Shown piece after piece: positions 1-64,000 of a stretch of 64,000 nt of DNA. Numbering within the stretch: position 1 is the stretch's first letter; every line of letters starts with the position of its first letter. Position numbers and translations under genes: made by a program. The stretch lies in NCBI RefSeq assembly GCF_054482595.1, contig NZ_CM137008.1; one strand, written 5' to 3'. A model generated the notes under the pieces. It was not told the DNA's origin, did not search any database, and saw only the letters and a program-made list of their open reading frames with translations.

Positions 1-615
1 GTTGGCGGTTTGCTCGGCAGTAAACCTGGCGTCACCGTGTTCCACATGGGCGACAGTAAAAAGGCGTTACAGCCTATCTATGACCTGCTGGAAAACTGCG
101 ATGTGCCGATCAGCAAGCTGCTGCCGACCCACGTTAACCGCAACGTACCGTTGTTTGAGCAGGCGCTGGAGTTCGCGCGCAAAGGCGGCACCATCGATAT
201 CACCAGCAGCATTGACGAACCGGTCGCCCCTGCCGAAGGTATTGCCCGCGCCGTTCAGGCGGGTATTCCGCTGGCACGCGTCACCCTCAGCTCCGACGGC
301 AACGGTAGCCAGCCGTTCTTCGATGATGAAGGGAATTTAACCCATATCGGCGTTGCAGGTTTTGAAACGTTGCTGGAAACCGTGCAGGTGCTGGTTAAAG
401 ACTATGATTTCAGTATCAGCGATGCCCTGCGCCCGCTCACCAGTAGCGTAGCCGGTTTCCTTAACCTGAGCGGGAAAGGCGAAATTCTGCCAGGCAATGA
501 CGCAGACTTACTGGTCATGACGCCAGAATTGCGCATTGAGCAGGTATACGCTCGCGGCAAACTGATGGTCAAAGACGGCAAAGCCTGCGTGAAAGGAACG
601 TTTGAAACGGCATAA
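1..615 (+). CDS. iadA: Isoaspartyl dipeptidase, C-terminal part (gene truncated by the window start)
   Basis: Translation ...GNLTHIGVAGFETLLETVQVLVKDYDFSISDALRPLTSSVAGFLNL... matches my recollection of the IadA C-terminus; the Met at 10 in the ORF track is internal, not the true start; followed by hypT and iraD as in the E. coli iadA neighbourhood. Confidence 0.8.
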   Translation, partial: VGGLLGSKPGVTVFHMGDSKKALQPIYDLLENCDVPISKLLPTHVNRNVPLFEQALEFARKGGTIDITSSIDEPVAPAEGIARAVQAGIPLARVTLSSDGNGSQPFFDDEGNLTHIGVAGFETLLETVQVLVKDYDFSISDALRPLTSSVAGFLNLSGKGEILPGNDADLLVMTPELRIEQVYARGKLMVKDGKACVKGTFETA

Positions 616-679
616 ACGGTTGTCAGCCGCCCTAATGGACGTAGAATGCCCGCAAGGGCGGCTGACAGAGTAAAACGTA

Positions 680-1591
680 ATGGATGACTGTGGTGCGGTT
701 TTGCATAATATTGAAACTAAATGGCTTTATGATTTTCTGACCCTGGAAAAATGCCGCAATTTTTCCCAGGCGGCAGTTAGTCGCAACGTCTCGCAACCGG
801 CATTCAGCCGCCGCATCCGTGCACTGGAACAGGCGATTGGCGTTGAATTGTTTAACCGCCAGGTGACGCCGCTGCAACTCTCAGAACAAGGGAAAATCTT
901 CCATTCGCAGATCCGCCATCTGTTGCAACAGTTAGAAAGTAACCTTGCAGAGCTGCGTGGCGGCAGCGATTACGCGCAACGTAAAATCAAGATAGCCGCT
1001 GCACACTCTCTTTCCCTCGGTCTGTTACCGTCCATTATCAGCCAGATGCCGCCGCTCTTTACCTGGGCGATTGAAGCTATTGATGTCGATGAAGCAGTCG
1101 ATAAACTGCGCGAAGGGCAAAGTGACTGTATTTTTTCCTTTCACGACGAAGATTTGCTGGAAGCGCCGTTTGACCACATTCGCTTATTTGAATCTCAATT
1201 GTTCCCCGTTTGCGCCAGTGACGAACACGGAGAAGCACTTTTTAACCTCGCGCAGCCACACTTTCCGTTACTGAATTACAGCCGCAACTCCTACATGGGG
1301 CGATTGATTAATCGCACCCTGACGCGCCACAGTGAGTTAAGTTTCAGCACCTTTTTTGTCTCTTCGATGAGCGAGCTTTTAAAGCAGGTTGCCCTCGACG
1401 GCTGTGGGATTGCCTGGCTGCCGGAATACGCCATCCAACAAGAAATTCGCAGCGGGCAGCTCGTTGTACTGAATCGGGACGAACTGGTGATCCCGATTCA
1501 GGCCTATGCATACCGGATGAATACCCGCATGAATCCCGTTGCCGAACGCTTCTGGCGTGAACTGCGCGAGCTGGAGATTGTGCTTAGCTGA
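680..1591 (+). CDS. hypT: LysR-type transcriptional regulator HypT (YjiE)
   Basis: 303-aa ORF with an N-terminal LysR-type HTH ([35 protein letters not shown]) and a C-terminal substrate-binding region; synteny with iadA and iraD. Confidence 0.85.
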
Positions 1592-1976
1592 CATTCTCAA
1601 GCGTCGCACTGCGCCAACCGCCATTATCCCAGACCAGATCAAACGTTAGCGGTTCATCGTCGTGGTACAGCATTATCTCAAGGCTGATCGCCAGCGTGTG
1701 GCAGTACGCTTCTTTCAAATTAACCTGCAACGCCGCAATCCGTGGCTCATGAAATAACAGTGCAGAACGCAGCTGACGGCAATACCAGCTCTGGAGATGT
1801 TTGTCGCTCTGGTTATGCAGTTGCCACTCGGGCATGCCTGAAACAAGTAATGACGGTAATGCCGAATGAGGAGAATTAAAAAGTGTGAGGAGATCGCTGC
1901 ATACCGATTTACGCAGCGATGACGTTTTATTGCCTGAAATTTCAGGTAAAACAGCCTGAAGTGATTGGCGCATCAT
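1584..1976 (-). CDS. iraD: Anti-adaptor protein IraD (RpoS stabiliser)
   Basis: Reverse-strand ORF; sequence from [30 protein letters not shown] onward matches IraD/YjiD as I recall it; start placed at the MMRQ Met rather than the upstream Met of the ORF track. Confidence 0.75.
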
Positions 1977-2648
1977 TTTGCGCACTCCTGACGTTTAGCA
2001 ACATATGCGGCTTGCCCTGAACACCGGGCACCACTGTATTGATGCTCATTTTCCATAGCCATTCCCTTTTGTTCATTACATCCATGTCAGTCTGAGACAG
2101 GCCTGAATCCTGTCAGCAAAGTATAAAACCTTACTTGCCTATGAATATCTACTGACTTTTCAGGAAAAAAGTCATGATTTGATAAAAATCATCAAACTCA
2201 AAAAAAAACCGCTAGTATATTCTGAATATTCCGAATAGTTACGTAGATGAAAATACTTGTCACCGCTGCTACTTAATTCCGGTGGGAAATTATTTATTTC
2301 CGCATAATCATCTATGTATTATTTGAAACAATTAGTTTGTAAATAATATAAATTAATAACATATCAAATACATCAAAAATACCATTCACAGGCATTATTA
2401 ATATAGACCTCAACATAGCAACATCAAATTCCAATTAGTAATAAGATATGCTTTTAAATTGCATGCAAATAATTTTAAATGAGCGTTTTTTGATACTTTA
2501 GAGTGTTTCCCACCCTTTAATATCACTGTGTAGAGTTGATATCACTACAACAGAAACATGCATGTCATTTGTTTACTTCTCTTTTTACTACAGAAAAATT
2601 TATCTATTTTTCTAAACATCAGTGAAATACTCATAAAAGGTAACTATT

Positions 2649-3479
2649 ATGTCTATGCCATTAAGCAATACCCTTCAGAGTCAAATTATTACAGATAATC
2701 ACTTCCTTCATCACCCAAAAGTCGACAATGAGTTAACACGTCGATATGAATATGCACGCCTGGATACGGAAAATATCTATCTTCTGCCTCTTGCTCGTGG
2801 CAATAACCATAATTACGATGGAAAAAGCGTTGTCGAAATTAGAAAACTTAATATTGGCAAACAGTCCTGGCCATTTAATTATGTGACAGATACATGCAGA
2901 GAATTCAATGGTATTACAACAACAGGACGTATGCTCTATCGAAACTTGAAAATCACCTCAGCTTTAGACGAAATATATGGTGGTATATGTAAAAAGGCGC
3001 ATGCTGCTACAGAGTTAGCAGAAGGTTTACGGCTAAATTTATTTATGAAGAGCCCTTTCGATCCTGTTGAGGACTATACAGTTCATGAAATAACATTAGG
3101 CCCTGGTTGCAATGTTCCTGGTTACGCCGGAACCACGATAGGATATATTTCAACCCTTCCAGTTTCTCAGGCAAAAAGATGGACCAATGAGCAGCCAAGA
3201 ATTGATATCTATATTGATCAGATAATAACTGTCTCAGGGGTAGCAAATTCTTCCGGATTCGCCCTTGCCGCATTACTTAATGCTAATATTGAGATGGGAA
3301 ATGACCCAATCATTGGTATAGAAGCCTATCCTGGTACCGCGGAGATCCATGCAAAAATGGGATATAAAGTTATCCCCGGTGATGAAGATGCGCCACTCAA
3401 ACGCATGACTCTGCAACCGTCATCTCTTCCAGAACTGTTTGAATTAAAAAATGGTGAATGGAATTATATTGGTAAATAG
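2649..3479 (+). CDS. yjiC: Uncharacterised protein YjiC
   Basis: 276-aa ORF in the position and size of E. coli yjiC between iraD and uxuR; preceded by a ~660-bp very AT-rich intergenic region; no recognisable domain by eye. Confidence 0.6.
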   Translation: MSMPLSNTLQSQIITDNHFLHHPKVDNELTRRYEYARLDTENIYLLPLARGNNHNYDGKSVVEIRKLNIGKQSWPFNYVTDTCREFNGITTTGRMLYRNLKITSALDEIYGGICKKAHAATELAEGLRLNLFMKSPFDPVEDYTVHEITLGPGCNVPGYAGTTIGYISTLPVSQAKRWTNEQPRIDIYIDQIITVSGVANSSGFALAALLNANIEMGNDPIIGIEAYPGTAEIHAKMGYKVIPGDEDAPLKRMTLQPSSLPELFELKNGEWNYIGK

Positions 3480-3619
3480 CCACTGAGAAGAATGAGTACT
3501 AATATTCAGGTTATATAGATATTTAAACAATACCCTGCAATTTACAAAGTAATACTCATTGCGACTTCTTAATTTAAGAAAGCGCAAGGAACGTTTACCC
3601 TTGCGCTTATTATAATAAG

Positions 3620-4393
3620 TCAGGCGTCGACTTTATCCAGCGGCCATGAATCAAACAGATAGCCGTCAAAATAAATATCGTCAACGTTCGAGAATTCCAG
3701 CAGACGTTGCTTAACGTTTTCCAGATGCTGCCACATTGCCAGCTTCGCCGCTCGGGCATCTTTTTTGATTAACGCGGCGAGGATCTGTTTGTGATCGCCC
3801 AACCACTCTTTGCGATACAGGCTGTCATCCAGATGGCTGTGCAACTGGATCCACATTGGATTGTTTTCCCGCCACTGCCAGGACTGACGGAATAACTCCA
3901 CCAGCATGCTGTTATGCGTTGCTTCGGCAATGGCGAGATGGAACTGCATATCACCGCTTTCGCTGCTACCCGGCGCGCTGGAAGCCAGTTCACGCTCTTC
4001 CAGTTGCAATGCCTGACGCATTTTGACGATATCTTCGCGGGTAGCCTGCAGGGCGGCAAACTCGGCGATGTTACTTTCCAGTAACTGACGCGCCTGTAAC
4101 AGCTCAAAAGGACCCGCATCATTGCAGACGTTGGCATCCGGACTGTCTGTGTTGTGGCTGCCTGAGCTATCAAGAACATAGATACCGGCACCCCGGCGCA
4201 CTTCCACCAGCCCTTTGATCTCCAGCATGATCAGCGCTTCACGTACCACCGTCCGCGTGACATCAAGCATTTCTGCAATTTCACGCTCCGGCGGCAGCCG
4301 TTCGCCAGGATTGTACGGCGTCTTTATGATCAGATCGCGGATCATCGCCCCGACTTCCTGGTAAGGTCTTTGCGCAGAGGTGGCAGATTTCAT
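3620..4393 (-). CDS. uxuR: GntR-family repressor of hexuronate utilisation UxuR
   Basis: 257-aa ORF with an N-terminal GntR-type HTH (ERLPPEREIAEMLDVTRTVVREALIMLEIKGLVEVRRGAGIYV) and an FCD-type C-terminus; adjacent to uxuB-uxuA. Confidence 0.85.
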   Translation of the reverse strand: MKSATSAQRPYQEVGAMIRDLIIKTPYNPGERLPPEREIAEMLDVTRTVVREALIMLEIKGLVEVRRGAGIYVLDSSGSHNTDSPDANVCNDAGPFELLQARQLLESNIAEFAALQATREDIVKMRQALQLEERELASSAPGSSESGDMQFHLAIAEATHNSMLVELFRQSWQWRENNPMWIQLHSHLDDSLYRKEWLGDHKQILAALIKKDARAAKLAMWQHLENVKQRLLEFSNVDDIYFDGYLFDSWPLDKVDA

Positions 4394-4430
4394 GGTGTTG
4401 TGTCCGTTAGGTGCGGTTAATCAAATTTTT

Positions 4431-4464
4431 GCCGGATGCGGCGTGAACGCCTTATCCGGCCTAC
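4431..4464. repeat. REP (repetitive extragenic palindromic) element
   Basis: gccggatgcggcgtgaacgccttatccggcctac is the classic enterobacterial REP motif, in the uxuR-uxuB intergenic region. Confidence 0.6.
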
Positions 4465-4607
4465 AACGGGCAATTTTACGGCCCCCATTAATCTCAAACT
4501 ATACCATTAGCACTGGAAGTTGGCACGTACAGGTGGGCAAAAAAACGAAAACTGGTCAACCAAATATCAGTTTGATTGACCAGTAAGTCTGTAGGGTAAT
4601 CAGTTAG

Positions 4608-6068
4608 TTACAGCGCAGCCACACACTCGCGCGCACCGCGTTCGCACAGCTGCTGATATGCCGCAGTCACCGCGCCAACAAAGTCGGCATTCTGCGGCAG
4701 ATCATCGGCAAAAATACCGCTCAGGCCCAGCAGCGCTTTCACGCGGTCTGCGCCCTGATACTGCGCGTTAATCTTCTGGAACTCGGCCAGCATCGGGTCG
4801 ACCACGTCAATGGCATTACCCTGCTCATCCACGCCCTGGGTGTAACGCATCCAGCCAGCCACGCCCAGCGCCAGGTGACGCCAGCTGCCGCCGTTTTGCA
4901 GGTGCAGACGCACCGGATCCAACAGACGCTGCGGTAACTTCTGGCTGCCGTCCATCGCAATCTGCCAGGTACGGTGACGCAGAGACGGGTTGCTGAAACG
5001 CTCGATCAGCAGCGTCGCATAGGCGTTCAGGTCCGTACCTTCCGGCATCGACAGCGTTGGCGCTTGTTCCTGCATCATCAGGGCAAAGGCCGCTTTGCGA
5101 TAATCCGGGTTAGTCATGGTGTCGGCAATAGTTTCATAGCCGCCGAGGTAACCGAGGTATGCCAGGAAAGAGTGGCTGCCGTTCAGCATACGCAGTTTCA
5201 TCATTTCGAACGGCACAACGTCTGCAACGAACTGTGCGCCCACTTTATCCCAGTCCGGACGACCATTAACGAAGTTATCTTCAATCACCCACTGACGGAA
5301 CGGTTCGCAGGCAATGGCGCACGGGTCGTAAACACCCAGCTGGTCAGCAATTTCCTGTAAGGTTTCTGGCGTCGCCGCCGGAACGATGCGGTCAACCATG
5401 GTGCACGGGAAGGTGACGTTCTCTTCAATCCATGCCGCCAGCTGCGGATCACGCGCCTGAGCCAGCCCCAGAACCGCGACCTTTGCCACATGACCGTTCT
5501 CACGCACGTTGTCGCAGGACATGACAGTAAACGCTTTCAGCCCTTTTTCACGACGCAGACGCAAGGCTTCGACGATGTAACCAATCGCGGACTTCGGCGC
5601 AGTCGGGTTTTCCAGATCGTGCTTGATCAGCGGGTTATTGAGATCCAGTTGACCGCTTGCCGCATCAGCGCAGTAGCCTTTTTCCGTGACCGTTAGAGAG
5701 ACAATCGCCGTTTGCGGACGCGCCATCGCGTTGAGAATACCTTCGCAGCCGTCGATTTCCGGATGCAGCGCTTCTTTCATCGAACCGATAATTTTCAGCT
5801 CGGTGCTTTCCGCGCCTTTTTCCGCCACGGTGTACAGCAGTTGCTGTTTTTTCAGGTTTTCGATCAGCACGCGGTCGTTGCCTGGCATCAGGTTAACTTC
5901 GCAGATGCCCCAGTCGCTGTCGGTGCTTTCCAGCAGATGATGGGTATACAGCGCCTGGTGCGCGCGGTGAAACGCCCCGCAACCGAGATGCACAATGCGT
6001 GATTCCAGACGAGAATGATCCCATGACGGGCGGGCAACCGGCAGATTGCTGTCAACAATAGTAGTCAT
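4608..6068 (-). CDS. uxuB: D-mannonate oxidoreductase
   Basis: 486-aa ORF with an N-terminal Rossmann motif (HLGCGAFHRAHQA) typical of the mannitol/mannonate dehydrogenase family; immediately downstream of uxuA on the same strand. Confidence 0.9.
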   Translation of the reverse strand: MTTIVDSNLPVARPSWDHSRLESRIVHLGCGAFHRAHQALYTHHLLESTDSDWGICEVNLMPGNDRVLIENLKKQQLLYTVAEKGAESTELKIIGSMKEALHPEIDGCEGILNAMARPQTAIVSLTVTEKGYCADAASGQLDLNNPLIKHDLENPTAPKSAIGYIVEALRLRREKGLKAFTVMSCDNVRENGHVAKVAVLGLAQARDPQLAAWIEENVTFPCTMVDRIVPAATPETLQEIADQLGVYDPCAIACEPFRQWVIEDNFVNGRPDWDKVGAQFVADVVPFEMMKLRMLNGSHSFLAYLGYLGGYETIADTMTNPDYRKAAFALMMQEQAPTLSMPEGTDLNAYATLLIERFSNPSLRHRTWQIAMDGSQKLPQRLLDPVRLHLQNGGSWRHLALGVAGWMRYTQGVDEQGNAIDVVDPMLAEFQKINAQYQGADRVKALLGLSGIFADDLPQNADFVGAVTAAYQQLCERGARECVAAL

Positions 6069-6148
6069 CGTAAACTCCAGAATCCGTCTTCAGAGAGTGA
6101 CGGCAAGGAAGAAGGAACCGGCACGGCGCGCAGCCATGCCGGTGGGTA

Positions 6149-7333
6149 TTAACGGCTAAAGAAAGCGCGCTGGATCGCCAGTTCGACACCGCGAACTTCG
6201 GCCAGGCCTTTCAGACGACCAATTGCGGAGTAACCAGGGTTGGTTTTCTTCTTCAGGTCGTCCAGCATCTGATGACCGTGGTCCGGACGCATCGGGATCA
6301 GGTCTTCTTTGCCTTCCGCTTTACGACGGTGTTCTTCTTCAACAATCGCTTTCACCACTTCGTACATATCAACGTCACCGTTCAGGTGCGCCGCTTCGTG
6401 GAAGGTTTTCGGGTTATCTTCACGCATGGTGGAGCGCAGATGGGTGAAATAAATACGCGGACCGAACTGCTTGATCATATCAACCAGATCGTTGTCAGCA
6501 CGCACGCCGTAGGAACCGGTGCACATGGTGAAACCGTTCGCCATGCTGTTTACGGTATCAACCATCCACTGCATATCTTCAATGGTGGAAACAATGCGCG
6601 GCAGGCCGAGGATCGGGCGCGGCGGATCGTCCGGGTGAACCGCCATACGCACGCCAACTTCTTCAGCAACTGGAATAATCGCTTTCAGGAAGACAGCAAA
6701 GTTTTCGCGCAGTTTGGCTTTGTCGATATCTTTGTACAGCTCCAGGTGCTTACGGAACTGGTCGAGGGTATACCCTTCTTCCGCGCCCGGCAGACCGGCA
6801 ATGATGTTACGCGTCAGACGCGCTTTGTCTTCGTCGCTCATAGTGGCGAAGCGTTCAGCTGCCTGAGCAATTTCTTCTTCGGTGTAATCCGCTTCCGCGC
6901 CTGGACGTTTCAGGATATGCATTTCGAATGCAGCGAATTCGATCTGGTCGAAGCGCAGAGCTTTGGAGCCGTCTGGCAGCACGTATTCGAGGTCAGTACG
7001 GGTCCAGTCGAGCACCGGCATGAAGTTGTAGCACACGGTGCGAATGCCGCACTGCGCCAGGTTGCGCAGAGTCTGCTGATAGTTAGCGATCCACTGCTCA
7101 TAGTTGCCAGTGTGGGTTTTGATATCTTCGTGAATTGGTACGCTTTCTACGACAGACCACACCAGGCCTGCGTCTTCAACGATCGCCTTGCGTTTGAGGA
7201 TCTCTTCTACGGACCATACTTCGCCGTTCGGGATATGGTGCAGCGCGGTAACCACGCCAGTTGCGCCCGCCTGACGGACATCAGCTAAAGAAACCGGATC
7301 GTTTGGGCCGTACCAGCGCCAGGTCTGTTCCAT
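6149..7333 (-). CDS. uxuA: Mannonate dehydratase
   Basis: Start placed at [16 protein letters not shown] (internal Met of the 406-aa ORF), giving ~394 aa; sequence matches UxuA as recalled. Confidence 0.9.
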
Positions 7334-7496
7334 GATTTTTCCTCTTTCACATAGTGGGTTCCACAGCAAAGAGACGCGGAACCCTGGAGTTGTTTAGGTA
7401 TCCGGATGAACAACCAGACCGCAGCCGTGGCGTTGCATCGGATGAGATGGCGTATAAGTTCTACCTTTTGGTAAGACATGTCAACCCGAATTCTAA

Positions 7497-7509
7497 AATT
7501 GGTTAACCA
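7497..7509. promoter_or_regulatory. Putative UxuR/ExuR operator (palindrome) upstream of uxuA
   Basis: aaattggttaacca contains the perfect palindrome TGGTTAACCA, resembling GntR-family UxuR/ExuR operators; lies in the divergent uxuA-gntP control region. Confidence 0.4.
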
Positions 7510-7603
7510 CATCACAAGAATTTCACTCTCATGGTTGTTGCTGCAAATTGCAGCAAAGGGTAATCGATGGTTATTGATCAGAGGATGTGACATTCATCGC
7601 AAC

Positions 7604-7618
7604 AATGGTTGACCAATT
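7604..7618. promoter_or_regulatory. Putative UxuR/ExuR operator upstream of gntP
   Basis: aatggttgaccaatt is a near-perfect palindrome of the same type, about 55 bp upstream of the gntP start codon. Confidence 0.4.
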
Positions 7619-7672
7619 TACATAACATGTCGCCCAAAATAACAACGGTTCAACCAGGTAAGGTAAAACGTT

Positions 7673-9016
7673 ATGCATGTGCTTAACATTCTCTGGGTGG
7701 TATTCGGCATTGGTCTGATGCTGGTACTGAATTTGAAGTTCAAAATCAATTCAATGGTGGCTTTGTTGGTGGCGGCGCTGTCCGTCGGGATGCTGGCGGG
7801 CATGGATTTGATGTCGCTGCTGCACACCATGAAAGCGGGCTTCGGCAACACGCTGGGGGAACTGGCTATCATCGTGGTGTTCGGTGCGGTCATCGGTAAA
7901 TTGATGGTCGACTCCGGCGCGGCTCACCAGATAGCGCATACGCTGCTGGCGCGTCTCGGTCTGCGCTATGTACAGCTGTCAGTGATTATCATCGGCCTGA
8001 TTTTTGGTCTGGCGATGTTCTATGAAGTGGCCTTTATCATGTTAGCGCCGCTGGTTATTGTCATTGCCGCCGAAGCTAAAATTCCGTTCCTGAAACTGGC
8101 GATCCCGGCAGTAGCAGCTGCCACTACCGCACATTCACTGTTCCCACCGCAGCCGGGTCCGGTGGCGCTGGTGAATGCTTATGGCGCAGATATGGGGATG
8201 GTTTATATCTATGGCGTACTGGTGACGATCCCAAGTGTAATCTGCGCAGGTCTGATCCTGCCGAAGTTCCTCGGCAATCTTGAGCGCCCAACGCCATCAT
8301 TCCTGAAAGCAGATCAACCGGTAGATATGAACAATCTGCCCTCTTTCGGCGTTTCGATTCTGGTGCCGCTGATCCCGGCGATCATTATGATCTCTACCAC
8401 CATCGCCAATATCTGGCTGGTAAAAGATACCCCTGCCTGGGAAGTGGTTAACTTTATTGGTTCCTCGCCGATTGCGATGTTTATTGCGATGGTGGTTGCA
8501 TTCGTACTCTTTGGCACCGCACGTGGTCATGACATGCAGTGGGTGATGAACGCTTTTGAAAGTGCGGTGAAAAGCATTGCAATGGTGATTCTGATCATCG
8601 GTGCGGGTGGCGTGCTGAAGCAAACTATCATCGACACCGGCATTGGCGACACCATCGGCATGTTGATGTCCCACGGCAATATCTCGCCCTACATTATGGC
8701 ATGGCTGATCACTGTGCTAATTCGTCTGGCGACGGGTCAGGGTGTCGTTTCGGCGATGACCGCCGCCGGGATTATCAGTGCTGCAATCCTTGATCCAGCA
8801 ACTGGTCAGCTGGTTGGCGTGAATCCGGCGTTGCTGGTGCTGGCGACGGCTGCGGGTTCCAACACCCTCACGCACATTAACGATGCATCTTTCTGGTTGT
8901 TCAAAGGTTACTTTGACCTGTCGGTAAAAGACACGTTGAAAACCTGGGGACTGCTGGAGCTGGTCAACTCCGTGGTTGGGCTGATTATTGTGTTGATTAT
9001 TAGCATGGTAGCGTAA
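7673..9016 (+). CDS. gntP: Gluconate/fructuronate permease (GntP family transporter)
   Basis: 447-aa highly hydrophobic ORF with a multi-helix membrane topology, located between uxuA and fimH as in E. coli. Confidence 0.85.
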
Positions 9017-9026
9017 AAGAACACCA

Positions 9027-9048
9027 GAGCCTGCCAATGGCAGGCTCT
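9027..9048 (+). terminator. Possible gntP terminator hairpin
   Basis: agagcctgccaatggcaggctct forms a 9-bp stem immediately after the gntP stop; the downstream T-tract is weak. Confidence 0.35.
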
Positions 9049-9081
9049 GTTCGGATTGTCGGCAAAGTGCGCTTTGTTTAT

Positions 9082-9117
9082 GCCAGATGCGACGCTGACG
9101 CGTCTTATCTGGCCTAC
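9082..9117. repeat. REP element
   Basis: gccagatgcgacgctgacgcgtcttatctggcctac is a REP-type palindrome between gntP and fimH. Confidence 0.55.
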
Positions 9118-9190
9118 AAAGGGCTAACGTGCAGGTTTTTAGCTTCAGGTAATATTTGCGTACCTGCATTAGCAATGCCCTGTGATTTCT

Positions 9191-10093
9191 TTATTGATAA
9201 ACAAAAGTCACGCCAATAATCGATTGCACATTCCCTGCAGTCACCTGCCCTCCGGTACGTGCGTAATTTGCCGTTAATCCCAGACTTACCGCCGAAGTTC
9301 CTACTGCTCCTAACGATACCGTGTTATTCGCTGGAATAATCGTACCGTTGCGCGTCAACTGTACGCCGACGCCCTGCGCTGGTGAAAACGACGCTGTATT
9401 GGTGAAAATCGAGTTGCCCGCATCTGCGGTTGTGCCGGAGAGGTAATACCCCAGGTTTTGGCTTTTCGCACAATAAACGGTAAGAGGAATTGGCACTGAA
9501 CCAGGGTAGTCCGGCAGAGTAACGGTGACATCACGGGCAGAAACATCGCAGCCGCCAGTAGGCACCACCACATCATTATTGGCGTAAATATTCCACACAA
9601 ACTGGAAATCATCGCTGTTATAGTTGTTGGTCTGTCGCAAAATAAGCACGGCAATTAATGAGCCAGCTTTAATCGCCACCCCGCCCGCACTGCTCACAGG
9701 CGTCAAATAAAGCGCCACCGGCCACGGCTTATCCGTTCTCGAATTATAAACAACCCGCGGCGTTTCGCTGGTGGTCGGAAATGGATAGCTACTGCCACTA
9801 TATTTTACGGTCCCGGAAAAATTAGATAACACGCCGCCATAAGCCGAGCCTCGTTGCAGTGTGACATAGTCTGTAATGGTTTCCGGATAATCGTTATGGC
9901 AAAAGATTTGCGTCGAAAGATCTACGACCAGGTTTTGCCCCACATTCACGGCAGGCGCAAGGTTTACATAAACATTAGCGCTGCCACCGCCAATAGGGAT
10001 AGCGGTACCATTGGCGGTTTTACAGGCGAATGACCAGGCATTTACCGACCAGCCCATCAGCAGTACAGCAAACAGGGTAATAACTCGTTTCAT
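9191..10093 (-). CDS. fimH: Type 1 fimbrial adhesin FimH (mannose-binding)
   Basis: Translation MKRVITLFAVLLMGWSVNAWSFACKTANGTAIPIGGGSANVYVNLAPAVNV... matches the FimH lectin domain and pilin domain; start placed at MKRV. Confidence 0.95.
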   Translation of the reverse strand: MKRVITLFAVLLMGWSVNAWSFACKTANGTAIPIGGGSANVYVNLAPAVNVGQNLVVDLSTQIFCHNDYPETITDYVTLQRGSAYGGVLSNFSGTVKYSGSSYPFPTTSETPRVVYNSRTDKPWPVALYLTPVSSAGGVAIKAGSLIAVLILRQTNNYNSDDFQFVWNIYANNDVVVPTGGCDVSARDVTVTLPDYPGSVPIPLTVYCAKSQNLGYYLSGTTADAGNSIFTNTASFSPAQGVGVQLTRNGTIIPANNTVSLGAVGTSAVSLGLTANYARTGGQVTAGNVQSIIGVTFVYQ

Positions 10094-10112
10094 TACAATC
10101 ATCTCTTCGGGT

Positions 10113-10616
10113 TCAGCTGTAGGTATAGGTGATGCTAATCACTGCCTGAATGGTTCCCTGAGTGGCTCCGCCATTTACCGTCAATGCTCTGACCTGTAAC
10201 GGGAAGTGCGCTGATTGTGAGGAATCATCCACCTGAACTGTTTTGGTTGCGCCAGTATTCAATGTGTTGCCACTGTCATCCTGTAGCTCTAACTGGATGT
10301 TTTGCGCGGTCCCCTGGTTTTTATAATATCCGGTACTGTCGGCTGCCCCGCTGAAGCTGGCAGTGACCCTCGACGTTCCCACCGGACAATTAGTCAACTC
10401 AAGCGCAACATCATGCCAGGCCGATGCCGCCCCGGCAGACATCAGACTGAAAGAATAAAGATCGCCGAGATCAACCGTGGCATTGGTGGTGGAAACTGTG
10501 CACGGTTTGGCGACGACCTTACCGTTCACCGTGATGGTGACATCGGCTGCCTGTATCGTCGCACTTGCGAGCGCCAATATTGCCGCCAATAAATACCCAC
10601 GTTTGCGCCATTTCAT
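10113..10616 (-). CDS. fimG: Type 1 fimbrial minor subunit FimG
   Basis: Signal peptide followed by a pilin fold; sequence MKWRKRGYLLAAILALASATIQAADVTITVNGKVVAKPCTV...; position between fimF and fimH. Confidence 0.9.
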   Translation of the reverse strand: MKWRKRGYLLAAILALASATIQAADVTITVNGKVVAKPCTVSTTNATVDLGDLYSFSLMSAGAASAWHDVALELTNCPVGTSRVTASFSGAADSTGYYKNQGTAQNIQLELQDDSGNTLNTGATKTVQVDDSSQSAHFPLQVRALTVNGGATQGTIQAVISITYTYS

Positions 10617-10628
10617 GAGCATCTCCAG

Positions 10629-11159
10629 TTACTGATATTCAAGAGTGAAGGTAGCCGTGGCATTGATATGCCCCGCAGTGACAGGCACCTGTGTCGCCAT
10701 TAGCCGGGCGTAAAAATTCAACGTATTTGGTTTACCCGGCGTCAGGGTCGTCCACGAAATCGCGGACGATGGAGCATTAAGGGGTATTTGATTTTGCTGC
10801 TCATTCAGAAGCTGTATTCCCAATCCCGAAGCCGCTGACACCGTATTTTCAAGTGCAAGCAGGTTGGTATTGTGGCTATCTGCAACGCCGGTAAACCCAA
10901 CCTTTACGGCAGAAACGGCGTTACCACAGGGTGACAGCAAAATACGAAATGGAACGACAGGAGTCGTCGCGCCAATGTTGTTAAATTGCTTCGCCGCGTT
11001 TTCCATCAAATCAACAGTAAAATTGGTTGATTCAGCGGCCACACTACAGCCGTTATCTCTGACATAGCCGCGGATAGTAATCGTGCTATCCGCAGCCAAA
11101 GCGTGACTCACCGCCAGCCACAAAAAAGCGCACAGAAGATAAAAAGGTTTGTTTCTCAT
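10629..11159 (-). CDS. fimF: Type 1 fimbrial minor subunit FimF
   Basis: [22 protein letters not shown] signal peptide followed by a pilin domain ending in ...TFTLEYQ; operon position. Confidence 0.9.
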
Positions 11160-11168
11160 CACGCCCCC

Positions 11169-21470: not shown

Positions 21471-22577
21471 ATGAATAAAACAATAACGGCGCTTGCTATC
21501 ATGATGGCTTCATTTGCCGCAAACGCGTCTGTATTACCGGAAACTCCTGTGCCATTTAAAAGTGGTACCGGAGCAATTGATAACGACACTGTCTACATTG
21601 GTTTAGGTAGCGCAGGTACGGCATGGTACAAGCTGGATACACAGGCCAAAGATAAAAAATGGACAGCGTTAGCTGCATTCCCTGGTGGACCAAGAGATCA
21701 AGCAACCTCTGCATTTATTGATGGCAATCTGTATGTGTTTGGCGGCATTGGCAAAAACAGCGAGGGCTTGACTCAGGTATTTAATGACGTACACAAATAC
21801 AACCCCAAAACCAATAGCTGGGTTAAATTGATGTCGCACGCGCCGATGGGCATGGCGGGCCATGTGACTTTTGTACACAACGGCAAGGCTTATGTTACTG
21901 GCGGTGTTAACCAGAATATCTTCAATGGCTATTTTGAAGATCTCAACGAAACTGGAAAAGATTCAACCGCTATAGATAAAATCAATGCCTACTATTTTGA
22001 CAAAAAAGCAGAAGATTATTTCTTCAATAAGTTTCTGTTGTCTTTTGATCCCTCAACACAGCAATGGAGTTACGCTGGCGAATCGCCCTGGTACGGAACG
22101 GCTGGTGCGGCGGTTGTGAATAAAGGTGATAAAACCTGGCTTATTAATGGCGAAGCCAAACCCGGATTGCGAACGGATGCCGTATTTGAACTTGATTTCA
22201 CCGGTAATAATTTAAAATGGAATAAGCTTGCTCCCGTCTCATCACCAGATGGCGTCGCTGGCGGTTTTGCGGGGATAAGCAATGATTCTCTTATATTTGC
22301 CGGAGGGGCCGGATTCAAAGGTTCACGAGAAAATTACCAGAACGGTAAGAACTATGCGCATGAAGGCCTGAAAAAATCATATAGCACTGATATTCATCTT
22401 TGGCATAACGGGAAATGGGATAAATCTGGTGAATTATCGCAAGGTCGGGCCTACGGAGTATCATTGCCCTGGAATAATAGTCTATTGATTATTGGCGGTG
22501 AATCTGCAGGCGGCAAAGCGGTGACGGATTCAGTTTTGATCTCTGTGAAGGATAATAAAGTTACAGTACAAAACTAA
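21471..22577 (+). CDS. nanM: N-acetylneuraminate mutarotase NanM (Kelch beta-propeller)
   Basis: MNKTITALAIMMASFAANA signal peptide followed by repeated GG/YVxGG Kelch-like motifs; downstream of nanC. Confidence 0.85.
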   Translation: MNKTITALAIMMASFAANASVLPETPVPFKSGTGAIDNDTVYIGLGSAGTAWYKLDTQAKDKKWTALAAFPGGPRDQATSAFIDGNLYVFGGIGKNSEGLTQVFNDVHKYNPKTNSWVKLMSHAPMGMAGHVTFVHNGKAYVTGGVNQNIFNGYFEDLNETGKDSTAIDKINAYYFDKKAEDYFFNKFLLSFDPSTQQWSYAGESPWYGTAGAAVVNKGDKTWLINGEAKPGLRTDAVFELDFTGNNLKWNKLAPVSSPDGVAGGFAGISNDSLIFAGGAGFKGSRENYQNGKNYAHEGLKKSYSTDIHLWHNGKWDKSGELSQGRAYGVSLPWNNSLLIIGGESAGGKAVTDSVLISVKDNKVTVQN

Positions 22578-22640
22578 CGCTTCAGGGCCCCAGTAAAGGG
22601 CCCTGCTATCAATTTATCATTTCAATTACGCGAAAATTAT

Positions 22641-23621
22641 ATGGACGCAATAATATCGCCCGATTATTACTATGTTCTTACCGTTGCTGGTCAGTCTAAT
22701 GCCATGGCGTATGGCGAAGGACTGCCATTACCGGACAGGGAAGATGCGCCTCATCCCAGAATTAAACAATTAGCGAGATTTGCGCATACGCATCCCGGAG
22801 GCCCGTCATGTCACTTTAACGACATTATTCCACTGACTCACTGCCCACACGATGTTCAGGATATGCAGGGTTATCACCATCCTCTGGCAACGAATCATCA
22901 AACACAGTACGGCACCATTGGCCAGGCACTGCATATTGCACGGAAATTACTGCCCTTTATTCCTGATAACGCAGGGGTTCTCATCGTTCCATGTTGCCGT
23001 GGCGGATCGGCTTTTACCGCGGGCAGCGAGGGGACATATTCAGAACGGCACGGAGCCAGCCATGATGCTTGTCGTTGGGGAACGGATACTCCGCTATACC
23101 AGGATTTAGTCAGCAGAACGCGAGCCGCATTGGCAAAAAATCCGCAGAACAAATTCCTCGGCGTATGCTGGATGCAAGGCGAATTTGACTTAATGACCAG
23201 TGACTACGCGTCACACCCTCAACACTTTAATCATATGGTTGAAGCCTTTCGTAGGGATCTAAAACAATACCATTCTCAGCTTAATAATATTACTGATGCG
23301 CCCTGGTTCTGCGGCGATACCACCTGGTACTGGAAAGAAAATTTCCCTCATGCGTATGAAGCTATTTATGGCAATTATCAAAATAATATTTTAGCTAATA
23401 TTATTTTCGTCGACTTCCAGCAACAAGGTGCAAGAGGACTGACGAACGCGCCTGATGAAGATCCGGACGATTTAAGCACGGGATATTACGGTTCAGCGTA
23501 CCGGTCACCGGAGAACTGGACGACGGCACTGCGAAGCAGTCATTTCAGCGCGGCAGCCCGTCGGGGGATTATTTCTGACAAGTTTGTAGAAGCAATTTTG
23601 CAGTTTTGGCGCGAAAGGTGA
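22641..23621 (+). CDS. nanS: 9-O-acetyl-N-acetylneuraminate esterase NanS (SGNH hydrolase)
   Basis: 326-aa ORF with an N-terminal GQSNAMAYGEG SGNH-type motif; last gene of the nanCMS cluster. Confidence 0.85.
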   Translation: MDAIISPDYYYVLTVAGQSNAMAYGEGLPLPDREDAPHPRIKQLARFAHTHPGGPSCHFNDIIPLTHCPHDVQDMQGYHHPLATNHQTQYGTIGQALHIARKLLPFIPDNAGVLIVPCCRGGSAFTAGSEGTYSERHGASHDACRWGTDTPLYQDLVSRTRAALAKNPQNKFLGVCWMQGEFDLMTSDYASHPQHFNHMVEAFRRDLKQYHSQLNNITDAPWFCGDTTWYWKENFPHAYEAIYGNYQNNILANIIFVDFQQQGARGLTNAPDEDPDDLSTGYYGSAYRSPENWTTALRSSHFSAAARRGIISDKFVEAILQFWRER

Positions 23622-23775
23622 GCGTTCATTAATTTGATTTATTCGCATCCATCAGCGCTTTTAACTCCTCCGGCGTAAACGGTGGTTTGCGTAGGTGCAA
23701 CATCGCATGGCAATTAGGGCACACAGGCAGCAAAAAAACAAATGAGATCAAAGTAATATATCTTCACTTGCAGGC

Positions 23776-24705
23776 TTGAACAGCAGAAAATTTGCGAGCA
23801 TGATCGCAATTATTTCACTGCCAGGGATATCAATGGCTTCCAGTAAATCGCTACAGCAGGCAATTGCCAATATAAAAATCTGGCATAAGGGTGAACAGCG
23901 CGCACCGCATAAACCATTGTTATTGCTATACGTATTAGCGGGATACCTGAATGGACATCCACGCCTTTTCGATTATGGATCGGAAATCTACGAACCTCTG
24001 CACAGTTTACTGGAACGTTTTGGGCCACAGCGTTCACAGTACCGACCTGATATGCCGTTCTGGCGATTACAAGGCGACGGATTCTGGCAATTACACAATG
24101 CCGAGCTTTGCTCAACAGCAGGGAGCAGCCGACAACCGCCAGTGAAGGAACTGAACGAATACCACGTTGCAGGCGGTTTCGATGAACAGCACTACGCCTT
24201 GGTAACCGGCAATAAAAAACTCATCAATACTCTGGCGCAACAGATACTCGAAGCGCACTTCACCGAGAGTATTCAGGAAGAAATTGCTGACGAGCTGGGT
24301 TTTGATCTCCAGCAAATCCGTAAACAGTGCGACCCGTTATTTCGCAAAAATGTATTACGCGCTTATAAATACCAGTGCGCGATATGTGGCTTTAATATGC
24401 GCCACGACGACACCACCGTCGCGCTGGAAGCGGCGCATATAAAATGGAAACAGCACGGCGGTCCTTGTGAAATTCCTAATGGCCTGGCGCTTTGCGCAAT
24501 TCACCATAAAGCCTTTGATAAAGGATCGATTGGCCTGGACGAAAATATGCGGGTACTGGTATCAGATGCGGTAAACGGCGGAGGGATCGTTGAGAGATTA
24601 TTCTGGGATTTTGACGGGAAAACTATTGCGTTGCCGCAGGTGCGTAAAAATTACCCTTATGAGGTGTTTGTAGAGTGGCATCGGAAAGAGGTTTTTAGGG
24701 GGTGA
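23776..24705 (+). CDS. HNH-family endonuclease with an N-terminal domain of unknown function
   Basis: C-terminal motif YKYQCAICGFNMRHDDTTVALEAAHIKWKQHGGPCEIPNGLALCAIHHKAFDKG has the C-x2-C ... H ... N ... C-x2-H-H arrangement of HNH nucleases; the N-terminal ~190 aa has no domain I can assign; the true start may be the internal MASSK Met. Confidence 0.6.
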   Translation: MNSRKFASMIAIISLPGISMASSKSLQQAIANIKIWHKGEQRAPHKPLLLLYVLAGYLNGHPRLFDYGSEIYEPLHSLLERFGPQRSQYRPDMPFWRLQGDGFWQLHNAELCSTAGSSRQPPVKELNEYHVAGGFDEQHYALVTGNKKLINTLAQQILEAHFTESIQEEIADELGFDLQQIRKQCDPLFRKNVLRAYKYQCAICGFNMRHDDTTVALEAAHIKWKQHGGPCEIPNGLALCAIHHKAFDKGSIGLDENMRVLVSDAVNGGGIVERLFWDFDGKTIALPQVRKNYPYEVFVEWHRKEVFRG

Positions 24706-25017
24706 GGTAGCCATTATATATCTTTCACCTAGGATTTTAAATGTAATAGATAAAGTATTTTCTGACACCGAAAGTAGTATTTATGAGTACATAGCCACAA
24801 ATCAATTTTAAAATCTCAATATAAAATACGTTTACAAATATTCTAGTCAGAGTAAATATATATTCATTATAAGAGAATCCAATTATTAACCAATCGAAAT
24901 TACAAATTAAAAAACAATTGGCATGTTGAATTGTACACTAATTTATATACATAGTAAATTTACATCTATTCATGATATAATTATCGTGATATCAATTCAT
25001 TAATCAGGAAAATCATA

Positions 25018-25320
25018 ATGGAATTGTTAAATACTTATGATGATAAAGAAACAGCTGAAATATTTTTTGAAAAAATAGACGGAGAGAAAAGATTAGCAAG
25101 TGAGAGAGATGCTACAGAAACAGTCTATAACCTCTTCGGGCAACCAACATGGAAAAACTTTTATCTTCTTGATATGTTTAACCTAAAAGAGTTACAAGGG
25201 ATTATAGAGTGTAGAAAAAATGGACAGCCGTTCGACCAGGAACGACACAGGGAAATAATAAAAATGCTTGAATATGCAGCAAAATCGTTTGACCTAATTA
25301 TTCCTGCACATTGGCGATAA
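25018..25320 (+). CDS. Small hypothetical protein (100 aa), acidic
   Basis: ORF preceded by a good RBS (caggaaaatcataATG); very AT-rich; no recognisable motif. Confidence 0.35.
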   Translation: MELLNTYDDKETAEIFFEKIDGEKRLASERDATETVYNLFGQPTWKNFYLLDMFNLKELQGIIECRKNGQPFDQERHREIIKMLEYAAKSFDLIIPAHWR

Positions 25321-25323
25321 TAT

Positions 25324-25354
25324 CTGTTCCATATCTCACAGAGATATGGAACAG
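25324..25354. terminator. Bidirectional hairpin between the small ORF and the convergent 3-gene operon
   Basis: ctgttccatatct (25324-25336), 5-nt loop, agatatggaacag (25342-25354) is a perfect 13-bp stem, flanked by AT-rich sequence, lying between two convergent stop codons. Confidence 0.5.
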
Positions 25355-25366
25355 AATCATAATTAT

Positions 25367-28300
25367 TTACTCGCTAACCATCTTACTGAATAACTTCTCC
25401 AGATAAACGGGGCCTGTATCCTCAATAAAAAGCACATTTCTGGCTTCCAGATTTTCTTTTGAGTCAGGTACGTTTACTAAGTCAACATAACAAGTTTCAG
25501 AAACAATAAATGCACTTAATGATAAGTTATCATCCGATAATTTATGTTCAAGATTCTTAATTTCTTTATATAATCCGAACTTCGGATCATCAAGATTAAG
25601 ATTGCGAATGCCTTTTGGATCAATAAGACTTAGCCATTGTTTACCACTTTTATCATCGACTAACCACAATAAGAAATCCGGATAAAAATTACCCGCAGTA
25701 GCAAAGCCCAGGCCTTTATTTTTAGAATCCGCATTTCTTAGCAGATATAAACTTTTATCACCAATAATTTTCTGCCCTTTTGTCGAATCAACAAAAGACT
25801 GAAGATCCTGAACAAAAGTAATCTCGCTTGGCGCACCAAGTGCTGCCGGTCGCATTTTTAGCGGTATATTGGCATTTTTTTCAATCGAAAGAAGCGGGTA
25901 ATAGAGATGTTTATCAAAGGTAATAGCAACCATCCCGGATGCACTCCAGGATTTTGCTTTACCGATTTCGCCGTCGATGACCAATTGTTGTAATTGTTCC
26001 AGCCGACTGGCATAAGCCAACCCATCATCAGTTTCTTCGATCTCGAAATGGTACATTTTGATCATACCAGGATCATCTTCTTTCACCTGCGTGACTTCAT
26101 AAAACTGACCTTCATAAGCATTTTTCAAGGTGTTGTAAAAGCGATCAGTATAATCAGTCAGCAGACGAAGCATAATATCTTCCTGCTTAGCAATATCTGC
26201 ATATTGCTTAATCTCAAGCTCTGAAGCTGGAATCAAAAGGGTATACCAACTATTTCCGATCTTTGTCTTACCGGTACAAAAGTCGATCAAACGTTGTTTA
26301 TCCACACGTAAATTTGACCAGCCGCGTTGTAGTTTATAATTCTGAATGGCGAGATAAAGCCGATCAAAATCAAATGCACTAATGATTTTATAATCTAACT
26401 TCGCTTCATTGCGCACGTTAACCGGAGTATTGTCCCCTTTTCTGCTGGTATCAATCGACTCAAGTTTCGGGTATAAGTCCAGCTTAATATGCGGCTGCTT
26501 AATTTTCCCCTGAAAATCAGCAGGAACTTCATACAATTCAGGAAAATAGACACGTTTAAAGCCGAGTCTTTGATTATCTTTATAACCATCTTTAAGCTTA
26601 AGTGTTTTAAGCCTGGTTGCTGGCATATTTGGCCGAGTTTCAAAATTCAGCTCAAGGATCTCGTCACTTGGCGTAATCCCTTCATCTTCCAGGTATTGTT
26701 TAAAGGTTGCCATGTAATCGGCACGTACACCGAATACATTCAGTGTCTCTAATTTTTCCAGATGCAACCCTTTCGGACGCTCACCGGGTGTACTGCGTTT
26801 CAAAGAATAATTGCGACCTTTAAGGCGTACGCCACGACCAAATAACTGAATGATCTGTGAACCTTCTCCACGGCCCATATTGAGCAATCCCATCGTTGAG
26901 ACGCGCCAACTGCTCCAGCCTTCAGTAAATTTTCGCGAGCCGATCAAAATATGTAGTCGCGAGTCTTTGTCATTTAACGTATGAAAGAGTGACTTTGCAA
27001 AATCATCTCTCTGATAATCAAATGTCGTATCCTCTTCACACATTTTGTAAAGAGACGGTGCATCACCAATATTGATAAGGCCAAACGGTTCGGCCTCACC
27101 AACCTGTAATGCCAGTTCACCTTTACTGCCTATTAAATTCAGAACTCGCAGTCGCTGACCAGAGTGAGTGGTGTTAAACAAGCGAGAAAGAATATCTGCG
27201 TAGATATCTTCCGGAGCGTTCATTAGTGCAGTAAAGCGATTTTCAAAAATGTTACGCTCTTTGGTATCGAGGATTCGCGCTTTATTTTTAATGAGATCGT
27301 TAATCCACGCTTTTGCCTGCGTTTCGTGGTTTAAAAACCATGCTAAAAAACGCAATACTGCGTGAATGTCTGAATCTTCACCACTTACCGTATTACCGAC
27401 AAAAACCCACAGCGGTTTTTCGATATTAAATTCACTTAATTTTTCTTTATTCTTATTGAATAAATATTGTTGCTGATAAAAGCTGAGCAAACACGCGGTA
27501 AAATACTCATACCGACGCTCATCTTTTTTATCCTCTTCAGGATTAAGGTTAAGAATCAGTGATTCTTTACCATAACCATCCTCATAGAAGAATTTATAGG
27601 AGTAATCGAACAGAATCGATTTTCCATAGACCTCTCGCGTCGCCTGAATACGCGCATCTCGTTTTTCTTCGCTGGTTAATGCTATTTGCGCTAACTCTTC
27701 TTCGTTCAGTTTACCTAAGGCCGTTGTTTCAAAAAGCAGCTTTGCTTTTTTCTTCTGAATTTCTGTTTCAACTGCCTCAACATTATTGCCACCGGCTACT
27801 GCCTGGCCAAAAGTTGCTGAATATTCAAACGCAAATCCGTCACGTGTTAATTTGTCACGACGGCGCATCCAGGCACCAGCAGCACTTCCGGTGCCTTTAT
27901 GCCCTTCATCAATCAGAACCAGATTGTTGCCTTCAAATGCCTCAACGGCAACAGTTTTGTCACCCATTTCATCGGCAAGTTTATTGATATCAATAACTTC
28001 AATCGTGCCTTTGAAGGGCGCAGATTTACTCTTATCGAATAACTGGTATTGGGTAAATCCTGAGTTTTCCAGCTCATCTAAATGTTGCTTCGACAGGCGT
28101 TCATCCGGAGTAAGCAGGATGATTTTGTCGGGGTAATGGTGGGTATTACCGTTCTGGAAATAATGTAAGTATTGCAAAATATTGACATGCAATAGCAGTG
28201 TCTTACCAGAACCAGTAGCATTCCAGTATGCCAGTTTATTCAAATCATCCAGAATATATGATTTGAACTGATTAGCCCGGTCTTTTGCTGTTTTATCATT

Positions 28301-28747
28301 TTCAGCATTGTATGCTGCCAGCTCGTTATTTAGCCCATCGAGTAATTGCTGTTTACGATTGAAGTACCAGTCCAGGTAGATCTCGGTAAACAAAAGCGAC
28401 AAGTACTGAAAATATTTCATGTTCAGCACAGTGTCTTCTTTGCGATTACGGTGCTCAGTTATCTGCTGCCAGTGCTGCACGATATTGAGATCGTAACGAC
28501 GCAGTTCATCGAGATCGATAAGATCGACCTCGAATAAATAGTTACTCAGCTCATGGAAGAACAAACTTTGGCCATCCTCATGGATGCCTTCAAAGCGATC
28601 TTCACCTAACCGATTCTTCAGACCTTGCAATGTGCCATCTTTAAAAAAATGGAACATAAAGCGGTTCAAAACCAGTTGCTTATGAAAGCTCAGTTTGCTG
28701 TTTGTCTCTTTTTTAACAGCTTTACCGGTGGTCGGTTTTTTAGCCAT
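25367..28747 (-). CDS. SF2 helicase with C-terminal PD-(D/E)xK-like motif (Type III Res-like), third gene of the operon
   Basis: 1126 aa; Walker A NATGSGKT (~aa 177-183), DExH-like VLIDEGHKG (~aa 278-286), SAT-type motif III (YSATFG), motif VI-like QLFGRGVRL, and near the C-terminus YPDFLLWLVDDKSGKQWLSLIDPKG, which fits a PD-(D/E)xK nuclease signature; start overlaps the upstream gene's stop. Confidence 0.65.
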   Translation of the reverse strand: MAKKPTTGKAVKKETNSKLSFHKQLVLNRFMFHFFKDGTLQGLKNRLGEDRFEGIHEDGQSLFFHELSNYLFEVDLIDLDELRRYDLNIVQHWQQITEHRNRKEDTVLNMKYFQYLSLLFTEIYLDWYFNRKQQLLDGLNNELAAYNAENDKTAKDRANQFKSYILDDLNKLAYWNATGSGKTLLLHVNILQYLHYFQNGNTHHYPDKIILLTPDERLSKQHLDELENSGFTQYQLFDKSKSAPFKGTIEVIDINKLADEMGDKTVAVEAFEGNNLVLIDEGHKGTGSAAGAWMRRRDKLTRDGFAFEYSATFGQAVAGGNNVEAVETEIQKKKAKLLFETTALGKLNEEELAQIALTSEEKRDARIQATREVYGKSILFDYSYKFFYEDGYGKESLILNLNPEEDKKDERRYEYFTACLLSFYQQQYLFNKNKEKLSEFNIEKPLWVFVGNTVSGEDSDIHAVLRFLAWFLNHETQAKAWINDLIKNKARILDTKERNIFENRFTALMNAPEDIYADILSRLFNTTHSGQRLRVLNLIGSKGELALQVGEAEPFGLINIGDAPSLYKMCEEDTTFDYQRDDFAKSLFHTLNDKDSRLHILIGSRKFTEGWSSWRVSTMGLLNMGRGEGSQIIQLFGRGVRLKGRNYSLKRSTPGERPKGLHLEKLETLNVFGVRADYMATFKQYLEDEGITPSDEILELNFETRPNMPATRLKTLKLKDGYKDNQRLGFKRVYFPELYEVPADFQGKIKQPHIKLDLYPKLESIDTSRKGDNTPVNVRNEAKLDYKIISAFDFDRLYLAIQNYKLQRGWSNLRVDKQRLIDFCTGKTKIGNSWYTLLIPASELEIKQYADIAKQEDIMLRLLTDYTDRFYNTLKNAYEGQFYEVTQVKEDDPGMIKMYHFEIEETDDGLAYASRLEQLQQLVIDGEIGKAKSWSASGMVAITFDKHLYYPLLSIEKNANIPLKMRPAALGAPSEITFVQDLQSFVDSTKGQKIIGDKSLYLLRNADSKNKGLGFATAGNFYPDFLLWLVDDKSGKQWLSLIDPKGIRNLNLDDPKFGLYKEIKNLEHKLSDDNLSLSAFIVSETCYVDLVNVPDSKENLEARNVLFIEDTGPVYLEKLFSKMVSE

Positions 28748-28749
28748 TC

Positions 28750-31700
28750 TTAAACCTCCTCCGCAAACATCAGGTTCAAGAATTCAGGTTCGATCTGGCG
28801 GATTTTCAGGCTACGAACAATCTCGCCGTCTTCTTCATCAACGGTAAAGGCGGTAGGCAAGTTATGATCGCCATTGATATAGATAACGTCATACGTGTTT
28901 TCTTTTGCATACAAATCAAATCGGTTAGCATATTTATTCAATTCTTCATAACCGATCTTGTCGCAATCGCGCCACAGAATAAGGGTACGCTCGCCTGTTG
29001 GCAGCGTACCTTCAACACGCACATAGCCACGTTCGATATTGGATTCGATGGATTTCACATGTAATCCAATGAGATAGTTGAAAGTTTCAACTAAATCGAT
29101 GTTTTTACGCTCAGTGGCACCGGCGGAATCCGTCGCAATATCCATTTCGTAGTTAAATGGTTTTTTGAAATTATCGATTCCGAGAAAAGAATCTTTACTC
29201 TCATTTTTAATGAGATAATTTAATAGATAATCATTCCTCACATCTGAAGGCAATGTTTCGAAAAGATCTATGGGAGATTTTTTCAGTACTATATTATTTA
29301 AGCAATCTTCATAGCTTTCTAGTTTAATTGTTTTAAGAATATGTGATATACCGTTTTTATCCTGTGGATAACCTTTATTCCACTTATCGCTATAAACGGC
29401 TTTTACAATTCTAGCTTTTATAACTGAATCAGAATGTTCTCCCATTTCAACTAATATATATTTATGATCTTCAGATTTTTCTCTATTTCTATTAATAACA
29501 GCATGTGCGGTGGTTCCACTGCCGCCAAAAAGATCGACTATGGTTTCATTATTAGCACTATGCCATACTGAATCAATAACGCGTTCCATAGTACCTAAGG
29601 ATTTTGGATAAGAAAACAAACCTGCAGAGCCAAACATGGACGTTAATAAATTTGTGCCACCTATGGTAGCATTATATTGTGATCCTTGCCAAATACTAGG
29701 AAGCAGTAACCTTCTTGCGCTATCATGATATAATCTGTTTATGACAAATTTGTTTGAACTTACCAATTCACCTACTTCAATTGCTTTTTTAGCCCCTTCA
29801 TAAGAAAGCGACCAAACTCTTTCTTCCCCATTCTCACCAATGGGATAGACTCTTTTTAAACCTTCTTTGGTTTCACCTACCGGATAATTACCTTTTTCTA
29901 AAGGAACAGGTGGTGGTTCGACTCCTTTAACTTCAAATGTATCAGGGTCAACCAAAACTGCAAAAAAGCTTTCTGGACGACCAGGATTACCAATCCTAAA
30001 ATTATTATCTCCGGTACCAGCTCTTCTAAAACCTCTAGTTCGAATTCCATCCTCCACACTATCCCCTTTGAGAATATCCATTCCTTCTGGTATAGAAAAC
30101 AGACAATATTCATGTGTTCTCGAAACATTTGTTCTACCTGTCCCAGACCCAGGATAGTGCTCAACGATACATTGTAAAACCTCTCTTTCTGGATTGATAC
30201 TTTTTTCCAATTCTTTTAAAAGAGACATTTCTGTATCATCAATAGCATAACAAAAAACACCGTTATTATTTAATAGTTTTTTAGATAAAATGATTCTATC
30301 AGCCATTAATGTAGCCCATGAAGAATCCTTATATCCATTTTTATATAAGATAGGAGTTGCATCAGTATTATATGGTGGATCAAGATATATTATGCTTGTA
30401 CTTTTATCAAACTTAGTCTCAAGGATTTTTAGGGCTTGATAATTTTCAGAGTTGACCAATAGCCCATTAATCTCATTATCAATATTATCAATTGATCGAA
30501 TCAGTTCACATTTAAATTTAGAATCAAAAAAAGTAGTATCAACCATCAGATATGGTGAACTCTTGAGAAATTTCATATCCCGAGAGTTATGCTGTTGAAA
30601 TAGACCTAGCGTACTCCAATGTTTAAATTGTTTATCATTTACTAATATAGTTTGATAAAGAGCATCTGGAATTCTATCTAAAGTAATACAGTATTCCGTA
30701 GAAACAACAAACTTCTTCTTAGTCCAAAGTTTTTTCTGGAAATTCTCAATTTGTGCCAAAAATGTAATGAGTTCCAGTGCAACAGTACGCAAACATTGAA
30801 TCATGCGCAATTGTTTCTCAATATTGGCAAACACTTCTGCATTTTGCACATTATCGAGATTCATTACTTCATTTTTAATATAAAAATCCAGTTCGTTCGT
30901 TAAAAAACCACCGAGATCTTTATGGATAAAGTAGTCTGCTGTATTACGCTGGGTATAAGTTGTAAGGTGACGCTCCAACTCTGTACGTGACGGATTTTTT
31001 TCTGTTGGCGCACGTTTAGCAAGATCAACCCAATGCTGTTGAACTGTTTTATCTGCCAGAATTGTTGAAATAGCGGACTGTACTAAAGCATCCTGCTTAG
31101 TGCCCTTTTTCATTGCCTTATATTCGAAGTGAATAACTAACTCTTCTGTTTCAACGAGTTTACCGTCCACCACAGATGAGTTTTTCACCACTTCTACTGG
31201 CTTATATTCTTGTTCATACTCATCACCTTCTTCATCAATTTTGGTACGAACATGTGGCTCAATAAGTACAAAGCAGCGATCTAATTCATTATCCTTACGG
31301 TTATCTTTTGCTGTGTCCGCTGCGAGCAATTTAAAGCTAACTTTACGACCATCATCTAATTTAAATGAATAATTAGCAAAGTTTTCGCCACTTTTAATGT
31401 AGTACTGGTCCTTATTTGCCCAGTGCAACATCACTTCTTCGCCAGAATAAGGGATGGCGTAGGTATTACCTTTATAACGGCGTTTGCTGATAAAATCGCC
31501 GTTGTCATAATAACGAGAAAAGAAAGTGAGCAGATGGGAAAATACTGCATTTTCATGCTCATTTGCTCCGGATGCCATAGCCGCCAGTTGCTTTTTAAGC
31601 TCCTGTACTTTCGGGCTATCAGCAGGGTCCACACCCGCATCAGTTGCCGCTTTTATTGTCAGTTGCAACTGATGTTCTAATTCTGATTTATTGGCATTTC

Positions 31701-31884
31701 CTGCATCCGCCAGCGCAGACTGGATTTTGGCCTTCAGCTTATTATCCAGATAGTCGTTAATTTCATCAGCACGTGCATTTAAAATACGATAAATACCGAA
31801 ATCCAGTTCTGGTCGATCAATCTGAAAAATTTCTTTTAGCTTCTTAACTAATTCGTTGTACTTACTCATTATTTTCTCTTTCAA
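28750..31884 (-). CDS. Beta-class DNA amino-methyltransferase (N6-adenine or N4-cytosine; Type III Mod-like) with ~480-aa N-terminal extension
   Basis: 1044 aa; catalytic motif IV IIYLDPPYNT (~aa 498-507) lies before the AdoMet motif I DLFGGSGTTAHAV (~aa 784-796), the circular permutation of beta-class MTases; the N-terminal ~480 aa is unassigned. Confidence 0.7.
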   Translation of the reverse strand: MKEKIMSKYNELVKKLKEIFQIDRPELDFGIYRILNARADEINDYLDNKLKAKIQSALADAGNANKSELEHQLQLTIKAATDAGVDPADSPKVQELKKQLAAMASGANEHENAVFSHLLTFFSRYYDNGDFISKRRYKGNTYAIPYSGEEVMLHWANKDQYYIKSGENFANYSFKLDDGRKVSFKLLAADTAKDNRKDNELDRCFVLIEPHVRTKIDEEGDEYEQEYKPVEVVKNSSVVDGKLVETEELVIHFEYKAMKKGTKQDALVQSAISTILADKTVQQHWVDLAKRAPTEKNPSRTELERHLTTYTQRNTADYFIHKDLGGFLTNELDFYIKNEVMNLDNVQNAEVFANIEKQLRMIQCLRTVALELITFLAQIENFQKKLWTKKKFVVSTEYCITLDRIPDALYQTILVNDKQFKHWSTLGLFQQHNSRDMKFLKSSPYLMVDTTFFDSKFKCELIRSIDNIDNEINGLLVNSENYQALKILETKFDKSTSIIYLDPPYNTDATPILYKNGYKDSSWATLMADRIILSKKLLNNNGVFCYAIDDTEMSLLKELEKSINPEREVLQCIVEHYPGSGTGRTNVSRTHEYCLFSIPEGMDILKGDSVEDGIRTRGFRRAGTGDNNFRIGNPGRPESFFAVLVDPDTFEVKGVEPPPVPLEKGNYPVGETKEGLKRVYPIGENGEERVWSLSYEGAKKAIEVGELVSSNKFVINRLYHDSARRLLLPSIWQGSQYNATIGGTNLLTSMFGSAGLFSYPKSLGTMERVIDSVWHSANNETIVDLFGGSGTTAHAVINRNREKSEDHKYILVEMGEHSDSVIKARIVKAVYSDKWNKGYPQDKNGISHILKTIKLESYEDCLNNIVLKKSPIDLFETLPSDVRNDYLLNYLIKNESKDSFLGIDNFKKPFNYEMDIATDSAGATERKNIDLVETFNYLIGLHVKSIESNIERGYVRVEGTLPTGERTLILWRDCDKIGYEELNKYANRFDLYAKENTYDVIYINGDHNLPTAFTVDEEDGEIVRSLKIRQIEPEFLNLMFAEEV

Positions 31885-31889
31885 ATCAA

Positions 31890-34781
31890 TTAAATAACTT
31901 TCCAGCGGATGGAAAAAAGCTCGGTGATATCCGTTTTTTGCTTCATCCGCTCTTCAAGGGCACTGATGAGTTCATCCCGCTTGTCGGCGATCTCATCTTC
32001 AATGTCAAAAATTTCCATACGTTGGCGCTTCTGCTGCCGCTCCAGTAGCTTCAGCTTTTCCTGGTTTTGCTTTTGTTCTTCGATCGATTGTGCCAGTCTG
32101 GCTTCTCGCTTCAACGACTTGATTTGCATTTTGGTATCGCGTAATGCTTCTTCCGCCGCAAAGATCATGTCTTCAGCCCATTTTTCCAGCTTATCTCTTT
32201 CCGCTTCAAAAAGGACATTGTTCTGCTCCAAAACTTCCGCAAGCCTGGCGTCAATTTGCCTGTTCTTGAGTAAGATCAAGTCATCAGGTAATGCATCTAA
32301 ACTTGCCGAATTATCCAGCTTTTCGTTGGTTATTGCAGACAAGTTGAACAGACGTTTACAAGCCTCACCATCTACCACACGGCCGCTGTCAGTTTTCGCG
32401 GTAAAGACTAAAAATTGCTGCCGGTTAAACGCATCAACAGTAAGCAAATTTAGTGTTAACCACCCTGATAGCCCTTTCAGCTGCTCAGCCACCGAGACTT
32501 TCGTTGTGTGGTTACTGTAATCGAAGATGACTTCAGCTGTTTTCGTCTCCTGGGCTTTGGCTCCCTCAATGACGTACTCACCCAGCGGATGATTGATCCG
32601 ATATGCAAAACTGTGGTGATCCTGCATTTGTAACGCACTATTTTGCCTGCCATCTTTGCGCAACAGCTGATACTGCCCCACAGGCAGTTCATTGACTGAC
32701 TCACGTAAAGTAAAACGATGATGCTCATGATCAAAATCAGCATATTGTTTGAGCTGCTGACAGGTAACGGCCCAAAACCAACGACCGACTTTATCCAGAC
32801 GCTCCCGAGCTTCATCAAGCCTTATTTTAAGGATATCGTGAATATCTTCATCAAAATGCTCAAGCAACTGTTCCTGCGTCTTCTGCATCTTGAGATTGAT
32901 TTCATCTTCCAGCTCTTTCTGCAACCTTTCAAAAGCCAGCTCTATCTCCTCGGGGGTACGGCATGACTCATAAATTGACTGGATCCTTTTTTCAAAATCC
33001 ACTCCATTTTCTATGCTGCCAAGCACACTATCCGATGCACCAAACACGCCATCAAACAGGCTGAACTTTTCAGTTAAGAGTTCAAGAACTCGTTGATCGG
33101 CCTGGTTTCGCTGATTGAGGAAGTTAATAACAACCACATCAAACTTTTGCCCGTATCGGTGACAACGCCCAATACGCTGTTCAATGCGTTGTGGATTCCA
33201 GGGTAAATCGTAATTGATCAGTAGCGAACAAAATTGCAGGTTCACCCCTTCAGCTGCAGCTTCTGTAGCTATCATGATTTCAGCATGATCTTTGAAGTGG
33301 TCGATCAAAGCCGAGCGTTTATCAATTTGCGCCGACCCGGTAATACGAGAAGATCCCTGATATTCCTCGCGCCATTGCTGGTAGATCTTGTTTGCCTGCG
33401 GTGTATTGTTTGTGCCACTAAAGGTTACTACTTTCCCCTGGTAGCCATTGTTTTCCAGAAAATGTGCAAGATACTGTTGAGTTCGCATTGACTCCGTGAA
33501 GATGATGACTTTTTTTGCAGCCCCCATTTCGGCAAGCTGTGCAAAACCTTGCTCCAGGCCAGAAAGCAACTCTTTTGATTTGGTATCAGTGCCAATCTGT
33601 TCTGCTTTGACAATGAGTGATTCCAGCTCATTGATTTCTGCCTGAAGCGCGTCTGAATCGACAACTTTGCACTCGGTATCTAAAGCCACTGATTCGGCAT
33701 CTTCCACGATGTCATCTTCAAGATCGTCATCCATTATGATCTGTTGGATGATGTTCATATCATCTTCAACGATACCTTCCAGCTTTAACCTTTCTAAACG
33801 ACTCTTAAGGATCTGCAAGTTATTCAATACAGCTTTCGTACTTGAGGAAAGTAGCTTTCTGAGAATAAGCCCCGTCAGATGCCGGTGTCGTTTTGGTAAG
33901 GCATAGCTATCCTCACGTTCAAGCAATTTTTGTACGCGTTCATAAAGATCCTGCTCCTGTTCGCTCGGATAGAAAGGAATAGTGATCGCTTTACGTTCTG
34001 TATACTTGATGTACTCCAGCACATTCTTGCGTAAAGTTCGTTTGATAAAACGCGACAATCGCCCCTTCAACTCCGCAATATCGCTATCTGCCTGCATATA
34101 TTGCTTTCTGAACGCTTTAACTTCGCCGAAGGTATGTTCATCTATAAGCGTCGACATGCCATACAGTTCCATTAACGAATTCTGTAAAGGCGTTGCGGTC
34201 AGTAGTAATTTTTTCCGCCCATCAAGCGCACGCTTTAACGCTTGCCCCATTTTGTTACTTTCTCGATGAGCATTACGCAGTTTATGGGCTTCGTCGATAA
34301 CAACCAGATCCCACATTTCAGCCACCAATTTTTCTTCTAACCGAGCAGCATAGTGGTATGACATGATAGTGATCGATTTATTATTTAAGGGATTATGGAT
34401 CCCTTCTTTTTGAAGCTGGCTATACGTTTTCGCGTCCAACACCTGAGAAGGTAGATTGAACTTTTCCTGTAACTCGCTCGCCCATTGGCGACGCAGTGAA
34501 GCAGGACAAATGATCAACAGTTTACGTTTTCTTTCAGCCCACAACTGGCAAAGCACTAACCCCGCTTCAATGGTTTTACCTAAACCAACTTCATCGGCAA
34601 GCACAACACCTTTGCTTAGCGGATTTTCAATAGCAAAAAGAGCCGCCTCAATTTGATGAGGATTTAGATCTACGCTTGCATCAAACAGCGATTGAGACAG
34701 ACGGTCCACCCCATTGTTTGAATGGAGAATGGAAAGTTCATGCGCAAAATATTTCGCATGATAAGGTGTTGTACCAATCAT
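31890..34781 (-). CDS. SNF2/RAD54-family helicase, first gene of the operon
   Basis: 963 aa; motif I LADEVGLGKT (~aa 61-70), motif II VVIDEAHKLRN (~aa 160-170), motif III LLLTATPLQN, motif VI QRIGRCHRYGQK; long charged coiled-coil C-terminus. Confidence 0.75.
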   Translation of the reverse strand: MIGTTPYHAKYFAHELSILHSNNGVDRLSQSLFDASVDLNPHQIEAALFAIENPLSKGVVLADEVGLGKTIEAGLVLCQLWAERKRKLLIICPASLRRQWASELQEKFNLPSQVLDAKTYSQLQKEGIHNPLNNKSITIMSYHYAARLEEKLVAEMWDLVVIDEAHKLRNAHRESNKMGQALKRALDGRKKLLLTATPLQNSLMELYGMSTLIDEHTFGEVKAFRKQYMQADSDIAELKGRLSRFIKRTLRKNVLEYIKYTERKAITIPFYPSEQEQDLYERVQKLLEREDSYALPKRHRHLTGLILRKLLSSSTKAVLNNLQILKSRLERLKLEGIVEDDMNIIQQIIMDDDLEDDIVEDAESVALDTECKVVDSDALQAEINELESLIVKAEQIGTDTKSKELLSGLEQGFAQLAEMGAAKKVIIFTESMRTQQYLAHFLENNGYQGKVVTFSGTNNTPQANKIYQQWREEYQGSSRITGSAQIDKRSALIDHFKDHAEIMIATEAAAEGVNLQFCSLLINYDLPWNPQRIEQRIGRCHRYGQKFDVVVINFLNQRNQADQRVLELLTEKFSLFDGVFGASDSVLGSIENGVDFEKRIQSIYESCRTPEEIELAFERLQKELEDEINLKMQKTQEQLLEHFDEDIHDILKIRLDEARERLDKVGRWFWAVTCQQLKQYADFDHEHHRFTLRESVNELPVGQYQLLRKDGRQNSALQMQDHHSFAYRINHPLGEYVIEGAKAQETKTAEVIFDYSNHTTKVSVAEQLKGLSGWLTLNLLTVDAFNRQQFLVFTAKTDSGRVVDGEACKRLFNLSAITNEKLDNSASLDALPDDLILLKNRQIDARLAEVLEQNNVLFEAERDKLEKWAEDMIFAAEEALRDTKMQIKSLKREARLAQSIEEQKQNQEKLKLLERQQKRQRMEIFDIEDEIADKRDELISALEERMKQKTDITELFSIRWKVI

Positions 34782-35170
34782 CTTTTCTCTCTCTTCGCTG
34801 TACTTTTGACGATAACCTGCTGAATTGAATCAAGATAGTAAAAGGATACGCCAATAGTGGTTGATCCTTGAAGTAAGGACATCTCCGGTTGCGGGCCTTT
34901 GACACATAAAATCAGCAATTTTACGCATCGTTTCATGGCTAAACAATGGCACATTAAGAATGCCACTCGCTAAATGCAATCTATTTCCTGAGCCATTAGA
35001 CCAAGGCAATGAAGTTTTATATCTACTTAATTTTCAGGATGATGAATGAACATCATTGATGGGAATGGGGCTTCCGAAGTTCTTAGATTATCAGCGTTAC
35101 ATACAAACAAAGTAGTGAAAACACAGGCACAAAAAAAGCCGCCCTTGAGCGACTCGATTTGCATACGATG

Positions 35171-35193
35171 TGGTGCGAAGGCCGGACTCGAAC
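35171..35193 (-). other. tRNA 3'-end fragment (leuX-like T-arm plus acceptor), probable att-site remnant
   Basis: Reverse complement ggttcgagtccggccttcgcacca has the T-loop GGTTCGAGTCC and a CCA end, closely resembling the 3' end of E. coli tRNA-Leu (leuX) as recalled; the sequence to the right does not continue as a tRNA. Confidence 0.55.
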
Positions 35194-35881
35194 ATGTGAC
35201 TTAACCTCATGATTTAAAATTGTTAATAATAAACAATATCATCTTATACCAACACAGATACCAACACGAAAAATCACTGGTTTTCGGCATCGAACCAGGA
35301 CAATCAGCTCCTGATTGAGATACCGAGCTCTGTTACTCGTCATCTTCCTCGACAGGCTTCATTGCATCAAGTAGTACTCGCACCATCGCGATAGAACCAA
35401 TCCGGATAAAAGCATCTTCTCCATCTATATCTGTTAACTGATATCGCTCACTTGATGCCGGATAAGTGTGTCGATTTGCAGCTGTGTACTCTTTTGTACA
35501 GCCAGAATGTGGCTGACTGAGGTGGAGCAGATAATGTCCCCGTTGACCACTTCCGGACGGGAGGCTGTGATTTCAGACATAATTGATATTCCTTTTTGCA
35601 GATAAATGAAAACGCCAGCCCTGTTCAGGCTGGCGTCAGTGGAATGAAGTATGGTGAGTAATATTTATCGGTTCTGGTGCAGAAGCTGCAGTTGGCGCAG
35701 GGTACGGATACCCTCCCTGGCCTGTTCGATACAGGGCAACAGTGCTGCCGAATCCGTTTTATCCTCATCGTTGTCAAAGATAATTCCCGATTCGCAGTCG
35801 ATATTGTCCTGCAGCCACACAATCAGAATATCCAGCGCCGTTTCTGTGGTTAATGATTTCATCCTGTGTCTTTTGTCCTGG

Positions 35882-36370
35882 TTACCAGTTGAAAGTGGGT
35901 AAATCCTGCAGACATTCAGCACCGGCATCCAGATGAATGAGACTGACGCCATAACGCCGGATGAGTGTGACAACCAGACGGCGGAACGTTCTGGACAGCC
36001 CCAGGCGTTTAAGCCGCAGAACCGGGTATGACCACGCATCGGTACGTAACAGATATCCGCTACCTGTGAAATGAATCCATTCTGATTCGCCGGTGTCATT
36101 CGTCTGATTTGACAGCGAGTACAACCAGGCATTGTCCGTTTCCGTGATATGTGCGGTACTGCAGCGTATGCCGGTAAGGGCCGCAGATGGTGGCGTGCGC
36201 TCTGCTGATGTCCGGTCAGATTCATCAACAACACGAAGGGAGTAACCGTTATCGCAGACCACGTTAATCAGTTCAGCGAGAGTAACACCATCGACGTCAA
36301 CGACAATGCGCCCCATGTTCAGTGCCTGCACGTTAATGCTGTCGGCTTCCAGCGTCAGGGCCAGTTTCAT
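35882..36370 (-). CDS. YeeW-like protein (follows CbtA toxin gene)
   Basis: Position immediately after the cbtA-like gene, overlapping its 3' end, as yeeW does in CP4-44; no domain assignment. Confidence 0.45.
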
Positions 36371-36741
36371 TGTTTCGCCCACGGATGTTTACCCAGGGTA
36401 ATGTTATTTACCGTTCTGTAATTGTCGCGGGCCATCAGGCCGGTTGCCCGGCGGGCCCGGAGGATATCAATACTGTTTATTAACTGAGAACGAGTACAGA
36501 CGCTGAATCCCGGCTGGTCGGTACGCACCAGTGCGTATTTTTCAACGAGAAAGTTCACCGCATCACACAGTGAAATGCCTGCCTCAATATGCTGCTCAAT
36601 CACACGTTCATCAGCGAACGGTGTGTCATTCAGTGTGAGGCCGTAATGCTGGTCCAGCAGTCGGGTGAGCAGTGTCTGCCAGATGGTGACGGGAGACTGG
36701 CAATGCGATGCCTCCCGTACGTGTGTATCGGGTAATGTGTT
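36367..36741 (-). CDS. CbtA/YeeV-family toxin (cytoskeleton-binding toxin)
   Basis: [121 protein letters not shown] matches the CbtA/YkfI/YpjF family; start placed at MNTLP. Confidence 0.8.
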
Positions 36742-36833
36742 CATACTGAAGATTTTCCTGATATGCAGAGATGAAAAATGGAAAAGTGGCGTGGTGAAAG
36801 CACCAGGCCGGAGAAGAAGGTTATTCTGGAGAG

Positions 36834-37202
36834 TTACTTTTTCGTTTCGGGCGTCGGATAAACAGCCATATAAACGTAGCCACAACTGCCGAGGGTGTCG
36901 GCTTCGCAGGTCAGCCTTTTTGCATACAGCGTGACGGTATGCTGATGGCGGGGATTCAGTTCACCGCTGGTGAGCATGAGTTCCAGTTGTTTCATCAGCA
37001 GCGGAAAGGCCTGGTCCAGATGGTACGCATCCGCGTCGCTGAACCGGCCTCTGATACCGGCGCGGTCTGCAAGGTAATGCAACCGGTTACCCTCCTGCAC
37101 CAGACGTGCCCCAAAACAGGGCGTCACGGTGCAGGGCAGTCCCCACCAGGTGCGGTCGTTATTGTCGTCGGGAAGCGTTGTCCCGGGGAGTGTGTCTGAC
37201 AC
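36834..37202 (-). CDS. CbeA/YeeU-family antitoxin
   Basis: 122-aa ORF directly upstream of the toxin gene; [23 protein letters not shown]... matches the YeeU/YfjZ family. Confidence 0.8.
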
Positions 37203-37281
37203 GATAAAATCCTCACAGAAAATTGGTTAAGAATGGTCCGGTGGTGGCGATAATTCTGCTCTTCTGAATGCCCTTCCAGAC

Positions 37282-37503
37282 TCAGTTCAGGGTGACGCTC
37301 ATCAGCCGGACATACGGACCAAAACTGTCCTTACGGCGTTCTGCAAACACAGCCAGCACACCGGGAATATCCTGTACTTCACGGCCGGTATATGTATCCG
37401 TGCTACCGTGCCAGCGGTATTTACCGGTACAGAACGGAAAAAGACGGGATGCAGGATGCTGACGGTGAATACGCATGGCTTCACCACGGGTGATGATTTT
37501 CAT
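37282..37503 (-). CDS. YeeT-like protein (DUF987)
   Basis: 73-aa ORF in the position of yeeT between the radC-like and antitoxin genes. Confidence 0.55.
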   Translation of the reverse strand: MKIITRGEAMRIHRQHPASRLFPFCTGKYRWHGSTDTYTGREVQDIPGVLAVFAERRKDSFGPYVRLMSVTLN

Positions 37504-37589
37504 GAGAATAGTCCTCCTGAATGTGAAAGTAAGAAACAGCTGAGAAAGAGAAACTGAAGTGATATGAAGGTGATTGTGACGGTGACGGG

Positions 37590-38066
37590 TTAAAGCAGAC
37601 CGTGTTCGGCAAAGGAGAATACCTGGCTGCCACCGACTATCAGATGGTCCGGCACCCGGATATCCACCAGGGCCAGCGCCTGTACCAGACGTTCAGTGAT
37701 AAGCCGGTCTGCCTTACTGGGGGTGACTTCACCGGACGGGTGATTGTGCGCCAGCACCACGGCAGCGGCATTGTGGTACAGGGCACGTTTAATCACCTCC
37801 CGGGGATGGACTTCTGTGCGGTTGATGGTGCCTGTGAAGAGGGTTTCACCCGCAATCAGCTGATTCTGGTTGTTCAGATACAGCACCCGGAACTCTTCCC
37901 GCTCCAGTCCTGCCATGTTCAGAATCAGCCATTCCCGTGCCGCATGCGTGGAGGTGAAGGCCACGCCGGGTTCATGAAGATGGCGGTCCAGGGTTTTCAG
38001 GGCCCGCTGAATGAGGCTGCGCTCGCCGGGCGTCATCTCTCCGGGCAGAAAGGAAAGCTGTTGCAT
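37590..38066 (-). CDS. RadC-like JAB/MPN-domain protein (YeeS/YfjY family)
   Basis: 158 aa with the JAMM-type motif VVLAHNHPSGEVTPSKAD. Confidence 0.8.
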   Translation of the reverse strand: MQQLSFLPGEMTPGERSLIQRALKTLDRHLHEPGVAFTSTHAAREWLILNMAGLEREEFRVLYLNNQNQLIAGETLFTGTINRTEVHPREVIKRALYHNAAAVVLAHNHPSGEVTPSKADRLITERLVQALALVDIRVPDHLIVGGSQVFSFAEHGLL

Positions 38067-38080
38067 TGTTCCGGCCCCTT

Positions 38081-38569
38081 TCAGTCAATGATGCGCATAA
38101 TGGCGTTGCATTCCGGATGTTGCAGGGCGTAATCCCGCAACCGATAATAATGGACCGTCATGGCATAACACTCCGTACGACAGGCATGATGACTGTACGT
38201 CATCAGACAGGCAGCAATGCCGGCGGCTTCCGGGCTCATTTCAGCGCGGTTACCGTTCATGGCATTGAACAGTACCCAGGTTTCTCCATCATCTTCATCC
38301 GGTTCGGGCGCCATAAATGCGCCGCCGTTATTCAGGGTGTACAGATTCCAGATACCACCGCAGTAGTCTTCACACAGACGGTCCATCCAGCCGAAGACAC
38401 GGGGCTCCAGGGTCACCCACTGTGGAATGAGGCCAAAGTGCTGCGGCCAGAAGCTGATGCGCTGTTCATCAGGGACGGGAGTGGCAACCAGTTGAGACTG
38501 GTTATTCCCTGATGCAGTAGTTACGGAAACAGAAGGTGTGGTGGAATTATGCGAAGAGGTTGTCATGAG
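38081..38569 (-). CDS. Antirestriction protein, ArdB/KlcA family (YfjX-like)
   Basis: ~160-aa protein in the conserved position upstream of radC in CP4-type elements; family assignment from memory of YfjX/KlcA. Confidence 0.55.
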   Translation of the reverse strand, partial: LMTTSSHNSTTPSVSVTTASGNNQSQLVATPVPDEQRISFWPQHFGLIPQWVTLEPRVFGWMDRLCEDYCGGIWNLYTLNNGGAFMAPEPDEDDGETWVLFNAMNGNRAEMSPEAAGIAACLMTYSHHACRTECYAMTVHYYRLRDYALQHPECNAIMRIID

Positions 38570-38657
38570 ATTATTCCTTATAAAAAGCAAATGAATGGAA
38601 GAATGCCTGGGGACTGGTACAGACGTGAGTCAGGGCTGCACTTTCAGGGAAACAGCA

Positions 38658-39476
38658 TCAGCGCATGCTCTCCAGCAGCGTTTCTGCCATCACCCACAAT
38701 GCGCGGTTGAGCTTAATATCGGTGTCGATGCTGTGAATGGCACGGGTGTGGATACGTTTTCCTCTGGCACTGCGACCGGAAATTCCGCCTTTCAGCATAT
38801 TCTCCTGGATGGTCTGATAAGCACTCCACAGGTCCTTACCGTAATCCTCCCGGCGTCGTGGTGTCAGAATGTCGGCAGTGGTGACTGGCTGATGTTTGTC
38901 ACCATAACGGTAAGTCAGTGCCGCCTGTGCCAGCGCCTGGCGTGCCGGTGGCGGCAGGACCAGCGACTGCATGGCATCACGCTTCTCCTCTATCCGGTCA
39001 AAAACCCCCACCACCTCGTAAGCCCCTTCAATAACTTTCTCCACCACATTTCCCCGGTGCGGAACACGCACTTCCCCCAGAGACTGACCACAGACGCATC
39101 CGTTCTGGCAGACGAACCTGAAGTAACCCGGCAGCATCTGGTAGCTGGAGGTACCGTCATGAGAGTTGAGCAGAATAATTTCAGGGACATGTTCTCCGTT
39201 TATCTCTCCGGCCCGCCGCAGACGCAGCATATGTTTGGTGTATCCCCGGCGGCCCGGGTCGCGCACACGGGTCTGGCAGGCGAAGAACGGCTGAAAGCCT
39301 TCCCGCTGCAGACTTTCCAGCACGGTGATGGTGGGGATATACGTATAGCGTTCACTGCGGGAGGTATGCCGGTCTTCCCCAAAAATACCGGGTACATAGT
39401 GCATCAGTTCTTCGTGTGTCAGCGGACGGTCACGGCGTATCTGATTCGCATAACCAAAACGACTGGCTAATTGCAT
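38658..39476 (-). CDS. DUF932-family protein (YfjQ/YafZ-like)
   Basis: 272-aa ORF; position and size match the DUF932 gene of CP4-type islands. Confidence 0.5.
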   Translation of the reverse strand: MQLASRFGYANQIRRDRPLTHEELMHYVPGIFGEDRHTSRSERYTYIPTITVLESLQREGFQPFFACQTRVRDPGRRGYTKHMLRLRRAGEINGEHVPEIILLNSHDGTSSYQMLPGYFRFVCQNGCVCGQSLGEVRVPHRGNVVEKVIEGAYEVVGVFDRIEEKRDAMQSLVLPPPARQALAQAALTYRYGDKHQPVTTADILTPRRREDYGKDLWSAYQTIQENMLKGGISGRSARGKRIHTRAIHSIDTDIKLNRALWVMAETLLESMR

Positions 39477-39804
39477 ACTTTGCTCCTTATGAATGAATTA
39501 GCGGTATAAACGAAAAGGCCGCGTCTCCCGGAGAAGACGCGGCCTGATGGATGAAATGAAGACGTTTATTGCCTGAGAATTCCCTCACTGGCGAGATACG
39601 AATTTAGCTGTTTTCCGGCATCAGGTTCAAAATTCCAGCACCGCCAGCGTAGCTGCCCTTCGGCATTGCGGATAACCAGCCGGAAATGCGTTCCCTGGTC
39701 ATCTTCAATAAGCACATTGCGGTAAGCTGTTGTGACGGCAACCGCCTGTTCGCGTGAGAAAGGGCCTTCGGGCAATAAAACAGGGTGGCAGTCCTACATA
39801 CCGG

Positions 39805-40482
39805 CTATTTTCCGATAAATTCAACGCTGGCGCCGGTGGCATTACCGTCAGCACCAACCGTGACGGTCACTTTGTCGTACGCACGGTCTTCAGGATTGAA
39901 TACTTCAAACTCAACCTTATTGCCTTTTACTTCGTAAGAGCCAAAATCAGCGGTTTCTGTTGTTTCCTCGTCATATTCCCGGGCGTATGCCTGCCGGGCA
40001 GCCTGCAGGACGGAATCTTTATCAATAGTGGTCGTCTGTTTCGGGGAAAAACCGGCAAGTGATGTGACAAATTTCGGACAGACCTTCAGCATATCACCGC
40101 GGGTGAATTCCATTCGTACACCAAATGCCTGTAAAACGGACACATCACGCTCTGCTATGGAGTGAACGGCTTTTTTGACCATTTCCGGCGCCTGTCCGAT
40201 TTCCACCTCAACAGCCCTGAATCCCGTCTGCTGATTACACATTTGTGATGTGGGGATCAGGTTACCGTTAATACTGATACGGCTGCCCAGGAGCGTCTGT
40301 ACACCATTCGGGCATCCCTGCATCAGGCCGGTAATACCAATCGTGCCATTTTTCAGCATTACCAGCGCCTGACCATCTTCCGTCATGGTCTGACACCAGC
40401 CGTTTTTGACAGCCCAGTTGCCGGCGGAGGCGGAGAATGATGCCACAGTGAACAGCAGGGGAAAAAGAGCTCTGGTATTCAT
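39805..40482 (-). CDS. Exported hypothetical protein (signal peptide)
   Basis: Start placed at MNTRALFPLLFTVASFSASA (signal peptide); the remainder has no recognisable domain. Confidence 0.4.
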   Translation of the reverse strand: MNTRALFPLLFTVASFSASAGNWAVKNGWCQTMTEDGQALVMLKNGTIGITGLMQGCPNGVQTLLGSRISINGNLIPTSQMCNQQTGFRAVEVEIGQAPEMVKKAVHSIAERDVSVLQAFGVRMEFTRGDMLKVCPKFVTSLAGFSPKQTTTIDKDSVLQAARQAYAREYDEETTETADFGSYEVKGNKVEFEVFNPEDRAYDKVTVTVGADGNATGASVEFIGK

Positions 40483-40629
40483 GACTGACCTCTGAAATGA
40501 ACGTACGGTGTTATTGATAATGATGGAAGGTATGCAGTGACTGTTCAGGGAATGACGTAGCCGTATATTTAGTTTTCTGTTCAACATATTGTCTCCATAC
40601 CTGTCGGGACGGCTTTGGCAGGCCGGCAA

Positions 40630-41310
40630 TCACAGGTTAAAGGTGTTGATAAGTTTATGGATGAAAGAGAAATGTGGCAGGGCGGAGATAAAACGCTCTT
40701 CAGCGACCAGACTGTGGATGTGGCCTCTCCGTTCAAACCGTTCTGATGTCAGGCTGACTGATTTGATATCTGCCAGAGGAAAGACCTGCAGTTTTCCCTT
40801 CTGTAACGCGATCAGATACCAGCTACCGCTGTAATAAATGAGCCGGCAGGGCTCCAGTGACGGATACCATCGCTCAGTCATCAGAGAGATGTGGATACAC
40901 TGTCTTATTGCCAGGATGAGTTGCGAGAAACACTCGGGGAACGTTGCAGTGATATCCGGCGCCGGTAGCCAGATAAGGCAGGGAGAGGGCTCCTGGTTGT
41001 CGGTAAGACAGGTTATCAGTCGTCCGTTCCGGAGCGGAAGTATCCGTGCGATCCCGGTATTCTGTATAAAAGAAAGCATTTCAGGGATCGCACCTGGGCT
41101 GCTCTGTCGTCTGAGGCTGTACCTGCCATTTCTGTACTCTAAATCCAGGTGAACCAGACGCTGATGAAAATCGCGCTGTAAAGTACGTTCTGTAACGCCA
41201 AATTCATCTGACAGTGTTTTTAGTGACAGAGATTCTCCGGCCATCAGTCGGCTGATAATGAGTGATAAGCGAACCGCCAGGCGATCATGCCGGGAACGAT
41301 TATCAGACAT
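40630..41310 (-). CDS. WYL-domain transcriptional regulator (YfjR-like, HTH)
   Basis: N-terminal HTH (RHDRLAVRLSLIISRLMAGESLSLKTLSDEFGVTERTLQRDF) followed by a WYL-like region (SGSWYLIA). Confidence 0.65.
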   Translation of the reverse strand: MSDNRSRHDRLAVRLSLIISRLMAGESLSLKTLSDEFGVTERTLQRDFHQRLVHLDLEYRNGRYSLRRQSSPGAIPEMLSFIQNTGIARILPLRNGRLITCLTDNQEPSPCLIWLPAPDITATFPECFSQLILAIRQCIHISLMTERWYPSLEPCRLIYYSGSWYLIALQKGKLQVFPLADIKSVSLTSERFERRGHIHSLVAEERFISALPHFSFIHKLINTFNL

Positions 41311-41512
41311 AGATGTGCACTCCGTAAGAAAACATCTTTTATTTCATGATGTTATTATGCATCATGATGTTGAAAGGATGTGTCGCATCCGGATAATCAG
41401 GAATAAAATGCAGCAGAAAAAATATTCTTTTAATTATCTGATTTTTAAGCATGATTTCATAAAAAGAAGAATGCTCGTTAATCCAGCGACACATCCTGTC
41501 GGCGTGAGTGTG

Positions 41513-42397
41513 TCAGAACAGACGCTCCCACAGTGTGATCAGCAGGTGGATAATGCGGTCCCGGGCTTTACGCAGAAGCTGTAACATCCAGGCCGGAAAA
41601 CTGAAACGGGCAACGGCGACGTCAAAACTTTTCCCGATGGTTTCACCAAAAGTCTGTTGTGCGTGTTTCTGGGCCTGTTCAGAGCGGTTTTCTCCCCGGA
41701 TATGTGAATACACCGCGCTGGTTGCCTGTGGTGGCAGTGCGTGGATCATCAGCGACACAAACGCCGGAAGGTTCCAGCCGACAGGTGCAGCAACGGAGAG
41801 TACCGGAAATGATGAAGGGAACAGGGTTGCCACCCGGGCTGTCACCGTCGCCAGTGAGAGCGCCTGCTGACGGGACGGGCATTTTTCTGTGGCATTCCAT
41901 TCTTCAGCAGGAAACACGCGATCGGCATGGCTGAGAACAAACAGAAAACGCGAGGGATCTGCGCCTTCATTCAGTAAAAACTGATGCATGGTAATGTCGG
42001 CGGCATACGCGCGTTCATCTGCCCGCAGGATCCAGATAATCAAATCCACTTCCGGCAGTAACTGACGGTAAAGCGCCCGGTATTCCTGATCATGTTGCGG
42101 CGTCTCTCCAATGCCGGGCAGATCGACCAGCGTCATTCTGCGTTCACCGATCTGCAGGGTAAGACGATGAGCCTGGCGGGTGCAGCCGTTCAGGGGATGT
42201 GTGGCACAGATATGGGACTGAAAAATAGCATTACACAGGCTACTTTTGCCGGTGCCGGATTTACCCATAATGCCAATCACGGGTTCGTAATGAATAACGC
42301 TGTGGAGATGTTCAAGAATTTTCTGACGAATTTCTTCAGGAAGAAACGTCAGATATGATTTCACTTGTGCGGAGAGGGAAGAATGGCTGAATGACAT
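41513..42397 (-). CDS. GTPase of the YeeP/YfjP/YkfA family
   Basis: P-loop GIMGKSGTGKSSLCNAIF, G3 motif LVDLPGIGET. Confidence 0.75.
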   Translation of the reverse strand: MSFSHSSLSAQVKSYLTFLPEEIRQKILEHLHSVIHYEPVIGIMGKSGTGKSSLCNAIFQSHICATHPLNGCTRQAHRLTLQIGERRMTLVDLPGIGETPQHDQEYRALYRQLLPEVDLIIWILRADERAYAADITMHQFLLNEGADPSRFLFVLSHADRVFPAEEWNATEKCPSRQQALSLATVTARVATLFPSSFPVLSVAAPVGWNLPAFVSLMIHALPPQATSAVYSHIRGENRSEQAQKHAQQTFGETIGKSFDVAVARFSFPAWMLQLLRKARDRIIHLLITLWERLF

Positions 42398-42581
42398 ACC
42401 GGTATCCTGTTGATTTCACTGAACCGGATCACACTAATCCGGTTTATCATTCAGGTAATATGGACGTGAAAAATGATGGAATGTCTGAATTACGGATATT
42501 ATTGTTAAAGTGTAATGGAGTATGAAGTGAGTTTTTCAGAACGGGAACTAATGACATACTGCGGTTTCAGGAGATGAGAGG

Positions 42582-43712
42582 ATGACCGGACGTAAAAACA
42601 AATGCGTCAGAAAAAATTGTAACAATCAGGTTTTCTCAGTAAAAATGGCAGTGGAGAAAAGACTGTGCAGAAAACATTATGAGAGGTTTTGTGAGCTCAA
42701 AAAAAGAAGAGAGCAAAATCCTGTTCACAGATTAAATGAAGCATTGCCAAGAAAGATAAAAGGACCCAAAAGTAAGAAAAAATTAGTAAAAGAAAGAGAA
42801 ATCATTAACAGCAGGAAGAAACATAAACAGGAGCAGGGACCATCGCTGGTTGAACTTAATAAAAAAGTTCGTGAGATACTGAAAACTCCGGCATGGAGAA
42901 CGCTGGAAACGAGAATTCGAAGAAACGGTATCACATTTAAATCAAAAGCAGAGTTAGATGTACTTTCTGAACTTTATGCAATTTATTCATGGGTTTCATA
43001 TTGCAAACGGAGCGATAATTATTCTGTGTGGTTTTTGAATTGTCCGGATGTAAATATAAATCTTCATGTGTGCGAATGCAGGTCTTCTGAAAGCGATTGT
43101 TATCTACCATCCCGTTTTATTATTCTTCCAGCTCCATTAAGGCAAAAAGTAAAAAGAAAATACCCTGCTAATTCGTCTGGAGTGTCAGGATATAGTGATT
43201 CAAAAAGTCTTTATAAGACTGTTTTGTCTGTTTGTGGTGGGAAAAGAGAAACCGAATTGTTCTTTTATTCACTGCCAGTAAAGACTAATCATCATCCTTA
43301 CTGGATTAAAAGTGGTGTGGTTAAAAGATTTCCGCCTATTTTTGGCTTGTTGTTTTATGAACAGGAAAGGTTAACAGGAGGTGTTTTTCGTTATGTGTTG
43401 ATAAAGTTTTATAATGCTTTTAAGGAGAATTTGTTTTTTGTTGAGATTATCTCGTGCTGTTTTCTTGTTGAGTTTTTTCATGATATTGATTCATTTTTTA
43501 TAAATCAACGATTAAGTAAGTTGGAAATTTTTATAGATAAGTGGAGGGAGGGTAAAGAAATCTGGATAAAAGCATATCTACAACTGATACATAATGCATT
43601 GGGAATAACTGAAACAGAAAAACTCGTCAATCTATATAATTCATTTTTTACTGATAAAGTGGTTCTCTGGGATGAATCAGTAAAAAAAGTTAAGTGGATT
43701 TATGAGAAATAG
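42582..43712 (+). CDS. Hypothetical protein, Lys/Arg-rich N-terminus with CxxC pairs, very AT-rich
   Basis: 376-aa ORF; N-terminal KCVRKNCNNQ ... CRKHYERFC and a strongly basic stretch; no homolog recalled. Confidence 0.35.
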   Translation: MTGRKNKCVRKNCNNQVFSVKMAVEKRLCRKHYERFCELKKRREQNPVHRLNEALPRKIKGPKSKKKLVKEREIINSRKKHKQEQGPSLVELNKKVREILKTPAWRTLETRIRRNGITFKSKAELDVLSELYAIYSWVSYCKRSDNYSVWFLNCPDVNINLHVCECRSSESDCYLPSRFIILPAPLRQKVKRKYPANSSGVSGYSDSKSLYKTVLSVCGGKRETELFFYSLPVKTNHHPYWIKSGVVKRFPPIFGLLFYEQERLTGGVFRYVLIKFYNAFKENLFFVEIISCCFLVEFFHDIDSFFINQRLSKLEIFIDKWREGKEIWIKAYLQLIHNALGITETEKLVNLYNSFFTDKVVLWDESVKKVKWIYEK

Positions 43713-44252
43713 CACCATTTAACTGAAAGCTACCATAACGTCTTTTTGATCACACGCATGATAATGCGTCTCATTTAAATTTCGTTTTTTGGGTCATGGA
43801 AATTTTCCGAACATCAGTGATAATGAGGGTTTTGTTGTTTTTGTTTCTGCAATGTTTGAGGGCTGTTCCTGGAGACGATTCGTTGCTTGTGAGCAAGTGG
43901 TGGTCCGCTTTACTGGACGAGTTTTGCATTTGTTGAGTGGTGAAATGGAAGTAAAAAGAGCCCCTTTCTGGCAATGACTGAAAAAGTCAGTAGCGTGTAA
44001 CAGTAAAAACTAACATAAAGTGATTATCGTATGATTATGACAATAACTTATAACTTTTATGAAAAGAACAACAGAAACTACGAAGCCATAACAGATTCCT
44101 GAGACCATGTTTTCTGAGGTAGAGAAAATAATTCAAGAGTAAACCAGTTTGTTTTTTGGTCAGTAAAGAACCATGCCTGATGTGAAAACGGGTAATCAAC
44201 ATTCAGTCTGCATGGATGTTTGGAAGAGTTGAGAATGTCGGTATGATACTAT

Positions 44253-44324
44253 ATACACGTATTTTTACTAAGCATTTCAGTAAGTGTTATACACGTATTT
44301 TTACTAAGCATTTCAGTAAGTGTT
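44253..44324. repeat. 36-bp tandem direct repeat (2 exact copies, then a degenerate third)
   Basis: atacacgtatttttactaagcatttcagtaagtgtt occurs at 44253-44288 and 44289-44324, followed by atacacgtattttcataaacacttctacaagtgtt...; lies in a ~1.25-kb ORF-free stretch. Confidence 0.8.
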
Positions 44325-45228
44325 ATACACGTATTTTCATAAACACTTCTACAAGTGTTTTCGTTAAGCATTGCTATACACATCCAGTTTAGTAAATCTT
44401 TACGTTAACTAAATCAGTTTAATGCTGCTGTAAAACCTTTCTGCTTCAGCAATCAATCTGCTATTCGATTTTACTGATGTTACGTTTAACCTTTCCTGAT
44501 ATTTCGAGTTTCGACGTTAGCATGAGAAAAGTATCTTTACGCTAAATCAACCCGAACTTTCCTGAAGTAATCTGACGTTCTTTTCGATGTGCTTACGACG
44601 ATTCTGTTAAACGACTTTCTGGATGTTTTGATAACAATCAGATTTAGGCATTAACGATTCCTGACGTTTTTCTTTTCCGTGTAAGGTCATTGTTTTCGTC
44701 ATGATGTGACTCTTCTTGCATTGCGAAAGTGTGATGAACGGTTTTGGTGTTTTGATTCAGATGAAGTTTACGTTATCGATGGTTAATCGTTTTTATGGTG
44801 CGTAGTGAAACGTAACGCTTTCAGGAAGGGAAAATCGATTCTGATGGGGATGATCGTGTAACGGCGTTATCTGTAAACAGGTTTTAAACATGTCATTCGC
44901 ATCCGTGATTAAGTTGTGTGATTAAGCTGTAGGTTTTGGCGTTGTTGTTGATTTGCATTACCAGGAAGCGTTCTGGTTGCGTTTCTGGTGTTTTGTTTGA
45001 ATGTTCTGTGGATCCTTTTCCCTTCTGACTTTTCTCGTTGTCCATGTCGTTTTTAAATCCATTCGCTGTTCTTGAGTGTTTTTACCCTGTGTGTAGGATT
45101 ATCTTTTTGTTCCGTTTCAATCACTCTTAATCAGAAAGTTGTAGCATTGCTCAATGCCGGATGCCGTAAAGTTTTACCGCGGTGATTAATGATGTGAAGT
45201 CAATCCAAATCAACGGAGATCTCTCATC

Positions 45229-45960
45229 ATGAATCAACCAATACACAATGCTTACTGGTTATCCCGTTTTGAAAGTATTCTCAACGGTGCCCTGGCGCAA
45301 CACCGTGCCGTCTCGTTAATCCGGGTGGATTTACGTTTCCCTGAGTATATGCCTGCCACCATCATGGATACCGATTTAGATTCAGCGGTGATTTCTCGTT
45401 TTTTTGCATCCCTGAAAGCAAAAATTCAGGCTTACCAGCGGAAAAAACGACGTGCCAACAAGCGTGTGCGTGCAACCACTCTGCGTTATTTCTGGTGTCG
45501 GGAGTTTGGCAAGGAAAAAGGCAGGAAACATTATCACGTGATATTACTGCTCAACAAAGATACCTGGTGCTCGCCAGGGGATTTCACCGTTCCTTCTTCG
45601 CTGGCGACGCTGATCCAACTGGCATGGTGCAGTGCTCTGCATCTTGAGCCCTGGCAGGGTAATGGACTGGTTCACTTTTCCAGGCGGACGCCTTTCCGTA
45701 AACCGACATCATCTGATGCTCGCCCTTCTTCCGATGATACGCCTGTGCCTGGTGGATGTTCTGATACCCGGAAGGATTCTGACAAAAAATCTGGTGGATC
45801 CGCTGTTCTCTGGGTCAAGCGTGGTGATGTGGAAGCGATGCAGAAAGCCATGGAGAGAGCCCGTTATCTCGTGAAGTATGAGACGAAGCAGCATGACGGT
45901 TCTGGTCAACGTAATTATGGTTGCAGTCGTGGGCTGGGGCGTCTACTGGATGGCAGGTGA
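45229..45960 (+). CDS. YagK/YfjJ-family protein (inovirus Gp2-type)
   Basis: 243 aa; region RYFWCREFGKEKGRKHYHVILLLNKD resembles the YagK/YfjJ family of CP4-type elements. Confidence 0.45.
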   Translation: MNQPIHNAYWLSRFESILNGALAQHRAVSLIRVDLRFPEYMPATIMDTDLDSAVISRFFASLKAKIQAYQRKKRRANKRVRATTLRYFWCREFGKEKGRKHYHVILLLNKDTWCSPGDFTVPSSLATLIQLAWCSALHLEPWQGNGLVHFSRRTPFRKPTSSDARPSSDDTPVPGGCSDTRKDSDKKSGGSAVLWVKRGDVEAMQKAMERARYLVKYETKQHDGSGQRNYGCSRGLGRLLDGR

Positions 45961-46287
45961 ACCCTGTAAAACAGCATCCGATGCCTGAGTTTATGCCAAC
46001 GCCCTTAGCTCGCTTTCTGAAAAGTCGTCCTGAAGTAATGCAATGGATTGCCATCTACTTCCGTTCGTGACACATAAGTCGAAAAACCTTTGGTTGTTCT
46101 GGTTATTTGCATTTACTGCCATTCATAGAAATGAACAGATCGATTGGTAGGACTCAAATGTTATAGCGTCTCTCTTCTCATAGTCTGCTTTGTACCAGAC
46201 GCGGAATCCCCTAATGCTGGTGTACAGGTTCTGACTCATTTCCTCCCCCACTTTCATCCCGTTATACTGTGAAAAAAGGAGGTAGGC

Positions 46288-47166
46288 GTGAAACTGAAAA
46301 TGCAGGATTTGAGGCTGTTTAATATTGTGTTCGAGAGCGATCCTGGCTGGATACTGGATTTCTCTAACCGCACCTTGTCTGCTTTTTTCGATGAAGAATT
46401 GAACATTGATATTGATGATGAACGTTATCAGAAAGAGGGGACGTCAAAAGCCAAACGAGTTAGATGCTTGCTGAAACAGGTTGATCGTGAGACCGCTCTG
46501 CGGGTTCTTGGTGCGCTCTGGCAGTATAAAACGGAATCCATGCCTGAACAGGCTGAACAAAGCCGTAATGACTATCTTGCACTGATTTCCCGCTTAGAAA
46601 ACGCTGACACCGATGAAGCCAAAGGCGTTAAGCCTGTCCAGGCATGGCATGGTGTTGACTGGCATTCACTTATCGCTGAAATGAACGAGATGAAATCTCT
46701 GCCGCCACATCCACGTGGTTTTCGGTTTGAAGCCTGGCTTGCTGAACTGTTCAGTATCTTTAAGCTTGCTCCCCGTTCGTCTTTCCGAAATACAGGCGAA
46801 CAGATTGACGGAAGTTTCCGACTGAATGATGAATTTTACCTGATGGAGGCAAAGTGGCATCAGAAAAGAACGTCGGCTGCCGACCTCCATGTATTTGAAG
46901 GAAAGCTCAGTACCAAGGCAACCTGGACACGCGGTGTTTTTATCAGTTGGATGGGCTTTACGCCTGAAGGCCTGACGGCTTTTGGTAAAGGGAAGCGGGT
47001 TATCTGTGTCAGTGGTTATGATCTTTACCACTCACTGAATCATAGGATCCCTTTACCCGACCTTCTGGATGCTAAAACCCGGCACGCGGCTGAAACGGGA
47101 GAGCCCTATGCTGAGTTCGACCGACTATATGCACTGAAAGACAAACAGTTCGGCACGCTGAAATAA
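46288..47166 (+). CDS. Mrr-like restriction-endonuclease-domain protein (PD-(D/E)xK), N-terminal domain unknown
   Basis: 292 aa; C-terminal half contains [27 protein letters not shown], fitting the (D/E)-x-GIDG ... x-A-K-(R/W) pattern of Mrr-type catalytic domains. Confidence 0.45.
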
Positions 47167-47180
47167 CGGGTTGGGAAGCG

Positions 47181-47794
47181 ATGACCTGCTCCCCGTTGTT
47201 TCACACAGAATCGTGTACAGGGTCGAAGTTCTGGCTCAATGTGCTGACTGAACTGAAAAACCGCGGTCTGAACGATATCCTCATCACCTGTGTAGATAGC
47301 CTGAAAGGCTTTCCAGATGCCATCAACACAGTATATCCGGAGGCCAGCATCCAGTTATGCATCGTGCATATGGTGCGCAACAGCCTGCGCTTCGTGTCAT
47401 GGAAGGACTACAAAGCCGTCACTCGCGACCTGAAAGAGATTTAATCAGGCACCCACGGAAGAGACAGGCTAGCAAGCACTAGATAAGTCGGAGCTGGCAG
47501 GCTAACTGACCGAATCTTACCACGTTCTTCGCTTATCTGACGGACATTCGCAAAGTGCGCTATACGACGAATGCCATCGAGTCACTAAACAGTGTGATCC
47601 GCCATGCGATCAAAAAGCGTAAAGTGTTCCCGACAGACGACTCGGTGAAAAAAGTGGTGTGGCTGGCAATCCAGTCTGCGTCCCAGAAATGGACGGTGTC
47701 GTTGAAGGACAGGTGTATGGCAATGAGCCGCTTTATTATCGAGTTCGGTGACTGCCTGTCACTTCTGAAAAAAGGCATTTACACAGAATCCTAA
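47181..47794 (+). pseudogene. IS256-family (mutator-type) transposase, fragmented
   Basis: Two short ORFs (…[47 protein letters not shown]… and …TNAIESLNSVIRHAIKKRKVFPTDDSVKKVVWLAIQSASQKW…) resemble the C-terminal half of IS256-family transposases, broken by stops. Confidence 0.5.
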
Positions 47795-47913
47795 ACAGGT
47801 TCCGACATTCCCCACTCATACTAAACACCTTGTCACTTGACGCAGGGCTGAACATTTTACAACAACGGTATACCAATATGATATTGGTTTACTAAATTTT
47901 TTGGGAATCCCTC

Positions 47914-48796
47914 AGGGAATTTCTCCCTATACTTCCAGACATCTGTTATCATTTAACCCATTACTGATCCGCTGCCGCATATATACCTGCGGCGAGCGAT
48001 AACTTAGAACTATGCTGCATTGTAATGTTCGATTGCTACTGCATGGTTATGCAATGCCGTCATTAACATCTGGCTTGGGCATGAACACGATGTAGTCACG
48101 CTTTATCGTTTTCACGAAGCTCTCTGCTATTCTGTTACTCTCCGGACTCCGCACCGCCGTGTTCTTCGATTCAAGTCCCAACATCCGAGCGAACTGGCGT
48201 GTTTCATTAGCCCGGTAGCATGAACCATTATCTGTCAGCCACTCCACTGGAGACGCCGGAAGCTCGTTGCCGAAGCGGCGTTCCACCGCTCCTGGCATGA
48301 CGTCCTGTACTGTTTCACTGTTGAAGCCGCCGGTAGTGACCGCCCAGTGCATCACCCCGGCAATAAGGGAGCGTGCGCTATCCACTTTTTGCACGTCCAT
48401 ATTCAACGGCTTCTTTAATGAGTTCATTTTCCATCGTTTTGTTCCGGGCAGGCGCTGGCGTTCTTTAATCTGCCTTATGGCAGCAGCAAGTTCAGAGGCA
48501 GGAACGATCTGTTCCCCAGCAGTCACCGCAGTAAGACTTCCCTCCTGGTATTGCTTGCGCCAGAGAAGTAACTGGCTGCTACACCATGTTGCCGGGCAAC
48601 GAGGGAGACCGTCATTCCTGGTTCAAAGCTCTTCTGAACATTAGCGATCTTTTCCTGTGCAGTATGCCGTCTGAGTTTCTCCGGTCCTGAGGCATCAATC
48701 ATCTGTTTTCCAATGACCAGTCTAAAAACTAATATTAAGATTATCACTTATTTAAGTGATATTGGTTGACTGGAGATTCAGGGGGCTAGCCTATCC
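47914..48796 (-). mobile_element. IS2 remnant with internal deletion (pseudo)
   Basis: Ends resemble the IS2 termini (…ccagacatctgttatcatttaaccc… and …ctggagattcagggggctagccta); encodes truncated InsD-like (159 aa) and InsC-like (74 aa) fragments; ~0.88 kb versus 1.33 kb for intact IS2; left boundary approximate. Confidence 0.65.
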
Positions 48797-48922
48797 GGGA
48801 AAGTTCACTCACTTTGAATGAAGTAAATATTAAGTATCACATTTTGTGATGTAGCCATTATTTTTATAAAAAATCACCTGATAGGATTTATCATAAGTTA
48901 ATGATAAGCAGAGTATTGATAG

Positions 48923-49363
48923 ATGAGCAAGAAGAAGTTTTCTGTTGAGAATGAAGATCTCTCTACTGTTCGTACATCACTTCTTAATTCCAACCTTGTC
49001 CGGAAGTTGATCATGGAAATGTCTGATGAAGACTTCAATCAAGTTAAGGATAACCTTGAAAAGGCCATTGAGCAGCGTAATGAGTTGAAGGATTCTTTGG
49101 CAATTATCAAAAAGTACATGGATGACGCAGGTGTAACGGCGGAAGATGTGTATCGTGAATTTGGCAAAAAATTACAGACGGGCAGAAAAAACGATTCAGG
49201 AGAGTCTAATAAGTACAGGTATGAGTATAACGGTCAAATAATGTACTGGAGTGGACAAGGTCGTCGGCCTTCTGTTATTGCAGAAGCAATAAAAGCCGGA
49301 GGTTCTCTTGATGATTTTCTTATATCTCAGGGCACATCATCATCTTGTTCTGATTATGAGTGA
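48923..49363 (+). CDS. H-NS-family nucleoid-associated protein paralog
   Basis: 146 aa; N-terminal coiled-coil-like region and a C-terminal DNA-binding motif YWSGQGRRPSVIAEAIKAGGSLDDFLI, close to the H-NS TWTGQGRTPAVIKKAM...SLDDFLI signature. Confidence 0.65.
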   Translation: MSKKKFSVENEDLSTVRTSLLNSNLVRKLIMEMSDEDFNQVKDNLEKAIEQRNELKDSLAIIKKYMDDAGVTAEDVYREFGKKLQTGRKNDSGESNKYRYEYNGQIMYWSGQGRRPSVIAEAIKAGGSLDDFLISQGTSSSCSDYE

Positions 49364-49631
49364 TACATCTAATCGGTTGAATGTTGCTGTAATGCTCGCT
49401 TTTGATGCTTATATGGCAGCGTTACCGTTTATTGTTTTAGTTACAAATTGGTCGTCATGGACATAACCTGAAATTATAACTATCATCGGGTCTTTCAAGT
49501 TGCTTATGCATATAACGCCAGGGAGGAAAACGAGAGTTAAAAAATTGAACTGTTCTCATAGAGACTGTAATTTAAATTGTGTAATTGCCGGTTTTTGATA
49601 TGTTCACTCCAACAACGTAGACAAGTAGATT

Positions 49632-50139
49632 GTGGACGAAAAGACGCTTAAAGTCCTTGCGGCTGAACTGGCTAAAGGCCTCAAAACCGGGGCCGATCTC
49701 AATCAGTTTTCCCGTATGCTGACGAAATTAACTGTCGAAACGGCGCTTAATGCGGAACTCGGTAACGGCTGCAGATGTTCCTGCTCTGGTGTATGCTCAG
49801 CATCCTGTTTTGGTGCGGCGAAGACATGGAAGCGGCGGGAGAACCCCAGCGTATTAACCGCAAAGTTAACTTTGCACCGTTGCCCGGCAACCTCCACCTC
49901 AACTTCGCCCTAGTCGTGCTGGAGCTGGTATCCAGGCTGAGTTTCGAAGCGAACTGTTCTTTTTGACGGACGCATTTTACGTTTGGGCTGGATGTAGTAA
50001 CGCAGCATGGAACGTCCGCCCGTATAACCCATTGCCTGACCGTTCGTTCAGAGCAACCAATCTGAGTCGCAATATCGACAATGTACGCGCCCTGCTGGCG
50101 CATTTGCTTTATCATGTAAAAGTCCTCTCTGCTCAGCAT
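49632..50139. pseudogene. Transposase fragments (HTH N-terminus on - strand; IS256-like piece on + strand)
   Basis: MLSREDFYMIKQMRQQGAYIVDIATQIGCSERTVRQW on the - strand looks like a transposase HTH; MDEKTLKVLAAELAKGLKTGADLNQFSRMLTKLTVETALNAEL on the + strand resembles an IS256-family internal segment; both are broken. Confidence 0.3.
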
Positions 50140-51171
50140 GTTGATGTCATTTCTGGTGTGAGAACCTTAAGGAAACAACATGTTGGGTGGAGCGGAAAAT
50201 CCAAATGGTGACCGTCTTATTATCGCTGGCGCTGACACCTGAGCGATCACCTTTAATATGGTAGCAATTACACTGAATTACTTACAGATTCGTTATAACG
50301 AACCTCTGTACATAATTATGAAACAGATTTGTATTTACATAAAACATGGATATTTTTAATTTAGGTTTATTACTATTATTATACTCACTCCCTTTTTGAT
50401 ATAATCTCTATTGTTATTTACTTCCTGTCTTTACTCACTCTCTGTTCCTGTTTTCAGTGAAATAATAATTTATTTTAATTTTATCCATCATGAGCTGTAT
50501 TTGCTTAACAATGATTGTTTGCCTGATATGTTTTAACTATTCTGGTGAACATCAATTCTCTGTCATCACTGATTAACTGAATGCTTACGCTTTGATAAGG
50601 TATCCATGATTCCGTCATGTTTAACAGCGCAGAATAAACAATGAAATTAACAGAGTGAATTCCTGATTATGTTTGTTTCGGGTTGTATTGTTTAAGATGC
50701 AGAGTAAAAATCATGCCAGTGGTATTTTTTACTCTGGTAATGTGTGCGGTTAACGTTCATGTCCTTAAGAACAGATTGGATGAGGGCGTATAAGTTTATT
50801 GCGTTGGCCTTGTTCACGTTTTTTTAGAACCACTGAGAGCAAGTTTGTAGTTTATGATTGATTGGTCGAAATATATTTCTTAACCTTCTGGTTGTGGGTT
50901 TTTATCGCGTGTTTTGCAGTATTTCGTGATGTTTATTGATTCTGTATTTTATTCGCTCCTCGTTTATCTCATCTCTTTAGCTAATACCATCAGATAATCC
51001 ATTTATTTCTGCACAACGCTACGTGTCGTTAATAACCGACGTATCCATTCTGTTACAGCATGCCTGATAAATACCGTCTGTAAGTTATTACCGTTTTAGA
51101 TCTGATTATGAGCGAAAGCATTAATTCGTTTACAGCACTTAAAACGTCATTAACTTTCAGGAGTCATCAGC

Positions 51172-51738
51172 ATGCCTAAATCTTACACACCAAACTGGTT
51201 TTTTACCGCTTTACTTGACAATCACATCAATCAAATGATGGCACGCTATTCCTGCCTGCGGGCCTTACGCATGGATTTCTTCTACAGGAAAGATACGCCT
51301 GATTTCTTACAACCTGATCATCGCTGGCTTGAATTGCAGTTGCGTATGCTGCTGGAGCAGGTGGAACAATTTGAAAATATCGTTGGCTTCTTCTGGGTGA
51401 TTGAATGGACGGCTGATCATGGTTTTCATGCGCATGCGGTTTTCTGGATCGATCGTCAGAGGGTTAAAAAAATATATCCCTTTGCGGAGCGGATTACGGA
51501 ATGCTGGCGGTCTATTACGCATAACAGTGGTTCGGCACACCGCTGTACATATCAGCCGCATTATACATACAACATCAACATTCCTGTGCGCCACAACGAT
51601 CCTGAAAGCATCGATAATATTCGCGGTGCCCTGCATTATCTGGCGAAAGAAGAACAAAAAGACGGGCTGTGTGCCTACGGCTGCAATGAAGTTCCTGAAC
51701 GTCCTGCTGCAGGGCGTCCTCGTAAGCCTCACTTCTGA
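51172..51738 (+). CDS. YagK/YfjJ-family protein, second paralog
   Basis: 188 aa; FFWVIEWTADHGFHAHAVFWIDRQ parallels the HYHVILLL region of the 45229 gene. Confidence 0.4.
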   Translation: MPKSYTPNWFFTALLDNHINQMMARYSCLRALRMDFFYRKDTPDFLQPDHRWLELQLRMLLEQVEQFENIVGFFWVIEWTADHGFHAHAVFWIDRQRVKKIYPFAERITECWRSITHNSGSAHRCTYQPHYTYNINIPVRHNDPESIDNIRGALHYLAKEEQKDGLCAYGCNEVPERPAAGRPRKPHF

Positions 51739-51853
51739 AAGTTTGAATCATGAGTTTCCTGGCCCGGAAACACTTAGTCGGTAAAAACTTACCTCGATGA
51801 TTAATGATGTGAACTGAAGTCAACGGAGATCATTCACCCTGAACCTGCATCCG

Positions 51854-64000: not shown

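Follow-up and report, generated by a model that had tools for sequence, protein, structure and literature searches.

Members of the H-NS family are xenogeneic silencers of Proteobacteria, and paralogs of H-NS govern the tolerance of acquired DNA and the timing of virulence and fimbrial gene expression. Those of Escherichia coli which we found named in the literature are StpA, Hfp (also H-NSB or H-NS2), H-NST, Ler, the plasmid-borne Sfh and Sfx, and the clade HlpC. Hfp is a protein of 134-135 aa which shares ~58% identity with H-NS along its full length and heteromerises with it (PMC2814080). Together with Sfh, Hfp and H-NS2 provide the precedent for island- or plasmid-borne H-NS homologs silencing overlapping gene sets (PMC2814080, PMC5861252, PMC7544231). 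Ler is H-NS-like in its C-terminal domain only and is an antisilencer with no reported H-NS interaction (review PMC7074111). Sfx is described in PMC11796372 as a regulator of IncX conjugation, while HppX has diverged at the QGR positions (PMC7544231). Among the H-NS dimerisation residues R12, R15, L26, L30 and L33, HlpC differs only at position 33; it carries I, L, V, T or F at position 21, has R93 conserved, and is almost invariant across five genera (PMC7544231, Fitzgerald et al. 2020; accessions in Table S1, e.g. EQX80536.1). [quoted passage not shown]

We describe here a gene located at 48923..49363 (plus strand) of a 64,000-nucleotide stretch of contig NZ_CM137008.1 (RefSeq assembly GCF_054482595.1), referred to as the window. 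It had been predicted to encode an H-NS family paralog carried on an island, and this is borne out: the product has a DNA-binding motif of the H-NS type and an N-terminal domain made of helices. Judged from its sequence, the gene encodes an intact, full-length and deeply divergent member of the family. Together with a second allele it appears, on sequence identity, to represent a further clade which is far more divergent than StpA or Hfp/H-NS2, HlpC being set apart by description.

Coding region and start codon

The ORF listing of the window contains an ATG-initiated ORF of 146 aa at precisely the coordinates originally predicted, with its stop codon at 49361-49363 and TGA TAG in frame directly before the ATG. 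The ORF and its Pfam, NCBIfam and PDB matches define a complete CDS for an H-NS family protein of 16.6 kDa and pI 5.2, the type A allele of the clade. A database protein lookup placed the exact protein on at least 1000 contigs, and identical DNA in RefSeq is likewise annotated as H-NS family.

The RefSeq model is often of 116 aa (WP_001342701.1). Comparison of the alleles supports the 146-aa start over this call; the N-terminus MSKKK(F/I)SVENE is common to type A and to type B, which is 62% identical to it. Since WP_001342701.1 is without helix 1 (residues 8-21) and most of helix 2 (23-32) of the oligomerisation domain, cloning from that annotation would yield a crippled protein.

Predicted protein domains

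An H-NS-type C-terminal DNA-binding domain occupies residues 97-136 (49211..49330, plus strand), as identified by Pfam, PDB and Foldseek searches and by family alignment. Pfam PF00816 (Histone_HNS C-terminal domain) matches residues 97-134 (E = 3.3e-11), and phmmer against the PDB recovered the C-terminal domains of StpA (2lrx; 3.7e-7), H-NS (1hnr; 1.1e-6) and, more weakly, Ler (2lev; 1.5e-3). The AlphaFold model (pLDDT 83.7) has the H-NS order of helix and hairpin, and its C-terminal domain superimposes on Salmonella H-NS (2l93) at 1.6 Å over 42 columns with a Foldseek probability of 1.00. The motif quoted in the original prediction, YWSGQGRRPSVIAEAIKAGGSLDDFLI, is present at residues 108-134 but is not the end of the protein, since 12 residues, SQGTSSSCSDYE, come after it. 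The loop W109-S-G-Q112-G113-R114-R-P116, encoded at 49247-49270, fits the family pattern W-x-G-(Q/R)-G-R-x-P. An alignment of 66 family members shows no variation at W109, G111, G113 or P116 and hardly any at R114. The minor-groove loop is intact in type A (Q112-G113-R114, in YWSGQGRRP), and the domain would bind AT-rich DNA with a narrow minor groove. It is followed by a Ser-rich acidic tail, GTSSSCSDYE (49331..49360, plus strand), delimited by alignment and disordered in the model (pLDDT < 50). The type B counterpart is EVSSGPDYE; H-NS and StpA have no such tail.

Alignment to H-NS, StpA and Hfp/H-NS2, as had been proposed for this gene, revealed similarity extending beyond a few residues, so that the likeness is not that of a short shared motif. 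Overall identity to H-NS and StpA is ~29% (MAFFT). The protein nevertheless scores far below the cut-offs of the named families, and was rejected as H-NS proper (NCBIfam NF008193; 34.5 bits against a cut-off of 211, with E. coli H-NS as control at 289) and as StpA (NF007656; 47.5 bits against 202, with E. coli StpA at 281.5).

The N-terminal oligomerisation-type domain, residues 1-85 (48923..49177, plus strand), was delimited using AlphaFold, hhalign and MAFFT, and consists of four predicted helices (8-21, 23-32, 35-69 and 73-85; pLDDT > 90). It had been called coiled-coil-like; the helices agree with this, and the domain proves to be homologous to that of H-NS. The match to Pfam PF22470 (Histone_HNS_N) is weak (E = 0.0075), but a profile-profile comparison with H-NS family N-terminal domains gave 98% (hhalign; E = 1.5e-13), with query residues 16-82 corresponding to H-NS 4-81. 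By alignment the homology spans both H-NS dimerisation sites (helices 1-3 and helices 3-4). As Foldseek with the whole model found no match for the elongated helical N-terminal domain, the homology rests on hhalign and Pfam. The multi-repeat proteins P0136 and P0137 match query residues 30-82 only, and do so repeatedly; we ascribe this to coiled-coil composition and do not count them as relatives. A tandem fusion of two N-terminal domains, modelled in AlphaFold to probe homodimerisation, reached a pTM of 0.64 versus 0.46 for the monomer, a gain that is at most suggestive, and Foldseek of the fusion yielded spurious coiled-coil matches only. The domain would form homo-oligomers.

Within this homology the differences from H-NS are considerable. 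A 13-residue extension precedes the H-NS-like part, and the long helix 3 lacks 11 residues, the counterparts of H-NS 42-52. The N-domain is ~15-25% identical to that of H-NS, compared with 50-63% among H-NS, StpA and H-NS2. The equivalents of H-NS R12, R15, L26, L30 and L33 are N24, R27, F38, K42 and L45, with R15, L26 and L33 conservatively kept; C21 is replaced by M33, and the equivalent of K57 is also changed.

These residues bear on the suggestion, made in the original prediction, that an island-encoded paralog could pair with H-NS. The protein might act mainly through mixed oligomers with H-NS or StpA, changing how far island genes, and core genes like fim, are silenced. The homology over both dimerisation sites, the three conserved positions and the documented Hfp-H-NS heteromers (PMC2814080) speak for this, but we consider it less likely than not. 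Because the N-domain is so little like that of H-NS, the known heteromerising pairs lying in the 50-63% range, and the equivalents of R12 and L30 are absent, heteromerisation of the type A protein with H-NS is doubtful. Helix 3 is also shorter, and it is argued in PMC7544231 that divergence at such positions lowers pairing with H-NS. Nothing in our analysis ties the protein to fim, and any part in the control of fim or nanC-fimB would be speculative.

A flexible linker, residues 86-96 (49178..49210, plus strand), was recognised by low pLDDT and charge comparison, the low-confidence segment of the model being residues 86-97. Its sequence, KKLQTGRKNDSGESNK, has a net charge of +3 versus +6 for the H-NS hinge. 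The hinge equivalents are L84, R88, N90, D91 and E94; four of the five basic residues are thus changed, with only K87 remaining basic (R88). Since the residues critical in H-NS are mostly not basic here, silencing strength may be low.

A weakly basic linker, which may hamper bridging or silencing, would also suit an anti-silencer of the Ler type, binding the AT-rich DNA of H-NS in non-repressive complexes which displace H-NS and turn island genes on. Ler too combines an H-NS-type C-terminal domain, detectably similar to that of type A (2lev), with a divergent, shorter coiled-coil N-terminal domain. We consider this unlikely: both H-NS-like dimerisation sites and the QGR loop are kept, StpA and H-NS are closer than Ler in every search, and the genetic context is not the LEE.

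Upstream sequence

DNA homology between type A and type B starts ~105 bp 5' of the ATG, with ~75% nucleotide identity overall, and the near-identical upstream blocks include ATTATTTTTAT and AAATCACCTGATAGGATTT. It defines a conserved AT-rich region at 48817..48922 (plus strand), presumed to serve the hns-like gene as promoter and 5' UTR. We only infer the promoter role, since a promoter scan found no consensus sigma-70 promoter in the conserved 105 bp. The sole terminator-like hairpin found by a terminator scan falls within the CDS, where it overlaps the QGR codons, presumably by chance; an Rfam search of 46-52 kb gave no RNA family.

The statement that the whole region is AT-rich holds for the gene (39.7% GC) and for the 105-bp upstream region (24.5% GC), but not for the island at large, where 2-kb windows range from 38.6% to 54% GC. 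Because the conserved upstream region is very AT-rich, the hns-like gene would itself be a likely target of H-NS repression.

Alleles and distribution

The clade is narrow and comprises the two alleles, type A (that of the window) and type B. Among 5426 complete E. coli genomes type A is full-length in 134 and type B in 188, so that 322 (~6%) carry a full-length copy of either allele; a further 117 contain IS-truncated remnants only. The ETEC reference strain E24377A has a full-length copy. In EAEC 042, on which work on "third paralogues" was done, the copy is truncated to a 72-aa remnant, and for this reason the 042 RNA-seq tables (PMC5861252; hns, hns2) were dropped as a source of expression data.

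Named database members of the clade are nearly all from E. coli. Peptide-pattern and exact 26-mer scans of one genome per GTDB species detected no member outside E. coli, none was found in a phage collection, and only two of 72,556 plasmids carry the gene. Between the alleles dN/dS over the gene as a whole is 0.47; it is lower in codons 1-30 (0.25) and higher in the central N-terminal domain (0.65), the last value indicating relaxed or diversifying constraint. The values for the gene and for codons 1-30, the wide occurrence of the exact protein and the ~105 bp shared upstream by the alleles suggest a genuine gene which is being kept. Within type A, the ORF and the 105-bp upstream region are 100% identical among many unrelated isolates from different hosts.

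Genomic neighbourhood

The neighbouring genes mark the hns-like gene as what appears to be a backbone component of tRNA-associated E. coli genomic islands, of the leuX and pheV types with a CbtA/YeeU, YfjJ and AlpA backbone. In the window its setting is scarred by insertion sequences. RefSeq annotation of identical DNA places a frameshifted transposase remnant directly upstream (47927..48702, minus strand), forming the left edge of this setting; the remnant ends before the conserved promoter region. Directly downstream, RefSeq annotation and the ORF list give a fragment of an IS256-family transposase (49632-49760, plus strand) and then an IS21-family fragment (49784-50139, minus strand). A ProQ/FinO-family gene, frameshifted according to the mapped RefSeq annotation (53710..54055, minus strand), is found 4.3 kb downstream from the hns-like gene. 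Every type A locus examined has this one arrangement, as in strains W5-6, EC052 and ETEC1738 and in plasmid pRHB40-C01_2. A 118-aa hypothetical ORF which follows ProQ/FinO in ETEC1738, at the position occupied by the hns-like gene in type B, is not H-NS-like.

In type B the ProQ/FinO gene is found ~0.7 kb upstream of the hns-like gene and divergent from it. All five type B loci examined share the order ProQ/FinO (minus), small hypothetical ORFs, hns-like gene (plus) and a 189-aa hypothetical gene (minus); a dGTPase-family gene (minus) comes next in four of the five, and in E24377A an IS66 element replaces the downstream part. Three of these five loci, like the window, carry ProQ/FinO as a pseudogene, while the hns-like gene is intact in all of them.

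Loss of the gene is evidently tolerated, since it sits amid IS fragments away from its usual neighbours and 117 genomes retain truncated remnants. In this strain type A could be a functionless relic, an intact ORF stranded by IS rearrangement, unexpressed or inconsequential, and kept by clonal descent. Transposase fragments on both sides, the single scarred arrangement, the frameshifted ProQ/FinO partner, the remnants (EAEC 042 included) and the failure of the scan to find a consensus promoter would all fit such a history. Set against them are an ORF and upstream region intact and identical in many unrelated isolates, the wide occurrence of the exact protein, a dN/dS below 1 relative to type B, and an IS remnant which spares the conserved promoter region; we think the relic improbable.

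The conserved ProQ/FinO neighbour raises a different possibility, namely a nucleic-acid chaperone acting on RNA and DNA in the manner of StpA, which together with ProQ/FinO would control island maintenance or transfer genes post-transcriptionally. The top NCBIfam and PDB scores are indeed to StpA and not to H-NS, and the two genes are divergent neighbours in all five type B loci. The preference for StpA is, however, small and far under the family cut-off, and since the hns-like gene stays intact where ProQ/FinO is a pseudogene the two genes are not co-dependent; we regard this role as very unlikely.

Proposed role

The reading which we favour, and think likely, is that of a divergent H-NS family nucleoid-associated protein which modulates the genes of its island. 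As homo-oligomers the protein would coat or bridge AT-rich island DNA and so modulate, most likely repress, island genes; both the AT-rich DNA binding and the self-association are read from the domain homologies. Overlap with the targets of H-NS and StpA would arise mainly by competing for, or sharing, sites on the DNA, and not necessarily through mixed oligomers. The short helix 3, the lost equivalents of R12 and L30, and the weakly basic linker lead us to predict that filament geometry is altered, that the intrinsic affinity for DNA is weaker, and that the protein pairs less with H-NS and Hha or not at all.

A more elaborate version would make the protein an orthogonal silencer private to the island. 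On account of the short helix 3, the altered interface and the weakly charged linker it would build filaments of its own, unmixed with H-NS, StpA or Hha. With the divergent ProQ/FinO-like chaperone it would constitute a two-layer module, acting on DNA and RNA, which controls the excision, transfer or cost of leuX- and pheV-type islands. The two alleles, 62% identical and fastest evolving in the oligomerisation domain, would be incompatible specificity types which allow related islands to coexist in one cell. Taken jointly, these proposals are, we think, unlikely to hold.

No literature naming the type A protein was found. The family is well known, and the protein adds to it an uncharacterised member and not a new category; a database label for it already exists. 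Its natural differences (11 residues fewer in helix 3, loss of the R12 equivalent, and change in four of five basic hinge residues) make it a ready test case for what determines, in H-NS proteins, the geometry of the filaments, the affinity for DNA and the choice of partners.

Relationship to described H-NS homologs

The type A protein resembles H-NS in size, in acidic pI (5.2, compared with 5.4 for H-NS), in the C-terminal fold with an identical W-x-G-Q-G-R-x-P loop, and in possessing a homologous N-terminal domain. It differs in the equivalents of R12, C21, L30 and K57, in four of the five hinge residues, and in the shorter helix 3. StpA is the top-scoring named family in both NCBIfam and PDB searches and has the same domain order. 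Like StpA the protein has no Cys at the H-NS C21 position, and for this reason it may, by inference from PMC7544231, be sensitive to Lon as StpA is. StpA is a core protein of Enterobacteriaceae, whereas type A is accessory and island-borne; it is extended at the N-terminus, has a deletion in helix 3 and carries an acidic tail.

Hfp (UPEC 536, CFT073, EAEC 042) is similar in being full-length and carried on an acquired chromosomal island by a minority of E. coli strains, and in having its N-terminal oligomerisation domain joined through a linker to a C-terminal DNA-binding domain of the QGR type. Membership of the Hfp/H-NS2 clade was rejected: overall identity to H-NS2 of EAEC 042 is ~32%, with the N-domain at 24% and the C-domain at 45%, the criterion used in PMC7544231 to search for Hfp being >90% identity. 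The island type also differs, Hfp being found in serU/asnW (EARL-type) or ssrA islands and type A in those of the leuX and pheV types.

Ler is likewise encoded on an island; its coiled-coil N-terminal domain is also divergent and shorter, and its C-terminal domain is detectably similar. Ler, however, is encoded in the LEE, and the type A protein, which lacks that context, is H-NS-like in its N-terminal domain also and keeps the QGR loop and both dimerisation sites; identity with Ler was therefore rejected. H-NST, which consists of the N-terminal domain only, was set aside because type A is full-length with an intact C-terminal domain. The best plasmid matches outside the clade are HppX/Sfx of IncX (32.5% identity over residues 9-144), which are also H-NS homologs dedicated to a mobile element but are plasmid-borne; the QGR residues from which HppX has diverged are kept in type A.

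HlpC, like type A, is a sporadic, chromosomal, horizontally mobile H-NS homolog of some E. coli strains. At the five dimerisation positions type A has N, R, F, K and L, with M at position 21 and E at position 93. In contrast to the near-invariance of HlpC across genera, its clade consists of two alleles only 62% identical, and no member was found among the GTDB representatives of species in other genera. The type A protein is therefore probably not HlpC, from which it is set apart by the residue descriptions in PMC7544231 only.

Coding sequence and start codon

The hns-like gene, at nucleotides 48923-49363 (+) of the window, begins with an ATG and specifies the 146-amino acid protein of the original prediction. 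The H-NS-type peptide said to end this protein is present (residues 108-134) but is not C-terminal, being followed by the 12 residues SQGTSSSCSDYE. NCBI and UniProt both contain the exact 146-residue sequence, labelled H-NS histone family protein, and this form is annotated on plasmid pRHB40-C01_2. Where strains W5-6, EC052 and ETEC1738 carry identical DNA, RefSeq calls a 116-amino acid product starting at position 49013 (WP_001342701.1). This product (49013-49363) starts at Met31 and lacks the first helix of the oligomerisation domain (residues 8-21) and the greater part of the second (23-32).

Judged by comparison of the allele in the window (type A) with a second, 62%-identical allele (type B), the 146-residue start is better supported than the 116-residue one. 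The long start is favoured because the two alleles have a common N-terminus, MSKKK(F/I)SVENE; both carry two in-frame stop codons directly before the long-form ATG; dN/dS between them is 0.25 over codons 1-30; Met31, the RefSeq start, is Thr in type B; and the DNA homology, which begins about 105 bp before the long start, ends just past the stop codon. The right coordinates are therefore 48923-49363. Type B is itself annotated in the long form, at 144 amino acids. The short call is a start-codon error that recurs in RefSeq.

Family assignment and predicted structure

That the protein belongs to the H-NS family, as predicted, is borne out by several comparisons. Pfam PF00816 (H-NS C-terminal domain) matches residues 97-134 (E 3.3e-11) and PF22470 (H-NS N-terminal domain) gives a weak match to residues 17-75 (E 0.0075). 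A phmmer search of PDB sequences recovered the C-terminal domains of StpA (2lrx; E 3.7e-7), H-NS (1hnr, E 1.1e-6; 2l93, E 1.5e-5) and Ler (2lev; E 1.5e-3). The AlphaFold model, built from a 66-sequence family alignment (mean pLDDT 83.7), has helices at residues 8-21, 23-32, 35-69 and 73-85 and, after a linker modelled with low confidence, a beta-hairpin (98-109) and a pair of short helices; the tail is disordered. In a Foldseek comparison its C-terminal domain matches that of Salmonella H-NS with a probability of 1.00, superimposing to 1.6 A across 42 columns. The coiled-coil-like N-terminus also holds up: besides the four helices, the N-terminal profile of the clade formed by types A and B matches, at E 1.5e-13 and a probability of 98%, one made from the N-terminal domains of 63 other H-NS family members, both profiles being cuts of one joint MAFFT alignment. 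It pairs clade residues 16-82 with H-NS 4-81, covering both dimerisation sites, and the Pfam N-terminal matches to both types are independent support for this homology. The similarity thus spans far more than a few residues. The protein is an unstudied, deeply divergent member of the H-NS family rather than a new kind of system; it is already machine-annotated as a family member, and an island-encoded H-NS paralog would not by itself surprise a specialist.

Extent and frequency of the clade

When 1.84 billion cluster representatives were searched exhaustively with phmmer, a single full-length relative exceeded 50% identity, the 144-residue type B protein (P0132; 62%), which is the form in ETEC E24377A (WP_000038245.1); the remaining H-NS family proteins scored E 1e-10 or worse, at 25-40% identity. 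Word-indexed searches with either allele returned only types A and B, variants of these differing by one residue, fragments, and a single protein that appears to be recombinant, P0119 (146 amino acids, from a 578 bp ENA metagenome contig), in which residues 1-83 are type B-like and the rest type A-like, so that the putative break would lie at the domain boundary. Named entries are nearly all E. coli, one being labelled MULTISPECIES Enterobacteriaceae. The clade was absent from a scan of one genome per GTDB species, made with peptide patterns and an exact 26-mer common to both alleles, and no copy of the gene was found in phage records. Two of 72,556 plasmids carry it, one copy being frameshifted and the other, intact, lying within the IS-scarred segment that also surrounds the chromosomal copies.

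Clade material occurs in 439 of 5426 complete E. coli genomes, always on the chromosome: 134 have full-length type A (>=99% nucleotide identity), 188 full-length type B (ca. 75%), and 117 only a 3' remnant, the rest having been cut off by IS elements. EAEC 042, in this last group, carries in its pheV island a 72-amino acid ORF (WP_255091497.1; 24828-25046 (-) of the segment L010, NC_017626.1 3424827-3425045), truncated by an IS-related frameshifted gene and comprising only a type A-like linker and C-terminal DNA-binding domain.

In the literature on H-NS paralogues, Hfp, HlpC, E24377A and the pheV/leuX islands we found no paper naming or testing this protein. The closest approach to a mention is in a review (PMC7074111), whose Table S1 gives E. 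coli 042, 55989, SMS-3-5 and ABU 83972 and Salmonella Heidelberg SL476 as having weak tBLASTn matches to H-NS; these lie in Phe- and Leu-tRNA islands and show 40-50% identity at E ~1e-4. The pheV-region island of 042, which presumably corresponds to the Phe-tRNA entry for that strain, was confirmed to hold a clade remnant, and the other four matches probably belong to the same clade. The work on strain 042 which defined 'third paralogues' makes no mention of its copy.

Genomic setting

The window takes in uxuR-uxuA, gntP, the fim operon and nanCMS before entering the island, whose backbone includes YeeU/CbtA, antirestriction, DUF932 and GTPase genes. As mapped from strain EC052, the hns-like gene is preceded by transposase fragments (47181-47794) and a frameshifted transposase (47927-48702, -), and followed by IS256 (49632-49760) and IS21 (49784-50139, -) fragments, a second module of YfjJ/Gp2, hypothetical, AlpA and hypothetical genes (51172-53691) and a frameshifted ProQ/FinO-family gene (53710-54055, -). 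The region had been described as AT-rich throughout; this is true of the gene (39.7% GC) and its conserved upstream segment (24.5%), but across the surrounding island GC content varies from 38.6 to 54%.

Type A lies in this IS-scarred setting in every genome examined. That it is a stranded relic is one of the main alternatives to a regulatory role, and we consider it improbable. The type B arrangement looks undisturbed: all five loci examined have the order YfjJ/Gp2, hypothetical, AlpA, (hypothetical), YfjJ-domain protein, ProQ/FinO (-), small ORFs, hns-like (+) and a 189-residue hypothetical (-). A dGTPase-family (HD domain) gene (-), of a known anti-phage defence type, comes next in four of them; in E24377A, IS66 replaces the downstream part. 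Since this order is constant, the hns-like gene is a component of the island backbone, divergently paired with the ProQ/FinO-family gene. The partner is often a pseudogene, and is intact (114 amino acids) in some type B strains. The pairing suggests an island module with a DNA-level and an RNA-level regulator.

Three further features were observed. In the identical EC052 DNA an ORF for a heat-stable enterotoxin of the EAST1 (astA) family is annotated; it lies at 47368-47433 (+), within an IS256-family (IS1414-like) transposase remnant, and the hns-like gene follows ca. 1.5 kb downstream. The astA gene is also on the intact plasmid copy of the segment. Three large ORFs at 25367-34781 (-) form a defence cluster (963-residue DrmD-like SNF2 helicase, 1044-residue type III methyltransferase, 1126-residue type III restriction enzyme) missing from EC052, otherwise the best-matching strain. 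Relative to EC052 there is also an insertion of ca. 1.3 kb (18542-19870) in the fimB-nanC intergenic region, its ends 87-90% identical to the transposase remnant beside the hns-like gene and to 54073-54514. This intergenic region is regulated by H-NS and NanR/NagC, and the IS could affect control of fimB.

Proposed mechanism

The mechanism that we consider most likely starts from what the protein demonstrably has, its domain architecture and a retained minor-groove loop. The C-terminal domain would bind AT-rich DNA while the N-terminal domain drove head-head and tail-tail self-association, and the resulting filaments would repress or modulate island genes, overlapping H-NS targets. The gene might itself be an H-NS target, as are stpA and hfp, since its conserved upstream region is very AT-rich. 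A Ler-like role, in which the protein would act against silencing, is another of the main alternatives and seems to us rather unlikely.

Comparison with H-NS and its relatives

Against the H-NS equivalog, whose cut-off is 211 bits, the protein scores 34.5, and against that of StpA (cut-off 202) it scores 47.5. Our comparator H-NS and StpA sequences score 289 and 281.5 bits and are therefore valid comparators; in a MAFFT alignment the protein is 29% identical to each. H-NS, StpA and H-NS2 (the Hfp-clade protein of EAEC 042, 30099-30506 of the segment L011) show N-domain identities of 50-63% and C-domain identities of 66-75% among themselves, versus 15-25% and 45-57% for the hns-like protein against these three. 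It is thus not Hfp, which has 134 amino acids and 57.7% identity to H-NS (PMC2814080); nor is it H-NST, since it is full length, or Ler, there being no LEE setting and StpA and H-NS being closer. Every non-H-NS clade defined in PMC7544231 has I, L, V, T or F at position 21, and all but HppX keep R93, whereas our protein has M33 and E94; this mismatch and the two divergent alleles argue against HlpC, which was compared by description only, and the other clades.

Relative to H-NS the protein is extended by 13 residues at the N-terminus and its first helix is longer, long helix 3 is short by 11 residues (H-NS 42-52), the linker has a net charge of +3 versus +6, and a 10-residue Ser-rich acidic tail is present. 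The loop W109-S-G-Q112-G113-R114-R-P116 is intact. PMC7544231 summarises the H-NS positions whose function has been tested; at these, types A and B respectively have N24 and D for R12 (essential for Hha binding), R27 and K for R15, M33 and M for C21, F38 and L for L26, K42 and K for L30, L45 and F for L33, and S58 and N for K57. DNA binding and repression by H-NS depend critically on the basic residues of the hinge (PMC7544231), where the two types have L84 and S for K83, R88 and R for K87, N90 and S for K89, D91 and V for R90, and E94 and an alignment gap for R93. Because of the divergent interface residues, shorter helix 3 and low linker charge, Hha interaction, strong autonomous DNA binding and mixed oligomers with H-NS are all uncertain; the heteromerisation originally suggested is, on these same differences, doubtful. 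As a natural variant, the protein can serve to test what determines which partners H-NS proteins choose and how tightly they bind DNA.
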